DNA of 64,000 nt, taken from an uncultured delta proteobacterium. GTDB lineage: Bacteria; Desulfobacterota; RBG-13-43-22. The DNA is taken from contig CAWBOS010000010.1 of NCBI GenBank assembly GCA_963790475.1, positions 1-64,000 of the forward strand. Reading direction: 5' to 3'. Position 1 is the stretch's first letter; each line of letters begins with the position of its first letter. The position numbers and the translations under genes were made by a program. Under the pieces are notes generated by a model. The model made no database searches and was not told the origin of the DNA. It saw only the letters and a list, made by a program, of their open reading frames with translations. Positions 1-64,000 of this stretch are shown here, piece by piece.

Positions 1-129
1 GGCTCAAGGGCAAGCTCTTTGAAAAACTGCAAACCAGGGAGACTACCTACCTTGAATAATTTGGCCAGAGAATCCTAATGGAGTGAAAACCGGTAAACCG
101 GAAAGTACGTTACCTAAAACAAATCGGCC

Positions 130-158
130 TTGACCTTATCCCCCTCCTTTGATAGGAT
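130..158 (+). promoter_or_regulatory. sigma70-like promoter
   Basis: TTGACC-17 bp-TAGGAT with TG just upstream of the -10, ahead of the purH-like gene. Confidence 0.55.
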
Positions 159-215
159 AAATAAGAACGTCAATTAATGACAGGGCGAAGGCCGGGAATG
201 AACAGGAGTGAGGAT

Positions 216-815
216 ATGGCAAACAAAAAGCGGGCCTTGATCAGTGTGACCGACAAGTCAGGGATCACCGAATTGGCTAAGGAGCTGGTGTCCCTGAGCT
301 TTGAAATACTTTCTACCGGGGGAACGGCCAAGGCGTTGCAATCAGCCGGTATCCCCGTGACAGAAGTTTCAGCCTACACGGGCTTTCCGGAAATATTGGA
401 CGGCCGGGTCAAAACCCTTCAACCTAAAATTCATGGGGGACTTTTAGGCCGCCGGAACGACGCCAAACACCGGGAACAGATGGAATCACTGGGCATTGAA
501 CCCATTGATCTGTTGATCGTCAATCTTTATGCCTTTGAAAAAACCGTGGCTAAACCCGGATGTACCCTGGAAGAAGCCATCGAGAATATCGATATCGGGG
601 GACCGGCCATGCTTCGGGCGGCCGCGAAAAATTTTCAGGATGTGACCGTCCTGACCGATCCGTCTGATTATCAAAAGGTCCTTGCGGAATTAAAAACCAA
701 CGGGAGAACTTCTCCGGCGACCCGGTTTTATCTGGCCAAGAAGGTCTATGCCCTGACCCATCACTATGATGGGGCCATTACCCGATATCTGGCGGATATA
801 GCCTTGGAAAAGTAA
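216..815 (+). CDS. purH: IMP cyclohydrolase (N-terminal half of PurH, stand-alone)
   Basis: [30 protein letters not shown] and ENIDIGGP motifs; ends at ~200 aa without the AICAR transformylase domain; ATG 216 follows AGGAG/GAGG. Confidence 0.85.
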
Positions 816-905
816 TAGAGAGCATACTGATTACCTATCGGTACCCACCCTGAAACCTATGGACCAAGAAAAGGTCCCGAGAGAACTTCAATAAAGAAAG
901 TCAAC

Positions 906-2279
906 ATGAAAAAACTCCTGTTAATAAACCCGGTATCCCAAATAAGCGGGGGTCTTTTGAGTAGGTTTTCTACTTTCCAACCCTTGAGCTTAGCTTATAT
1001 CGCAGCAGTCACTCCTCCCAACTGGGAGGTCAAAATAGCGGATGAGAACTTCGGGCAGTTACCATTAGAAGATGCCGATCTTGTAGGGATCACGGCCTTT
1101 ACCAGCAATATCAACAGGGCCTATGACCTAGCCCAGATGTACCATAAAAAGAACATTAGAGTAGTCATCGGCGGTATACATGGCTCCATGCTTCCGGATG
1201 AAGTATTGAATTTTGCAGACGCCGTCGTTGTGGGGGAGGCCGAAGGTATATGGGAAAAAGTCATCGACGACTTTGAAAATAATCGCCTATGCGGTAAGTA
1301 TTCCGGACCTCGACTGGATCTATCTCGTTTCAAAATAAAACCCCGCCGGGAATTAATGCGATCTGATTATCTATTTCAATCCGTTCAAACCTCCAGAGGG
1401 TGTCCGTTTAACTGCGATTTTTGCTCTGTGTCAAAATATCTTGGTCAGATGTACCGACAACGCAGACCCGAGGATGTCCTGGATGAACTCGAGGAGATAA
1501 AGGGGGAATACATATTCTTTTTGGATGACAATTTGGTGGGGTATACCGATGAGAGCAAAGACAGAGCCGTTGAATTGTTTGAGGGGATGATCCGGAGGGG
1601 GCTAAATAAAAAGTGGTGGATGCAGACATCCATCAACACGGCCGATGACGAAAAATTGTTGAAGCTGGCGGGACGATCGGGCTGCATGTTTGCTTTCATT
1701 GGACTTGAAAGCATCAGTGAAGAAAGCTTGAAGGCCATGAAGAAAGGGATAAATATAAAAATAGGAGTAGAAAACTACAGGAGGGTTATTAAGGCTTTTC
1801 ACCGCAATGGAATCGGCGTGGTCGGGTCTTTTATCGTTGGCAACGACCATGAATCTCCGGCATACTATCGGAGGCTGGCCCGTTTTTTGGTAAGCGCAGG
1901 GGTAGACGTTCTTCAGATGACTATCCTCACTCCCCTTCCGGGAACGGCATTAATGGAAAGGATGCGAAATGAAAATCGGCTGCTTTATGAGAACTTTCCT
2001 GATGACTGGGTAAAATACCGATTGTCCTATGTAGTTCGAAAGACCGTTGGAGTTGACCCGGATACCATCTACATGGGCAATAACTATATCAAGCATCACA
2101 TTTACTCTTTCCCCATGAACCAGTACCGCATGACGAAATCATTTCTCAGCATGAAAAACATTATCAATTTTTATGCTGTCTACAGGTTCAACCAGGCCCT
2201 GAAAAGAGGATGGAAAGGTTCCCACTATTACAATAAATATTCCACTAACCTGCAATCGGATTCTAAGTGTTGTCTGTAA
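906..2279 (+). CDS. B12-binding domain radical SAM protein
   Basis: N-terminal cobalamin-binding signature (DLVGITAFT, VIGGIHGS, VVVGEAE) and SRGCPFNCDFC motif. Confidence 0.9.
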   Translation: MKKLLLINPVSQISGGLLSRFSTFQPLSLAYIAAVTPPNWEVKIADENFGQLPLEDADLVGITAFTSNINRAYDLAQMYHKKNIRVVIGGIHGSMLPDEVLNFADAVVVGEAEGIWEKVIDDFENNRLCGKYSGPRLDLSRFKIKPRRELMRSDYLFQSVQTSRGCPFNCDFCSVSKYLGQMYRQRRPEDVLDELEEIKGEYIFFLDDNLVGYTDESKDRAVELFEGMIRRGLNKKWWMQTSINTADDEKLLKLAGRSGCMFAFIGLESISEESLKAMKKGINIKIGVENYRRVIKAFHRNGIGVVGSFIVGNDHESPAYYRRLARFLVSAGVDVLQMTILTPLPGTALMERMRNENRLLYENFPDDWVKYRLSYVVRKTVGVDPDTIYMGNNYIKHHIYSFPMNQYRMTKSFLSMKNIINFYAVYRFNQALKRGWKGSHYYNKYSTNLQSDSKCCL

Positions 2280-2482
2280 CTATTCAAACCATCAATCAAA
2301 CCATCCTATAACAGGACATTCTGCCGAAGATAAGAACCCTATAACCCAGCAGGGGTGGTTGAATGGCAGTTCACGGTTTTATGGATGAGATTGAAAAAAA
2401 ATATTTTTATTGACAAAACCTAAGAATAATCATTTAAATACAAAATCACCAAAAATTGAGATTAAGAAGAAAAGGACACCGT

Positions 2483-3332
2483 TTGAAACACCAAACTCAA
2501 CTCAGTAAATCAACCGATTACCTGATGGAAGATCTTGAAGAATCCTTTCGTCTGGACCAAAAAACCGATCCCCTGGTTGTCGAAAAGCAGGCTCAATGGG
2601 CGGAGATACGAGGTTGGACCTGGGCTGCAACCCGGAATGCGTGTTGCCGACCTGGGCTGCGGTTCCGGGATAACGACCTCGATCCTGTATGGTCTGGTTC
2701 ACCCCGGCGGGGAGGTGATCGGCCTGGACTTCGCCCCGAGCCGATATGAATTTGCTCTAAGTCATTATGCCGGTCCGGGAATCCGGTTTCTCTGTCGGGA
2801 TGTGCGCGATCCCCTGGATGACCTGGGGACCTTTGATTTTCTATGGGTTCGCTTCCTGTTGGAATACTATCTTTCGACCAGCTACGAGATCGTAAAACAT
2901 GTTTCAAAATATTTAAAGCCGGGGGGAACCCTGTGCCTGATCGACCTGGATCATAATTGTTTAAATCATTATGGACTTCCGGAAAGAATGGAGAGAAGCC
3001 TTACTGAATTAACCGTCCTTTCTCAGGAAAAGGCCGATTTTGATCCTTGGGCGGGAAGGAAATTATATTCTTTTCTTTATAATCTGGGATATGAAAATAT
3101 TTCCGTGGATGTTTCGGCCCATCACTTGATCTACGGTCCTCTAAAGGAAACGGACGCCTTTAACTGGGAGAAAAAAGTCGAAGTGCTCCCTCAAAAATTA
3201 AAATATGACTTCAAGGAATATCAGGGGTCCCACAAAGAATTCTTGAAAGAATTCTCAGGGTATATCCGGGATCCCAGACGGTTCATTTATACCCCGGTCA
3301 TTGCCTGCCGGGGGATTAAACCAACCTCCTAA
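2483..3332 (+). pseudogene. class I SAM-dependent methyltransferase, frameshifted near 2603-2621
   Basis: VADLGCGSG SAM motif in the 2535 frame; N-terminus (YLMED..RLDQKTD..QAQWA) in the 2456 frame; removing 19 nt joins them as WA-GLQPG. Confidence 0.7.
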
Positions 3333-3410
3333 TAACCTTTTCCTTCCCCAAATTATTGTAAAAGTAGTGGTGGATAAATTTAAGGGTCCTGCAGGGAGAA
3401 ACGATCTCCC

Positions 3411-3752
3411 GATCCCTTCCACATCCCCCATTACCACGGAGTCCCCGTGCTGTAAGACCCCTCCGGGATCATGGAAGCATGAATACCGCAAAGATAACCT
3501 TAATCTTTTTCTTCCGAATATATCTTGGCTAATTCATAAGCCGGTTGATATTACTGGTAAAAGAAGTAATTCCCACCAGATCGGCTTCTTCAAATTCAAA
3601 GGTAGTAAAATTCTCATCCTTTATTTTAACCTCCCAGTCCGTAGGGGCGAGGGTAGCTATATAAGGAAGGTTTAAAGGAGGGAGTGTTGAAAATTTGTTT
3701 AACAACCTGCCGCTTCTGCGGCCATGGGATTTAATAATTGAAGTTTCTTCAC
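3411..3752 (-). pseudogene. decayed partial paralog of the B12-binding domain of 906..2279
   Basis: Minus strand reads across frameshifts as MKKLQLLNP..LLNKFSTLPPLNLPYIATLAPTDWEVKIKDENF..EADLVGITSFTSNINR/AYELAKIY..GIHASMIPE..DSVVMGDVEGI, colinear with the N-terminus of the 906 ORF. Confidence 0.85.
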
Positions 3753-3819
3753 GTTTATGATGTTCTTTCTACATTTATTGGCGTTTGTTATTTGACTATT
3801 TCTGTTCTCTATTCTTCCC

Positions 3820-3848
3820 TTGACGGCCTTTTGAGTCCATAGTATGAT
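3820..3848 (+). promoter_or_regulatory. sigma70-like promoter
   Basis: TTGACG-17 bp-TATGAT upstream of 3910. Confidence 0.6.
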
Positions 3849-3909
3849 TATTTATTAAAAAGTAAATACTTATCAGCAGATTGCCTGCCTATCTTTCATA
3901 AGGGCCTTT

Positions 3910-5205
3910 ATGGACATAAAGAACCTCCAGTCCTTAGTTCAAAACCTCCCAGGGATTTCGGCCTGGGAGATTCGCAATTTTAGGAAGAAAAGTTATCAAC
4001 GCTACCTTATTTTCGACCAGATCGAATCCCAAAGGGTGGTGGAAACAGAAAAATTTGTAGCCGTCCTCTATAAGGAATATGAATTTCAAGGGCAAAAATG
4101 CCTTGGTGAATCCACCGTTTCTCTCTCGGAAGGGGATAATATACGGGAGAAACTGACCCTGGGCATGGAAATGGCTGCCCTGGTGGCTAATCCGTTCTTC
4201 GAATTGCCTGGAAAGGGATTAGTATACGATCAGCCTCAAGGCATTGATCTCGAAGTCAGAGAGCGCCCCTTTTTCTACCTGGAACGCATCCAGGAGGATT
4301 TGGAAAAAATCCCCCAGGAAGGGATCAAACGAAGTTCGACGGAAATTTTTATTGAGGATAGAATATTCTTTCTGATAAACTCCAACGGCCTGGAACAGGA
4401 AGAAGAGGCGACAGAATTTCTGGTGGATTTTGTTTTATTAGCCGGGAAAGGCGCTTTGTTGGAGGGGGAAAGTCAGGGAATTAAGCAAGCCAGATTTTAT
4501 AAGGATCTCGGTTTAGCCGAGATGGGGGACAAATATGCCCGATACACCAGAGAATCTCTGGAGGCCCGGCTTCCCAAGGGTGGAAGATATCCGGTCGTTT
4601 TTTCGGAAGAGGCCCTGGATACGTTATTTAATTATTTTTGCCTCCAGTCCTCAGGGGCGGCCCGTTTTCAGAACTGGTCTCAGTTAGAGGTTGGTCAGCC
4701 GGTAATCTCCGATTTGAAAGGGGAAGCCCTGGCCTTGTCCAGTAATCCGACCCTGCCTGGCGGTATCAAGACCCGGGCCTTTGACGACAACGGCCTGCCC
4801 CTTCACCGGGTTCAAGTCATCGATAATAACATCTTCCAAAAACGGATGAACACTAAACGATATGCCGATTATTTGCAGGAAGAAGCCACCGGTGATTTTT
4901 CCAACCGAGAGGTCGGCACAGGTTCAAGATCCTTTTTGGATCTTCTGGCAGAAGGTCCGTGTTATCATTTACTGCGGTTTTCCACCTTTGAACCCAATCC
5001 CATTACCGGAGCTTTTTCCGGTGAGATTCGAACCGGGTATTTCTTAAAGAATGGGCAAGAAATTCCGATAAAAGGAGGATCGGTTTCCGGACACATGCCT
5101 GAGGCCTTTAAACAAGCTTTTTTCTCCCGGGAATTGACCCGAAGAGAAGCCTATCTGGGACCAAAGGCGGTTAGAATTGAGAAGCTGGATATAGCCGGTA
5201 CGTGA
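3910..5205 (+). CDS. TldD/PmbA-family metallopeptidase-related protein (PmbA/TldE-like)
   Basis: C-terminal FDDNG, NPITGAFSGE and PIKGGSVSG motifs; no HExxxH seen. Confidence 0.75.
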   Translation: MDIKNLQSLVQNLPGISAWEIRNFRKKSYQRYLIFDQIESQRVVETEKFVAVLYKEYEFQGQKCLGESTVSLSEGDNIREKLTLGMEMAALVANPFFELPGKGLVYDQPQGIDLEVRERPFFYLERIQEDLEKIPQEGIKRSSTEIFIEDRIFFLINSNGLEQEEEATEFLVDFVLLAGKGALLEGESQGIKQARFYKDLGLAEMGDKYARYTRESLEARLPKGGRYPVVFSEEALDTLFNYFCLQSSGAARFQNWSQLEVGQPVISDLKGEALALSSNPTLPGGIKTRAFDDNGLPLHRVQVIDNNIFQKRMNTKRYADYLQEEATGDFSNREVGTGSRSFLDLLAEGPCYHLLRFSTFEPNPITGAFSGEIRTGYFLKNGQEIPIKGGSVSGHMPEAFKQAFFSRELTRREAYLGPKAVRIEKLDIAGT

Positions 5206-5251
5206 TTTTTCAGTTTGGGAATATAACCATTTGGTAATTTTGGATTAGAAA

Positions 5252-8077
5252 ATGGAAGAAACTCCTCTTTACAACAGTCGACTTCTGAAAAATTATGTGG
5301 AATATCTTCGAAAATTTTATCCCCACGTAGATCCCAATGATCTCCTGGAATATGCGGGGATCGACTATTCCGAGATCGAAGAAGGCGGGCAATGGTTAAC
5401 CCAGAGGCAGATAGACCGCTTTCATGAGATGCTTAGTCAGCTTACCGACAATCCCAATATTTCCAGGGAGGTGGGCCGCTTCTCCGTCTCGGCCAGCGCC
5501 CTTGGACCACTGCGCAGATATGCCTTGGGGTTTTTAACCCCTTTAATGGGTTACCTCGTGGTAGGAAAATATGCCAATAAGGTTACCCAGGCGACCACCT
5601 ATAAAGTCAAGAAATTAGGAAGACGAAAAGTCGAAATCCGAGTCGAATTAAAGGCCGAAGTAAAGGAAAACCCCTTTCAGTGTGAAAACCGTATGGGGAT
5701 GTTAGAAGTTCTGGCCAAATTATTCACTAAAAAACTGGCCCATATGGATCATCCGGTCTGCGTCCATAAAGGGGGTAGTTTTTGCCAGTATTTCGTTTCC
5801 TGGGAAAAGACCCCTTCCTATGTCTGGAAATTGATCCAGTACTACGGTTTTTCTTTGAGCCTGCTCCTGGTTGTGGGGTCTTTTTTTGTTTGGCCTTTCT
5901 CATCCTGGATTTGGCTGCTTTTTATCGGTCTTCTTTTAAACCTGGGGATCATTCTCTTCGCGGAGTATGTAGAAAAAAAGGAGCTGGTCGATAACATAAA
6001 CAAGGAAAGTGAAGCCTCCCAATTGTTACTCATTCAGGCCAACAGTCGTTATAACGAGGTCCTGCTAGTCAAAGAGATCGGCCAGACCCTTTCCATGATT
6101 CTGGATATCGACGTATCGCTCCGGTCCATCATGGAAGCCATGAGAAAACGGCTGGACTTTGACCGGGGAATGATCATGCTGGCCGACAAAGAAAGAACCC
6201 GGCTGACTTTTGTCACCGGTTACGGATATGATCAAGAAGATGAAGCCTATTTTAAAAAGCTCGAGTTCCGTCTGGATAATCCTCAATCCACGGGTTTGAT
6301 AGTAGAATCATTTAAGAAGCAAGCCCCTTATATGATCAACAATACGGAGGATGTGGCCAAAAAAGTTTCCCCGAAAAGTTTGGAATTCCTTCGCCGGGCA
6401 GGTACCCAATCCTTTATCTGTGTACCTATTATCTTCAAGAAAGAATCACTCGGCGTTCTCCTGGTGGACAACCTGACTTCCAAAAGACCTTTAACCAAAG
6501 GAGATTTGAGCCTCTTGATGGGGATCGCCCCTCAGATTGCCATCAACCTAAATAATGCCGCATCCTATAAAAAAATACAAGAAAGCGAAGAACGGTTTCG
6601 ATCCTTAAGTGAAAATACGCCGGACATTATCTATGCCTTGAATAGTGAAGGTTTTTTTTCCTATGTGAATCCGGCCATGGAAAGGATATTGGGTAATTCC
6701 CCATCGGAAGTTGTTGGAAAAAAATTCATCGATTTTGTCAAGGAAGGAGAATCTAACAAGTTTCAAGATCTCTTTGATCTGGTCTGGAAGGAAAAGAAAA
6801 TTATTCCCGACACCCTGGGGACTTTTTTAACCAAAGACGGGAAAGAACGGATCTTCAGTGTCAGCGGAGGCCCAAATTTTGATTCTGAAGGGAATGTGGT
6901 TAGTTTGGTAGGTATTTTAAGAGATATTACCGACCAGACCTTTTTAGAAGCCCGACTTCGTCAAGCCAAGAAAATGGAGGCCATCGGTACCCTGGCCGGT
7001 GGGATTGCCCATGATTTTAATAACCTGCTTATGGGTATTCAGGGATATACTTCACTCATTCTCCTGAAGGTTAATGAAAAGCATCCTTTCTATGACAAAC
7101 TGCTCGGTATCAACCAACAAGTTCAGAGCGGCGTGGACTTGACCCGGCAGTTACTGGGATTTGCCCGGGGCGGGAAGAATGAAGTAAAATCTGTGGATAT
7201 AAACCAAATTCTCCTCCAGTCTTCGGAGATGTTCGGGAGGGCGAAAAAGGAAATTCGTGTTCGTCGCCGATTCCAGGAGGACCTCTGGCCCGTTGAGGTG
7301 GATCAGGGTCAGATCGAACAAGCCTTATTAAACCTGTATATGAATGCCTGGCAGGCCATGCCCGGAGGAGGGTCCATTTATTTGCAGACCGAGAACATTC
7401 TTTTTACTTCCTACGGTCCCTACCAGCTCAATCCCGGAATGTATGTGAAGATTTCCGTTACGGATACCGGAGACGGGATGGATGAAAGCATTATTGAAAG
7501 AATTTTTGAGCCTTTTTTTACCACCAAAGAGATGGGTCGGGGTACCGGTTTGGGGTTGGCCATGGTTTATGGAATTATCAAAAGTCACGGAGGAAGCATT
7601 TTTGCAAAGAGTCAAAAGGGTCAGGGAAGTACCTTTTCCATTTATCTTCCGGCATCGGATAAAAAAATGGTCGTAGAAGAAAAACTTAATGAAAGGGCGG
7701 TTTGTGGGGATGAGACTATCCTTTTAGTGGATGATGAGGAAGTGATCCTGACCGTTACCCGAGAAATCCTGGAGAACTTGGGATACCAGGTCTTATCAGC
7801 CAGTAATGGTCAAGACGCAATCTCTCTTTACCAACAAAAAAATAAAGAAATTTCTATCGTGATCTTAGATATGATTATGCCGGATCTCAAGGGGAGCCAG
7901 ACCTATGATCAGCTTAAGGAGATTGATGCCGGGGTGAAAGTGCTCCTGTCCAGCGGGTACAGCATCGATGGGCAGGCCACCCAACTTATTGAAAAAGGGT
8001 GCAAGGCCTTTATCCAAAAACCCTATACGGTTTCGGAATTGTCACAGAAGGTGAGAGAAGTTTTGGAGATGCCTTAA
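5252..8077 (+). CDS. membrane hybrid sensor histidine kinase (unknown N-domain, TM, GAF, PAS, HisKA, HATPase, REC)
   Basis: GIAHDFNNLL H-box; FEPFFTTK and GTGLGLA; receiver LVDDE..ILDMIMP..KP; two hydrophobic helices. Confidence 0.92.
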   Translation: MEETPLYNSRLLKNYVEYLRKFYPHVDPNDLLEYAGIDYSEIEEGGQWLTQRQIDRFHEMLSQLTDNPNISREVGRFSVSASALGPLRRYALGFLTPLMGYLVVGKYANKVTQATTYKVKKLGRRKVEIRVELKAEVKENPFQCENRMGMLEVLAKLFTKKLAHMDHPVCVHKGGSFCQYFVSWEKTPSYVWKLIQYYGFSLSLLLVVGSFFVWPFSSWIWLLFIGLLLNLGIILFAEYVEKKELVDNINKESEASQLLLIQANSRYNEVLLVKEIGQTLSMILDIDVSLRSIMEAMRKRLDFDRGMIMLADKERTRLTFVTGYGYDQEDEAYFKKLEFRLDNPQSTGLIVESFKKQAPYMINNTEDVAKKVSPKSLEFLRRAGTQSFICVPIIFKKESLGVLLVDNLTSKRPLTKGDLSLLMGIAPQIAINLNNAASYKKIQESEERFRSLSENTPDIIYALNSEGFFSYVNPAMERILGNSPSEVVGKKFIDFVKEGESNKFQDLFDLVWKEKKIIPDTLGTFLTKDGKERIFSVSGGPNFDSEGNVVSLVGILRDITDQTFLEARLRQAKKMEAIGTLAGGIAHDFNNLLMGIQGYTSLILLKVNEKHPFYDKLLGINQQVQSGVDLTRQLLGFARGGKNEVKSVDINQILLQSSEMFGRAKKEIRVRRRFQEDLWPVEVDQGQIEQALLNLYMNAWQAMPGGGSIYLQTENILFTSYGPYQLNPGMYVKISVTDTGDGMDESIIERIFEPFFTTKEMGRGTGLGLAMVYGIIKSHGGSIFAKSQKGQGSTFSIYLPASDKKMVVEEKLNERAVCGDETILLVDDEEVILTVTREILENLGYQVLSASNGQDAISLYQQKNKEISIVILDMIMPDLKGSQTYDQLKEIDAGVKVLLSSGYSIDGQATQLIEKGCKAFIQKPYTVSELSQKVREVLEMP

Positions 8078-8082
8078 GAAGA

Positions 8083-8175
8083 TGTGATCAGTGACAAGTG
8101 ACAGGTGACGAGGCAAGATAATTTCTCTTGATTATAAACTTAAAGCTTTCAGCTATGAGCTTTGACCTTTGAGCT
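8083..8175. repeat. period-7 repeat tracts
   Basis: agtgaca agtgaca ggtgacg ... agctttc agctatg agctttg acctttg. Confidence 0.55.
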
Positions 8176-8191
8176 ATATTGAGGAAGGGCC

Positions 8192-8674
8192 ATGGAACTG
8201 ACCGTTCAAAAATTGGAAATCCCTGATGGGGCCAATATTATCTTTGGACAAACCCACTTCATCAAAACCGTGGAAGACCTCTATGAAATCCTCATCGGAT
8301 CCGTTCCGGGGATAAAATTCGGACTGGCTTTTTGTGAGGCCTCGGGGGATTGCTTGATCCGAAGCTTGGGCAACGATCCGGATTTAGAGACCTCGGCGGT
8401 CAACAACGCCAGAAATATCGGGGCGGGACATACCTTCAATATCCTTCTCCGCCAGGCTTTTCCCATCAATGTTCTGAATGCCGTCAAAAGCTGCCCGGAG
8501 GTCTGCCAGATCTTTTGCGCCACGGCGAATCCGTCAGAAGTCATCCTGGCTCAGACCGATCTGGGCCGGGGGGTTCTGGGTGTAGTGGATGGCTTTTCTC
8601 CTCGGGGGGTGGAAAAAGAAGACGGTCGCCTCTGGAGAAAGGATATCCTTCGGAAGTTCGGTTATAAATTATGA
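8192..8674 (+). CDS. adenosine-specific kinase family (DUF355) protein
   Basis: GQTHFIKTVEDL, GLAFCEASG, CATANP and GVLGVVDG motifs. Confidence 0.85.
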   Translation: MELTVQKLEIPDGANIIFGQTHFIKTVEDLYEILIGSVPGIKFGLAFCEASGDCLIRSLGNDPDLETSAVNNARNIGAGHTFNILLRQAFPINVLNAVKSCPEVCQIFCATANPSEVILAQTDLGRGVLGVVDGFSPRGVEKEDGRLWRKDILRKFGYKL

Positions 8675-8698
8675 AACCTTTACAGCCATAGATCGGTT

Positions 8699-9598
8699 AT
8701 GACGAAAAAAAAGTTAATTGTCCCCCCTTTTCTTAACCTTGGAGACACCATCGGAATTGCTACTCCCGCCAGCCCTTATAAGTCCGAAGCCCTTGGGGAA
8801 GGCATTCATGTCTTGAAGCAATGGGGATTTCAGGTAACCTTGGACCGAAAAAGGATCGGTCGAAAAAGTTATCTCGCCGGTACGGACCGGGAACGGGCCG
8901 AGGAATTAATGGGGCTCTTTTCCGATCCGGGAATAAAAGCCATCCTCTGTTCCCGCGGCGGCTATGGCGCCATGCGGATTTTGGATTTTCTGGATTTTAA
9001 AAAAATAAAAGATCATCCCAAACTCTTTATGGGATTTAGTGATGTCACCGTGTTGTTGTTGGCCTTGTGGAAAAAAGCCGGGTTAATGGCTTTCCATGGT
9101 CCCATGGTGACCACGCTCCCTCAATTAACAGCTCCGGCATTGATTACGGTACAGACGACCTTATTGGGATTTTATCAAATTCAAATCCCCCTGGACGCCA
9201 ATCGGGCTATTCGGCCGGGAAGCGCCCGGGGTATTTTGATGGGTGGAAATTTAACCCTGCTGACTCACTTGATAGGGACCGCCTACGAGCCGGTCTGGGA
9301 CCAGGCCATTCTTTTTCTCGAGGACTGCGGAGAAGATCCCTACCGGGTAGATCGTCTTTTCGCCCACCTGCGATTAAGCGGCTGTCTGGAAAAGGTTTCC
9401 GCCATCCTTCTGGGTAAGATTACCGGGTCCAATAAGAAAGACCTTCCCCTGAGCCTGCTTAAAGAAATCCTAAATGATTTGAATATCCCGATCTGGGCTG
9501 GATTACCCATAGGCCACGGTTCCCGGAATATCCCCCTTCCGGTGGGGGCCCCGGCCTTCCTGGATGCTGAAAAGGCTTTGTTGTCAGTCGATTTGTGA
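8699..9598 (+). CDS. LD-carboxypeptidase (peptidase S66)
   Basis: RGGYG, GFSDVT (catalytic Ser), GGNL, FLED and PIGHG. Confidence 0.9.
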   Translation: MTKKKLIVPPFLNLGDTIGIATPASPYKSEALGEGIHVLKQWGFQVTLDRKRIGRKSYLAGTDRERAEELMGLFSDPGIKAILCSRGGYGAMRILDFLDFKKIKDHPKLFMGFSDVTVLLLALWKKAGLMAFHGPMVTTLPQLTAPALITVQTTLLGFYQIQIPLDANRAIRPGSARGILMGGNLTLLTHLIGTAYEPVWDQAILFLEDCGEDPYRVDRLFAHLRLSGCLEKVSAILLGKITGSNKKDLPLSLLKEILNDLNIPIWAGLPIGHGSRNIPLPVGAPAFLDAEKALLSVDL

Positions 9599-9757
9599 TG
9601 GACTGTTCAAAAGTCGCTGCAAGCCCGTTTTTGTCATTCCGGTCCCGCTAAGAGCGGGATAAACTCCAGTCGGAATCCATGAAGACGGAACCAGTCCCGG
9701 CTTTCACCAGGACGAGATCTGGACCCCGGTTTTCACCGGAGTGACGACCTTTTGCGA
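9596..9757. repeat. palindromic MITE/REP-like element, family A
   Basis: GTCATTCCGG..CGGAATCC..CTGGACCCCGGTTTTCACCGG.GTGACG shared with 44886 and 46823. Confidence 0.75.
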
Positions 9758-9859
9758 TAGATACAGTCATTTAAAACTGAACATTCAAAGTTCAAAGCTT
9801 CAGGGCTTTTCCTTTTAACCTTATAGTATAGTAGCAAAACGGATTTTATTTGTGCTGCC

Positions 9860-10957
9860 ATGCCTTCTTTTCCCAAAATTCATCAACTGATGCAGTCCGG
9901 AGTCGAAGGAGGGGTTTTCCCGGGGGCGGTTCTATTGGCGGCCCGGGGAGATGAAATACTTTTTCACCGGGCTTATGGCCATGCCTCGTTAATCCCTGAA
10001 AAACAATTCCTGCATTTGGACACCATTTTTGATCTGGCTTCTTTAACCAAGCCCTTATCCACCACCCTGGGAATCATGATCCTTATGGAAAAAGGTCTTT
10101 TATCCCCGGACCAACCCTTGGAATTTTGGTCAGAAAGAAACCATTTTCCGGAACAAAAAAAAATTACCATTCGCCAACTTTTGGCACACTCGGCCGGATT
10201 CCCAGCTTACCAACCCTATTATTCCGATCTAATTCATCAATCGGGAAATAAAAAAGCGATACTCCGTGATTGGGTTATTAAGGAACCTTTATTGTATCCG
10301 CCAGGCAGCCAAACCGTCTATAGCGACCTGGGTTTCATCGTCCTGGAATGGATTTTTGAGGAAACGGCCGGTGAGGAGCTGGATACCTGGACTCGAAAAA
10401 ACATTTATCAGCCTCTGGGGCTTCCCTATTTAGGATTCAGGCCTATTACCCTTTTCGGTGTTTCCGACCCGGAAACCTATGCCGCAACCGAAGACTGTCC
10501 ATGGCGTAAAAAAATACTTCGGGGAGAAGTTCATGACGACAACGCCTATGCGGTCGGTGGGGTTTCCGGACAGGCCGGGCTGTTTGGAACAGCCTCTGAG
10601 ATCTATCGAATCTTGCGGTCCTTAAAAAGGGCCTACGACCGGCCCGATGCCCAAAACTTTTTTGACGGGAGCTTGGTTCGACTCTTTTGGGAAAAACAGA
10701 AGTGTCCCCAGGGAACTACCAGGGCCCTTGGCTTTGACACGCCAACAGAGAAGGAATCCAGTGCCGGAAGGTTCTTCTCTTCAAGAAGTGTAGGACACCT
10801 GGGATTTACCGGAACTTCATTTTGGCTGGATCTGGAAAAAGACCTTTTGGTCGTGTTACTAACTAACCGCATCCATCCTACCCGGGCCAATGAAAAAATT
10901 AAATTCTTCAGACCACTCATCCACGATCTCGTTTTCCAAGAAATAATCGCTCCATAA
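9860..10957 (+). CDS. serine hydrolase, beta-lactamase-related
   Basis: FDLASLTK (SxxK), YSDLGF, VHDDNA and GHLGFTGTS. Confidence 0.9.
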   Translation: MPSFPKIHQLMQSGVEGGVFPGAVLLAARGDEILFHRAYGHASLIPEKQFLHLDTIFDLASLTKPLSTTLGIMILMEKGLLSPDQPLEFWSERNHFPEQKKITIRQLLAHSAGFPAYQPYYSDLIHQSGNKKAILRDWVIKEPLLYPPGSQTVYSDLGFIVLEWIFEETAGEELDTWTRKNIYQPLGLPYLGFRPITLFGVSDPETYAATEDCPWRKKILRGEVHDDNAYAVGGVSGQAGLFGTASEIYRILRSLKRAYDRPDAQNFFDGSLVRLFWEKQKCPQGTTRALGFDTPTEKESSAGRFFSSRSVGHLGFTGTSFWLDLEKDLLVVLLTNRIHPTRANEKIKFFRPLIHDLVFQEIIAP

Positions 10958-11156
10958 AAAGGCATCCAATAGATTGCTCCGGAAAATTCCGGATTGGGTC
11001 GGGGGCCGGTGCCGGGGCCTGGATTCCGGCCTTTCCGGAATGAAGAAAAAATATTTTCAAATTCCAAGGAGAACATCAAGGGACCTTCCGGAAACGTTTT
11101 GACTTTATCTCTCATTTTGGTTAGAGTGGGCTTTGTTATTTTTTGAGGCTATCGAA

Positions 11157-11298
11157 GAGACCATTGAAAAACATCCCCTTTTGTCCAATCTCTACGTCAG
11201 ACTCAAATTTTAATCCTCGAAATACTAAATGTATTCCTGCGGTTAAAATTTTTGTCTTCCTTGACCTTGAACAAAATTGAATATTTTTCAAAGCTCTC
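11157..11298. repeat. MITE-like element, family B
   Basis: terminal inverted repeats GAGACCATTGAAAAA / TTTTTCAAAGCTCTC; right end recurs at 22636-22688. Confidence 0.7.
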
Positions 11299-11327
11299 CG
11301 AAGGTCGTTGTTGGTTAAAGGATTAAT

Positions 11328-12422
11328 ATGATTCCTATAATGGAACCCTGGATCGATCATCAGGAGATCGACCTGGTCATGGATTGTTTAAAAAGCGGCT
11401 GGATTTCCTCCCAGGGAAAATATATCGCCCAATTTGAGGAAGCCTTTTCCGGCTTTTGCGGCACCCGATTTGGTGTGGCCACTTCTAATGGAACCACGGC
11501 CCTGCATCTGGCTTTGCTAACCCTGGGCATCGGCCCCGGTGATGAAGTGATCGTCCCGGCTTTAAGCTTTATTGCCACCGCCAATGTGGTGGTTTATACC
11601 GGAGCCAGGCCTGTTTTTACCGATGTGGATGAAAAGACCTGGAACATAAATCCCTCTTTGCTGAGGTCTGTGATTACCGACCGGACCAAGGCCATTATCC
11701 CGGTCCATCTCTATGGACACCCGGCTGATATGGATCCGATTTTGAAACTGGCTGAGGAATACCATTTATGGGTCATTGAGGATGCGGCCGAGGCCCACGG
11801 GGCTGAATATAAAGGGAAAAAAGTAGGTTCGCTGGGCCACATGGGATGTTTCAGTTTTTATGGAAATAAAATCATCTCCACCGGTGAAGGCGGGATGATC
11901 GTTACCGATAACCCGGAGTGGGTGGAAAAAGCCCGAATTCTTCGTGACCATGGGATGTCCAAAGAAAAAAAATATTGGCATCCGGTCCTGGGGTATAATT
12001 TTCGAATGACCAATATTCAAGCCGCAATCGGTTTGGGGCAAATGACAAAACTGAAGCGATTGATTGAAATAAAGAGAGAAATAGCCGAGCGTTACACTCT
12101 GGGCCTTAAAAAAAATACCGGTCTCGTTCTGCCGGCTGAAGCGGAATGGGCCAAGTCAGTCTCCTGGCTTTATAGTATTTTGTTAAAACAGGAAACGCAA
12201 AAAAATCGAGATGATCTGATCACCTTTCTTGCCCAAGCCCAGGTGGAAAGCCGTCCTGTTTTTTACCCTATGCCCTGCATGCCTCCCTACCGGGGGTGCG
12301 GGACTTACCCTGTAGCTTCTCAGATTTCAAAAGGGGGGATTTCTCTTCCCTCGGGTTATAATCTGACCGGCCCGGAACAGGACCAGGTCATAGAATTGAT
12401 CCAAAAGTTTCTGTATAGATAA
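11328..12422 (+). CDS. DegT/DnrJ/EryC1/StrS aminotransferase (perosamine synthetase-like)
   Basis: GTTALHLA, IEDAAEAHG, SFYGNKIISTGEGG and GYNFRMTN. Confidence 0.92.
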   Translation: MIPIMEPWIDHQEIDLVMDCLKSGWISSQGKYIAQFEEAFSGFCGTRFGVATSNGTTALHLALLTLGIGPGDEVIVPALSFIATANVVVYTGARPVFTDVDEKTWNINPSLLRSVITDRTKAIIPVHLYGHPADMDPILKLAEEYHLWVIEDAAEAHGAEYKGKKVGSLGHMGCFSFYGNKIISTGEGGMIVTDNPEWVEKARILRDHGMSKEKKYWHPVLGYNFRMTNIQAAIGLGQMTKLKRLIEIKREIAERYTLGLKKNTGLVLPAEAEWAKSVSWLYSILLKQETQKNRDDLITFLAQAQVESRPVFYPMPCMPPYRGCGTYPVASQISKGGISLPSGYNLTGPEQDQVIELIQKFLYR

Positions 12423-12434
12423 AGGAAGCGGACC

Positions 12435-13136
12435 ATCGAACTTTCTGTTGTTTTGCCGACCTATAATGAAAAAGAAAACATTGGAGACTTGATTCAAACG
12501 ATTTTGGATGTTTTATCCCCCTTGCCGATCAAAGCCCAAATTATTGTGGTGGATGATAACAGCCCCGATGGAACGGCAGAAGTGGTCCGGAAAAGATTTT
12601 CTTCGCAACCGGATGTCCTTCTAATCGTAAGAAAAGAAGAACGGGGTTTGGCTACAGCCGTAGCCAAGGGGATAGAACAGTCCCGAGCCGATATCATCGC
12701 TGTGATGGATACGGATTTCAACCACCAGCCTAAAGACCTTACCAAGCTCCTGGAACAAATCCCGGAAGCGGATATGGTTATCGGCTCCCGCTACATTTCC
12801 GGGGGAGGAATGAAGACCTCCCGCATACGTTACCTGGGAAGCTGGGTATTTAATATTTTTATTCGTCTGGTTTTGGGATCCCCGGTAAAAGATAACCTGA
12901 GCGGCTTCTTAGTCCTGAAAAGAAAGGTGGTTAGCCGGCTGAATAACCCCACGATTTTTTACGGCTATGGCGATTACTGCATTCGCCTGATCCATTTTGC
13001 CCGCAAAGCCGGCTTTGTCATCCGGGAGGTTCCGGTGATCTATGAGTTCCGCAAGGGCGGTGAAAGCAAGACGGACTTTGTTAAGTATGTGGTGAGTTAC
13101 GCCAAGGCCACCCTGGCCTTGCGGTTTGGAAACTGA
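12435..13136 (+). CDS. GT2 polyprenyl-phosphate glycosyltransferase (DPM1-like)
   Basis: LSVVLPTYNE, VDDNSPDGT, MDTDFNH and VIGSRY; start uncertain (ATC 12435 or TTG 12453). Confidence 0.85.
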   Translation: MELSVVLPTYNEKENIGDLIQTILDVLSPLPIKAQIIVVDDNSPDGTAEVVRKRFSSQPDVLLIVRKEERGLATAVAKGIEQSRADIIAVMDTDFNHQPKDLTKLLEQIPEADMVIGSRYISGGGMKTSRIRYLGSWVFNIFIRLVLGSPVKDNLSGFLVLKRKVVSRLNNPTIFYGYGDYCIRLIHFARKAGFVIREVPVIYEFRKGGESKTDFVKYVVSYAKATLALRFGN

Positions 13137-13191
13137 AAATGTTCAGTATTAAAACTGGGTGATTTAATTAAAAGAGAGGACAGACTATCTC

Positions 13192-14253
13192 ATGGCGAAA
13201 ACGGTTAATAAACGAGCCTTAATTACCGGGATAACCGGACAGGATGGGGCCTATTTAGCCCGGTTCTTGTTGGGAAAAGGGTATCAGGTTTTCGGGACCT
13301 TCCGCAGACTCTCCACTCCCAATTTCTGGCGGATTCAGTATCTGGATATTTTTGAAAAAATCAACTTGATTCCGGTGGAATTGATTGATACGGCCTCCCT
13401 AACCGAAGCAATTATAAGTTCAAAGCCTGATGAAGTTTATAATCTGGCTGCTCAAAGTTTTGTCGGCGCCTCCTTCGAAGAACCCATAGGGACGGCCAAT
13501 GTCTCGGGTTTGGCCGTGCCTCGCATCCTGGAGGTGATCCGGCAGGTGAATCCCAAGATCAAATTTTATCAGGCCTCCACCAGTGAACTCTATGGAAATC
13601 ACGGGCAGAAGCTGCTCAATGAAACCTCTCCCTTTTGTCCGGCCAGCCCTTATGCCGCTGCCAAAATATACGGCTACTGGATCACCAAGATTTATCGGGA
13701 AGGGTATGGGATTTTTGCCGTCAACGGTATTTTATTCAATCATGAATCCCCGTTGCGGGGTCTGGAGTTTGTGACGCGAAAGATCACCAATACGGTGGCC
13801 AAGATTGCTATAGGGCTGGAAAAAGAGCTGCATCTGGGAAACCTGTCGGCCAAAAGGGATTGGGGGTATGCCCGGGATTATGTCCAATCCATGTGGATGA
13901 TGCTGCAACATTCCAAACCCGATGATTATGTGATAGCCACCAATGAATCTCATTCGGTGGAAGAATTTGTCCAAGAGGCCTTTGATGTGGTCGGCCTCAA
14001 TTGGAAAAAATATGTCAAAAAAGATAAACGCTTTTTGCGGCCGATCGATGTTAGTCTGCTGCATGGAGATTATTCCAAGGCTCGAAAACAATTAGGATGG
14101 AAACCGGAAGTGCGTTTTAAAGCCTTGGTCCGGATTATGGTGGAAGAAGACCTGCGGCGCTGGCAGCGATGGCAAAAAGGGGAAATTTTCCCCTGGGACG
14201 CCCTCAATTATCCCAATGAGATGAATTTGTTGACCCGGGCCATGAGGATGTAA
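13192..14253 (+). CDS. gmd: GDP-mannose 4,6-dehydratase
   Basis: ITGITGQDGAYL, YQASTSELYG, SPYAAAK, LFNHESPLRG and KRDWGYA. Confidence 0.95.
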   Translation: MAKTVNKRALITGITGQDGAYLARFLLGKGYQVFGTFRRLSTPNFWRIQYLDIFEKINLIPVELIDTASLTEAIISSKPDEVYNLAAQSFVGASFEEPIGTANVSGLAVPRILEVIRQVNPKIKFYQASTSELYGNHGQKLLNETSPFCPASPYAAAKIYGYWITKIYREGYGIFAVNGILFNHESPLRGLEFVTRKITNTVAKIAIGLEKELHLGNLSAKRDWGYARDYVQSMWMMLQHSKPDDYVIATNESHSVEEFVQEAFDVVGLNWKKYVKKDKRFLRPIDVSLLHGDYSKARKQLGWKPEVRFKALVRIMVEEDLRRWQRWQKGEIFPWDALNYPNEMNLLTRAMRM

Positions 14254-14261
14254 GCGCTGTC

Positions 14262-14966
14262 ATGATCAGGGTGTCGGTAGTCCTTCCAACGTTCAACGAG
14301 GCTGGGAATATCGGCTTCATGATCGATGCCCTCTTGGCCAGACTGCCAGGACCCAGTGAAATCATAGTGGTCGATGATGATTCTCCGGACTTGACCTGGC
14401 AGGTGGTAGAGGAACTCCGAAAAACGGATCCCAGGATCCTTTTGATCCGCAGGATAGGCCGGCGGGGTCTGACCTCAGCCCTGCAAGAGGGGATAGAGGC
14501 CGCGGAAGGAACCTATGTCTTTTGGATGGATTGCGATTTATCCCAACCTCCGGAAAAAATTTCAGAGCTCCTTGAGGCCCTGAAAGATCATGATATTGTG
14601 GTCGCTTCGAGGTATGTTCCGGGGGGGGAAGAAAAAGGACATTCACCGCTGGGTTCTTTCTTAAGCAAGATGATCTGCCGTTTTGCTTCCCTGGTGCTCT
14701 CCTCGGCTATTAAAGACTATACCAGCGGGTATGTCGGTGCCCGAAAAGAAATCTTAAAATCCATTCCTCTGGAAGGGGATTACGGAGAATACTGTATTGG
14801 GTTTTTATACCGGGCTCTTCGGAAAGGATACCGAATCCTGGAAATACCCTATACCTGCCGGCCCCGGCATTCCGGGGAATCCAAGACGGCAACCCATTTG
14901 AGCGGATATCTCAAACGAGGCAAAAAATACCTCCTGACCATATTGAAGCTTCGTTTTCAAGGATAA
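14262..14966 (+). CDS. GT2 polyprenyl-phosphate glycosyltransferase (DPM1-like)
   Basis: SVVLPTFNE, VDDDSPD, WMDCDLSQPP and GESK. Confidence 0.88.
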   Translation: MIRVSVVLPTFNEAGNIGFMIDALLARLPGPSEIIVVDDDSPDLTWQVVEELRKTDPRILLIRRIGRRGLTSALQEGIEAAEGTYVFWMDCDLSQPPEKISELLEALKDHDIVVASRYVPGGEEKGHSPLGSFLSKMICRFASLVLSSAIKDYTSGYVGARKEILKSIPLEGDYGEYCIGFLYRALRKGYRILEIPYTCRPRHSGESKTATHLSGYLKRGKKYLLTILKLRFQG

Positions 14967-14987
14967 CCAGCCGGAGAGAAAAAAGCC

Positions 14988-15389
14988 ATGGAAACCGTTG
15001 AACGGATCGAGGGAGAAGGCAAGCCTATAGCCGTTATTGTCCGGAATGATTTTAATCGGCCGGGCGTCAACTTTTTCAGCCCCTATGATTTTTCACAACA
15101 GCTCGGGATCTTAGTTCACCCACTCGGGCATGAGGTGAAACCCCATGTTCATAATCTCATTGCCAGAGATGTTCGAGTGACCCAAGAGGTCCTTCATCTA
15201 ATCGAAGGGAAGATTGAGATAACCCTGTATAAAGAGAACAAAGAATTGATCACTACCCGGATTTTAAGTCGGGGGGATACTATTTTGCTGGCTTATGGCG
15301 GCCATGGGATTAAGATTTTGGAACCCAGCAAGATCCTGGAAGTCAAACAAGGGCCTTATGCCGGAATAGAAGACAAGGAGTTTTTTTGA
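14988..15389 (+). CDS. cupin-fold protein of sugar-nucleotide clusters
   Basis: PHVH..TQEVL..GGHG..EVKQGPY pattern. Confidence 0.65.
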   Translation: METVERIEGEGKPIAVIVRNDFNRPGVNFFSPYDFSQQLGILVHPLGHEVKPHVHNLIARDVRVTQEVLHLIEGKIEITLYKENKELITTRILSRGDTILLAYGGHGIKILEPSKILEVKQGPYAGIEDKEFF

Positions 15390-15392
15390 AAA

Positions 15393-16517
15393 ATGATACC
15401 GGTCAATGAGCCCTTGTTGGGGAAGGAAGAGTTTGATAAGGTCGCTGCCTGTCTGAAAACAAATTGGATTTCATCTCAGGGGAAATATCTAAACGAATTT
15501 GAAGAAAAATTTGCTCATTATTGCGGCCTCAACTACGGGATCAGTACCACCAGCGGGACCACGGCCCTTCATCTGGCTTTGGCGGCCCTAGGGGTCGGTC
15601 CCGGAGATGAGGTCTTGATTCCTACCTTTACTATGGCGGCCACAGCCTTTGCCGTCTGTTATTGCGGAGCGACACCGGTATTGATTGATTCAGAACCAGA
15701 AACCTATAATATCGATCTGGCGCGGGTCTCCTCCTACCTAAAGGCCCAGGGAAAAAGAGCCAAGGTCAAGGTCATCCTGCCGGTTCACATGTATGGCCAC
15801 CCGGTGGATATGGATCCCCTGCTGGAATTGGCCGACCGATTTTCCATAACCGTCATTGAAGATGCGGCCGAAGCCCACGGAGCGGAATATAAAGGGAAGA
15901 AGTGCGGCAGTTTCGGAGCATTCGGTTGTTTCAGCTTTTACGCCAACAAAATTATTACTACCGGTGAAGGGGGAATGGTGGTTACCAATGACTCCCGATT
16001 GGCCGATATGGCCAGGCGGTTAAAAGATCTAGCCCATTCCCCGGGAAAAAGATTTCTCCATACCGATTTAGGCTTTAATTATCGAATGACCAATTTGCAG
16101 GCGGCTTTAGGGGTGGCCCAACTGAAAAAAATAAATAAGCATATCAAAAAAAAACGCTGGATGGCCGGGGAATATGAAAAGGGTCTTAAGGATATTTCCG
16201 GGCTGAGGCTACCTATAGAAAAGTCCTGGGCTAAAAGTGTTTATTGGATGTACGGGATTTTAGTGGAAAAGGAGTTTGGCTTGTCCAGGGATCAACTGAT
16301 GGGTCAATTAAAAAAACAGGGGATAGATACCCGTTCCTTTTTCGTCCCCATGCACCTCCAGCCGGTTTTTAGCGGGAGGGCCGGCAAGGCCAAGAAATTC
16401 GGCCCCTATCCCGTGGCCGAGAAACTGTCAGAGCAGGGGTTTTATCTGCCTTCCGGATTGACTATTTCCCCGGAGCAAATCCAATATATATGCCTGCAGA
16501 TAAGAAAATTAGTATGA
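15393..16517 (+). CDS. DegT/DnrJ/EryC1/StrS aminotransferase (second copy)
   Basis: GTTALHLA, IEDAAEAHG, SFYANKIITTGEGG and GFNYRMTN. Confidence 0.92.
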   Translation: MIPVNEPLLGKEEFDKVAACLKTNWISSQGKYLNEFEEKFAHYCGLNYGISTTSGTTALHLALAALGVGPGDEVLIPTFTMAATAFAVCYCGATPVLIDSEPETYNIDLARVSSYLKAQGKRAKVKVILPVHMYGHPVDMDPLLELADRFSITVIEDAAEAHGAEYKGKKCGSFGAFGCFSFYANKIITTGEGGMVVTNDSRLADMARRLKDLAHSPGKRFLHTDLGFNYRMTNLQAALGVAQLKKINKHIKKKRWMAGEYEKGLKDISGLRLPIEKSWAKSVYWMYGILVEKEFGLSRDQLMGQLKKQGIDTRSFFVPMHLQPVFSGRAGKAKKFGPYPVAEKLSEQGFYLPSGLTISPEQIQYICLQIRKLV

Positions 16518-17518
16518 ATAAATATGGGTATTGGATTGGATTTTTCCTAAGCCTTATTTTTCTGGTCATATTTTTTAGAAAAATCGATCTGGCCGCCATT
16601 TGGAATAGTTTTCAAAATGTCGAATATCTTTACGTCATCCCTTTAATTATCATCAATATTTTCAGTTTCTGGGTCCGGGCCAAACGATGGCAATACCTAT
16701 TGGCTCCGATTAAAAAGATTAAAATAAGCCCCCTTTTTCATGCCACGACCATAGGATTTATGGCCAATAATATCCTCCCGGCGAGGGTTGGGGAATTGGT
16801 TCGGGCCTATGTGTTGGGCAGTAAGGAAAAGATCAGCAAGACCGCTTCCTTTGCTACCATAGTCGTCGAGAGACTGTTTGATGGATTTACCATTTTGTTG
16901 CTATTTTTAGTGGTCATTTTATTGATGCCCTTCCCGCCGGATCGTTCCCGAGTTTTTACCCAGAATCATATCAAGATGGCGGGCTTTCTTTCTTTTTTTC
17001 TGTATCTGATCATCCTGGGATTGCTCCTGGCTTTACGTTTTCATAATGAGAAAGCCAACCAGTTGATAGGGTTTTTCCTGAAGCCCCTCCCTCAAAGACT
17101 GAGCGATAAGATCAACAAAGCCATTGAGTCCTTTGTCTTGGGGCTTGGGATATTGCATAGGACCAGGGATATTGGGGTCATCATCGTTTATTCTTTATTT
17201 CTTTGGGTGATTTTCGGCCTGTCCCATTACTTGCTTTTTATGGCCTTTCACCTTAATCTCCCCGTTCTGGCCGCCTTTTTCGTGCTAGTGGCCTTGACTT
17301 TTGGGGTAAGCATCCCCTCGGCTCCGGGCTACATCGGTACCTTTCATTGGGCTTGTGCGGCGGCCTTGATTTTTTTGGGCGTAGAGGCCAATCTGGCCAA
17401 AAGTTTTTCTCTTTTGCTGTGGTTTGTCGGTTTTATCCCCACTATTTTATTGGGTCTTTTTTCTCTGGGGAAGGAAGGGATGTCTTTAAGGCAGCTAAGA
17501 GAGACCGAGAAGGGATAA
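16514..17518 (+). CDS. lysylphosphatidylglycerol synthase TM domain / flippase-like membrane protein (UPF0104)
   Basis: NNILPARVGELVR, VVERLFD and PSAPGYIG; multiple TM helices; ATGA overlap with upstream stop. Confidence 0.85.
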   Translation: MNKYGYWIGFFLSLIFLVIFFRKIDLAAIWNSFQNVEYLYVIPLIIINIFSFWVRAKRWQYLLAPIKKIKISPLFHATTIGFMANNILPARVGELVRAYVLGSKEKISKTASFATIVVERLFDGFTILLLFLVVILLMPFPPDRSRVFTQNHIKMAGFLSFFLYLIILGLLLALRFHNEKANQLIGFFLKPLPQRLSDKINKAIESFVLGLGILHRTRDIGVIIVYSLFLWVIFGLSHYLLFMAFHLNLPVLAAFFVLVALTFGVSIPSAPGYIGTFHWACAAALIFLGVEANLAKSFSLLLWFVGFIPTILLGLFSLGKEGMSLRQLRETEKG

Positions 17519-17521
17519 ATC

Positions 17522-18256
17522 ATGCCACTCCCGGTTGGAGATATTTCGGCGGCCCTGGCCTACCAGGTCAAGAAAGAGATTGCCGAAAACTATTTCGGGT
17601 CGCGTAAGGCCCTGGAAGAGGAGCGGGCTGACCTTATCCGGCAAGAAGGATTTTTAAAAAAGGCCTGGGAGCAAGAGGTCTTATCGATCTTGACCAGGAT
17701 TTATCTGCTTTTTATCCGGGAAGAGGAAGGTCGGGCTTTTTTGGATCTGATAAAAAGAGAGGATTTGGTAGAATCGATTAAGCAGGGTCTGAAGAATCAG
17801 GGAATCAATTTTCCGCTGTCTTGTCCTTTGCCTTTTACCTTGACGGCTAAAGGGAAGTATAAAAAGCTCATTATTGTCTTATATGAACTGGCGAGAGCCA
17901 ATGGGGAGGCCCTTTGGAGCGAATTCCAGAGGCTGCGAAAAAAAGTGAGTCTGTTCAATGAGGACCTGACCAATTTTACTTCCTGTTACAATCTGTCAGA
18001 TATCCTATCTTTAATCCATTCCTTTGAAAACAGAGACGACTTGAAAGGGGTTTTGGGGGAAAACACCGACTCCCGCGCCGTTCCCTTATTAGAGGAAAAA
18101 TTGATGTTGAGACCGCTTGAGTTTGGCCATGAGGGAAAGTCCTTGCTTCGGCCTTTGCCCCCCATCAAGGAAATTAAAAAACCCTTGAAGCTCCTAATCG
18201 ATTTGACCTTTCACGGCCATTGTCCGGAAATAAAGAAGATGCTGGGCTCGTATTAA
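17522..18256 (+). CDS. hypothetical helical protein
   Basis: 244 aa ORF starting 3 nt after the upstream stop; no recognised motif. Confidence 0.7.
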   Translation: MPLPVGDISAALAYQVKKEIAENYFGSRKALEEERADLIRQEGFLKKAWEQEVLSILTRIYLLFIREEEGRAFLDLIKREDLVESIKQGLKNQGINFPLSCPLPFTLTAKGKYKKLIIVLYELARANGEALWSEFQRLRKKVSLFNEDLTNFTSCYNLSDILSLIHSFENRDDLKGVLGENTDSRAVPLLEEKLMLRPLEFGHEGKSLLRPLPPIKEIKKPLKLLIDLTFHGHCPEIKKMLGSY

Positions 18257-18376
18257 TTTATTAAGTCTTATAGGTGCGCTTGCGGCGGGCGCTGCAAAAG
18301 TTGAAAATTAATTTCGGCGATCGTCTAACGAATAATGCCGAATGGCATTTTCATTGTATTCGAAGGAGTCTTTCTT

Positions 18377-19102
18377 ATGAGTCCCCTGGCGGACACCGTT
18401 AAAAACCCGGATCGAATCATTGCCTTCCTCGAGGCCTTCCGAAAGGCCTTGATCCAAGTGGCAGTGGTCGTCCTGGTCTTTGCCATTGCCGGATACGCCT
18501 TTGCCAAAACGACCCTGAATTTTTTACAGAAACATACCGGGGTTACCCTGGCTTATTACGGACTTTCGGAAACGTTCTTTTCTCTGCTCAACATCGCCTT
18601 GTTTTCGTCTCTGTTTATTACCATGCCTTTTTTGTTGTTCAAGATCCTGGCCGCCCTGCGGGCCGTCTTCCCCTCTTTCTCCCGTAAAATCATGATCGGC
18701 TTCTGGATCGGGGCGATCTTCCTGTTCTACCTGGGGGCTGGCTTCTGTCTTTTTGTCACCCTGCCCTATGGCGTGAAATTTCTCTTGAGCTACCAAAGCA
18801 GTCACATTGAGGCCATTATTTCCGTAAAGAAATTTGTTTCTTTTTGCCTCTTGTTCACTTTCGCCTTCGGAATTATCTTTGAACTCCCTCTGACCATGAT
18901 TCTTTTGGGCCGGATTGGTCTGGTGACGGTGAGTTTTCTGACCAAGTATCGAGCTTACGCCGTTTTAATCATTGCCGTCTTGGCGGCGGTTCTGACCCCT
19001 ACGCCGGATGCCTTCAATATGATGCTGATGGCCGTTCCTCTTTATTTACTCTTCGAGATCGGGGTCATTGGGGTACGTATCTGGGGCAAGAACAAGCCCT
19101 AG
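18377..19102 (+). CDS. tatC: twin-arginine translocase subunit TatC
   Basis: FGIIFELP, AAVLTPTPD and AVPLYLLFE; TM helices; AAGGAG RBS. Confidence 0.92.
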   Translation: MSPLADTVKNPDRIIAFLEAFRKALIQVAVVVLVFAIAGYAFAKTTLNFLQKHTGVTLAYYGLSETFFSLLNIALFSSLFITMPFLLFKILAALRAVFPSFSRKIMIGFWIGAIFLFYLGAGFCLFVTLPYGVKFLLSYQSSHIEAIISVKKFVSFCLLFTFAFGIIFELPLTMILLGRIGLVTVSFLTKYRAYAVLIIAVLAAVLTPTPDAFNMMLMAVPLYLLFEIGVIGVRIWGKNKP

Positions 19103-19202
19103 GCCACCATCAACGGTGAGAGGGAATTGTTATTGATTTTTTTGCAGTTTAAAATAAGATGTAAACTATCTCCCCAGTCAATTTTTCCTAAAAGGAGAAG
19201 CC

Positions 19203-19982
19203 ATGAAAATAGCCATCAGCGGAAAAGGGGGGGTGGGCAAAACCACCCTAGCGGCCTTTATTATCAAGGCCTTCAGCGATCGGGGACATAAAGTACTGGC
19301 CATTGACGCCGATCCGGACGCCAATCTGGCCGGCGCTTTGGGTTTTGAGCACCCGGAAACGATTACCCCCATTTCGGAAATGAAGGACCTTATCGGAGAG
19401 CGGACCGATTCCCAGCCGGGCAGCTTCGGGACTTTTTTCAAATTGAATCCTCAGGTCAGCGACCTGCCGGAAAAGCTTTCCCTCAAAAAAGACAATATTC
19501 GTCTGATGGTTATGGGGGGTGTAAAAAAAGGGGGTGGGGGCTGCATCTGTCCGGAAAGCGTCCTGTTAAAAACATTGATCACCCATCTGATCCTGGCTAG
19601 AGATGAGGTTGTGGTCCTGGATATGGAAGCCGGTATTGAACATTTAGGCCGAGGAACGGCTTCTGCAGTGGATAAGCTGATTGTCGTCGTCGAACCGGGA
19701 AAGCGAAGTATCGAAACCGCCCACCATATCCAAAATTTGGCTCGGGATATCGGATTAAAAAATATCGCCCTGGTGGGAAATAAAATCAGAGGGGATCAGG
19801 ATATCGCCTTTCTCCAAAAGCAACTATCCGGTTTTTCCTTCTTGGGTTTTCTGCCTTACGATAATCAGATTATCGAGGCCGATTTGGAAGGAAAAGCCCC
19901 TTTTGAGAAGGAACAGGGCTTGGCCGGGCAGGTGGGAAGAATGGTGGAAACGTTGATCAGCGAGAAAGGGGCCAGTGCCTGA
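19203..19982 (+). CDS. cooC: CooC-type nickel-insertion ATPase
   Basis: GKGGVGKTT, DADPDANL, GGGCICPE and DMEAGIEHLGRG. Confidence 0.9.
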   Translation: MKIAISGKGGVGKTTLAAFIIKAFSDRGHKVLAIDADPDANLAGALGFEHPETITPISEMKDLIGERTDSQPGSFGTFFKLNPQVSDLPEKLSLKKDNIRLMVMGGVKKGGGGCICPESVLLKTLITHLILARDEVVVLDMEAGIEHLGRGTASAVDKLIVVVEPGKRSIETAHHIQNLARDIGLKNIALVGNKIRGDQDIAFLQKQLSGFSFLGFLPYDNQIIEADLEGKAPFEKEQGLAGQVGRMVETLISEKGASA

Positions 19983-20001
19983 TAGAGGAATTTCAGTGAG
20001 G

Positions 20002-20033
20002 AGGCCCTGAACCCACAGGGCCTTTTCTTTTTT
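20002..20033 (+). terminator. rho-independent terminator
   Basis: AGGCCCTG-aaccca-CAGGGCCT followed by a T-rich tract. Confidence 0.75.
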
Positions 20034-20181
20034 AACTGAACCCGTGATAAAAACCAAGACTTAAATTCCCTTGACATTCCAATCTAAACCGATTAAATTC
20101 CCTCCAATTTGAACCCAGTACCACGAACCCATCCCCAGACTTTTGGGGTTGATAGGATTCAATGGCTCAAGGAAAACCCTG

Positions 20182-20496
20182 ATGTCTTCCGATGATACTC
20201 TCAAAGATGGACCGGATTTTATATTACAAGTCAAAGACGAAATCCTGGAAGTCTTGAACCGGCTTCGGGAGACCACCGACCGGTTGCAAAGGGGCTTAGA
20301 AGTTCCCGGCGAAAAGGTCAATTCTCTCTTGGCCCGGGGGGAGGCCCTGGCTCAAAGAATCGGTTCTCTGCCGGGAATGGGGCAGGCCGGGGAAGAATTT
20401 TTGGTGCACGTCAATAAGATCGGTCAGGCCATAAAAGATCTTCAGAGTTTTGATGCTTTAAAAAAAGAAAATCTCATCACCGGCGTTAAATTCTAA
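20182..20496 (+). CDS. hypothetical helical protein
   Basis: ATG after AAGGA; amphipathic ~104 aa ORF. Confidence 0.5.
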   Translation: MSSDDTLKDGPDFILQVKDEILEVLNRLRETTDRLQRGLEVPGEKVNSLLARGEALAQRIGSLPGMGQAGEEFLVHVNKIGQAIKDLQSFDALKKENLITGVKF

Positions 20497-20764
20497 CCAA
20501 AGTATTTTGTAATTCCTCTGTTGCGGGTTCCGCGTTACAATTCTCAGATAAAGGATTAGGCCTTCTTAACCCGCCACGATAGTTAGGTCAGAGAGTAATT
20601 CTGAGGTTCAGCCGAGGGCCGGTTAGGGGGCGATTTTAAGGTTGCTTTATGATTAAAGATATGTTAAAGATAAAACCTAAAATTCGGAGTATCCCCTAAT
20701 TGAATCGTGACCGAAGTGGGTCAACCGCATACTCCCGGCAGTATGGATATGGAAAGGATGGGGA

Positions 20765-22612
20765 ATGAATAGAGCAGTTTTATTCAAGACGCTTTGTATC
20801 TCGGTTGTTTTTTTGGTCTCGGTCCTTTCAAATTCCTATGGTTTGACTCCCCCCAATCCCGTAGGACCCAAGTCCCCTCCGGTACCGGAATTGATGCCCG
20901 ATACCGATCCGATAATATCCAGTCCGTCTTCTTCACCGTCCAATCCATTAGAATTTGTCCCCCCTATCACCAAGGAGGAAGCCGATCCGGATAAGGGTAA
21001 TCCTGACCTTCCCCCTGTTGTTAAACCTTCCCGGGAAGAGATCAAGGAAAAGGTTATTCTTGAGCTGAAAGAACTTGAAAAGGGCAGGGATGAAAAAATA
21101 GAATTCCCCATGGTTATTAATGATCAGGTGGAATACTTTATTGACTATTTTCAAACCAAGCTTCGTAACCGATTTTCTATGTGGATGGGCCGTTCCACTC
21201 GATATATGTCGGTGATGAAAAAAATATTAAGGGAACACAACCTGCCCGAGGACCTGGTTTATCTGGCCATGATTGAAAGTGGTTTCAGCACCAAGGCTTA
21301 TTCCCGCGCTCATGCCGCCGGGCCTTGGCAATTTATTCGTGAAACGGGGGCTCGATACGGACTTCTGGTCAATGCCTGGGTGGATGAACGAAAAGACCCG
21401 ATTAAATCAACCCGGGCCGCCGCCCAACACTTGTCCGATCTATTTAACCGCTTTGGGTCCTGGTATCTGGCCGCGGCCGGATATAATGCCGGGGAAGGAA
21501 AAATTTCCAGGGCCTTGGCCATGTATAATGCCAGTAATTTTTGGGAAATCACGGCCGAGCATTGCCATTATATCAAAGAAGAAACCAAACAATATGTCCC
21601 CAAGATGATTGCCGCGGCCCTGATCGCCAAAGAACCCGGAAAGTACGGATTCGACAATATTTACTACCAGGCCCCCCTTTCTTTTGATGAGGCTGCCGTT
21701 CCGGGAAATGTGGAATTAAGAGATGTGGCGGCGGCCTGCGGTGTGAATGTGGAAACGATTGTTGAGTTGAACCCGGAATTGAAACGCTGGGTCACTCCCC
21801 CGGAAATTTCCAGCTATACGCTGCGCATCCCCGAAGGAACCAAAGAGAAACTCTTAGATAATTATGCGCAACTAATAAAACCGAAACCAGTCATCGTTTA
21901 TGCGGAACATCGGGTAAAAAAAGGGGAGCGCCTGGCTTCCATTTCCAAACGATATGGGGTCAAGACCAGCGTCATTGCCCGGGCCAATCGGATCAAGGTC
22001 CGCAGCCCGCTTAAGGCGGGTCTGGTTTTGTTGATACCAAAGAAAACCGAGGGCCACGGGGTTCCTTCTGACCTCGATCCGATCGATCAAGAGAACCAGG
22101 ATGAAAAAATTGTATCGAATCGAGTTTCCCGAAACAAGCGGGGAGGGAAAACTATTGTGGCCGCTAATAAACCAAACGAAAAAAAAGCCTCCCTCCATCG
22201 CTTTCGATACCAGATCAAGAGAGGGGATTCCCTGGTCTCCATAGCTGAAAAATTTGATGTTGAGATTTCGATGATCAAGAAGTGGAATAATGCCAAGGGA
22301 GGCCCCAAAATCCAACAAGGGAAAACTTTAACCCTGATTATAGCCAAAGGTATTCCGGACCGGGAAGGCCCCAAGAAAAACGGGAAATCCGGAAAATTAA
22401 ATCTCAAGAGGACAAAAGCGGAAACAGCCAGCCGGATAAAACTGGTTTGCTATACCGTCAAAAGAGGGGACAGCTTGGCTGAAATCGCTCAGAAGTTTAA
22501 TACCACCCCCCACCAAATTCGGAACTGGAACCGTCTTTCGGCCAAAGGTGCGATCAAACCGGGAGACAAACTCAATTTGAAATTAAAAAGACCCTCCGTC
22601 GAAAATATTTGA
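20765..22612 (+). CDS. mltD: lytic murein transglycosylase MltD-like with three LysM domains
   Basis: LAMIESG, AAGPWQF, YNAGEG and ETKQYVPK; LysM repeats HRVKKGE, YQIKRGDSL and YTVKRGDSL. Confidence 0.88.
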   Translation: MNRAVLFKTLCISVVFLVSVLSNSYGLTPPNPVGPKSPPVPELMPDTDPIISSPSSSPSNPLEFVPPITKEEADPDKGNPDLPPVVKPSREEIKEKVILELKELEKGRDEKIEFPMVINDQVEYFIDYFQTKLRNRFSMWMGRSTRYMSVMKKILREHNLPEDLVYLAMIESGFSTKAYSRAHAAGPWQFIRETGARYGLLVNAWVDERKDPIKSTRAAAQHLSDLFNRFGSWYLAAAGYNAGEGKISRALAMYNASNFWEITAEHCHYIKEETKQYVPKMIAAALIAKEPGKYGFDNIYYQAPLSFDEAAVPGNVELRDVAAACGVNVETIVELNPELKRWVTPPEISSYTLRIPEGTKEKLLDNYAQLIKPKPVIVYAEHRVKKGERLASISKRYGVKTSVIARANRIKVRSPLKAGLVLLIPKKTEGHGVPSDLDPIDQENQDEKIVSNRVSRNKRGGKTIVAANKPNEKKASLHRFRYQIKRGDSLVSIAEKFDVEISMIKKWNNAKGGPKIQQGKTLTLIIAKGIPDREGPKKNGKSGKLNLKRTKAETASRIKLVCYTVKRGDSLAEIAQKFNTTPHQIRNWNRLSAKGAIKPGDKLNLKLKRPSVENI

Positions 22613-22635
22613 TCTTTTCATTTAGTTTCCTCTTG

Positions 22636-22688
22636 AAATTTTCGCCTTCCTTGACCTTAGCCAAAATTGAACATTTTTCAAAGGTCTC
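22636..22688. repeat. partial MITE family B (right end)
   Basis: CTTCCTTGACCTT..CAAAATTGAA.ATTTTTCAAAG.TCTC matches the right end of 11157-11298. Confidence 0.7.
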
Positions 22689-22826
22689 AAATTAGGTTAG
22701 AAAGAAGCAGGCTTCCTGGGCAAGCCTGACGAGGGATGAGATAGGATTCAACACGGGGCAATAGGTTGTTAGATTTTCTAATTTTTTGATCTCCTATTGC
22801 CCCGTGACTATCCTCATATTTTTTTA

Positions 22827-23810
22827 CTACATGATCTTTTTAAATTCTTCTTCCAAGATCGGAACTACTTCGAAAAGATCCCCGACAATACCATAATCGG
22901 CCTTCTGAAATATCGGAGCATCAGGATCTTTATTGACGGCCACGATAACCTTGGAAGAGCCCATACCGGCCAGATGCTGAATGGCCCCTGAAATACCGCA
23001 GGCAATATAAAGATTGGGATTGACCACTTTGCCGGTTTGGCCGACCTGGTCACTCTGGGGTCTCCATCCGGCGTCTACGGCCGAGCGGGAGGCACCGACC
23101 GTCGCGCCGATCACATCCGCCAATTTTTCCAAAATCGCGAAGTTCTCCGCCTCTTTCATGCCCCGGCCGCCTGATACGATACAAGAGGCTTCGGTCAGAT
23201 CCACCTTGCCGCTTTGATCGGCAAGTTCTTCCACCAGGGTAGTCCGCAGGTCTTCGGGCTTAATGGAAACTGAAACCGTTACCATCTCAGCGGTTCGAGC
23301 GGTATCGGGCTCCAGGATCGAAAAAACATTCGGACGGCAGGAGGCCATCTGGGGCCGGGCGGTTTCACTGATCACATCAGCATAGACTTTGCCGGCATAC
23401 ATGGGGCGTTTGGCGATCAACAACCCGTCTTCCAGGCGCAGGGCCACACAGTCCATGGCCAATCCTGTTTCCAAGCGGGCCGCTAGTTTGGCTGCCAACT
23501 CTTTTCCCTGTTGGCTGGCCCCACACAAAACGATATCCGGTTCCTGGGCTTTAATAAGATCACTTAAAACCGCTGTATAGGATTCCGGAGTATAGGCCTT
23601 CAATTCAGGGGCATCGGCCACATAAATGGTATCGGGCCCGTAGCAAGCCAGCTTTTTTGCTTCTTCGGTGATTTGATGACCTAAAATGACGGCTGCCAAA
23701 GGCTGCCCTGATTGATCGGCCAGACGCCGTCCTTCACTTGCCAGTTCAAACGATATCTTGCGGAGGGTCCCCCCTCTCTGTTCTGCGATGATTAATATTC
23801 CTTTTGCCAT
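22827..23810 (-). CDS. etfA: electron transfer flavoprotein alpha subunit
   Basis: VSGGRG, GASRSAVD, QVGQTGK and GISGAIQHLAG. Confidence 0.95.
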   Translation of the reverse strand: MAKGILIIAEQRGGTLRKISFELASEGRRLADQSGQPLAAVILGHQITEEAKKLACYGPDTIYVADAPELKAYTPESYTAVLSDLIKAQEPDIVLCGASQQGKELAAKLAARLETGLAMDCVALRLEDGLLIAKRPMYAGKVYADVISETARPQMASCRPNVFSILEPDTARTAEMVTVSVSIKPEDLRTTLVEELADQSGKVDLTEASCIVSGGRGMKEAENFAILEKLADVIGATVGASRSAVDAGWRPQSDQVGQTGKVVNPNLYIACGISGAIQHLAGMGSSKVIVAVNKDPDAPIFQKADYGIVGDLFEVVPILEEEFKKIM

Positions 23811-23826
23811 AGCCTTTTCTCCTTCG

Positions 23827-24621
23827 CTAAATAATTTTGGCTTCTTCACGTAATAGTTTTACCAGGATCGTTCCTTTTTCCTGGGCTGTTTCTCCGTCAA
23901 TAATCCTGCCCCCTTTGCGTTCGGGGGGTGGGGTTAAGGCTCTGATCTTCAGCTTGGAACCCAGTTGGCCCACCTGATCGGGAGAAAGGCCTAAATCAGC
24001 CAATTTCTTAGCTGCCAAAGGCTTTTTCTTGGCCTTCATGATTCCCGGCAACGAAGCGTAGCGGGGTTCATTCAAGCCCTTTTGAGTGGTAATTAAAGCC
24101 GGCAAGGGGGCTTCAAAGACCCAACTGGCTCCTTCTACCGGCCGTTGCACTTTTACTTTAGCTTTGTCATCAGAAATTTCCACTTTGGTTATAACCGACA
24201 ATAATGGGATTTGTAACAATTCGGATAACGCCGCCCCTACCTGGGCATTATCGTCATCCACGGCTCTCTGACCGCAGAAAATAAGATCAAAAGGGACGCC
24301 TTTAACGGCCGCGGCCAGGACACGGGCGGTGGCCAAGGCATCTCCGCCATCGGCTGCAGGGTCATCTACATGGATGGCCTCATCCGCCCCCATAGCCAAA
24401 GCGGTCCGCAAGGATTCGACTACTCTCTGAGGACCGACCCCGATCACGGTGACTTTGCCTCCGGCTTTTTCCTTAATCCGCAGGGCTTCTTCTACCCCAA
24501 ATTCATCATAAGGGTTCATAACCCATTTGATGTCGGCGGTTTGGATCCCTTTGCCTCCGGAATCGATCTTAATCTGGGCTTCAGTATCCGGGACTTGTTT
24601 GATGCAGACCAATATATTCAC
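23827..24621 (-). CDS. etfB: electron transfer flavoprotein beta subunit
   Basis: CIKQVPDT, NPYDEFGVE, LAMGAD and NEPRYASL. Confidence 0.95.
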   Translation of the reverse strand: MNILVCIKQVPDTEAQIKIDSGGKGIQTADIKWVMNPYDEFGVEEALRIKEKAGGKVTVIGVGPQRVVESLRTALAMGADEAIHVDDPAADGGDALATARVLAAAVKGVPFDLIFCGQRAVDDDNAQVGAALSELLQIPLLSVITKVEISDDKAKVKVQRPVEGASWVFEAPLPALITTQKGLNEPRYASLPGIMKAKKKPLAAKKLADLGLSPDQVGQLGSKLKIRALTPPPERKGGRIIDGETAQEKGTILVKLLREEAKII

Positions 24622-24725
24622 GTCTTCCTCCTTTTCTGCCCTTCCTGATAAATGGTTTGGAAGGATTGGTATTTATTTTACTTTTTCCCCGTTTAATTCC
24701 TTGGGGCCTCGCCTGAGTCCGTTTG

Positions 24726-24780
24726 TGAATGTAATCTCATTCAGAATATAGGATATAGTCAAGGTTTTTTTTCGTGTCAA
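24726..24780 (-). promoter_or_regulatory. etfBA promoter with TGAATG-N6-CATTCA operator
   Basis: minus-strand TTGACA (24780-24775)-17 bp-TATATC; perfect inverted repeat at 24726-24743 just downstream. Confidence 0.6.
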
Positions 24781-25276
24781 GTTTTTATTTTTTCCCGGGG
24801 TGGATTACGGTTGACAAAATTGCCATTGTCTATCAAAATTAACATGTGGGACTACCCGACGCTGGGTGGTAAACGCTCCATGGTTTGTATCTCTGAGTCA
24901 AATCTCTTGACAGGGTCCAGTAACTTATATTATTTCTATATCTTTATTAATCAATAAATGTGTTAAGAATATCGCAACCTCTGTCACCCCGGGGGACCCC
25001 GGATCGGGTCCGAGGAAATGCCAGGGTCGGGGTCCAGACGACGTCCATACGAAAGTGGGAAACCATGGCCAAGAATATGGCTTCCAGCTTTTGGCGGAAT
25101 GGCGTCTCGGGATTTTTGAAGAAAGTTTAAACAGGGTCCCCCATGGCCCACGATCTTCGATCGTTTAAAAAAAGTCAAGGAGGTGAATTAAGGATTAATA
25201 AGAGTAGAAAACGAAACCGGGAATAACTGAATCCAAAAGAGCCTCGATTTTTTAAGAACGAAAAAAGGAGAAATTT

Positions 25277-26482
25277 ATGAAAAAAAAATATTTGGCTTTA
25301 TTCGTCGCCTTACTGTTATCCTTGGCATTGACTGGTTCTTTGTCAGCAGCCGAACCCATCAAGATCGGATTTGTAGCCTCCATTACCGGAGGGGCTTCGT
25401 GGTTAGGTGAACCGGAAAAAAATACGGCCCTTATGGTTCAGGATTGGGTCAATGCCGCCGGCGGAATCAACGGACGGCCTCTTCAAATCATTATTGAAGA
25501 TTCCAAAGGCGATCCCAGTGCAGCCGTGCTGGCCACCAAGAAGCTGATTGAAAATGACAATGTGGTTGTGATTATCGGGTCTTCCACTTCAGGGGAATCC
25601 ATGGCTATGGCCAATATTTGTGAAAAAGTTCCGATCCCCATGATCTCTATGGCGGCCGCCAGTCAGATTGTCACTCCGGCGGAAGAATATAAGCGGATGA
25701 TCAGCAGTCCCACCTCCGCTTTTGAGACCCCTAAGGTTCAACGTCCCTGGATTTTTAAAACTCCTCAAGCTGACACCTTAGCAGTTGAAGCGATATACAC
25801 CTTCATGAAACAGAAAGGTATCAACAAGGTAGGGATCATCACGGTCACTGACGGCTTTGGAAGTTCCGGGAGGGGGGAATTAAAAAGACTGACTCCCAAA
25901 TATGGTATCACCATCGTTGCCGACGAAGTTTATGGCCCCAAAGATTCGGATATGACTGCCCAGCTCACGCGGATCAAGGCTGCCGGGGCGCAGGCTGTTA
26001 TCAACTGGTCTGTGGGACCGACCCAGGTTGTGGTGATGAAAAACTGGAAAGCCCTGGCCATGGGAATTCCTCTTTATCAGAGTCACGGTTTTGGAAGCAA
26101 AGAGAACATTAAATTAGCCGGCGGTGCTGCTGAAGGGGTAATCGCTCCCCTGGACAGGGTGGTGGGATGGGAAAAACTACCGAAAAACAATCCCCAGTAT
26201 CCGGTTGTTTCCAAATATGTCCCAGAATATGAAAAACGCTTTAAGACCGAAGTGTCCACCTTCGGGGGGCATGCCTATGATGCCATCTATATGGTCGTCG
26301 ATGCCCTGAAGAAAGTTGGGACCGATAAGGCCAAGATACGCGATTATCTGGAAAATAACATCAAAAAATGGCCGGGAACTGGCGGTGTTTTCAATATGTC
26401 GCCCAAAGATCATACCGGTCTGGATCGTACGGCCTTTGAAATGATCACCGTTAAGAACGGCGATTGGGCATTAGCCAAATAG
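25277..26482 (+). CDS. branched-chain amino acid (HAAT) ABC transporter substrate-binding protein
   Basis: signal peptide; IKIG, GGINGRPL and AYDA. Confidence 0.9.
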   Translation: MKKKYLALFVALLLSLALTGSLSAAEPIKIGFVASITGGASWLGEPEKNTALMVQDWVNAAGGINGRPLQIIIEDSKGDPSAAVLATKKLIENDNVVVIIGSSTSGESMAMANICEKVPIPMISMAAASQIVTPAEEYKRMISSPTSAFETPKVQRPWIFKTPQADTLAVEAIYTFMKQKGINKVGIITVTDGFGSSGRGELKRLTPKYGITIVADEVYGPKDSDMTAQLTRIKAAGAQAVINWSVGPTQVVVMKNWKALAMGIPLYQSHGFGSKENIKLAGGAAEGVIAPLDRVVGWEKLPKNNPQYPVVSKYVPEYEKRFKTEVSTFGGHAYDAIYMVVDALKKVGTDKAKIRDYLENNIKKWPGTGGVFNMSPKDHTGLDRTAFEMITVKNGDWALAK

Positions 26483-26485
26483 AAT

Positions 26486-26596
26486 AGGCGAGAGGCACGA
26501 GGCTTGAGGCGAGAGGAGGAAAGAAACCGGATTAAATTATCTGGGGTTGTTGCTTTTTCCTTTTGCCTCATGCCTCTCGCCTCACGCCTCGCGCCT
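26486..26596. repeat. period-7 inverted repeat (AGGCNNG)n...(NNGCCT)n
   Basis: aggcgag aggcacg aggcttg aggcgag / gcctcat gcctctc gcctcac gcctcgc gcct. Confidence 0.75.
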
Positions 26597-26608
26597 TGAA
26601 AGAGATCG

Positions 26609-27501
26609 ATGGACCTTCAGAGTCAGATCGTTCAATATTTGGTATCCGGACTAACCCTGGGCAGTATTTATGCCATGGTCGGGTTGGGTTTCACCATCAT
26701 TTACAATGCCACCGGGATCATCAATCTGGCTCAGGGTGAATTTGTCATGCTGGGCGGACTGATCATGGTTTCTTTGACAGCAACCTTAAGGATTCCGATG
26801 GTCCCGGCTTTTTTTATTACCTTGGCCTTAGTCACGGTTGTTGGAATTATTTATGAACGGGTGTTTATCAACCCCCTGAAACAAACCTCGTTGATTACCC
26901 TGATTATTGTCACCGTGGCTGTTTCCATTTTCTTCCGCGGCATCGCCATGTTTATTTGGGGAAAGGAGCCTTATAGCCTCCCCCCTTTTCTTCCGGAAAG
27001 CCTATCATGATCGCCGGGGCGGCTATTCTACCGCAAATACTTTGGGTCATAGGGCTATCCCTTCTTTCTGTTATCCTGATGAATCTGTTTTTTAACCGGA
27101 CCATAACCGGTAAGGCCATGAGCGCCTGCGCCGGAAATCGCCTGGCGGCCAGCCTGGTGGGCATCAATGTTTCCAGGATGATCCTTCTTTCCTTTGCCCT
27201 CAGCGCCACTCTGGGGGCCATCGCCGGTGCCAGCATCACACCCATCGCCTTGATGGAATATGACCGGGGTCCCTTGCTGGCCCTGAAAGGATTCTGCGCC
27301 GCTGTTCTGGGGGGTTTGGGATTGGGCACCGGTGCGGTGGTAGCCGGGTTCATTATCGGGATTATCGAGTCCTTCTCCGCCGGTTTTATTTCATCGGGCT
27401 TCAAGGACGCTATCGCCCTGATCATTTTGATTTTAGTCCTTTTCATAAAACCCAGCGGAATATTCGGCAGTGAAGAAGTGGGGAAGGTAAAACAGTTCTA
27501 A
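26609..27501 (+). CDS. livH: HAAT ABC permease LivH, one frameshift near 26990
   Basis: GSIYA..GIINLAQGEF in the first ORF and AAVLGGLG..KPSGIFG in the second; one T missing in a homopolymer rejoins them. Confidence 0.85.
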
Positions 27502-27511
27502 GGGCCTGCCT

Positions 27512-28462
27512 ATGGGGAGAAGAAACTATTTAAAACTTCTGGGATTGAGCCTGGCCGTGGCCGGAGTTCCTCTGTTTATTCGTGGTGATTATTACCTGAG
27601 CATCCTTGTTTTTATGGGCCTGAACAGCCTGATCGTCATGGGACTAAGCCTGCTTATGGGCTATGCCGGGCAGATTTCTCTGGGACATGCCGCCTTTTAT
27701 GGAATCGGGGCCTATTGTACGGGGGTTTTGACAACCCAATTCGGATTATCCATTTATCTCTCTTTTCTCGCCGGGATCATTTTGTCCATTCTGATGGCCA
27801 TCATCGTAGGCATTCCGGCCTTGCGCCTCAAGGGGCATTATCTGGCCGTGGCCACGCTGGGAATCGGGGAAATTGTTTTTATTATTTTTAATGAGTGGAT
27901 GCAATTTACGGGGGGGCCGTCGGGCCTGTCCAATATCCCGGGTATCCACCTGGGGAATTTTCAATTCAATACCAGTTTTCGGTTTTATTACCTGGTCTGG
28001 GGAATTAACCTCCTGGCCCTCTTTTTTTCATTGAACGTAATTCATTCCCGGGTCGGCCGTGCCCTTCGTTCCATGCACGGCAGCGAAACCGCCGCCAGTG
28101 CCATGGGGGTAAATCTCTCCTTTTTGAAAATACAGGTTTTTGTCCTGAGCGCGGTCTTTGCCTCTATTTCCGGAAGCCTTTATGCCCACTTTGTTTCCTT
28201 TATTTCTCCCAATAATTTCGGGCTGATGGTTTCCATCATGTTCCTGATGATGGGCGTTATCGGGGGTATCCACAATATTTGGGGTGCCCTGTTAGGGGCT
28301 TCCTTGTTGACTTTCCTGCCGGAGTATCTGCGGATCTTCAATCAATACGACATCCTGGTTTATGGGGCTATTCTTTTGGCCATCTTATTATTCATGCCCG
28401 AGGGACTCTTAGAAGGCACACCGGCGTTATTCCGAAAACTGTTCGGGAAAAGAAAGACCTGA
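27512..28462 (+). CDS. livM: HAAT ABC permease LivM
   Basis: GYAGQISLGHAAF, LRLKGHYLAVATL and TGGPSG. Confidence 0.92.
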   Translation: MGRRNYLKLLGLSLAVAGVPLFIRGDYYLSILVFMGLNSLIVMGLSLLMGYAGQISLGHAAFYGIGAYCTGVLTTQFGLSIYLSFLAGIILSILMAIIVGIPALRLKGHYLAVATLGIGEIVFIIFNEWMQFTGGPSGLSNIPGIHLGNFQFNTSFRFYYLVWGINLLALFFSLNVIHSRVGRALRSMHGSETAASAMGVNLSFLKIQVFVLSAVFASISGSLYAHFVSFISPNNFGLMVSIMFLMMGVIGGIHNIWGALLGASLLTFLPEYLRIFNQYDILVYGAILLAILLFMPEGLLEGTPALFRKLFGKRKT

Positions 28463-28464
28463 TT

Positions 28465-29241
28465 TTGGCCGAACCTCTATTAAAGATCAAAAACCTGAAA
28501 AAGGCCTTTGGCGGTCTGATGGCTATTGTCGATTTATCCCTGGAGGTTGAATCCGGCCGGATCAAATCGGTCATCGGTCCCAATGGTGCGGGGAAAACCA
28601 CTCTTTTCAATCTGATCACCGGTGTTCATCCGGTTTCTGCCGGGCAGATAGTTTTCCAGGGGAAGGATATTACCAGTCAGAAACCCCATTATATTGCCAG
28701 AATGGGTATTTCCAGAACCTTTCAAACCATCGAACTCTTTGGAAACATGAATGTTCTGGAAAACGTTATGGTAGGCTGCCATAGCCGTTTTAAGAGCGGT
28801 TTGCTGGCCTCGGGTTTGCGTCTTCCCCGGATGAAAAGGGAGGAAACCGATATTTTTGAAAATTCCTTAAGATTACTGGAGAGAACCGGGCTGGCTTCCA
28901 AAGCGAGTCTTCCTTCCGGCAGCCTTCCCCTGGGAGAACAAAAGACCCTGGAGGTCCTGAGGGCTTTGGCTTCAGAACCCCGATTGCTGCTCCTCGATGA
29001 ACCGGCGGCCGGACTCAATGAATCGGAAACGGACCGGATGTCGGAACTGATTTACGCTATCCGGGACCAGGGGATCACCATCCTTCTGGTGGAACACGAC
29101 ATGCGGTTAGTGATGAAGGTTTCTGATGAGATCGTAGTGGTCAACTATGGACAGAAGATTGCCGAAGGTCCCCCGGATGTGGTTCAAAATGATCCCCTGG
29201 TGATTGAGGCCTATCTGGGCGGGGAGACAGAGTATGCTTAA
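28465..29241 (+). CDS. livG: HAAT ABC ATPase LivG
   Basis: FGGL, GPNGAGKTT, LLDEPAAG, VEHDM and VIEAYLG. Confidence 0.92.
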   Translation: MAEPLLKIKNLKKAFGGLMAIVDLSLEVESGRIKSVIGPNGAGKTTLFNLITGVHPVSAGQIVFQGKDITSQKPHYIARMGISRTFQTIELFGNMNVLENVMVGCHSRFKSGLLASGLRLPRMKREETDIFENSLRLLERTGLASKASLPSGSLPLGEQKTLEVLRALASEPRLLLLDEPAAGLNESETDRMSELIYAIRDQGITILLVEHDMRLVMKVSDEIVVVNYGQKIAEGPPDVVQNDPLVIEAYLGGETEYA

Positions 29242-29947
29242 TCTGGAAGGGATTAATGCCTACTACGGCACTATTCAGGCCTTAAAGAATATCTCTCTTA
29301 AAGTGGGTGCCGGTGATATCGTCACCATCATCGGGGCCAATGGGGCCGGAAAGACCACTTTGCTAAAGGCCATATCCGGTGTGATTCAATCCCAAAGCGG
29401 AGCCATCTGGTATCAGGGAACCAATATTGTTCAATGTTCTTCTGCTAAAATCGTTTCTTTGGGGATTTCCCAGGTCCCGGAAGGCCGGCAGTTGTTTTCC
29501 CACCTGACCGTGTCGGACAATTTGCATCTGGGAGCTTATCTGTACCACAATCGCAAATTTAAAAATGAAATCAAAGAGAAGCTCGATTCGATTTATGATT
29601 TATTTCCAATTTTGAGGAAACGGGCCAAGCAATTGGCCGGAACCATGAGCGGCGGAGAACAACAGATGGTGGCCATTGCCAGGGCTTTGATGTCCCGTCC
29701 CAAGCTTCTTCTTCTCGATGAACCCTCTATGGGTCTCGCTCCCCTGTTCGTTCATGAAATCTTCAAGGTGATCCGCCGTCTCAATGATCATGGGACGACC
29801 ATTCTCTTAGTGGAACAAAATGCCCGGGCCGCTCTGCAGGTCGCCCAATACGGCTACGTCCTGGAAACCGGCACTGTAGCCCTGGAAGGTCCGGCTCAGC
29901 AGCTTCTGGCGGATGACAAGGTTCGCCGGGCCTATCTGGGCAAATGA
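29234..29947 (+). CDS. livF: HAAT ABC ATPase LivF
   Basis: GANGAGKTT, VPEGR, SGGEQQM and LLDEPSMGL. Confidence 0.93.
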   Translation: MLNLEGINAYYGTIQALKNISLKVGAGDIVTIIGANGAGKTTLLKAISGVIQSQSGAIWYQGTNIVQCSSAKIVSLGISQVPEGRQLFSHLTVSDNLHLGAYLYHNRKFKNEIKEKLDSIYDLFPILRKRAKQLAGTMSGGEQQMVAIARALMSRPKLLLLDEPSMGLAPLFVHEIFKVIRRLNDHGTTILLVEQNARAALQVAQYGYVLETGTVALEGPAQQLLADDKVRRAYLGK

Positions 29948-30107
29948 GCTTCTTGAGATTATCTTTAATAAAGGGTCAGTGTCGATTTAAGGATTCAAGG
30001 GATTAAAGGATTAAAGGTCCCTGGTCTAAGGCCGCACCCTGAACCCTTATATCGATCATTTCCTTGAGTTCTCGAATCCTTGACCTCTTAGCTTCTTTGT
30101 GACGGCC

Positions 30108-33100
30108 ATGAATCAAATTGCTTCCCCCAAATTCGGCTCCGTCTTGATCGTAGGGGCCGGGATAGCCGGTATGATGTCCGCCCTCGATCTGGCCAACGCC
30201 GGATTTAAAGTATACCTGGCGGATCAAAGCGAAAATATCGGCGGGGTCATGGCCCAATTGGACAAGACCTTTCCGACCAATGATTGTTCCACCTGCATGA
30301 TCTCCCCCAAGTTGATCGAGGTTGCCGGCCATCCCAATATTGAAATCCTGACCCGTAGCCGGTTGACGGGGCTCCGGGGGGAACCCGGGAATTTTCTGGC
30401 CGATCTTCATCGGGAGCCTCGCTTCGTCAAAGAAGAGGTCTGCACGGGTTGCGGTGAATGCATCACCGTCTGTCCCGTAGAAGTCCCGGCTGATTTCAAT
30501 CTGGGATTAAATAGCCGTAGGGCGATTTACCGTCACTTCCCTCAAGCCGTCCCTTCCTCCTTCGCGATCGACCGGCGCGGGACTTCTCCCTGCAAGGCCG
30601 CCTGTCCGGTCCACATCAGCGTTCAGGGATATGTGGCCTTGATCGCCCAAGGAAAATTTGAAGAGGCCCTGGCCCTCATCCGGAAGGAAAATCCCCTGCC
30701 TTTTGTCTGCGGCTATGTGTGCACCCATCCCTGCGAAGACCAATGTCTACGGGGAGAAGCGGATGAACCCCTGGCTATACGCGACCTGAAACGGTTTGCC
30801 GCCGACTATGAACGGCACTACGGGGCGGCAAAACCCTTCCAGCCGGAAGAAAAGAAAAATAAAAAGGTGGCCGTGATCGGTTCCGGTCCGGCCGGGCTGA
30901 CTTGCGCCCATTATCTGGCCTTAAAAGGGTATTCGGTGGAGATTTTTGAGGCTTTGCCGAAGGCCGGCGGTATGCTCACTGTGGGTATCCCCAACTACCG
31001 CCTTCCCCAGGAAGTGGTGGAAAGAGAGATACGGGCCATTGAAGATTCGGGAGTGACCATCCATTTGAATACCCCCATCGATTCGGATCACAAGCTGGAA
31101 AAGATGAAAGAAGAGGGTTTTGAGGCCGTCTTTATCGGTATCGGGGCTCACCAAAGCCTCCGGCTGAATATTGAGGGGGAGGACCTGGCCGGGGTTGTTC
31201 CGGGAGTGGAGTTTTTAAAAAGAACAGCCCTGGGGAATCAAAAATCTTTGGGTGAAAAAGTGGCCGTGATCGGCGGCGGCAATGTGGCCCTGGATGCGGT
31301 CCGAACGGCCCTTCGGCTGGGTTCGAAAGAGGGGATGGTCCTTTATCGCCGGACCCGGGAGGAGATGCCGGCCTATCAAGAGGAAATTGAAGAGGCCTTG
31401 GAAGAAGGGGTGCAAATCCATTTTCTTACGGCACCGGTTCGTATCCTTGGCGATGCCTCGGGCCGAGTCAGGGCGGTGGAGTGTCTGCGGATGGAACCGG
31501 GTGAACTCGATGACTCTGGACGCCGCAGTCCCATTCCGGTTTCAGGATCGGAATTTCAAGTCGAAGTGGACGGAGTGATAACCGCTATCGGCCAGCAGCC
31601 GCAATTGAAATCTTTTCCTATTCCCTCAAACATCCGGATCAGACCCTCCGGCACAGTGGCCGTTGACCCCTTAAGCTTTCAGACCGATTTGCCCTGGGTC
31701 TTTGCCGGTGGCGATGCCGTTTCCGGACCGAAAACGATCATCGAGGCCATAGCCGCCGGAAAAGAGGCCGCCCTCTCGATTGACCGCTATTTAAGCGGAG
31801 AAGATCCGGCTGCGGGCCGGGCCAAGGTTTTTGATGTCGCCCGGCCTGAAGTGGCCGGGGTAAACAAAACCCGGCGTTTCATTCCCGAACGGACAGACCC
31901 GGCAGTTCGTCGCACGCATTTTGGAGAAGTGGTCCGGGTCATGACCAAAGAAGAAGCCAGGACCGAAGCGGCCCGGTGCCTGGCCTGTGGAATCTGTTCC
32001 GAGTGCTACCAATGCCTGGAGGTCTGCAAGCCCGGAGCGATTGATCATACCCAGAAGGGAGAAGAGATCTCTTTGGAAGTCGGGGCCGTTATTCTGTCTC
32101 CCGGATTTGAGGTCTTTGATGCCCGTCTTAAAGGGGAGTATGGTTACGGCCGCTATCCCAATGTCCTGACCAACCTGGAATTCGAGCGTATCCTTTCCGC
32201 CTCCGGGCCTTATCTGGGGCATGTTCAGCGGCCTTCGGATGCTAAGGAACCTCAAAGAATAGCCTGGATCCAGTGTGTCGGTTCCCGGGATAGGTTGGTC
32301 AATCAGGATTATTGCTCATCGGTCTGCTGTATGTCGGCCACCAAACAGGCCGTCATAGCCAAGGATCACCTGCCGGGTGTGGAACCGGCCATTTTTTTTA
32401 TCGATATGCGGGCCCAGGGCAAAGGCTTTGAGCGCTATTATGAACGGGCTAAAAACGAGCACGGGATCCGTTATGTGCGCAGTCTGATTTCCAGGGTGGC
32501 GGAAAATCCCCTGACCCACAACCTGGTCATTTCCTATATCGATGAAAACGATCATTTTCAAAACGAGGAATTCGACCTGGTCATCCTCTCCGTGGGAATG
32601 AAGCCCCATTCGGATTCTAAGGCGCTTGTTGAAACTTCGAATATTCAAACCGATCGTTTCGGTTTCTGCCAACCCCCGCCTTTGAATATCGTCGGGACTT
32701 CCCGACCGGGAATTTTTGTCTGTGGGGTCTTTCAGGGTCCCAAAGATATCCCCGAAACCGCCATTCAGGCCAGCGGGGCAGCCGGGGCGGCGGCGGCAAT
32801 TCTCTCAGATGCGCGGGGCACTCAGGTCAGGGAATTCGTTTTTCCGGAGGAACGATTGGTTCAAGGGGAAGAGCCCAGAATAGGGGTCCTGATCTGCCAT
32901 TGCGGGATTAATATCGCCGGTATCGTGGATGTGGATCAAGTCACGGAGTATGCCAAGACCCTGCCCGAAGTGGTCTATGCCGATCATTTTCTTTTTTCCT
33001 GTTCGACCGACAGTCAGGAACAACTGCAAACCGTTATTCGTGAGCATCGATTGAACCGGGTCATTGTGGCCTCCTGTTCCCCCCGGACGCATGAGGGTTT

Positions 33101-34529
33101 GTTTCAGAATACGCTTCGCCGGGCCGGGTTGAATAAATACCTTTTTGAAATGGCCAACATTCGCGATCAGTGCTCCTGGGTCCATCAAAATGAACCGGTT
33201 GCCGCAACAGAAAAGGCCAAAGACCTGGTGCGTATGGCCGTGGCCAGGTCCCGTCTATTAGAACCGCTGGCCGAATTTTCTTCCGAGATCGTAACCAAGG
33301 CCCTGGTTATCGGGGGTGGGGCGGCCGGGATGACTGCCGCCCTCAATTTGGGCGATCAGGGTTTTGAAACTTTTCTGGTCGAGCAAACGAATTGTTTGGG
33401 TGGGCAGGCCCTGCGCCTGTATCAAACCTTGGAAGAGCAGGGTGTGCAGGATTATATCAGCAACCTGATCCAACAAGTCACCCATCATCCGCGTATCCGA
33501 ACCTTTCTTCAAAGTCAAGTTACGGAAATAAAAGGCTCGCTGGGTAATTTTATCACCAGCATTGTTCATGAGGGGGGGAAGGTCCTGGTGAATCACGGGG
33601 TAGTCATTGTGGCCAGCGGCGGATCGGAACACCGCCCGGATGAATATTTGTTCGGATCGAATCCTTATGTGAAAACCCAACTCGATTTCCAGGAAATCCT
33701 GTTTCAGCAACCTGAAAAAATCAGGGAAGCCAAACAGGTGGTCATGATCCAATGTGTCGGGTCCCGGGAGGAAGCCCACCCTTATTGCAGCCGGGTCTGT
33801 TGTTCGACCGCAGTGGCCAATGCCTTGAAGATCAAGGAAATCAGCCCCAAGACTGAAGTCGCCATCCTGTACCGGGATATACGGACATACGGTTTGAAAG
33901 AACTTTATTACAAACAGGCCCGGGAAGCAGGGGTCCGTTTTATTCGTTTTGAACCCCCGGTCAAACCCGAAGTCATGGAAGATCAGGGGAATTTAATAGT
34001 AAAGGTTCTGGATCAGAATTTGAAAAAGCACCTTCGGCTGAAGGCTGATTTTCTGGTCCTTTCAGCGGCCATCCGCCCGGCCCCGGAAGCCAAGGCCCTG
34101 GCCAGCAGCCTGAAACTCCCCCTGGATGCCGACGGCTTTTTTCTGGAAGCCCATATAAAACTAAGACCCCTCGATTTTGCCAATGCCGGTATGTTTCTCT
34201 GCGGTTTGGGACATGGTCCTAAATCCCTGGAAGAATCCATCGCCCAGGCCAAAGGGGCCGCGGCCAGGGCGGCAACGATCCTGGCCAAAAAAGAAATTCA
34301 GGTCGGGGGCAATGTGGCCGTAGTGAATGAAGAGTTGTGCGTGGCTTGTCTGACCTGTATGCGGGTCTGCCCCTTCGGAGTCCCTGCGGTGAACGAACGT
34401 CATTTTGTCGGGATGGATCCGGCGGCCTGTCAAGGATGCGGAAACTGTGCCAGTGCCTGTCCCCAGGGGGCCATTCAGGTGGGGCATGCCCGGGGGAATC
34501 AGTATATGGCTCTTTTAGAAGCGTGTTAA
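30108..34529 (+). CDS. hdrA: HdrL-like heterodisulfide reductase A with inserted GltD-like NAD(P)H oxidoreductase and second HdrA module
   Basis: DKTFPTNDC, two QCVGSR..CS.VCC motifs, GltD-like CxxxCP/GSGPAG/GGGNVALD block and ferredoxin motifs. Confidence 0.88.
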   Translation: MNQIASPKFGSVLIVGAGIAGMMSALDLANAGFKVYLADQSENIGGVMAQLDKTFPTNDCSTCMISPKLIEVAGHPNIEILTRSRLTGLRGEPGNFLADLHREPRFVKEEVCTGCGECITVCPVEVPADFNLGLNSRRAIYRHFPQAVPSSFAIDRRGTSPCKAACPVHISVQGYVALIAQGKFEEALALIRKENPLPFVCGYVCTHPCEDQCLRGEADEPLAIRDLKRFAADYERHYGAAKPFQPEEKKNKKVAVIGSGPAGLTCAHYLALKGYSVEIFEALPKAGGMLTVGIPNYRLPQEVVEREIRAIEDSGVTIHLNTPIDSDHKLEKMKEEGFEAVFIGIGAHQSLRLNIEGEDLAGVVPGVEFLKRTALGNQKSLGEKVAVIGGGNVALDAVRTALRLGSKEGMVLYRRTREEMPAYQEEIEEALEEGVQIHFLTAPVRILGDASGRVRAVECLRMEPGELDDSGRRSPIPVSGSEFQVEVDGVITAIGQQPQLKSFPIPSNIRIRPSGTVAVDPLSFQTDLPWVFAGGDAVSGPKTIIEAIAAGKEAALSIDRYLSGEDPAAGRAKVFDVARPEVAGVNKTRRFIPERTDPAVRRTHFGEVVRVMTKEEARTEAARCLACGICSECYQCLEVCKPGAIDHTQKGEEISLEVGAVILSPGFEVFDARLKGEYGYGRYPNVLTNLEFERILSASGPYLGHVQRPSDAKEPQRIAWIQCVGSRDRLVNQDYCSSVCCMSATKQAVIAKDHLPGVEPAIFFIDMRAQGKGFERYYERAKNEHGIRYVRSLISRVAENPLTHNLVISYIDENDHFQNEEFDLVILSVGMKPHSDSKALVETSNIQTDRFGFCQPPPLNIVGTSRPGIFVCGVFQGPKDIPETAIQASGAAGAAAAILSDARGTQVREFVFPEERLVQGEEPRIGVLICHCGINIAGIVDVDQVTEYAKTLPEVVYADHFLFSCSTDSQEQLQTVIREHRLNRVIVASCSPRTHEGLFQNTLRRAGLNKYLFEMANIRDQCSWVHQNEPVAATEKAKDLVRMAVARSRLLEPLAEFSSEIVTKALVIGGGAAGMTAALNLGDQGFETFLVEQTNCLGGQALRLYQTLEEQGVQDYISNLIQQVTHHPRIRTFLQSQVTEIKGSLGNFITSIVHEGGKVLVNHGVVIVASGGSEHRPDEYLFGSNPYVKTQLDFQEILFQQPEKIREAKQVVMIQCVGSREEAHPYCSRVCCSTAVANALKIKEISPKTEVAILYRDIRTYGLKELYYKQAREAGVRFIRFEPPVKPEVMEDQGNLIVKVLDQNLKKHLRLKADFLVLSAAIRPAPEAKALASSLKLPLDADGFFLEAHIKLRPLDFANAGMFLCGLGHGPKSLEESIAQAKGAAARAATILAKKEIQVGGNVAVVNEELCVACLTCMRVCPFGVPAVNERHFVGMDPAACQGCGNCASACPQGAIQVGHARGNQYMALLEAC

Positions 34530-34551
34530 AAAAAGTTATTAATCGATATTT

Positions 34552-34965
34552 ATGCCCGAATCTTTCGAACCGAAAATAATCGCCCTGGTCTGTACCTACT
34601 GTACCTATACGGCAGCGGATATGGCCGGTTCCATGAGAATGCAATATCCGTCCAATGTCCGGATTGTTAAATATCTTTGTACCGGGAACATCGATATCCA
34701 ACATATCTTGAAGGGGTTTGAAAAGGGGGCTGATGCCATCCTGGTGGGCGGCTGAGAAATCGGAGACTGTCATTTCCTGGAAGGAAATCTAAGGGCCAAA
34801 GAAAGGGTTGAATATACTAAAGAGTTGTTGAAGGAAATCGGCTTGGAGCCTGACCGGCTGGAGATGTTTCATATCGGCGCCTCCGACGCCCCGGCCTGGG
34901 CCAGGGCAGTGACCGAGATGACTGAGCGGGGCAAGAAGCTGGGGCCGAACCCGTTAAAAAAATGA
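34552..34965 (+). CDS. mvhD: MvhD/FlpD [2Fe-2S] subunit with in-frame UGA (selenocysteine)
   Basis: CTYC..AAD..CTG..GADAILVGG-U-EIGDCHFLEGN..LEPDRLEMF; frame open past TGA 34753 to TGA 34963. Confidence 0.9.
34772..34788 (+). promoter_or_regulatory. putative bacterial SECIS hairpin
   Basis: ATTTCCT-GGA-AGGAAAT, G-led loop starting 24 nt after the in-frame TGA. Confidence 0.7.
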
Positions 34966-34980
34966 ATCAAATTTTTTTTG

Positions 34981-35146
34981 GACAGGATTTACCGGATCAC
35001 TTGAATTTATTTGCCTTTCCAGAAGAAAGGCAAATAGAAGATTTCCAAAATATAAACGCCTAAGTCTCCGCTGAAAACGGATTGAGGTTGCCCAGGGTGT
35101 CTTCCGGAACCTGGGCAATAAAGATGTAAATCCTGTTAATCCTGTC
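34981..35146. repeat. MITE-like nested palindrome, family C
   Basis: ends GACAGGATTTACCGGAT / ATCCTGTTAATCCTGTC; internal hairpins ATTTGCCTTTC..GAAAGGCAAAT and TTGCCCAGG..CCTGGGCAA. Confidence 0.7.
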
Positions 35147-35176
35147 AGATAGGAATATTTTAATTAAGGAAATTTT

Positions 35177-35860
35177 ATGATCGTTGCCAGTCGGAAGCCT
35201 TTTGAAGAGATCAAAAAGAGCCTTGCCGCTTATCAGAATATTTTGGTAGTGGGCTGTGGAACCTGTGTAGCCGTCTGCTTAGCCGGCGGGAAAAAAGAAG
35301 TGGGCCTCCTGGTCAGTCAGTTGAAGATGAGCTTCGGCTTGGAAAAGAAACAGGTACAGATCTCCGAAGAAACCCTGGAACGGCAATGTGACCGGGAGTT
35401 CCTGGAAACGATTCGAGAACCGTTGAAAGATGTCGATTGCCTTTTATCATTGGCCTGCGGGGCCGGGGTTCAGTTTTTGGCTGAGACTTATCCTGAAAAG
35501 AAAGTTTTCCCAGGTGTGAATACTTCCTTTATCGGCGTGGCCGAAGCCGCAGGATTATGGACCGAACGCTGCCGAGCCTGCGGGGATTGCGTGCTGGCCC
35601 TGACCGGCGGAATATGCCCAAGAACCCGGTGTACCAAAGGGCTTAATAATGGTCCCTGTGGAGGAATGGCGGGTGGAAAATGTGAGGTGGACCCGGAACG
35701 GCCCTGTGCCTGGGTCGCCATCTATGAACGGTTGGCCACTGAAGGAAGGCTCGACCAGATTGAAAGCATGCTTCCCCTAGCGGACTATCGCCGCCGGACA
35801 AAACCAGGGAAGGTCACTCATATGGCTTATTTGAGGAGGTACCATGCCGGGTCCAAGTAA
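35177..35860 (+). CDS. metV: methylenetetrahydrofolate reductase small subunit MetV (MTHFR_C)
   Basis: GCGTCVAVC, RQCD, LACGAGVQ, CRACGDCVL..ICP..CTKGLNNGPCGG..CEV..CAW. Confidence 0.88.
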   Translation: MIVASRKPFEEIKKSLAAYQNILVVGCGTCVAVCLAGGKKEVGLLVSQLKMSFGLEKKQVQISEETLERQCDREFLETIREPLKDVDCLLSLACGAGVQFLAETYPEKKVFPGVNTSFIGVAEAAGLWTERCRACGDCVLALTGGICPRTRCTKGLNNGPCGGMAGGKCEVDPERPCAWVAIYERLATEGRLDQIESMLPLADYRRRTKPGKVTHMAYLRRYHAGSK

Positions 35861-36722
35861 GTTGGCAAAGAATTTAGAGTCCGGTTCCTTTATCGTAACC
35901 TGTGAACTGGACCCCCCGAAGGGGACGGGCTGGTCGGTGGTTGATTCAAAAATTGCCGCCGTGAAAAATAAAATCCAGGCGGCAGTGGTTTCCGATAATC
36001 CCAAAGCCCGGCTTCTCATGGCCCCGATTGGGTTTTGTCGTTATCTGATCGAACAAGACCTCGAACCGGTTATGACTGTGACTTGCAGGGACCGAAACCG
36101 TCTGGCCTTACAATCCGACCTATTGGCGGCGGCTGGTCTAGGCATACAAAATATTCTGGCTGTAACCGGGGATTATATAACCTGGGGGGATCATCCGGAG
36201 AGCAAACCGGTTTATGATCTGGATTCCGTTCAACTGATCTGGGCCATATCCCAGATTAACCTGGGACGGGATATTTCCGGAGGAGTCATTGAAGGTCCGG
36301 CCGCTTTATTCACGGTCGGTGGGGCGGTAACGCTTACGGCCGATCTTATTTTTCCACAGATTCTAAAGTGCAGAAAAAAGCAGGAAGCCGGTGCCCATTT
36401 TTTGGTCAGCCATCCTATTTTTGATCTGGCCGGGGTTGAGGAATTTTTCAAGCAGGCCTCCGAAGTAAAAATCCCTTTGCTGGCCTCGGTCTGCTTGTTG
36501 AAGGAAGAACAGGTCCGGGAATATTTGCCGGGTAAATATCCCGGTTTATCAGTCCCTGAATCGGTGGTGGAAAGATTTAAATCTCTTAATTCAACCGAAT
36601 TCCGGTCCGGGATGATTGAGTACACAGCCAATTTGATTGAAACCATAAGGAAAGACAGGCGTTTTCGAGGGGTCCATTTGATGCTGCAAGGAGCTGAAGA
36701 ACAGATTGGGGAGTTAATTTAG
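35844..36722 (+). CDS. metF: methylenetetrahydrofolate reductase MetF
   Basis: ELDPPKG, TCRDRNRLALQSDL, LAVTGD, VYDLDS and GVHLM. Confidence 0.88.
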   Translation: MPGPSKLAKNLESGSFIVTCELDPPKGTGWSVVDSKIAAVKNKIQAAVVSDNPKARLLMAPIGFCRYLIEQDLEPVMTVTCRDRNRLALQSDLLAAAGLGIQNILAVTGDYITWGDHPESKPVYDLDSVQLIWAISQINLGRDISGGVIEGPAALFTVGGAVTLTADLIFPQILKCRKKQEAGAHFLVSHPIFDLAGVEEFFKQASEVKIPLLASVCLLKEEQVREYLPGKYPGLSVPESVVERFKSLNSTEFRSGMIEYTANLIETIRKDRRFRGVHLMLQGAEEQIGELI

Positions 36723-36726
36723 ATTG

Positions 36727-36846
36727 GGGAGTTTTTAGTTCGGAGTATTTAGTTCGGAGGAAGAAGTTTTGAATTATAATGGAAATAATTTAACTCCGAA
36801 CTCAGAACTCAGAACTCAGAACTCCGAACTATTCACTCCCTAACTC
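36727..36846. repeat. period-7 repeat with inverted arm (AGTTCGG / AACTCAG)
   Basis: agttcggag x2 ... aactccg aactcag aactcag aactcag aactccg. Confidence 0.75.
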
Positions 36847-36880
36847 ATGATTCAAAACCAAAATGATTAACTATTAATAT

Positions 36881-37930
36881 ATGAACCCGACCAACTCAAA
36901 AGTCCTCATACTCGGCGGCGGCATAGCCGGTATAACAACGTGCCCTGGCCCTGAGCCGCTTGAATATATCGGTGACCCTGATAGAAAAATCTGCCGTGTT
37001 GGGCGGTATGGTCCGGAATTTTTGCTGTAAGGCCGGCGAGGCCTGCCAGCAATGCGGCGTTTGCCTGTTAAATGATTCTTTGCAGGCCTTGAATAACGAT
37101 TCGAATATTGAAGTCCTTTTACAAACCGAAGTGATTGACCTGACCTTGAAGCCGACGAAATTTCTCTATACCTATAGCCGCCCTGGAGGGGGTGGCGAGG
37201 GGAGGGCCAAGGCCCTTCTTCTGGCAACCGGTTTTACCCCCTTCAGGGCTGAAGACAAACCCCAGTATCGGTATGGAATACTTCCGAATGTAGTGACCGG
37301 TTTGGATCTGGAAAGACAATTTCAGGAACACCGGTATGGTTTTCAGGCCTTCCGATCATGCCCTTCCCGCCTCTGTGGCCTTTATCCAATGTGTCGGCAG
37401 CAGGGATCTTCACTTGAATCACCCCTTTTGTTCTCAAGTCTGTTGTGCCTATGCCCTGCGGATGGCCAATCTCATCAAACACAAAAATCCACAAACCGAA
37501 GTAACAATTTTTTATATGGATATCCAGACCTTCGGCAAAGATTTTTCCCTTTTTATGGAACGTAGCAAAAAACAAATCCGTTTTATCCGGGCCATTCCCG
37601 GTGAAATTCAAAAGGCGGAAAATGATCAGGTTCTGTTGACCTTCCAGGACGAGTGACGGGTCTCCCAGCCGGAAGCAGGCCTTTGATCTGGCCGTACTTT
37701 CCGTCGGTATAATGCCCGGAGCGGATCATGAGTTTTTCAAAGAAAAACTGGGATTGCATTTAAATGCCGACGGTTTTTTGGAAAGAGGAAATGAAGCCCT
37801 TTCTTCTGATAATGGTATTTTCCTGGCCGGAACCGTCCGGGGTCCAAAAGGCATTGCCCAGAGTATTACCGAAGCCTACCGGACGGCGGAAGAAATTGCG
37901 GCTTATTTAAAAACAAGGCCCAGAGGATGA
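36881..37930 (+). CDS. hdrA: HdrA-like flavoprotein (three +1 frameshifts, probably sequence errors)
   Basis: VLILGGGIAG / IEK..LGG..CCKAGEACQQCGVC / FIQCVGSR..FCSQVCC..IFYMDIQ / FDLAVLSVG..GTVRGPKGI in successive frames. Confidence 0.8.
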
Positions 37931-39591
37931 TCCCTCAAGAAGAATTCAGGAAAATACCCAGGGTGCTTATTTGGGGCAAGGGCCTTACGGCCGGGGAAAC
38001 GGCTTCCCGTCTTAAATCGTTAGGCTATGAAGTCATAACGGTGAATCCGGATAACCAAATCCAGGTGCTTGACATTAAAGGGTTTTGCCGGAGACTTCCA
38101 GGTGTCCCTTAGGCAAACCATCTCTCCCTTTGGACAAAGAGGAGAAGAAGGAGAATTTGGAAAGAAGGTGGACTGAGAATGTCGGGGCGATTGTATTTGC
38201 GCCGGAGCTGGTTTCCGAGGGAAATTATTCCTCCTATCGGTTAACCCCTTCTTCACAGATTATTACTTTAGAAGAACTGACTGCGATTCTATTTCCGGTT
38301 TCTCAAAATACTCTGATTTCCCCTCCCTCTTTAACCAGGGAGAATGAGAGTGGGGGTGAAAAGGGAAAAGGAGAAATTGAGCGTCTTAAGTCTGATTCTT
38401 ATGTCGCCTTTCTGGTAGGGCTAAGTAGTGAAGGCAATGTCCCGGACATGGAAAAGGCCTTGTCGGCGGCCCTATTGATTCGAGAGAAATATCAATTTCA
38501 AGTCTCCATGTTTTGCCGCCAGGTCAAGGTGGCCGGAGAAGGGATGGAACGACTCTATCAAGCCTGCCGGGATGAGGGGGTTTTGTTTTTCAAGTTTGAT
38601 CAAGAAGGTCCGGCATTGTTAAGAACGGGGGATGAGGTTGTGCTTCAATTTGAGGACCCCGTTTTGAAGCTGCCCTTTGAATTGACCCCTGATCTTCTGG
38701 TAGTTGATTCCCGGCATTCGCTGCCTTCGGAGGTCCGGGAAACTGCTTTGTCGTCCGGAATAGGGATGGATAAAAGCTGTTTTCTTCAGCCGGCCAATGT
38801 TCATCTTCTACCCCAGGCCTCTCAGCGGGAAGGTATATTTATCGCCGGTCCGGGTAAAGGCCCGATGCTTCCCCAAGCAGGTATGGAGGAGGCCGGGGCC
38901 GCGGCCCTTTCGGTCCATCATTTTTTCCAAGGCCGGACTTCCGAACCGATGAACCAGGAGATTACCGTGGATAAAGGGCTTTGCACCCTTTGTCTGACCT
39001 GTCTGCGGTATTGTCCCCACCAGGCTATCGGCTGGACCCACCGGATTTTTATTCACCCCCTGGCCTGCCGGCGCTGCGGTATCTGTGCCAGTGAATGCCC
39101 AATGGACGCCATCCAGATTGACGGTTATTCGGATGAGGAGGTCGAGGACCAAACTTGAGATCATTCGGGAAAGATGGGATCAGAGCGGAATCCAGTCAAC
39201 CCAGGATAGTCATCTTTGGATGCCAACGTTCGGCCGGGGTGGCCTGGGAGGAAGTTCAAGGTTCAAGGTTCAAGGCTCACAAGTTCAAAGTTCAAAGTGA
39301 TGTAGAATTTATTTCATTGCCCTGTGCCGGAAAGCTGGATCCGGATCATTTGTTGAGAGCCTTGACCATGGGCGCTGAGGGGGTAATGGTTTTGGCCTGT
39401 CCTGAAGAAAACTGCCGCTCCGTACATGGAAACTACCTATGCCCGGGAGCGTATCCGGGAGGCCCGAAATTATATTGAAGAGGCCGGAGTTCAATCCGGA
39501 AAGAATCCGTTTTGAACATCTTTCGAGCAATATGGAATGGTATTTAATCGAAGTAATTGATAATTTCTTAAAGCAATTAGCTGTCACTTAG
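37927..39591 (+). CDS. HdrA-like/ferredoxin/MvhD fusion (about six +1 frameshifts)
   Basis: VGAIV, PDLLVVD, GIFIAG, CTLCLTCLRYCP, CRRCGICASECP, then IFGCQRS..LPCAG..GAEGVMVLAC..CRSVHGN..PERIRF. Confidence 0.75.
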
Positions 39592-39671
39592 AAGTGCTTC
39601 GGGCAATTGGCATTATTGTAAGGGCCGGTTTCGCAATCTGCCGAACATAGGGCATCTAGAGACCTTCGAAT

Positions 39672-40141
39672 ATGGATCCGCATCGATCTCAAAAAATTAG
39701 ATCCCGATTTCAAACATCGGGTGGCCCGGGAATTAGGCGGGGAACAGATAAAAAAATGTTTTTCCTGCGGGGTCTGTTCGGCCCGTTGTCCGATTGAAAA
39801 AATCGAACCGGAATATAATCCGCAGAAGGATTATCCGTATGATCCTGCTGGGGATGGAGGAAGAACTGCTCAAAGAAGAATTTCTCTGGCACTGTTCAAC
39901 CTGTTATACCTGCCAGGAAAGCTGTCCCCAGCAGGTCGATTTTACGGAAGTCGTTTTTGCCTTGCGCAATATGGCCGTTCGCAAGGGACTGGCTCCTCCG
40001 GGCATGGGGGCAGCCCGAAACCTGCTTGGTCAACAAGGGCGGATGTATGAGGTGGGAGAATTTGAAAATGAAAAACGGAAGGAAATGGGATTGCCGGAGA
40101 TTAAAGGGAATAGCAAAGATATTCAAAAGATCTTAAAATAA
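39672..40141 (+). CDS. hdrC: heterodisulfide reductase subunit C (two +1 frameshifts)
   Basis: CFSCGVCSARCP and WHCSTCYTCQESCP in adjacent frames. Confidence 0.85.
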
Positions 40142-40197
40142 AGTTCAAAGAATGATAGATTTTATTATGATACCAACTACGATGATAGGCCTGAAGA

Positions 40198-40744
40198 TGT
40201 AGCACAGCCGCCCTCGGCTGTGTCCTCTATATCCTTGGCAAAACCAAGCAAAGGATTTTCCCGACGTAACTTGCCGCACCTGCAAGCTGAAGAAAGAACG
40301 TTTTTTGTCACTTTTGCAACTTATAGACGATGGCACCTTCCCGAGTCGGTGAGAGAGATCATAATAAAGCACTGTCTCCATGATCATAAAACCAAATTGC
40401 AGGTCCATGGTGTTGTTGTTATGCCGGATCATGTTCACATGGTTTTTACACCTCTGAAGGATAGAATCAGGTAATCCCTTTGGCTTGCCTGAAATTATGA
40501 ATGGCATTAAAGGGGCTTCAGCCCACAGTATTAACAAGTTACTCAAGCGACGAGGTCATGTCTGGCAGGATGAATCTTTTGATCACATTTTGCGGTCAGA
40601 AGAAAAAATGATTAGTAAGGTCGAATATATCTGCCAAAATCCGGTGCGAAAGGGTCTGGTAAAAGAAGTCAGATGATTACCCCTGGCTCTGGCGGGAATG
40701 GGTGGAAGGGAAAAATGGACACAGCCGGGGGCGGCTGTGCTACA
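40198..40744 (+). mobile_element. REP-associated tyrosine transposase (RAYT/Y1) flanked by inverted GTAG-type REPs
   Basis: RRNLPH, FFVTF, VMPDHVH (HUH), WQDESFDH, YICQNPVRKGLV and YPW; ends TGTAGCACAGCCGCCCTCGGCTGTGTCC and its reverse complement with one mismatch. Confidence 0.9.
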
Positions 40745-40775
40745 AAACGATAAATACAGGAATTTCTAAAATACT

Positions 40776-41657
40776 ATGAAATATGCCTTCTTTTTAGGAT
40801 GTACGGTTCCGGTTCGCAATCTGAACTATGAGCTATCCGCCCGGTGGGTGGCCCGGGAATTGGGATTGGAACTGGTTGATCTCGAAGATTTTCAATGCTG
40901 TGGATTTCCCTTAAAATCGATCAATAATTTTGATTCCCTGGTTGTCGCCGCCCGCAACCTGGCTTTGGCTGAACAGGCCGATCTGCCGGTTTGCACCTTA
41001 TGCAGCGCCTGTGGCGGCTTTTTAAGCGAGGCCAATCACCTGCTTCAACACCGCAGCGATTTAAAAACTCAGGTCAATGACCGATTGAAGGATTCCGGGT
41101 TGGAATATAAGGGAACAACCCAGGTCAAACATTTTATTCGTATCCTCTATGAAGAGATAGGAATTGAAAGAATACGGGAAAAAATCATTCGTCCGCTTTC
41201 CGGGTTTACCTTCGCCCCTCACTATGGCTGTCATTATATCAAACCGGCCCGGACCGCCGGCGGGATTGATCCGGTGGAGAATCCTAAATCATTGAGCGAA
41301 TTGATTGAAGTCACCGGGGCTAAGGCCCTCCATTATGAAACCCTGCTGGATTGCTGCGGGGGGAGTGTCTTGGGGGTCAAAGAGGATCTGGCCAATACCC
41401 TGGCCGGGAACAAACTCTCCGAAGTGGACCGGTTGGGAGGAAACGGGCTGGTCTTGATCTGCCCCTTCTGTAATGTAATGTTTGAAGGACAGCAAAAAAA
41501 GATAGAAAAAAAACTTGAACAAAAATTGAAGGTGCCTGTTCTGTACTACCCCCAGCTTTTGGGTTTGGCCCTGGGGGCCTCCCCGGAAGCCTTGGGATTT
41601 AAATTGAATCGAATCAAGGATAAAGAATTTTTAAACCGTTTTGAGGGGAGGGTCTGA
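40776..41657 (+). CDS. hdrB: heterodisulfide reductase subunit B
   Basis: FLGC, QCCG, CSAC, HYGCH, DCCGG, CPFC and YYPQLLGLALG. Confidence 0.92.
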   Translation: MKYAFFLGCTVPVRNLNYELSARWVARELGLELVDLEDFQCCGFPLKSINNFDSLVVAARNLALAEQADLPVCTLCSACGGFLSEANHLLQHRSDLKTQVNDRLKDSGLEYKGTTQVKHFIRILYEEIGIERIREKIIRPLSGFTFAPHYGCHYIKPARTAGGIDPVENPKSLSELIEVTGAKALHYETLLDCCGGSVLGVKEDLANTLAGNKLSEVDRLGGNGLVLICPFCNVMFEGQQKKIEKKLEQKLKVPVLYYPQLLGLALGASPEALGFKLNRIKDKEFLNRFEGRV

Positions 41658-41659
41658 TT

Positions 41660-42091
41660 ATGGAAATGGAAGGTTACTTTTTCCCGGATGATTTGTGGTA
41701 TGATAAAAATCATTTTTGGGCGCGGATCGAGGGCGATCACTTGGTGATGGGTACCACCGACTTCGCTCAAAGGCTGGCCGGCGATATCGGCTATGTGGAA
41801 CTGCCGGAAGAAGGGCGGAAGGTCCAGCAGGGCAAGCCCTTCGGTTCGATTGAATCCGGGAAATGGGTGGGGAGGATCTATGCGGTATTTTCCGGAGAGG
41901 TGACCGCAGTCAATGAAGCCCTGGAAGATCAACCGGAACTCATCAATGCCTCTCCCTATGACGAGGGCTGGATCTGTAAGATCGCTCCCGAGAATCTGGA
42001 AGGGGAAAAACAAAATCTGATGACCGCCGCGGATCTTAAACCGTTTATAGAGGCCGAGATCCTCCGGGTGAAAGAGTTGATGAACAAATAA
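41660..42091 (+). CDS. GcvH-like lipoyl-carrier protein (LbpA-like ESGKWV motif)
   Basis: HFW, GTTDFAQ..GDI, IESGKWVG, VNEAL..PELIN.SPY..GWI. Confidence 0.88.
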   Translation: MEMEGYFFPDDLWYDKNHFWARIEGDHLVMGTTDFAQRLAGDIGYVELPEEGRKVQQGKPFGSIESGKWVGRIYAVFSGEVTAVNEALEDQPELINASPYDEGWICKIAPENLEGEKQNLMTAADLKPFIEAEILRVKELMNK

Positions 42092-42095
42092 AAGC

Positions 42096-42204
42096 AGGTA
42101 CACGGTAGAAGGTATAAGGTTTACGGTATAAGGTTCAAAACCAAAGGGGAAAAACTTCTCCCTAAAATCTTACACCTTAAACCTCGCACCTCAAACCTTA
42201 AACC
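42096..42204. repeat. period-7 inverted repeat (AGGTNNA / CCTNNAA)
   Basis: aggtaca cggtaga aggtata aggttta cggtata aggttca ... ccttaaa cctcgca cctcaaa ccttaaa. Confidence 0.75.
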
Positions 42205-42227
42205 ATTTTGAGGGGAAGGAGTCTTAC

Positions 42228-44811
42228 ATGGGGTATGTTGAAGAATTAAAAACCATCGTCGGTGGAGAAAATGTCCATACCGGAATGATTGATCGAATCG
42301 GTTTTTCCCGGGACATGTCGGTTCATGAAGGTCTTCCTGATGTGATTGTTTTTGCCCAGACCTCGGATCAGGTCAGCCGGATTGTCAAAATTGCTGCCGC
42401 CCAAAACATCCCGGTTGTGCGCCCGTGGGGCAGGCACCAGTGTGACCGGAGCGGTGTTGCCGGCCAAGGGAGGCATCCTGCTGGATCTTTCCCGGATGAA
42501 TCAAGTCCTGGAACTCAATAAAAACGACGGTTATGTTATTGTCGAACCGGGGATAATCTGCAATGCCTTGAACGCCCGGTTGGAACCGACCCATTTTTTC
42601 CCACCCGATCCGGGCAGCGCCCCGGCCTGCACCATCGGCGGTATGATCGCCTGTAATGCCAGCGGGGTTCGGGCGGTCAAGTACGGAACCACCAGGGATT
42701 ATGTCAAGGGTCTGGAAGTGGTCTTGGCCGACGGCCAAGTGATCCATACCGGGACGCTGGCCCCTAAAAGTTCGGCCGGTTATGATCTGACCCGTCTATT
42801 TTGCACCTCTGAAGGGACCCTGGGGATAATCACCGCGGCCACCTTAAAGATTCTGCCCAAACCGGCCTATCTGGCCTTTGCCAAATTGCTCTTCCCTTCG
42901 GTCGATCAAGCCGGAGAAGCGGTGGTTAAGATATTGACCTCAGGCATCCCCTTGTCCGCCTGTGAGATCCTGGACGAGGTTTCCATCGGAGTGGTCAAAC
43001 AGGCCATGAAACTGGAAATCCCTCCCGAGGTCAAATGCCTTCTTTTTGTCGAGATCGACGGACACCGTCAAGCGATTTTGGATCAGATGACGCAAATTGA
43101 TGCCATCTGCAAAGAATTCGGGGGACTGGGGAATGAATGGTCCGATGACCCGGCCAAACGCCTGATCATGTGGTCGGCCAGGCAGGGACTGGTTCCTTCC
43201 CTGTCGCGAGTCAAGCCGGGTTACCGGCAGATTCCGATTGTCGAAGATTTTGGGGTGCCCATCAGCCAAATAAAGTCCATCATCCATGAAATTCAGAAAA
43301 TCGGGCGGGAACATGACTCTCCTATCGCCACCTTCGGCCATATCGGGGACGGAAATCTCCATGCCGTGCTGATTATGGATGTGCGTAAATCCAAGGAATG
43401 GGAGACCCTGCGCCAGATCGGCCGGGATTTTCTGGCCCTGACCTTGAAATATAAAGGGACCCTGACCGCCGAACATGGACTGGGGATGGCCAAATCGCCA
43501 TTTATCAAAGAAGAGCTGGGGGCATCCTTAGAAGTCATGAAGACCATAAAAAAGGCTTTAGATCCCCAAAATATCCTCAATCCGGGAAAACTGGGATTTG
43601 AGGACAGCATCAGGGATATTTATGAAAAGTCGGCTTATGCCCCTTTGATTGAAAAACCGGAAGCCTTTAAAAGTTTTGGGGAAAAGATTGACCATGAAAT
43701 TATGGCCTGCATCTTGTGCGGGTTCTGCCGGGCGGGATGCCCCACCTATGCCCAAACCGGCCTGGAAACCATGAATGCCCGGGGCAGGGTCCTGTTGGCC
43801 TTCGATTTGATGAGCGGCCGTCTGGAGCCCTCCGAAGAGATGGCCAAGCGACTGTATCAGTGCACCACTTGTCTCAATTGTAAATATACCTGTCCTTCCC
43901 GGGTAGAGGTGGCCGATGTGATGCAGGCGGCCCGTAAAAGATTGGCCGACAGCGGATTCCTGCCTCCGGTCTTTCAAAGCAGCAGTAAAAGCATCGCCCA
44001 ATACGGCAATCCTTTCGGCGAACCCAGGGAGAAGCGAACCGATGTCTTTCCTGCCGGATTTAAAACAGGTGGTCAGGGGGCCGAGGTCCTGCTCTTTGCC
44101 GGATGTGTGGCTTCCTATCAGGACATCAACATGATTCCCAACCTGATGACCATATTGGACAAGGCCGGTATCTCCTATACGACTCTGGGACAGGAGGAGG
44201 ATTGCTGCGGATATTTGAGCTATTTGATCGGGGCCGAAGAAGATTTTCAAACTTGTGTAAAAAACAACACCAAAAAATTTACCGACCTGGGGGTCAAGGA
44301 AATCGTCACCAGTTGCCCGGGGTGTTTTCGAACTCTTTCCAAATTGTATCCCCAATTTGGCGGAAATGCGGGGCTAAAGGTCCATCATGTGGTCACTTAT
44401 CTGAATGACCTGATGAGCCAGGGGAAGATCTCCTTAAAAGAGAAGGGATCATTAACTGTGGCCTACCATGACCCCTGCGATCTGGGGCGTCATATGCAGG
44501 TTTTTGAAGAGCCCAGGAATCTCCTGAAACAAATCCCCGGAGTGCAGCTAAATGAATTTAAGATGAATCGCCTTTTGGCCAAATGCTGCGGCAGCGGGGG
44601 AGGGGTCAAAGGTTTTGACAACCAGCTCAGTCAGGACATCGCCTACGACCGGGTCCTCCAGGCCCTGGAGGTTGGGGCCGAAGTAATCGTTTCCGCTTGC
44701 CCCTCCTGCAAGAGCAACCTGACCCAGGGGGCGGCCCGTCTGCGGAAGGAGAAAAAAGGAAAGATCAAGGTCAAAGACATTACTGAAATGATTGCTTCGG
44801 CCTTGGCCTAA
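42228..44811 (+). CDS. FAD-linked 2-hydroxyacid oxidoreductase (GlcD/LdhD) fused to Fe-S and two CCG domains (one +1 frameshift near 42420)
   Basis: RGAGTS, FPPDP, SEGTLG, GHIGDGNLH, EHGLG, ILNPGK, two CxxCxxCxxxCP, CCG and YHDPCDLGR. Confidence 0.88.
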
Positions 44812-44885
44812 TAAAACAAGAATCCAGAATCCAGAGTCAGAATTCAGAAAGAAACCTTTATCAAAAAGGTATGAAGTCTTGTTGA

Positions 44886-45066
44886 GATGAACTCGCAAAA
44901 AGTTGCCGAAATCCGTATTAGTCATTCCGGTCCCGCATCAAGTGCCGGATAGACTCCAGCCGGAATCCAGTGATTTTAAGTAGTCTTTGATCTCCTGGAC
45001 CCCGGTTTTTGCCCCCGGATTGAAACTTTCCGGGGCAGGCTTGGTGACGACTTTTTGCGAATCCAT
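44886..45066. repeat. MITE family A, full copy with nested palindromes
   Basis: terminal inverted repeats ATGAACTCGCAAAAAGT / ACTTTTTGCGAATCCAT around the GTCATTCCGG core. Confidence 0.75.
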
Positions 45067-45145
45067 TTTATTGATATTTTTAACTCATGCCTCTTATTGA
45101 GAATGAATTGACTTAAAAATCCTTGAGGAAAAGGAGAATATAATT

Positions 45146-46723
45146 ATGGCCAAAAGTAATTGGATGCACATGGGAACGGTACTCAAGATGAATGCCGTCA
45201 ACTTTCCGGACAAGCTTGGATGGCAGGACAAATCCAAAGAATTCACTTTTAAACAATGGAACGATCGCTCCTGTCGTTTGGCCAACGGTTTTAAAAAAAT
45301 GGGAGTTGGACATAGAGACCGTTTTGCCGTTCTGGCCTATAATCGGGGAGAATGGATGGATATCTATGCCGGGGCGGCCAAGGGGGGCCAGGTCATCGTT
45401 CCCCTGATGTTCAGGCTGGCCGGGCCGGACATCGAATTTATTGTCAATCATTCGGAATGCAAGGGAATGATCGTTGAGGCGCCTTTTGTTGATCTGGTCA
45501 ACGGGATCAAAGACAAACTGCAGGTTCCCAAAAATGCCTTTGTTTTTTTAGGGGAAGGCCCTGTGCCCAATGGATATATCGGCTACGAGGAATGGCTGGC
45601 CGGTTCCTCTCCTGAAGAACCGGATTTTGTGGTGGATGCCGCCGACCCCTGGACCTTTATGTACACTTCCGGCACCACCGGCCGTCCTAAAGGGGTGGTC
45701 CGCTCCCACGAAAGTTACATGGCCCAATATTACTTAGACATCATCAATATGGGTGTGCGCACTACAGATAAGGTGATGCTGGTCATGCCCATGTGCCACG
45801 TTAATTCCATTTTTTACTCTTTCCCCTACACCTTACTCACCGCCCCGGTCTTTGTCTACAACATGGTCTCCTTCGACCCCGAGGATCTCCTGAAGACTAT
45901 AGCCGAATATAAGATCACTTTTACCTCTCTGGTGCCCACCCACTACATCATGATCCTGTCCCTGCCGACTGAGATCAAGAATAGCATTGATGTCTCTTCC
46001 ATCCGGCAGCTTTTGATTTCTTCGGCCCCGGCCCGCAAGGACCTCAAGCTGGCCATTATGGATTACTTCAAGAATGCCGAACTGTGGGAGGCCTACGGGT
46101 CCACGGAAGGCGGGCTGGTGACCCTGCTCCGGCCGGAAGATCAATTTAAGAAATTAGGGTCTATCGGTCGTGAAATTTTCGGGACCGACCAAATCCGCAT
46201 TTTGAATGAAAAGCGTCAGCCGGTCCCGGAGGGAGAGGTAGGAGAGCTTTTTTACCGGACCCCCATGCTCTTTACCGAATACTGGAAAGAGCCGGAAAAA
46301 ACCAAAGAGGCCTTTGACAACGGCTGGTCTTCGGCCGGCGATATGGTCCGACGCGATGAAGACGGCTATTATGTCCTGGTGGACCGCAAGGCCAATATGA
46401 TTATCACCGGCGGGGAGAACGTCTATCCTTCCGAGGTGGAAAATGTGATCGGTAGTCATCCGGCGGTTAAAGATGTGGCTGTCATCGGGGTGCCGGATAA
46501 AAAATGGGGCGAGGCCATCAAGGCTATTGTTATCCTGCACGAAGGATATAAGGGAACCGCGGCCCTGGCCAAGGAAATCATTGATTACTGCCAGGGGAAA
46601 ATCGCCGCTTTTAAAAAACCCAAAACCATCGATTTTATCACCGACGCCGAAATGCCGCGAACCGGAACGGGGAAGATCCTGCACCGAATCTTGAGGGAAA
46701 AATACGGGAAGTGGAGTGATTAG
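45146..46723 (+). CDS. AMP-forming acyl-CoA synthetase
   Basis: YTSGTTGRPKG, YGSTEG, AGD, DRK..IITGGENVY and GKI. Confidence 0.93.
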   Translation: MAKSNWMHMGTVLKMNAVNFPDKLGWQDKSKEFTFKQWNDRSCRLANGFKKMGVGHRDRFAVLAYNRGEWMDIYAGAAKGGQVIVPLMFRLAGPDIEFIVNHSECKGMIVEAPFVDLVNGIKDKLQVPKNAFVFLGEGPVPNGYIGYEEWLAGSSPEEPDFVVDAADPWTFMYTSGTTGRPKGVVRSHESYMAQYYLDIINMGVRTTDKVMLVMPMCHVNSIFYSFPYTLLTAPVFVYNMVSFDPEDLLKTIAEYKITFTSLVPTHYIMILSLPTEIKNSIDVSSIRQLLISSAPARKDLKLAIMDYFKNAELWEAYGSTEGGLVTLLRPEDQFKKLGSIGREIFGTDQIRILNEKRQPVPEGEVGELFYRTPMLFTEYWKEPEKTKEAFDNGWSSAGDMVRRDEDGYYVLVDRKANMIITGGENVYPSEVENVIGSHPAVKDVAVIGVPDKKWGEAIKAIVILHEGYKGTAALAKEIIDYCQGKIAAFKKPKTIDFITDAEMPRTGTGKILHRILREKYGKWSD

Positions 46724-46822
46724 GGATGACAAGTTCGTAAAAGATTCCTTTGCCTGGATTTAGATTTCTTACGTAGCTATCGGCGGTGATAGTCTGGGAA
46801 AAAATCGGCGAGTCGTGTTTGG

Positions 46823-46900
46823 GTCATTCCGGCGAAAGCCGGAATCCAGGGTTATCAATGCTTATTAACCTCCTGGACCCCGGTTTTCACCGGGGCGACG
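46823..46900. repeat. MITE family A core
   Basis: GTCATTCCGGCGAAAGCCGGAATCCAG..CTGGACCCCGGTTTTCACCGGGGCGACG. Confidence 0.75.
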
Positions 46901-46951
46901 ATCTGATTGGGAATTCATCAGAGGGGATACAAATAATTCAGAGGAGGGATT

Positions 46952-47350
46952 ATGGCCAAGAAGATTATCTACTCCGTGATCATTGTCTTTCTGGTTTGGA
47001 GTGTCCTGGATTATGTGATACACCAACTGATCCTGGGGGCCAGTTATCAGGCTACAGCCAACCTCTGGCGGCCCATGGCCCAGATGAAAATGGGACTCAT
47101 GTATGTGATGGTTTTTCTGGTGTCCATTGCCTTTGTCTGTCTCTATGCCCTGTTTGTGAGCAATCAAGGGATCAAAACCGGTTTCTTCTTCGGATTGATC
47201 TACGGATTCGGGGCGGCTATCTCCATGGGCTACGGAACCTTTTCCTTCATGCCCATCCCCTATCACAGGGCCTTCACCTGGTTTCTGGGGTCCGTGGTGG
47301 AGTTCACCCTTGCCGGTCTGATCGTGGGCGGGATCTGCGGGAGGAAATAA
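46952..47350 (+). CDS. small four-TM membrane protein
   Basis: GAGGAGG RBS; four hydrophobic segments. Confidence 0.8.
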   Translation: MAKKIIYSVIIVFLVWSVLDYVIHQLILGASYQATANLWRPMAQMKMGLMYVMVFLVSIAFVCLYALFVSNQGIKTGFFFGLIYGFGAAISMGYGTFSFMPIPYHRAFTWFLGSVVEFTLAGLIVGGICGRK

Positions 47351-47375
47351 GCCCAACCATTAGGAGAAATTACCT

Positions 47376-48020
47376 ATGGCGAAATGCTGGTTCTGCAAAA
47401 CGACAAAAGGGAAGAGATATTGTTCGCCCATTGACAACCTTCTTTGCCCGGTTTGCTGCGGTGAAAAGAGATTAAAAAAAATCGACTGCAATGAAGATTG
47501 TAGATACCTTGAAGGGGTTGCCTTTCAAAAAAAGCGTGACCAGGAAAAAGAATTTTCAACCTTACTGGAAAGTGTTCCCCATGGACAACATAACGATATT
47601 TTGAATGAAACTGGAGTAGCATTGATCGCCGGGGAAATTGAAACTTTCGTCTGGGAAAAATATGTATTGGAAAACATCAACCTCACCGACAAGACCGTAT
47701 ATGAATCCTATAAAGAAATGTATAAACTTCATTTTGGTAATCAACCTCTTGAAGAACATCCTTCCGATTATTTTTTCCGAGAGTTAGAAAGACTCTATTT
47801 GGACAATAGAAGGCTTTGGGAATTGAAAACGAAGCATGAGAATATTGGCCGGGTATTTTTACGTTTAATGATTTCGATAAAAAATATGAGCGGGGGCCAA
47901 TTTGGAGAATTTGGGTATTTAAATTATCTGAAAAACAACTTTGGAAATATCGATACCGATGGGCAATTCATCGTTGAAGACAAGTTTGGAAACAAAACCG
48001 TGCGGACATTAAAACCTTAG
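47376..48020 (+). CDS. hypothetical protein with N-terminal Cys-rich (Zn-finger-like) domain
   Basis: CWFC..C..CPVCC..C...C; AGGAG RBS. Confidence 0.75.
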   Translation: MAKCWFCKTTKGKRYCSPIDNLLCPVCCGEKRLKKIDCNEDCRYLEGVAFQKKRDQEKEFSTLLESVPHGQHNDILNETGVALIAGEIETFVWEKYVLENINLTDKTVYESYKEMYKLHFGNQPLEEHPSDYFFRELERLYLDNRRLWELKTKHENIGRVFLRLMISIKNMSGGQFGEFGYLNYLKNNFGNIDTDGQFIVEDKFGNKTVRTLKP

Positions 48021-48091
48021 ATGAATCGGATGTAAATTCCGACTTGACATCGGTCTTAATTTGGTACTATAAAGAGACCGGAGGTGATTCC

Positions 48092-48373
48092 ATGAATATA
48101 TCCCAAGACATAAAACCGGTTACCTACCTTAAATCAAGAGCCTCGGATCTGTTAAAGCAAATTAATGAAACCCATCGACCGGTTATCATTACTCAAAATG
48201 GAGAACCACGGGCCGTTCTGCAAGATCCTAAAAGTTATGAGGATATGCGGAACGCAATCGGAATACTGAAACTGATTTCCCAGGGCGAAGAGGAGATACA
48301 GGAAGGTAAATCTAAATCTCAGCAGGAGGTTTTTAAGGAAATTGACAATCTCTTGAAAGAAAAGTTGAAATGA
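48092..48373 (+). CDS. Phd/YefM-family antitoxin
   Basis: DIKPVTYLK..PVIITQNGEPRAVL; GGAGG RBS; ATGA overlap with the toxin gene. Confidence 0.9.
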   Translation: MNISQDIKPVTYLKSRASDLLKQINETHRPVIITQNGEPRAVLQDPKSYEDMRNAIGILKLISQGEEEIQEGKSKSQQEVFKEIDNLLKEKLK

Positions 48374-48705
48374 CCTTCCGTTATGAAGTTATCTGGGGTA
48401 GTAGTGCCGAAAGTGATCTAAAAAGAATTATCGAATACATCGCAGAGGATAACCCATCAGATGCTCTGAAAATATTCAAAACCATAAAACAAAAGACTTC
48501 CGGCCTTTTCACCTTTCCCGAAAGAGGCCGCATCGTCCCGGAGTTGCGAGATCATGGTATTTTGCAGTATCGGGAATTGATTGTTCCGCCCTGGAGAATC
48601 CTTTATCGAATATCTGAAAAACAGGTGTATGTCCTTTCCGTTCTGGATTCACGTCAAAATATAGAAGATATCCTGTTAAATAGACTCATCCGTTCAAATA
48701 CATGA
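48370..48705 (+). CDS. RelE/ParE-family toxin
   Basis: AESDL..I.EYIA.DNP, FPERGRIVPEL and YRELIV.PWRILYR. Confidence 0.9.
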   Translation: MTFRYEVIWGSSAESDLKRIIEYIAEDNPSDALKIFKTIKQKTSGLFTFPERGRIVPELRDHGILQYRELIVPPWRILYRISEKQVYVLSVLDSRQNIEDILLNRLIRSNT

Positions 48706-48824
48706 AAACTCAAAGTTCTTGAAGGAAGCTAAAAAGAACTGGATAAACAGCAAGAAAGACTTATTATCCAGCCGTACAAGTATAGTAAACTTAATTAGTT
48801 ACACCAGAGAGTCTTTTCTATTTT

Positions 48825-48883
48825 ATTGAACAGGCTGAGACTTTCTGATATTATCCAGAAAACTGTTCAATGATTTGTTAGCA
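48825..48883 (+). repeat. degenerate attC/attI-like site
   Basis: ATTGAACAG..CTGTTCAAT-5 nt-GTTAGCA; left AAC box missing. Confidence 0.45.
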
Positions 48884-48913
48884 CTAATAAGAACATGGCA
48901 ATAGGATACGATT

Positions 48914-49648
48914 ATGACATGCAGATTATGCCTTCAAACTTGCGACATTTGCAATTCACATATCGTTCCTGAATTCTTTTACAAGACTTTGTACAGCAAA
49001 GAAAAGCATAAGTTTGTCCAGCTATCTGGACCACCAAAAGTGAGAAAGTGGCAAAAAGGTTTTAAGGAAAAATTGCTTTGTAGAAATTGTGAGGACAAGC
49101 TGAACAAATGGGAAACATACGCGGCTCGAGTCTTGGTTGGTGGCACTGAGATTGGTGTTGAAAAACTACAAGAAATGATCATGGTTCATGATGTTGATTA
49201 TAAAAAATTTAAACTATTTCAACTCTCTTTATTATGGCGTGCTGGAGTGTCCGGACTGCGGCAATTCTCCAATGTCAAATTAGGACCACACGAAGAAAAG
49301 CTACGTTGCATGATAGAAAAAGATAATCCGGGCGTACCTGCTGACTATGGCTGTCTCATCATTTTTACACCATCTTATTTTGATTTAACGAGTCAAATGA
49401 TGATGCTCCCTCAAGAGTCGAAATTTGATGGCCACCGTTGCTACATATTCATAATGGCAGGTATGACATGGGTATTTTTTGTTTCTAGCCACGTGAAACA
49501 ACTGCAACATACAGAAAAAATGTTCCTTGGACTAGATGGGGTCTTGCCTGTGATGATCGAGAATGCTGCATCCAAGCTTTTTTTTGAAAGAACGTTCAGA
49601 GAATGGAAAGAATCTGGCAACCTTGATAAAGCGCTCAAAAGAATCTGA
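48914..49648 (+). CDS. hypothetical protein with HNH-like Zn-binding N-terminus (cassette-borne)
   Basis: CRLC..SHIVP..LLCRNCE; bounded by GTTAGCA and TGCTAAC. Confidence 0.75.
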   Translation: MTCRLCLQTCDICNSHIVPEFFYKTLYSKEKHKFVQLSGPPKVRKWQKGFKEKLLCRNCEDKLNKWETYAARVLVGGTEIGVEKLQEMIMVHDVDYKKFKLFQLSLLWRAGVSGLRQFSNVKLGPHEEKLRCMIEKDNPGVPADYGCLIIFTPSYFDLTSQMMMLPQESKFDGHRCYIFIMAGMTWVFFVSSHVKQLQHTEKMFLGLDGVLPVMIENAASKLFFERTFREWKESGNLDKALKRI

Positions 49649-49678
49649 TGAAATCCTAAAGAGGATTGAGGATTGAAA

Positions 49679-49733
49679 TGCTAACTAAATCATTTCACCG
49701 GAGCGCTACCGCGCCCGGGAAATTTTTTGGGAA
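49679..49733 (+). repeat. attC-like site (right box degenerate)
   Basis: TGCTAAC..TTCACCGGAGCGC-TACC-GCGCCCGGGAA..TTTGGGA. Confidence 0.6.
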
Positions 49734-49757
49734 TAAATATATTGAACAGGAGAGACT

Positions 49758-51596
49758 ATGGCAAAGATCGAAAACCATAAATACAGTATCGAAGAGGCAT
49801 TCCGCGAGTGTTTTTACATAGTCCCCGATTATCAGCGTGAGTACGTCTGGACCGACAAGGAAGTCCACCAACTCCTTGACGACATCAACGACGAAATAAC
49901 CGGACAATCGACCAAGGAATACTTCATCGGCACCATCCTGGTTTCGCCAGCCACCCTGAAAAATCATTACGAAGTGATAGACGGCCAACAACGCCTGACG
50001 ACCTTCTTTTTGCTACTCTGCGCCCTGAAGAACCTATTCAAGGGAGAATTCCAAGAATCGACCATCAGCGGGTTGATCTCCACCAGCTATACCGACAGCA
50101 ACGGTGACACCCAAACCAGCCTGAAGCTTGAACCCCGTTACGAAAATGCCGGGGAGATAATGAACAAGATAGTGGAATTAAATGAAGAGCCGATCAAAAT
50201 GAGAAATGCGGTGCAGGCTTCCGGAATCACCACTTTTGGCTCCCTGGAGAATATCATCAATGCTTACGGGACCATCTACCGCTATCTCCAAGAAAACTAC
50301 AAAGAGAAAGCACCGATGAAAAAATACTGGGGATACTTGGCAAACAACGTTGTCTTTATCCAGATATCCACCGACATCAGCAGCGCCCTGAAGATTTTCG
50401 AGACCATCAATGAGCGCGGCGTCGGCCTCAACCCGATGGACCTGCTGAAAAACCTGCTTTTCACCCACGTCAAAACCGATGAGTTCACCAAGCTGAAGGA
50501 TGAATGGAAGAAGATCACCAAGCCGCTGGAAAAGCAGAAAGAGAAGCCACTCCGCTTCCTCAGATACTTCCTGATGGCTAACTACAAGATCGAGAATGAC
50601 CGTAGCGACGCAATCGTGCGGGAAGATGAAATCTATGACTGGTTCATCAACAAGAAGAACGCAGCGCTTTGCGATTACAGCTCAAAGCCATTCGAGTTTG
50701 TCCGAAAGATCATCAGGAATGTTGAGTGGTTCATTGCCTTTTCATCAGGCAAGGGGAATGACAGTCTCGACAATTTGTACATGGACAACCTGCGGAGGCT
50801 CTGTGGCGGGGCCTTCAGTCTGCATTACGTGCTGCTTCTGGCTGCCAGCACATTCCCGAAAGCACTCTTTGACCACTTTGTCCAGCAACTGGAGAGCTTC
50901 CTGTTTTGCTACATTTTTACCAAGACGCCGACGAAAGACCTGGAGCGGAATTTCTCCGTATGGGCCGATGAACTGCGGGCAATTGCCGGGGTAACGGATG
51001 TCACGGAGCAGAAGCAAAAGCTGAACGAGTTTCTGAAGGAACGGTTCGACAAAAATATCCAGGCAAAACAGGGTGAGCTTGCCGATGACCTGAAACGCTA
51101 TACCCTCAATTCGATGCAGCAGTACCGGACTCGCTACCTGCTGGCCAAACTGACCCAGCATGTTGACATGGCCTACAAGGGACTCAGGACGCCAGGATCG
51201 TTGCAGGATTACACGGCCCTTGAGATTGAGCATATCCTTCCGAATAACCCCCAACAGGGCTTGCGTGACGACTTCACGCAGAACAACCCCGGCAAGCCGT
51301 ATGATCTCTACAAAACGATGTTGGGGAATCTTACCCTGCTGGAGAAACCGATCAATATTGTCGCCAGCAACAACTTCTTTCAGACGAAATGTGCAGAATA
51401 CAAAAAGTGCAAGTATTACCTCACCAGCAGCATTGCCGAACTTACCACCGTCGGCAACAACTCATCCATCAACCGGATCAATGCCAAGCTCCAGTCGTTC
51501 ACTGTCTGGGATGCCGCTGCCATAGAAAATCGGCAGGAACTGCTAAGCAATCTGGTTTCCGAGATTTGGAAGATCGAAGAGGTTGAAGTACCCTAA
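49758..51596 (+). CDS. DUF262-DUF1524 (GmrSD/SspE-like) NTPase-HNH nuclease
   Basis: PDYQREYVW, IDGQQRLTT and FETINERG; C-terminal IEHILP..LGNLTLL...N. Confidence 0.9.
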   Translation: MAKIENHKYSIEEAFRECFYIVPDYQREYVWTDKEVHQLLDDINDEITGQSTKEYFIGTILVSPATLKNHYEVIDGQQRLTTFFLLLCALKNLFKGEFQESTISGLISTSYTDSNGDTQTSLKLEPRYENAGEIMNKIVELNEEPIKMRNAVQASGITTFGSLENIINAYGTIYRYLQENYKEKAPMKKYWGYLANNVVFIQISTDISSALKIFETINERGVGLNPMDLLKNLLFTHVKTDEFTKLKDEWKKITKPLEKQKEKPLRFLRYFLMANYKIENDRSDAIVREDEIYDWFINKKNAALCDYSSKPFEFVRKIIRNVEWFIAFSSGKGNDSLDNLYMDNLRRLCGGAFSLHYVLLLAASTFPKALFDHFVQQLESFLFCYIFTKTPTKDLERNFSVWADELRAIAGVTDVTEQKQKLNEFLKERFDKNIQAKQGELADDLKRYTLNSMQQYRTRYLLAKLTQHVDMAYKGLRTPGSLQDYTALEIEHILPNNPQQGLRDDFTQNNPGKPYDLYKTMLGNLTLLEKPINIVASNNFFQTKCAEYKKCKYYLTSSIAELTTVGNNSSINRINAKLQSFTVWDAAAIENRQELLSNLVSEIWKIEEVEVP

Positions 51597-51669
51597 TGGC
51601 CCGTGGAGAAGCAAAAGGGGACAGCCTACTTTTTGAGCTATGCAGACAATATTTTCGAGATAGCGTGAC

Positions 51670-51717
51670 TACCAACCAGCGACTCGACCCCTCAAGCGGG
51701 TCAGCCGCGCGTTGGGC
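51670..51717 (+). repeat. attC site
   Basis: TACCAAC..GCGACT(C)GACCC / GGGTCAGCCGC..GTTGGGC with an extrahelical base. Confidence 0.7.
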
Positions 51718-51751
51718 ATCTAAACCAAAGAAAAACTCGTGAGGCGTAAGG

Positions 51752-53317
51752 ATGAAGGTACTACAGCGAATCAAACTGAAGAATTTCAAAAGATTCGAAA
51801 ATTTTGATTCGAATTTCGATGCAAACCTCAACCTTCTAATTGGCGATAACGAATCAGGCAAAAGTACAATCCTACTGGCCGTGGACCTTGTGTTGAGCGG
51901 CAGCAGGGGTAAGATAGAGGCCATTGGTTTGGAGAATCTCTTTAATACAGAAGTTGTCAGTACATTCTTGACTTCCGAGAAGAGGCTTGAGGATTTACCT
52001 ATTCTTTTTGTAGAGGTCTATCTGAATGAACAGAGCGACCCAGACTTCAACGGAAAGAACTGTTCAGAAGACAGAGTATGTGATGGGCTACAGTTTCTGT
52101 GTGAGCCAATCGATGCGCTCGGGAAAGACATAAAACGGATTTTGGACGAGAAAGACCCTGTTTTTCCTTTTGAATACTATGAGACGAAGTTTCTCTCTTT
52201 TGCCGGAAAACCCTACGTGGGTTATAACAGACCCATAAGACATCTTTTCATCGATAACACACAAATCGATAATGAGTATGCAACACGGGAGTACATAAAG
52301 GACCTTTATGATACCAACATCGAAGGAACTGAGAGGAATAAACATCGGAATGAATATAGGAAATACAAAGAGCAGTTCAAGAATAACGTCCTAAGCGGCC
52401 TCAACAAAAGACTCGATAGGTATTCTTTCGTTGTTAAAACAAGTGGCAAAGCGAATTTGGAATCAGACCTCACGATTTGCCAAGATGGGATTACTATCGA
52501 GAATAAAGGAAAGGGGCAGCAATGCTTCATTAAGACGGAGTTCGCTTTGAAAAAACCGGGGCAAAAGAAGAATATTGATATTCTGCTGTTGGAAGAGCCA
52601 GAAAATCACCTGAGCCATATCAACATGAAGAAGCTAATCCACCGAATACAGGAGCCCTCAGAGAAACAGATATTTATAGCGACTCACAGCAATCTCGTTA
52701 GTGCGAGACTTGACCTGAGAAAATGTATTTTGCTGAATAGTAGCAGTACCAATCCTACCTCGCTGGCCGACCTTTCTGAGCCGACGGCAGGGTTCTTCAT
52801 GAAGGCCCCGGACAACAACATTCTTGAGTTTATCTTGTCAAAGAAGGTGGTCCTTGTAGAAGGCGACGCCGAGTATATTTTGGCTGAATCATTTTACAAG
52901 AAGATCACAAAGGAGGCACCCGAAGACTCCGACACACATATAATTTCTGTTGGCGGGACAAGCTTTAAAAGATATCTTGAGTTGGCCCGACTTCTGAAAA
53001 TCAAAACAGCGGTGATTCGTGATAACGACGGAGACTACCAGCAAAATTGTGTCGATAGGTATTCGGAATACATTTGCGATCACATTAAGGTGTTTTCTGA
53101 CGGAGACAATGAGAGGCCTACCTTTGAAATCTGCCTATACGAAGACAATAAGGCTATCTGCGACGATCTCTTTGGGCAACAAAGGAAAACCTTAAGCGTA
53201 AAGGACTACATGCTTAAGAACAAGGCAGAGGCAGCTTTCTTATTGTTGCAGAACAAGGCGGACGCATTGTGTTCGCCGAATTACATAATGAAAGCAATAC
53301 AGTGGATAAGAGAGTAA
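51752..53317 (+). CDS. gajA: Gabija GajA (OLD-family ABC ATPase + TOPRIM nuclease)
   Basis: NFKRF, GDNESGKS, LLEEPENHL, ATHS, LVEGDAE and RDND. Confidence 0.87.
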   Translation: MKVLQRIKLKNFKRFENFDSNFDANLNLLIGDNESGKSTILLAVDLVLSGSRGKIEAIGLENLFNTEVVSTFLTSEKRLEDLPILFVEVYLNEQSDPDFNGKNCSEDRVCDGLQFLCEPIDALGKDIKRILDEKDPVFPFEYYETKFLSFAGKPYVGYNRPIRHLFIDNTQIDNEYATREYIKDLYDTNIEGTERNKHRNEYRKYKEQFKNNVLSGLNKRLDRYSFVVKTSGKANLESDLTICQDGITIENKGKGQQCFIKTEFALKKPGQKKNIDILLLEEPENHLSHINMKKLIHRIQEPSEKQIFIATHSNLVSARLDLRKCILLNSSSTNPTSLADLSEPTAGFFMKAPDNNILEFILSKKVVLVEGDAEYILAESFYKKITKEAPEDSDTHIISVGGTSFKRYLELARLLKIKTAVIRDNDGDYQQNCVDRYSEYICDHIKVFSDGDNERPTFEICLYEDNKAICDDLFGQQRKTLSVKDYMLKNKAEAAFLLLQNKADALCSPNYIMKAIQWIRE

Positions 53318-54339
53318 TACTTGCTGTTGCAGGTTCAGGCAAGACCACACACATCGTGAATAGTTTAGGCAGCCTCAACCCAGGTGTAAGATCACTTGTT
53401 ATAACGTATACCAGAAACAACCTCAGCAATTTGAGGACCAAGATAATTCGCAAATTCGGATACTTTCCAGAGAACATATCATTGTACGAGTATTTTGCGT
53501 TCTTGTATGGTTTCTGCTTCAGGCCGTTCCTGCTTAGGAATACAAGAGCAAAAGGTATCAACTGGGAGGCGCCGCCAGCTTGGACATTGCGTAAAGAAAG
53601 AACCAGCAAGGAATACTACTTCGACAAGTACAGTAAACTATACCACAACAGAATAGCCAAGTACCTGGAATTTAAAGGTGTCTTGGATCTCGTCAATCAG
53701 CGGATAGAGAGGTACTATGATAATCTTCTTGTTGATGAGGTGCAGGATTTCGGGGGACACGATTTCAACTTTCTTCGGACCATCGTGCAATCAAAAGTGA
53801 CCATACTTTTTGTCGGGGATTTCTACCAACACACATTCGACACAAGCAGGGATGGAAACGTTAACAAGAATCTGTACAGTGACCTGAATGTCTATAAAGG
53901 GCTTCTGAGAAAGATGGGTCTGGCGGTAGATTCGGACACATTGAGCAAGAGCTATAGATGTAGTCCAACGATTTGCCGCTTCATCTCAAAGAATTTGGGG
54001 ATAGATATGGAATCTCACCGAGACGACGAGACGGCAATGCACGCTCTTGCCACAAAAGGTGACGCCGGTGTGGTGCTTAAATGCAACAACACGGTAAAAC
54101 TCTTCTACAGAGAACATTACAAATACGGTTGTTACTCGAAAAACTGGGGCGACTCGAAGGGTGCAGATCACTATTCGGATGTTTGCGTTGTCCTAAATAA
54201 GGAAACATTTCAAAAGTTCCAAAAGAAGCGGCTAAGCGAGTTGAAGCCGCAAACGAGGAACAAGCTTTACGTTGCGTGCACGCGGGCAAGGAACAATCTC
54301 TACTTAATCCCAGAGACTTTCTACCAAGGAAGCGGATGA
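53302..54339 (+). CDS. gajB: Gabija GajB (compact UvrD-like helicase)
   Basis: AVAGSGKT, ITYT, VDEVQD, VGDFYQ, SYRC and LYVACTRAR; GTG start overlaps the gajA stop. Confidence 0.87.
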   Translation: MDKRVILAVAGSGKTTHIVNSLGSLNPGVRSLVITYTRNNLSNLRTKIIRKFGYFPENISLYEYFAFLYGFCFRPFLLRNTRAKGINWEAPPAWTLRKERTSKEYYFDKYSKLYHNRIAKYLEFKGVLDLVNQRIERYYDNLLVDEVQDFGGHDFNFLRTIVQSKVTILFVGDFYQHTFDTSRDGNVNKNLYSDLNVYKGLLRKMGLAVDSDTLSKSYRCSPTICRFISKNLGIDMESHRDDETAMHALATKGDAGVVLKCNNTVKLFYREHYKYGCYSKNWGDSKGADHYSDVCVVLNKETFQKFQKKRLSELKPQTRNKLYVACTRARNNLYLIPETFYQGSG

Positions 54340-54388
54340 AGACGGGGTCAGTGAAGTACAGAAGACAATTGTGAATCAGATGGGCATT

Positions 54389-54442
54389 GCCCAACAAAGC
54401 AATCCAGCGGGCGTCTTACAGCCGCTGATTTTGGCGTTATAA
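54389..54442 (+). repeat. attC site
   Basis: GCCCAAC..AATC(C)AGCGG / CCGCTGATT..GTTATAA; GCCCAAC is the reverse complement of GTTGGGC at 51711. Confidence 0.8.
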
Positions 54443-54459
54443 GGTGAGTTTGTTGAGAA

Positions 54460-55062
54460 ATGAAAACAAATAAGGAAAGTATTATTAGTCGTTGTCCCTG
54501 GGTCGATTTGAGTAATGTCGATTATGTGGAATATCACGATAAGGAATGGGGTGTTCCGGTCTATGAAGACCGATTGATCTTTGAATTTTTGTCTTTGGAA
54601 TCCGCCCAGGCCGGTTTATCCTGGCTCACCGTTCTAAAAAAGAGAGAGAATTACCGCAGGGCCTTTGAAAATTTCGAACCGAAAAAGATTTCCCGATTTG
54701 ATCAGGCCAAAATTGAAGAATTGTTGCTGAATCCCGGAATCATTCGGAATAGATTGAAGATTGAAGCAACGGTAAATAATGCCCGGGAATTTCTTGAAGT
54801 TCAGAAAGAATATGGGAGTTTTTCGAAATATATATGGAGTTTTGTCGGCGGCAAACCCAAAATCAGCAAGATAAGGAAATTAGCGGATTACCCGGCAACC
54901 AGCAAAGAGTCGGACGCCTTGAGCCAAGACTTGAAACATAGAGGTTTTAAATTTTTGGGTTCTACCATATGTTACGCGCATATGCAGGCTACGGGGTTGG
55001 TAAACGACCACTCTCTGGATTGTTTCAGGAGAAGCGAAATAATTGAGCTATATGGAAAATAA
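54460..55062 (+). CDS. tag: DNA-3-methyladenine glycosylase I
   Basis: RCPW, YHDKEWG, QAGLSW, IIRNRLKI and MQATGLVNDH...C. Confidence 0.95.
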   Translation: MKTNKESIISRCPWVDLSNVDYVEYHDKEWGVPVYEDRLIFEFLSLESAQAGLSWLTVLKKRENYRRAFENFEPKKISRFDQAKIEELLLNPGIIRNRLKIEATVNNAREFLEVQKEYGSFSKYIWSFVGGKPKISKIRKLADYPATSKESDALSQDLKHRGFKFLGSTICYAHMQATGLVNDHSLDCFRRSEIIELYGK

Positions 55063-55191
55063 CCCATCCGGTAAGGGCATGTCTGAATTCAATCATTTGT
55101 TTCTTTATTTAGGGGACCTGCCCTAATATTTAAGAAACCAATAAGTCCTGGTTTTGGGAACCTTAGAGTCGGATTAATTTTGGAGGTAAGG

Positions 55192-55692
55192 ATGGACACG
55201 GGGGGAATTGTTCGTGAAGTCTTGAATAACTATGCTTTGCCGGCACGGGGACGGCACGGGGTCGTTCACTGGGCCCGGGTGCTGGAAAACGGTCTATCCC
55301 TGGCGGAAAAGACCGGCGCCAATGTGCAAGTGGTAACCCTCTTTGCCTTATTCCACGACAGCCGACGGGTGAATGAGCATTTGGATGAGGGGCACGGGCT
55401 GCGCGGCGGGGAGTTTGCTCGAACATTTCGGACAACGCTCTTCGATCTCGAAGATCAGGAGTTTGAACTATTTTTTAGGGCCTGCCACTTTCACACCGAC
55501 GGATATACCGAAGGCGATGTGACCCTGCAGACCTGCTGGGATGCCGATCGTCTCGATCTCGGCCGGGTCGGCATCACACCCAAGCCCGATCTTTTATGCA
55601 CTGACGCTGCCCGGGGTCTGGTCGATTGGGCGAATCAACGGGCTGTTAAGGGATATGAACCCGAGATGGTGAACGAGGTCTGGGGATTATGA
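55192..55692 (+). CDS. HD-domain protein
   Basis: HGVVHWARV, FHDSRR, HG and CWDADRLDL; GGAGG RBS. Confidence 0.85.
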   Translation: MDTGGIVREVLNNYALPARGRHGVVHWARVLENGLSLAEKTGANVQVVTLFALFHDSRRVNEHLDEGHGLRGGEFARTFRTTLFDLEDQEFELFFRACHFHTDGYTEGDVTLQTCWDADRLDLGRVGITPKPDLLCTDAARGLVDWANQRAVKGYEPEMVNEVWGL

Positions 55693-55732
55693 TTCAAGGC
55701 CCATTTATCCGCTTTCCCGATCGCTTCCAGAC

Positions 55733-56473
55733 TTATTTAAGGTATTTTCCATACCAGGCAAAGACCTTTTTCCAACCGTCCACCGCCGCCTCCACCCGGT
55801 AGCTGGGCCGGTCCACAGAAAAGAATCCATGGCCGGCATTTTCATAAGTGTGAAACTCGTAGGTCTTATTATAGCGTTTCAACTCTTCCTCCATACGCCG
55901 AACGTGCTCAGGGGAAGGGTTTTGGTCTTCCGCCCCGAACAGGCCCAGCAAGGGGCAGGCCAGATCCTTGGTCAGGTCAATGGGGGCAACCGTCCAACCC
56001 TTGGTAAGTTCCTCGGGCTTGGCCACCACCCGCCCCCCATAACAATCCACAGCGGCATTGATGCGTTTGATGGTACAAGCCGCCAGGTAAACCTGCCGGC
56101 CGCCTGAACAATACCCGATAATACCGACTTTGCCGCTGTAATAGGGCTGGGTCTCCAGATATCTAATGGCCGCATCGAGATCGCCGATACAGCGTTCGTC
56201 AGGAACCATACCGGCAGCCCAGATCTTGGCCATGATTTCCTCGGGAGTTCCCGGACCCTCACGATGGTGGAGGTGGGGCGAAAACCCAACATACCCGTGA
56301 TAGGCCAGTTTCCTGGTTATTTCTTTGGTGGCTTCATCCCAGCCCGGCAGGTGATGTATCACGACAACCCCCGGAAACGGCCCCGCACCCAGCGGGCGGG
56401 CCAGATACCCTTCAATTAAATCATCATTATGTCCCCTAAAACCGACCGTCTCGGCTATCATCCCTTCGTACAT
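55733..56473 (-). CDS. dienelactone hydrolase family protein
   Basis: GYCSGG nucleophile elbow, GAED and AGHGF. Confidence 0.9.
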   Translation of the reverse strand: MYEGMIAETVGFRGHNDDLIEGYLARPLGAGPFPGVVVIHHLPGWDEATKEITRKLAYHGYVGFSPHLHHREGPGTPEEIMAKIWAAGMVPDERCIGDLDAAIRYLETQPYYSGKVGIIGYCSGGRQVYLAACTIKRINAAVDCYGGRVVAKPEELTKGWTVAPIDLTKDLACPLLGLFGAEDQNPSPEHVRRMEEELKRYNKTYEFHTYENAGHGFFSVDRPSYRVEAAVDGWKKVFAWYGKYLK

Positions 56474-56516
56474 GGCAGCTTCCCCCTTTACTAATGATTC
56501 AGTTTCAGTTAATTTA

Positions 56517-56545
56517 AGTATATAAAAAAGGGATAAGGGTGTCAA
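56517..56545 (-). promoter_or_regulatory. sigma70-like promoter
   Basis: minus-strand TTGACA-17 bp-TATACT. Confidence 0.7.
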
Positions 56546-56635
56546 GGAGACTGTAATCTCTTCATCGGGGGGAGTGACAAGAATATTAATATCGGATCTT
56601 TTTGAATGAACGAATCACACTAAGAAAGGGGAAAA

Positions 56636-57499
56636 ATGATGGATCAAAAAATCATTAACTTGTTCGATGACTACGCTTGTGAAAGGTTGAATCGTCGTGA
56701 ATTCATCGGGAGGTTGTCTGTCCTTGCCGGGGGGACCGCCGCCGCCCTGGTATTGATGCCTGTCCTGGAGAATAACTTGGCCCAAGCCCAAATCGTTTCC
56801 AAGGATGATCCCCGCCTGGTCACGGAACATATCAAATACCCCGGCCTGACAGGGGATATCCGGGCCTATTCGGCGAAACCGAAAGGAACGGAAAAGCTTC
56901 CTGCAGTTCTCGTCATTCATGAAAACAGGGGATTGGTTCCCCATATCGAAGATGTCACCAGGCGTATTGCCTTGGAGGGTTTTCTGACTTTGGCCCCGGA
57001 TGCCTTAACCCCCCTGGGGGGGACTCCGGAAGACCAAGAAAAAGCACCGGCACTGATTCAACAACTAAACGGTCCGACCACCCTGCAAAACTATCTGGCG
57101 GCGGTGAAATTTTTAAAGAATCATCCTGTTTCCACCGGAAAAGTGGGGGTTGTCGGATTCTGCTGGGGTGGGGGGATGGCCAATCAACTGGCCGTACACT
57201 CACCGGATTTATCGGCCGTGGTGCCCTATTATGGCAAACAGCCCGATCCCGAAGATGTTCCCAAGATCAAAGCCCCTTTGCTCCTTCACTACGCCGGGGT
57301 GGACCAATGGATCAATGGAGGGATTCCGGCTTATGAGGCCGCCCTGAAGAAGGCCTCCGCGGACTATAAGATTTATATGTACGAGGGTGCCCAACATGCC
57401 TTTAACAACGACACCAATCCTGCTCGATATCATAAAGAGGCGGCCCAACTGGCCTGGCAGCGCACCATTGCATTTTTTAAAGAGAAGCTAAAGAATTGA
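56636..57499 (+). CDS. dienelactone hydrolase family protein (YghX-like, RREF leader)
   Basis: NRREFI, HENRGL, GFCWGG and HAFNND. Confidence 0.9.
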   Translation: MMDQKIINLFDDYACERLNRREFIGRLSVLAGGTAAALVLMPVLENNLAQAQIVSKDDPRLVTEHIKYPGLTGDIRAYSAKPKGTEKLPAVLVIHENRGLVPHIEDVTRRIALEGFLTLAPDALTPLGGTPEDQEKAPALIQQLNGPTTLQNYLAAVKFLKNHPVSTGKVGVVGFCWGGGMANQLAVHSPDLSAVVPYYGKQPDPEDVPKIKAPLLLHYAGVDQWINGGIPAYEAALKKASADYKIYMYEGAQHAFNNDTNPARYHKEAAQLAWQRTIAFFKEKLKN

Positions 57500-57520
57500 T
57501 TAAATGATTGGAACCATCTC

Positions 57521-57601
57521 CGTTGCGAGTCACGAGTTGCGGGTTACGAGTTCTTAAAGAAAAGGTTTTATTCTAAACCTGTAACTCGCAACCCGTAACC
57601 C
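57521..57601. repeat. period-7 inverted repeat between convergent genes
   Basis: cgttgcg agtcacg agttgcg ggttacg agtt ... cctgtaa ctcgcaa cccgtaa ccc. Confidence 0.7.
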
Positions 57602-57614
57602 TATTCAACTACAT

Positions 57615-58874
57615 TTACTTCCCCATACAACATTTCTTGTACTTTAAACCGCTGCCGCAGGGACAGGGCTCATTGCGGCCGACTTTGGGGGAGGCCGGTA
57701 TGGTCTTGCCTTTGGTCGGAGAATCGGGCCGTTCCAGGGATTGCCGGCGCCATAGACTGGATAGCTGAGAGACAAAAGGTTGGGCATGGGTGAAGAAGTT
57801 TTTATAGCCTGCGCACAGGTAGTTCAGCCCTGCTTGGCCGTCCGGGGTGTGAAGGATGCGATCTTTGGGGCACCCGCCGTGACACATATACAGTACTTCG
57901 CAGTTCCGGCAAAATTGGGGCAGCGTATCCCATTTTGCCCGGCCGAAGGCCCTCTGGGCCGGACTTTCCAATAAATCAACCAGCGCGACTTGCTGAATAT
58001 TTCCCAGGCGGTATTCCTGATCGACGAAATGATCACAGGAATAGAAGTCTCCATTGTGTTCGATAACTGGAATATCACCGCAGGTCTTCCGGAAGATGCA
58101 CAGGGCATGTTCCTGCCCAAAGGCGGTTCTGGCTGTCTCCTCGAATATCTGCACTTTGATCCGTTCGATATCCTCGGCCTTCCATTCATCAAAGATCGTG
58201 CAGAGAAAATCACCCCATGATTCAGCCGGCACAGTTCGAGGACTGACTCCTTGCTCGGTACCCGGATCCAGTTCGATCAAGGGTAGAAAGGTCATATATT
58301 GGGCCTTGATCTGTTTGAAGAACCGGTAAACCTGGTTGGGATAGTCGACGTTCTGGGAATGGACCACGCATAACAGATCGCAGGGGATCCCATGCTCCTG
58401 GAGGATCCGGTAGCCGCGCATTACCTGGGCATGGGTAGCTTTTCCTCCCTTGAAGACACGGTGCTGATCGTGTATTTCCTGCGGTCCGTCCAGGCTGAGA
58501 CCAACGGTAAAATCCTCAGCCGCTAAAAAGCGGCCCCAATCTTCATCAAGGAGGGTGCCGTTAGTCTGCATCCCGTTGAAGATGGACCGGTTGGGGGGCA
58601 GATGTTGGCGTTGGAGGGCCCTGATCTTACGAAAATAATCGAGACCCAGGAGGGTGGGCTCTCCGCCGTGCCAGGAAAAATTGACCGTTGTACCGGGGGC
58701 GGCTTCAATGTGTTGGATGATATATTTTTCCAGGAGGGCATCGGGCATGCGAAACGACTCACCCGCTGGATAGAGGCCTTCTTTCTTCAGGTAGTAACAA
58801 TAATGACAACCCAGGTTGCAGAGGGAACCAATGGGTTTGGTGAAGACCTGGAATTCGCGGGAAGCTCTGACCAT
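57615..58874 (-). CDS. anaerobic sulfatase maturase (radical SAM/SPASM) with SEC-C tail
   Basis: CNLGCHYCYY, WHGGEP, QTNG, YSCDH, CRNC..CHGGCPK and GRNEPCPCGSGLKYKKCC. Confidence 0.92.
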   Translation of the reverse strand: MVRASREFQVFTKPIGSLCNLGCHYCYYLKKEGLYPAGESFRMPDALLEKYIIQHIEAAPGTTVNFSWHGGEPTLLGLDYFRKIRALQRQHLPPNRSIFNGMQTNGTLLDEDWGRFLAAEDFTVGLSLDGPQEIHDQHRVFKGGKATHAQVMRGYRILQEHGIPCDLLCVVHSQNVDYPNQVYRFFKQIKAQYMTFLPLIELDPGTEQGVSPRTVPAESWGDFLCTIFDEWKAEDIERIKVQIFEETARTAFGQEHALCIFRKTCGDIPVIEHNGDFYSCDHFVDQEYRLGNIQQVALVDLLESPAQRAFGRAKWDTLPQFCRNCEVLYMCHGGCPKDRILHTPDGQAGLNYLCAGYKNFFTHAQPFVSQLSSLWRRQSLERPDSPTKGKTIPASPKVGRNEPCPCGSGLKYKKCCMGK

Positions 58875-58875
58875 C

Positions 58876-59853
58876 TCATTCAGCCAGGTGCTGGAGTTCC
58901 CGCTGCAGGTCGTCTATTGAGATCGTACCCGGGGCCAGTTTTTCCCGTGCGGCACGGTTGGCTGTTTTTTGCAGCAAGCGGTTTACGGGTGCGGGCACTC
59001 CGTAAAGACGCCCAAGCAAACAGATTTCCCCGTTCAGCCAGTCCGCTTCAATCGTGCCTGTCCCCCGTGTTTGGCTTTGCCACGAAGATCCCCCTTGCCG
59101 CCGGCCGTCACCTATGGGCCGGACCTGGATGAGATTCCCTCGACGGGCCCGAAATTCTTTATCCGTGGAGAAGGCGATACCGGCGGTTCGGTAGCAGGTT
59201 AGCGCTTCCTCCCGGGCAGCTCGGAGGAGATCCCTGCCGTCGGCCTCAGGTCCACAGATGGCCTGAAGGGCATTGCCGAGGTTCAATAAGAGCTTAGCGT
59301 ATTTCTGTCGCATTACCGCGGGATCGGGTTGGGCGCTGAAGTCGGCCTCCCGGAGGTCAGCGCAGACGGCCTCGATCGTGGAGTCGGTCCCCTGAGGATA
59401 TCTTCCGGCATCCAGAATCCCCGGGGTCGGCGCCGAGTTTTGCTGGACGACGCCCGGTTCCAGATGAGTGGCCGGCAGCATGACCACCATGGCATAAACC
59501 TTTTCGAACCGGCGCAGGGCCATGCGTTCGTTGGCTACCCCATTCTGGGTACAGATCACCGGAATGTTGTCGCCGGCCGCGGCCCGAAGGGCCGTAAGCG
59601 CGGCCACTGTGTCCTGAGACTTCATGCCCAGGATGACCAGGTCGTTCTCCCGGAAGGGGATGTCGGCTGGAGTTGACACCGCCGGAATTTTGAAGGTTTG
59701 AGTCCATTCGGGGGTTTCCAATGTGAGTCCGCGCCCTCCGATCACCTCCAGGTGCCGACCGCGGGCAATGAGCACCACCTCCTTGCCGGCCTGATGCAAC
59801 CGGGCCCCGATCACCCCGCCGATAGCCCCTGCACCAAAGATAATGTACCTCAT
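58876..59853 (-). CDS. ketopantoate reductase family protein
   Basis: GAGAIGG, IARG, MKSQ, QNG, KYAKLLLN, SSWQ and LNGEI. Confidence 0.85.
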   Translation of the reverse strand: MRYIIFGAGAIGGVIGARLHQAGKEVVLIARGRHLEVIGGRGLTLETPEWTQTFKIPAVSTPADIPFRENDLVILGMKSQDTVAALTALRAAAGDNIPVICTQNGVANERMALRRFEKVYAMVVMLPATHLEPGVVQQNSAPTPGILDAGRYPQGTDSTIEAVCADLREADFSAQPDPAVMRQKYAKLLLNLGNALQAICGPEADGRDLLRAAREEALTCYRTAGIAFSTDKEFRARRGNLIQVRPIGDGRRQGGSSWQSQTRGTGTIEADWLNGEICLLGRLYGVPAPVNRLLQKTANRAAREKLAPGTISIDDLQRELQHLAE

Positions 59854-59875
59854 AATAAGCCCCCCCATTCTGGAA

Positions 59876-61321
59876 TTATTTTCCGGCAGATTTACCGGAT
59901 TCTAACCATTGCTGATATCGGATGAATTTACTCAAGGCCATGGCCGCCCGCGGGATAGACAGGAAAACGGGAAATCCCGCTCCGGTCAGGGAAACCTGCA
60001 TCTCTTTGGCCAGTTTCCCGGCCCGGTCGGTGACGAAGGAATGTAATATAACGGCCATGGGTTTTTTTACCTTATGGATCAAATCGAGAATCATCACATG
60101 GAAAAGTCCGGTCATCATAGCCTTGTCGTCACCGGAGATCAAACCGAAATGGTCAAAAGCCACATGCAGGATCAACGAATCTACGTTGTTGTCGGCCTCA
60201 ATCATCTTGATGGTTTCAGCAAAGATTTCCGGACTTTCAAAATTATTCATGTCTATGGGATTTTTAAAAATCCGGCCGGCTTCAGAAGAATAAAGTTTTA
60301 TTAAATCCTGTCGCAATTCATTGGAGAATCTGGGCAATTCCAGGCCGGCCCGGGAGAATTCATCGGCGGCGATAACACTGGCACCTCCTCCAATCCCCAC
60401 AATCACCGCATTAATCCCTTTGGGGACCGGCATGTATCGAAAGGCTACGGAGACATCAATCATCTCTTCGATACTCTGGACTTGAATAACCCCGGCCTGC
60501 CTTAATAGTCCCTCCCAAACCGGGGTGGAACCGGCCAGGGCCGTGGTATGCGAAGCCGCTGTCTCAGCTCCGGATTCTGAGGTTCCGACCTTAAATACAA
60601 TAACCGGTTTTATTTTCGCGGCGGCTTTAATGGCCTTCAGAAAACGGAGGCCGTCTTTGATCCCCTCCAGGTAGGCGGTGATGATCTTGGTCTCCGGGTC
60701 ATGGGTTAAATACTCCAGAAAATCCGATTCATTGAGATCGGCACCGTTCCCCATGCTGATGACCTTGCTGAAATGGATACCTCGTGAATTTCCTTCGGCG
60801 ATGGCATGGGATGCGTTCCCCCCGCTTTGAGAAATCATCGCCACCGGGCCGCTCTCTCTGGACACTTCCGGATTGAAGGTCAAGCCGCCTTTAGGACAAT
60901 ACAGCCCCAGACAGTTCGGGCCGATAATCCGAACACCTCCCCCCCGGGCTCTGGCAAGAATTTCCCTTTGCAGCCTTTCCCCTTCCAAATTCTCAATTTC
61001 TCCGAAGCCGGAAGTGAAAAAATGGATGGCCTTTACTCTTTTGGCTACTGCGTCGGTGACCAATTGCGGCGTATTTTTGGACGGGATAGCTGAAATGAGG
61101 TAATCAACCGTGTCCGGTATTTCTTTAACATTTTTATGAACTTTCAGTCCCAGGACTTCCCCGCCGGCGGGGTTGAGGGGATAAAGCCGACCTTTATATC
61201 CAAACTTGATCAGTGCTTCCAAAAACATCAGGCCGGTATTAAATTTTATATTGACATCTTTCACTCCGGCAATAGCGATAGATCGGGGATGAAATAAATA
61301 ATCAAGATCCAAAACACCCAT
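59876..61321 (-). CDS. NDP-forming acyl-CoA synthetase alpha-type (CoA-binding) subunit
   Basis: PRSIA, IGPNCLG, SQSGG, GNGAD, ASHT and NPID. Confidence 0.88.
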   Translation of the reverse strand: MGVLDLDYLFHPRSIAIAGVKDVNIKFNTGLMFLEALIKFGYKGRLYPLNPAGGEVLGLKVHKNVKEIPDTVDYLISAIPSKNTPQLVTDAVAKRVKAIHFFTSGFGEIENLEGERLQREILARARGGGVRIIGPNCLGLYCPKGGLTFNPEVSRESGPVAMISQSGGNASHAIAEGNSRGIHFSKVISMGNGADLNESDFLEYLTHDPETKIITAYLEGIKDGLRFLKAIKAAAKIKPVIVFKVGTSESGAETAASHTTALAGSTPVWEGLLRQAGVIQVQSIEEMIDVSVAFRYMPVPKGINAVIVGIGGGASVIAADEFSRAGLELPRFSNELRQDLIKLYSSEAGRIFKNPIDMNNFESPEIFAETIKMIEADNNVDSLILHVAFDHFGLISGDDKAMMTGLFHVMILDLIHKVKKPMAVILHSFVTDRAGKLAKEMQVSLTGAGFPVFLSIPRAAMALSKFIRYQQWLESGKSAGK

Positions 61322-61706
61322 GTTTTACCTTTCCTTTTTATCTTTTGATACAAAATTAGGGTTCAAGCGGAAATAAGGCGATAGGGGATAGGACGTTTAA
61401 AGGCTTATCGATACCTCCTAGCCATAGGCCAAGTGCCTCTCGCCTATCCTTTATTTATGTCATATTTTTTCCTAAAAGAAAAGAAAATGAGAAGGCCTTT
61501 ATTTGCCTTGACTTTTCAAATTAAGATATGTTAGAAAAAGTGAGCGAGCGCTCGGAAATGTATCCTATGTTCTCTTTCTTTGAAAAGATGACGCTCGTCA
61601 ATTAGGAGGGGGAGTTTGAAATATTTCAGGACCTGTTTCGACATTTCAACCCTCAGGATAAAACCCGGAATCGACTTTTTATTAAAAGGAAAAGGAGGTA
61701 AGGGAT

Positions 61707-62471
61707 ATGGAGTTTAAAAACATACTTTTTACAAAACAGGGAAATATCGGCACACTCACTCTGAACCGTCCGCCAGCCAATGCGATAAATCTGGCAACCT
61801 TGCTTGACATTGAAAAGGCCCTTGACGAAGCGGAAGCCGACAAAGAGGTCAGGGTCATTGTTATTACAGGTGCCGGTGAAAAAGGATTCTCTGCCGGTTT
61901 CGATGTCTCCGATCCGGCCGGCGCCGGTCAGACCGGCCCCAAGGGGCAAGATGTTTGGACAAGGATCGATCGGTTTCCCAAGGTGGTGATTGCTGCCATT
62001 AACGGCTATGCCTTTGGCGGCGGTTGTGAACTGGCCATGGCCTCCACCTTCAGGGTCATGCAGGAAAACGCCAAAATAGGTCTTACCGAACTCAATCTGG
62101 GTATCATTCCCGGATGGGGGGGGACCCAGCGCATGCCCAGGATACTGGGAAAATCAAAGGCCCTGGATTTGATCCTTTTCAGCAAACGTTTATCTGCCCA
62201 GGAGGCCCTGGAAATCGGATTGGTGGATAAGGTCTCCAAGGTCGGTGAATTGATGAAAGATGTGATGGAGATGTCCGAAATTCTGGCTTCGCGGCCACCC
62301 TTGGCGGTTAAGGCCGTCCTTAATGCCGTCAATGTCGGGATCGAGAAGGGACTGGATGAGGGGATCAAAGTGGAACTGGAAGGTATCCGTTTGGTGTCCA
62401 GCTCGAAAGACGCCATGGAAGGTTTCGCCGCTTTCCTGGAAAAACGAAAACCAAATTTTAAAGGAGAATAA
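61707..62471 (+). CDS. enoyl-CoA hydratase/isomerase
   Basis: FSAGFD, AFGGGCELA and ELNLGIIPGWGGTQR. Confidence 0.93.
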   Translation: MEFKNILFTKQGNIGTLTLNRPPANAINLATLLDIEKALDEAEADKEVRVIVITGAGEKGFSAGFDVSDPAGAGQTGPKGQDVWTRIDRFPKVVIAAINGYAFGGGCELAMASTFRVMQENAKIGLTELNLGIIPGWGGTQRMPRILGKSKALDLILFSKRLSAQEALEIGLVDKVSKVGELMKDVMEMSEILASRPPLAVKAVLNAVNVGIEKGLDEGIKVELEGIRLVSSSKDAMEGFAAFLEKRKPNFKGE

Positions 62472-62492
62472 TGACCTCAGGAGGACGAAGAT

Positions 62493-63671
62493 ATGAAAGA
62501 ATGTGTATTTATCGATGGTATCCGGACAGCTAATGCCCGGGCTCACAATGAAAAGGGATGGTTTAGAAATGTCCGGCCGGACGAATTGCTGACCGTTCTT
62601 TACACCGCCCTTTTTGAGAGGAATCCCAAGGTAAAACCGGAGATGGTGGAGGGAGTGTTTATCGGTACTGCCAACCCTTCCGGAATGCAGAATGACATTG
62701 GAAGGGCGGCCTGGCTGGCTTCCGGTCTACCGGAAAGTGTGCCCTCTCAGACTATCTGCAATCAATGTCCTTCCGGGATGTCAGCCACCATGGATGCCGC
62801 CAGGGCTATCATGACCGGCGAAACGGACATTATGATCGCCGGTGGGGCTGAGGATATGGAGAAGGTGCCCATGATGGCCAATATGGATATATCGCCAAGG
62901 CTGTTTCAACGTTACAACCCCATGGAGATCCCCATGGGTGCTACAGCGGAAAAGGTGGCCGATCTATACAATGTATCCGTGGATGACATGATCAAATTTG
63001 CCATATTTTCCCATGAAGGGGCCAAAATGGCCAGGGATACGGGGAGATTTAAGAAAGAGATCATCCCGGTAAAGGGGGTGAAGGATGACGGGACCGAGTT
63101 CATGGTCGACCGGGATCAGTGGATCCGGGAATCTATGAACCCGGATGAAATGAAAGCCATGAAAACCCCCTTTAAAGAGAATGGGAAGATCACCGCCGCC
63201 TTATCGTCACCGTTGACCGCCGGCGCGGCCCTCCTGCTGATGATGAGTCGTGACAAGGCCGATGAACTGGGTCTTTCCTATAATTACAAATACAAATTCG
63301 GGGCCCAGGCCGGCAATGATCCCACCGTTATGGGTGTTGGACCTATTTTTTCCGTCAGAAAGCTTTTCGAAAAAACGGGATTAAAGCCTGAGGAAATCGG
63401 CGCGGTGGAGCTCAATGAGGCCTTTGCCAGCCAGGCCCTGGCCTGCATCAGGGAATTAAAGCTGGATGGTCAAAACGCCCCCTTCAAGAAAGTGAACACC
63501 TGGGGTGGTGCCATTGCTTTGGGACATCCCCTCGGTGAATCGGGGGCCCGTCTCCTGGTGACCCTTTTGAATCGGATGAAGACCGATTATCCCAATGAGA
63601 AATACGGACTGGCATCCCTGTGCGGCGGTTTTGGAAATTCCAACGCGGTAGTTATTGAAAAAATAAAATAG
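62493..63671 (+). CDS. thiolase (acetyl-CoA acyltransferase)
   Basis: NQCPSG, NEAFA, GGAIALGHP and LCGGFG. Confidence 0.93.
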   Translation: MKECVFIDGIRTANARAHNEKGWFRNVRPDELLTVLYTALFERNPKVKPEMVEGVFIGTANPSGMQNDIGRAAWLASGLPESVPSQTICNQCPSGMSATMDAARAIMTGETDIMIAGGAEDMEKVPMMANMDISPRLFQRYNPMEIPMGATAEKVADLYNVSVDDMIKFAIFSHEGAKMARDTGRFKKEIIPVKGVKDDGTEFMVDRDQWIRESMNPDEMKAMKTPFKENGKITAALSSPLTAGAALLLMMSRDKADELGLSYNYKYKFGAQAGNDPTVMGVGPIFSVRKLFEKTGLKPEEIGAVELNEAFASQALACIRELKLDGQNAPFKKVNTWGGAIALGHPLGESGARLLVTLLNRMKTDYPNEKYGLASLCGGFGNSNAVVIEKIK

Positions 63672-63833
63672 TCGCCGATTATTAAGTTTTCACCATTAAG
63701 ATTCTATGGAAGGTTCCTACCCCTTGACGCAGAAACCTTCAATAGACCTCCATTTTTCATCAAAGTTAATTCAACCTCAAGAAACCTCTCGACCTCTTAG
63801 AACTCACAGATATTTTTCAAATGGACCGGCCCA

Positions 63834-64000
63834 ATGACCACTGCAGTTAAAAATGAATCCATGTCCCGAAAGATAATGACCAGACAGCAAAGGACGGTCA
63901 CTTTGATCGGGGCTCTGTTGTCCATGTTCATGAGTTCCCTTAATCAGACGGTAATCGGCACGGCCATGCCCCGTATCATTATCGAGCTGGGAGGATTCGC
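63834..64000 (+). CDS. MFS DHA2 (EmrB/QacA-like) transporter, 5' end only
   Basis: manual translation MTT..LIGALLSMFMSSLNQTVIGTAMPRIIIELGGF, runs off the window. Confidence 0.75.
   Translation, partial: MTTAVKNESMSRKIMTRQQRTVTLIGALLSMFMSSLNQTVIGTAMPRIIIELGGF

Follow-up and report, generated by a model that had tools for sequence, protein, structure and literature searches.

An integron cassette array that starts with attI and a predicted Pc promoter and has no adjoining integrase gene carries Gabija-like and GmrSD-like cassettes

Architecture of the locus

The window, by which we mean the whole stretch of 64,000 nucleotides that was analyzed, comes from a delta proteobacterial genome (G000) assembled in 20 contigs with 9.7% contamination. 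It contains an integron array of three cassettes. An attI and a predicted Pc stand at its head, no intI adjoins it and, as a preliminary description had stated, its genes are all co-oriented. The features are as follows.

48092-48373, + strand: Phd/YefM antitoxin gene (PF02604, E 1e-15; TIGR01552)
48370-48705, + strand: ParE/RelE-family toxin gene (PF05016, E 6e-19)
48721-48877, + strand: orphan integron platform, comprising all of the sequence between intI and attI (approximately intI start codon through crossover G)
48779-48807, - strand: decayed Pint, -10 kept and -35 lost, 7/12 consensus matches
48826-48854, + strand: predicted Pc, sigma-70 type, 17-nt spacer, extended -10 TG
48848-48883, + strand: attI core, crossover G48877|T48878
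48878-49726, + strand: cassette 1, 849 bp; ORF 48914-49648, 244-aa CxxC/SH/CxxC protein
49679-49733, + strand: cassette 1 attC in decayed form, with R'' and a hairpin but no G|TT
49727-51711, + strand: cassette 2, 1985 bp; ORF 49758-51596, 612-aa GmrSD-like DUF262-DUF1524 nuclease (PF03235 and PF07510)
51670-51717, + strand: attC, 48 bp, one extrahelical base, 5-nt spacers; 24.7 bits, E 0.0015
51712-54436, + strand: cassette 3, 2725 bp; Gabija-like gajA 51752-53317 and gajB 53302-54339
54389-54442, + strand: attC, 54 bp, crossover G54436, 5-nt spacers; 46 bits, E 9e-9
54460-55062, + strand: tag, 3-methyladenine DNA glycosylase I gene (TIGR00624, above cut-off), the conserved right flank

Head of the array: attI and a predicted Pc

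Over 102 bp (48779-48879), the platform shares 81% identity with the sequence that precedes the intact intI in genome L089, and the site is a homologue of intI-linked attI (E 3.7e-18). Column conservation in the attI family (27 rows) is 0.67-0.96 before the crossover and mostly 0.3-0.56 after the TT, and different cassettes join at the attI G|TT, both among copies in the same genome and in the orthologue of G008, a genome of the same genus. The first reading of the locus had missed this point: the array retains attI and a predicted Pc, and its platform is a multi-copy family, so that it is more than a bare attC cluster. A degenerate attC proposed to end at 48883 was rejected, as it gave no covariance-model match and its sequence is an attI homologue.

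The place expected for intI is occupied by the toxin-antitoxin (TA) pair. The pair had been noted upstream of the cargo and both its members were confirmed by profile, but it stands upstream of attI and outside the array, and the covariance model detected no attC after the toxin gene. Since attI is adjoined by this pair and not by intI, the locus is not a complete integron. The same pair is attI-associated in G008 and lacks attI in G012, from which the sequence of the locus parts after 48720.

In the 16 intI-linked copies the Pint match averages 9.75/12, against 7/12 here, and a Pint with a TTG -35 and at least 9/12 matches was found in 15/16 linked copies versus 1/32 solo copies. A Pc of at least 9/12 was present in 30/32 solo and 15/16 intI-linked copies, a conservation that is partly by construction because the pattern by which solo copies were chosen spans the Pc -10. 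To judge from these sequences, the solo copies retain the predicted Pc and have lost the integrase promoter. The overall promoter scan was at chance (15 vs 11.7).

attC sites and cassette boundaries

Because pattern-only attC scans were noisy (38 matches genome-wide, against 12 per 2 Mb in the control), we relied on a covariance model derived from 22 attC sites that adjoin intI in other genomes. In the 64-kb window, the site at 54389 ranks first and that at 51670 second, both on the bottom strand; the next unrelated match scores 9.7 bits, and the 54389 site is the top match genome-wide. Both have R''-L''...L'-R' boxes, an AAC/GTT core, a bottom-strand hairpin and, as had been described, an extrahelical base, located at L'' position 4. 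The fold of the 54389 site is no better than that of shuffled sequences (z -0.8); its support is the covariance model. The 49679 site forms a hairpin (z -3.7 against shuffles) but has neither G|TT nor a covariance-model match, and was read as a decayed attC; the true start of the GmrSD cassette is 49727, with T in place of the crossover G and a right spacer shortened by 3-4 nt. Thus, of the four attC-like sites originally listed, those at 51670 and 54389 are intact attC, one is decayed and the fourth is attI. The reported pairing of cassette ends holds at 7/7 positions for cassettes 1 and 3. An Rfam search of the window gave no match.

The 51670 site is indeed short. Two or three extrahelical bases are a published attC criterion (PMC2727003), and this site has one in its predicted fold; 48-bp attC sites also adjoin intI in four other genomes (L068, L106, L145 and L150), showing that sites of this length are natural. 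Independent cassette copies break at the predicted crossover.

Cassette contents

The HNH-like label given to cassette 1 could not be established. Its protein matched nothing in Pfam, NCBIfam or PADLOC, among PDB sequences, or by Foldseek or VIA-align (model pLDDT 84.6); in fold comparison nothing exceeded Z 2.8, with McrA at Z 2.0, which is no proof of a new fold. S15, H16, C56 and C59 are invariant across 64 homologues, one of which has a weak HNH_5 match (E 0.011), and in an Atlas neighbour 13% of members carry HNH_5. A 92% copy of the cassette with the same first base lies at C10:1379157-1378328, and positions 48875-49711 also occur on an X13 contig.

The DUF262-DUF1524 nuclease of cassette 2 was confirmed as GmrSD-like by profile; GmrSD enzymes are of type IV and modification-dependent. 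It carries the DGQQR and HNH-type EHxxP...GNL motifs; its top PADLOC models are Orf5 and HEC-06, with mREase_IV at just E 1.6e-12. The protein is 95-96% identical to copies in two other families, and the cassette boundary at 49727 recurs in G347, X4, X7 and X20. Neither X20, an RNA run that resembles G347, nor X1, a run that resembles the source organism, was counted as independent; X20 carries no information on expression at the present locus, and some further runs with small shares were left out.

Cassette 3 bears out the reported Gabija system. PADLOC identified GajA (E 1.6e-112) and GajB (E 9e-53), an ABC ATPase with an OLD TOPRIM and an adjoining UvrD-like helicase, as in Gabija, with intact Walker A/B, H-loop, TOPRIM E and DxD, and helicase motifs. 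The X13 contig matches cassette 3 from 51711 and has different DNA before it. No DNA of this cassette was found among 20 relatives, GajB had no match at E 1e-40 across 400 genomes of the phylum, and plasmid and viral relatives of the Gabija genes are <60% identical. The description of the array as loaded with defense genes therefore has profile support for the GmrSD-like and Gabija cassettes and none for cassette 1. The flanking tag gene is preceded by attC in G005 and G010 as well and is possibly an old fixed cassette.

Integrase search and the attI family

No intI adjoins the array, and none was found in the genome: the best TIGR02249 match reached 105 bits against a cut-off of 265, with nothing in the window, and tblastn with two IntIs of the genus returned a 5' remnant 540 kb away as sole match. 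IntI scores above the cut-off in 6/13 genomes of the genus. Since none was found in G000 or in G008, the trans-acting enzyme considered below is hypothetical.

The genome holds about 30 attI-like copies, 8 of the type studied here and 22 of a second type; reversed-genome controls gave no match below E 0.2. Among 80 intI loci, many of them without upstream DNA, 16 have attI immediately upstream of intI and on the other strand, all ending in GTT and 11 of them at E<1e-3; in L079, of the same genus, attI is also found at intI. The pattern occurs in 9/20 genomes of the same family versus 0/20 of other families. In 22 relatives, the 1.5-kb flanks of the matches contained no intact intI and one 5' remnant.

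A model-detected attC follows within 6 kb on the same strand in 9/31 attI copies, a count that takes in three copies of one cluster and one copy added afterwards (8/30 without it), compared to 1.2% of random positions and 0/31 on the wrong strand. As 22/31 copies have no detected downstream attC and only 18/31 keep GTT, many look eroded. A metagenome pattern scan gave just 2 loci. A tree of 24 platform rows groups 17 solo copies with weak support (83/69) and was not used as evidence.

A segment of about 140 bp is common to seven long solo copies from several genomes, where it stands in the place of intI; it scores 127-248 among solo copies and 41-67 against intact intI. The region from -300 to -155 of the long solo copies was considered as a decayed intI 5' end, which proved unsupported past codons 4-5 (z no higher than 2.8; tblastn E no lower than 0.12); on comparison of the copies, it is a shared segment.

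Cassette turnover and competing explanations

G008 shares the TA pair and attI (82% over 48020-48897) and carries other cassettes at the exact crossover, so that synteny is not fixed among relatives. As covariance-model matches and bottom-strand folds are also present, none of the three findings named in the preliminary description as refuting was obtained. Genes flanking the array are 79-86% identical between G000 and G008, whereas the GmrSD cassette DNA is 92-95.5% identical to the copies in two other families, indicating that this cassette is younger than the G000/G008 split. All three cassettes recur elsewhere, each from the same start. On these alignments, the array seems to have exchanged cassettes after intI was lost.

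We therefore consider it likely that the array was loaded or reshuffled by a trans-acting IntI after local loss of intI, and judge the earlier proposal of assembly by an integrase located elsewhere or since lost to be right. IntI would join folded attC bottom strands to the attI G|TT, which is standard IntI chemistry, and the predicted Pc would drive the promoterless cassettes, accounting for the retention of Pc and attI alongside the decay of Pint. The GmrSD-like and Gabija cassettes may give protection against phages. The array may now be static, because its first attC is decayed and a close relative in run X2 keeps the same order attI-cassette 1-cassette 2.

An alternative is that a complete integron lost intI locally and has been frozen since, the 30 copies being as many separately decayed integrons. 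An intI 5' remnant is indeed kept at one type-1 copy (C10:586945-587336) and likewise in L037, the left ends of the copies are ragged (-41 to beyond -300), the first attC is decayed, and IntI decay is described for Xanthomonas (10.1101/2025.06.18.660453). This account nevertheless seems unlikely to us: G000 and G008 have the intI-less junction in common but carry different cassettes from the exact crossover onward, the GmrSD cassette postdates their split, and the segment of about 140 bp points to spread after intI loss. Less probable still is that another tyrosine recombinase services the sites. The candidate, a 314-aa enzyme adjoining an IS91-type transposase (C10:1651376 and C11:98089), is the top TIGR02249 match genome-wide, and one copy lies within an attI-headed array, but it is about 30% identical to the IntIs of the genus and leaves a gap of about 34 model positions within 177-235, the expected place of the IntI-specific insertion. 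Furthermore, the attI families correspond to true intI loci.

We give the least credence to insertion of cassettes at a chance chromosomal site (attG) beside a host promoter and without attI, although this is nearest to the first reading. Such insertion was shown by experiment and proposed for small CALINs (10.1101/2022.09.11.507474), and for 17/28 model-detected attC sites in the genome the 10 kb upstream contain no known attI. Here, the homology of the site to intI-linked attI refutes it for the present locus, and the eight copies of the site also speak against it; other arrays of the genome may still fit.

Beyond loading in trans, we tentatively raise the possibility, to which we attach rather less than even weight, that the Pc-attI head behaves as a non-autonomous module and spread by itself after intI loss, providing some 30 expressed pads that a visiting integrase could reload with cargo up to a Gabija operon. 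If so, many "CALINs" would be live promoter-bearing platforms whose attI was overlooked. Spread of the platform by IntI is unsupported by the junctions, since an IntI-type G|TT is not consistently present at the left end of long modules.

Relation to known integron elements

With two attC sites on one strand and no intI nearby, the array falls within the published CALIN definition (at least two attC), in agreement with the preliminary description; unlike a published CALIN, it retains attI and a predicted Pc. The tool of the CALIN paper matches attI of classes 1-3 only, so heads like the present one would go unseen. Compared to the intact intI-Pint/Pc-attI platform (the clade of L089, L100 and L079), it shares the intergenic sequence, the Pc position and the G|TT crossover, but here intI is absent, the Pint -35 is lost, and many copies lie at unrelated loci, with two or three attI types in a single genome.

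An attI also starts an integrase-less array in Shewanella prophage M16-3 (PMC9892861); there, one extra attI accompanies a complete integron in the same prophage, whereas here about 30 are found chromosome-wide and no IntI was found. Delta-attI-type cassettes of mobile integrons (PMC12901181) are likewise attI pieces apart from intI, and are IntI1 substrates, but they follow an ORF within class 1/2 arrays, while here a full Pc-attI head opens a separate array. Cassettes placed outside a complete integron by IntI in trans are also known from attG insertions and SALINs (10.1101/2022.09.11.507474), although attG sites are unrelated to attI; in the same study attI1 itself was not inserted into genomes at a significant rate, and that work thus leaves attI dispersal unexplained. 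Literature searches for multiplied orphan attI sites gave nothing beyond single cases.

Published origins of small integrase-less arrays comprise intI loss, rearrangement and attG insertion. The present array combines a recognizable attI and predicted promoter, a multi-copy family and apparent cassette exchange after intI loss, and in-trans loading is therefore directly testable with a cognate IntI. Defense cassettes and CALINs have both been published, and the defense-cassette part of our findings is an expected extension of that work. Anti-phage genes, two-gene systems included, are known as cassettes (BRiCs, 10.1101/2024.07.02.601719; 10.64898/2026.03.17.712381); the words Gabija and GmrSD are absent from the main texts of these two papers. 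By comparison, the present cassettes, at 2.0 and 2.7 kb, are large and come from Desulfobacterota, among which both a GmrSD-like nuclease and a Gabija-like system with its two genes complete move as cassettes.

Integrase-less cassette array

The cassette array without an adjacent integrase that the preliminary description had proposed is almost certainly genuine. It lies on contig C10 of the source genome, G000 (6.34 Mb, 20 contigs), and comprises the following features.

48721-48877: head
48878-49726: cassette 1
49727-51711: cassette 2 (GmrSD-like)
51712-54436: cassette 3 (gajAB)
51670-51717: attC site, 48 bp
54389-54442: attC site, 54 bp
54436-55062: G/TT core and tag gene, the right flank

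Two canonical attC sites, the only ones found by structural scan in the window, were also matched on the bottom strand by a covariance model (24.7 bits for the 48-bp site and 46 bits for the 54-bp site, filters off), a check of the kind originally suggested. The model was trained on attC-like sites around intI genes of other genomes, of which the 22 of 27 that aligned cleanly were kept and five were dropped after the first alignment; 96% of cells were paired, with compensatory changes in 9 of 13 pairs, partly by construction. The 48-bp length is not unique, since sites of this length also adjoin intI at four loci of other genomes (L068, L106, L145, and L150). Four attC-like sites had been claimed, and those at 51670 and 54389 stood. 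With filters off, the model gave no match at 49679 or 48883. The 49679 site retains its R'' and hairpin (z -3.7), its crossover G is changed to T, and its right spacer is short. The supposed degenerate attC ending at 48883 is instead an attI homologue.

The head as an attI site

It is very probable that the array starts with an attI site carrying a predicted promoter and orphaned of its intI, and not with a decayed attC. BLAST with 48701-48900 returned seven further copies, in which similarity stops at or shortly before G/TT, and a 22-base attI pattern was present in 9 of 20 genomes of the same family and in none of 20 from other families. Of 80 intI loci, 16 matched a profile of the attI copies, in each case immediately before the intI gene and on the opposite strand. 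All 16 matches end in GTT and 11 have E<1e-3, the best being at locus L089 (E 3.7e-18), to which the window copy is 81% identical over 102 bp. One extra match, at L087, is found downstream of an intI that is truncated at its 5' end. The window copy extends back about 155 bp, to the position at which intI starts in L089, and a Phd-ParE pair occupies the place where L089 has intI.

The head contains a sigma-70-like sequence at 48826-48854, the predicted Pc. At least 9 of 12 consensus bases of Pc were found in 30 of 32 solo copies (attI without intI) and 15 of 16 intI-linked copies, whereas the divergent integrase promoter, Pint, was kept in 15 of 16 intI-linked copies versus 1 of 32 solo copies (1 of the 22 still homologous in that region); the copies share kinship and are not independent trials. 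The head region also has three occurrences of an 8-base motif, two forming an inverted pair close to Pint (48738-48771) and one covering the Pc -10 (48851-48858), possibly representing binding sites of a regulator or the integrase.

Cargo and separate movement of the cassettes

The labels Gabija and DUF262-DUF1524 given to the cargo were borne out: GajA (E 1.6e-112) and GajB (E 9e-53) had PADLOC matches and retain their motifs, and the cassette 2 protein (612 aa) has both GmrSD domains. The HNH relationship of the cassette 1 protein is a weak lead only; the protein has 121 homologues, none annotated, and its structure model is confident, with no fold match in structure searches. All these functions are predictions from sequence.

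The three cassettes appear to move separately. A 92% copy of cassette 1, starting at the same base, lies at C10:1379157-1378328 (region L054), where it is second in line after an attI of the other type; at the first, second, and third codon positions the copies differ at 12, 12, and 32 bases. A tandem duplication of 10 bases marks the start of the L054 copy, and the attC before it is either internally deleted or unusually long. Proteins 95 to 96% identical to that of cassette 2 occur in two genomes among 400 of the phylum, neither from the same family. In one (G347) similarity begins at 49727, directly after an attC; in the other (G332) it follows an attI-like G/TT, and the attC at its end is a different one, of 59 bp. 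Contigs of sequencing runs X4 and X7 also match from 49727 and include the 48-bp site, as far as 51708 and 51703, and a contig of run X13 matches cassette 3 from exactly 51711, preceded by other DNA. Cassette ends pair with their own starts (7/7, 6/7, and 7/7 for cassettes 1, 2, and 3), as had been described for cassettes 1 and 3.

Many attI copies in a genome without detected IntI

Searching G000 for IntI with TIGR02249 gave a maximum of 105 bits (cut-off, 265); the cut-off was passed in 6 of 13 same-genus genomes. With two IntIs of the genus, tblastn recovered only a 5' remnant (C10:587184-587336) and distant recombinases. The head belongs to a multicopy attI family. A second family was found with a profile of four attI sites of another integrase clade, and the census of G000 reached 22 + 8 copies plus one variant added later (n = 31). 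For at least 9 of the 31, three of them forming one cluster, the model detects an attC on the same strand no more than 6 kb downstream, compared with 1.2% of random positions, none on the wrong strand, and 1 on the other side. The count is a minimum, because 150 of 780 candidates were scored and the attI at C10:1763148 has two pattern-detected attC sites. GTT is retained in 18 of 31 copies.

A 314-aa tyrosine recombinase has two copies in G000 (C10:1651376-1653314 and C11:98089), one of them lying in an array headed by the attI at C10:1654791, before the attC at 1651128; the neighboring transposase is presumably IS91-type. On G009:C5 (L021/L062), an attI of the window type points toward the 3' end of an intI truncated at its 5' end, with two small genes in between, and a similar gene set on G009:C48 (L082) has an attI copy on either side.

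Five long attI copies, from separate loci of three genomes, have a common left end near -294, and seven long copies share about 140 bp not recognizably intI, which suggests that the unit spread after intI loss. Other copies have ragged ends or keep an intI stub, suggesting local erosion. Both may be true.

The locus in relatives

Among 13 regions fetched from relatives, six reached the tag gene. Synteny is not fixed, since the relatives differ in the cassettes or genes preceding it: G008, of the same genus, has the same toxin-antitoxin pair and attI (82%), with G/TT followed by two different ORFs and an attC; in G005, tag is preceded by three other attC sites (57, 57, and 58 bp); G010 has the membrane gene and one attC only; G012 has the pair but lacks the module, its sequence departing after 48720; and G004 and G011 have other genes. 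The proposed comparison thus did not reveal the fixed synteny that would speak against an array.

Because G000 and G008 share the intI-less junction, with flanking genes 79 to 86% identical, and the GmrSD cassette is 92 to 95.5% identical to copies in other families, cassette movement after the loss of intI is the simplest interpretation, assuming comparable rates and an inherited junction. Loading in trans after orphaning of the attI is likely in our view.

The 288-aa cassette gene behind the orthologous attI of G008 (L211) resembles one at C13:45692-46622 of G000, which is accompanied by an attC of its own. The membrane gene (132 aa, 46952-47358) ends in an R''-like heptamer, is followed in G010 by an attC (22.6 bits), and probably represents an older cassette that precedes the toxin-antitoxin pair. 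The tag gene begins with a G/TT core; G000, G005, and G010 all have an attC before it, and it may be a fixed cassette or a favored insertion site. A 214-aa Cys-rich ORF (47376-48020), also upstream of tag in G004 and G011, had no Pfam, NCBIfam, or PADLOC match.

Relation to published work

Papers on defence systems of Vibrio integrons may list Gabija or GmrSD cassettes. PMC4889954 defines CALINs, 95% of them without an intI pseudogene, and matches attI only for classes 1 to 3; 10.1101/2022.09.11.507474 treats attG and SALIN; PMC9892861 has one attI-headed CALIN, in a Shewanella prophage; PMC9668308 describes CALINs as usable in trans; 10.1101/2024.07.02.601719 and 10.64898/2026.03.17.712381 cover defence genes as integron cassettes; 10.1101/2025.06.18.660453, IntI decay in Xanthomonas; PMC2727003, the two or three extrahelical bases of attC; and PMC12901181, delta-attI-type cassettes of mobile integrons (see also PMC2426708). 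Literature searches on multiplied or solo attI found no paper devoted to the subject. The locus adds a link of the window attI type to an intact integrase clade, Pint loss with Pc kept, an exchange of cassettes at an orthologous site lacking intI, and the exact limits of a Gabija-like and a GmrSD-like cassette.

Other observations

A split ORF at 40220-40676, with no Pfam match for either piece, is by its motifs what we take to be a REP-associated transposase-like gene. A palindromic, REP-like intergenic repeat of about 79 bp (46823-46901) has 128 BLAST matches in the genome and many in relatives, and one copy adjoins an ORF on C13 that is presumably GIY-YIG-like.
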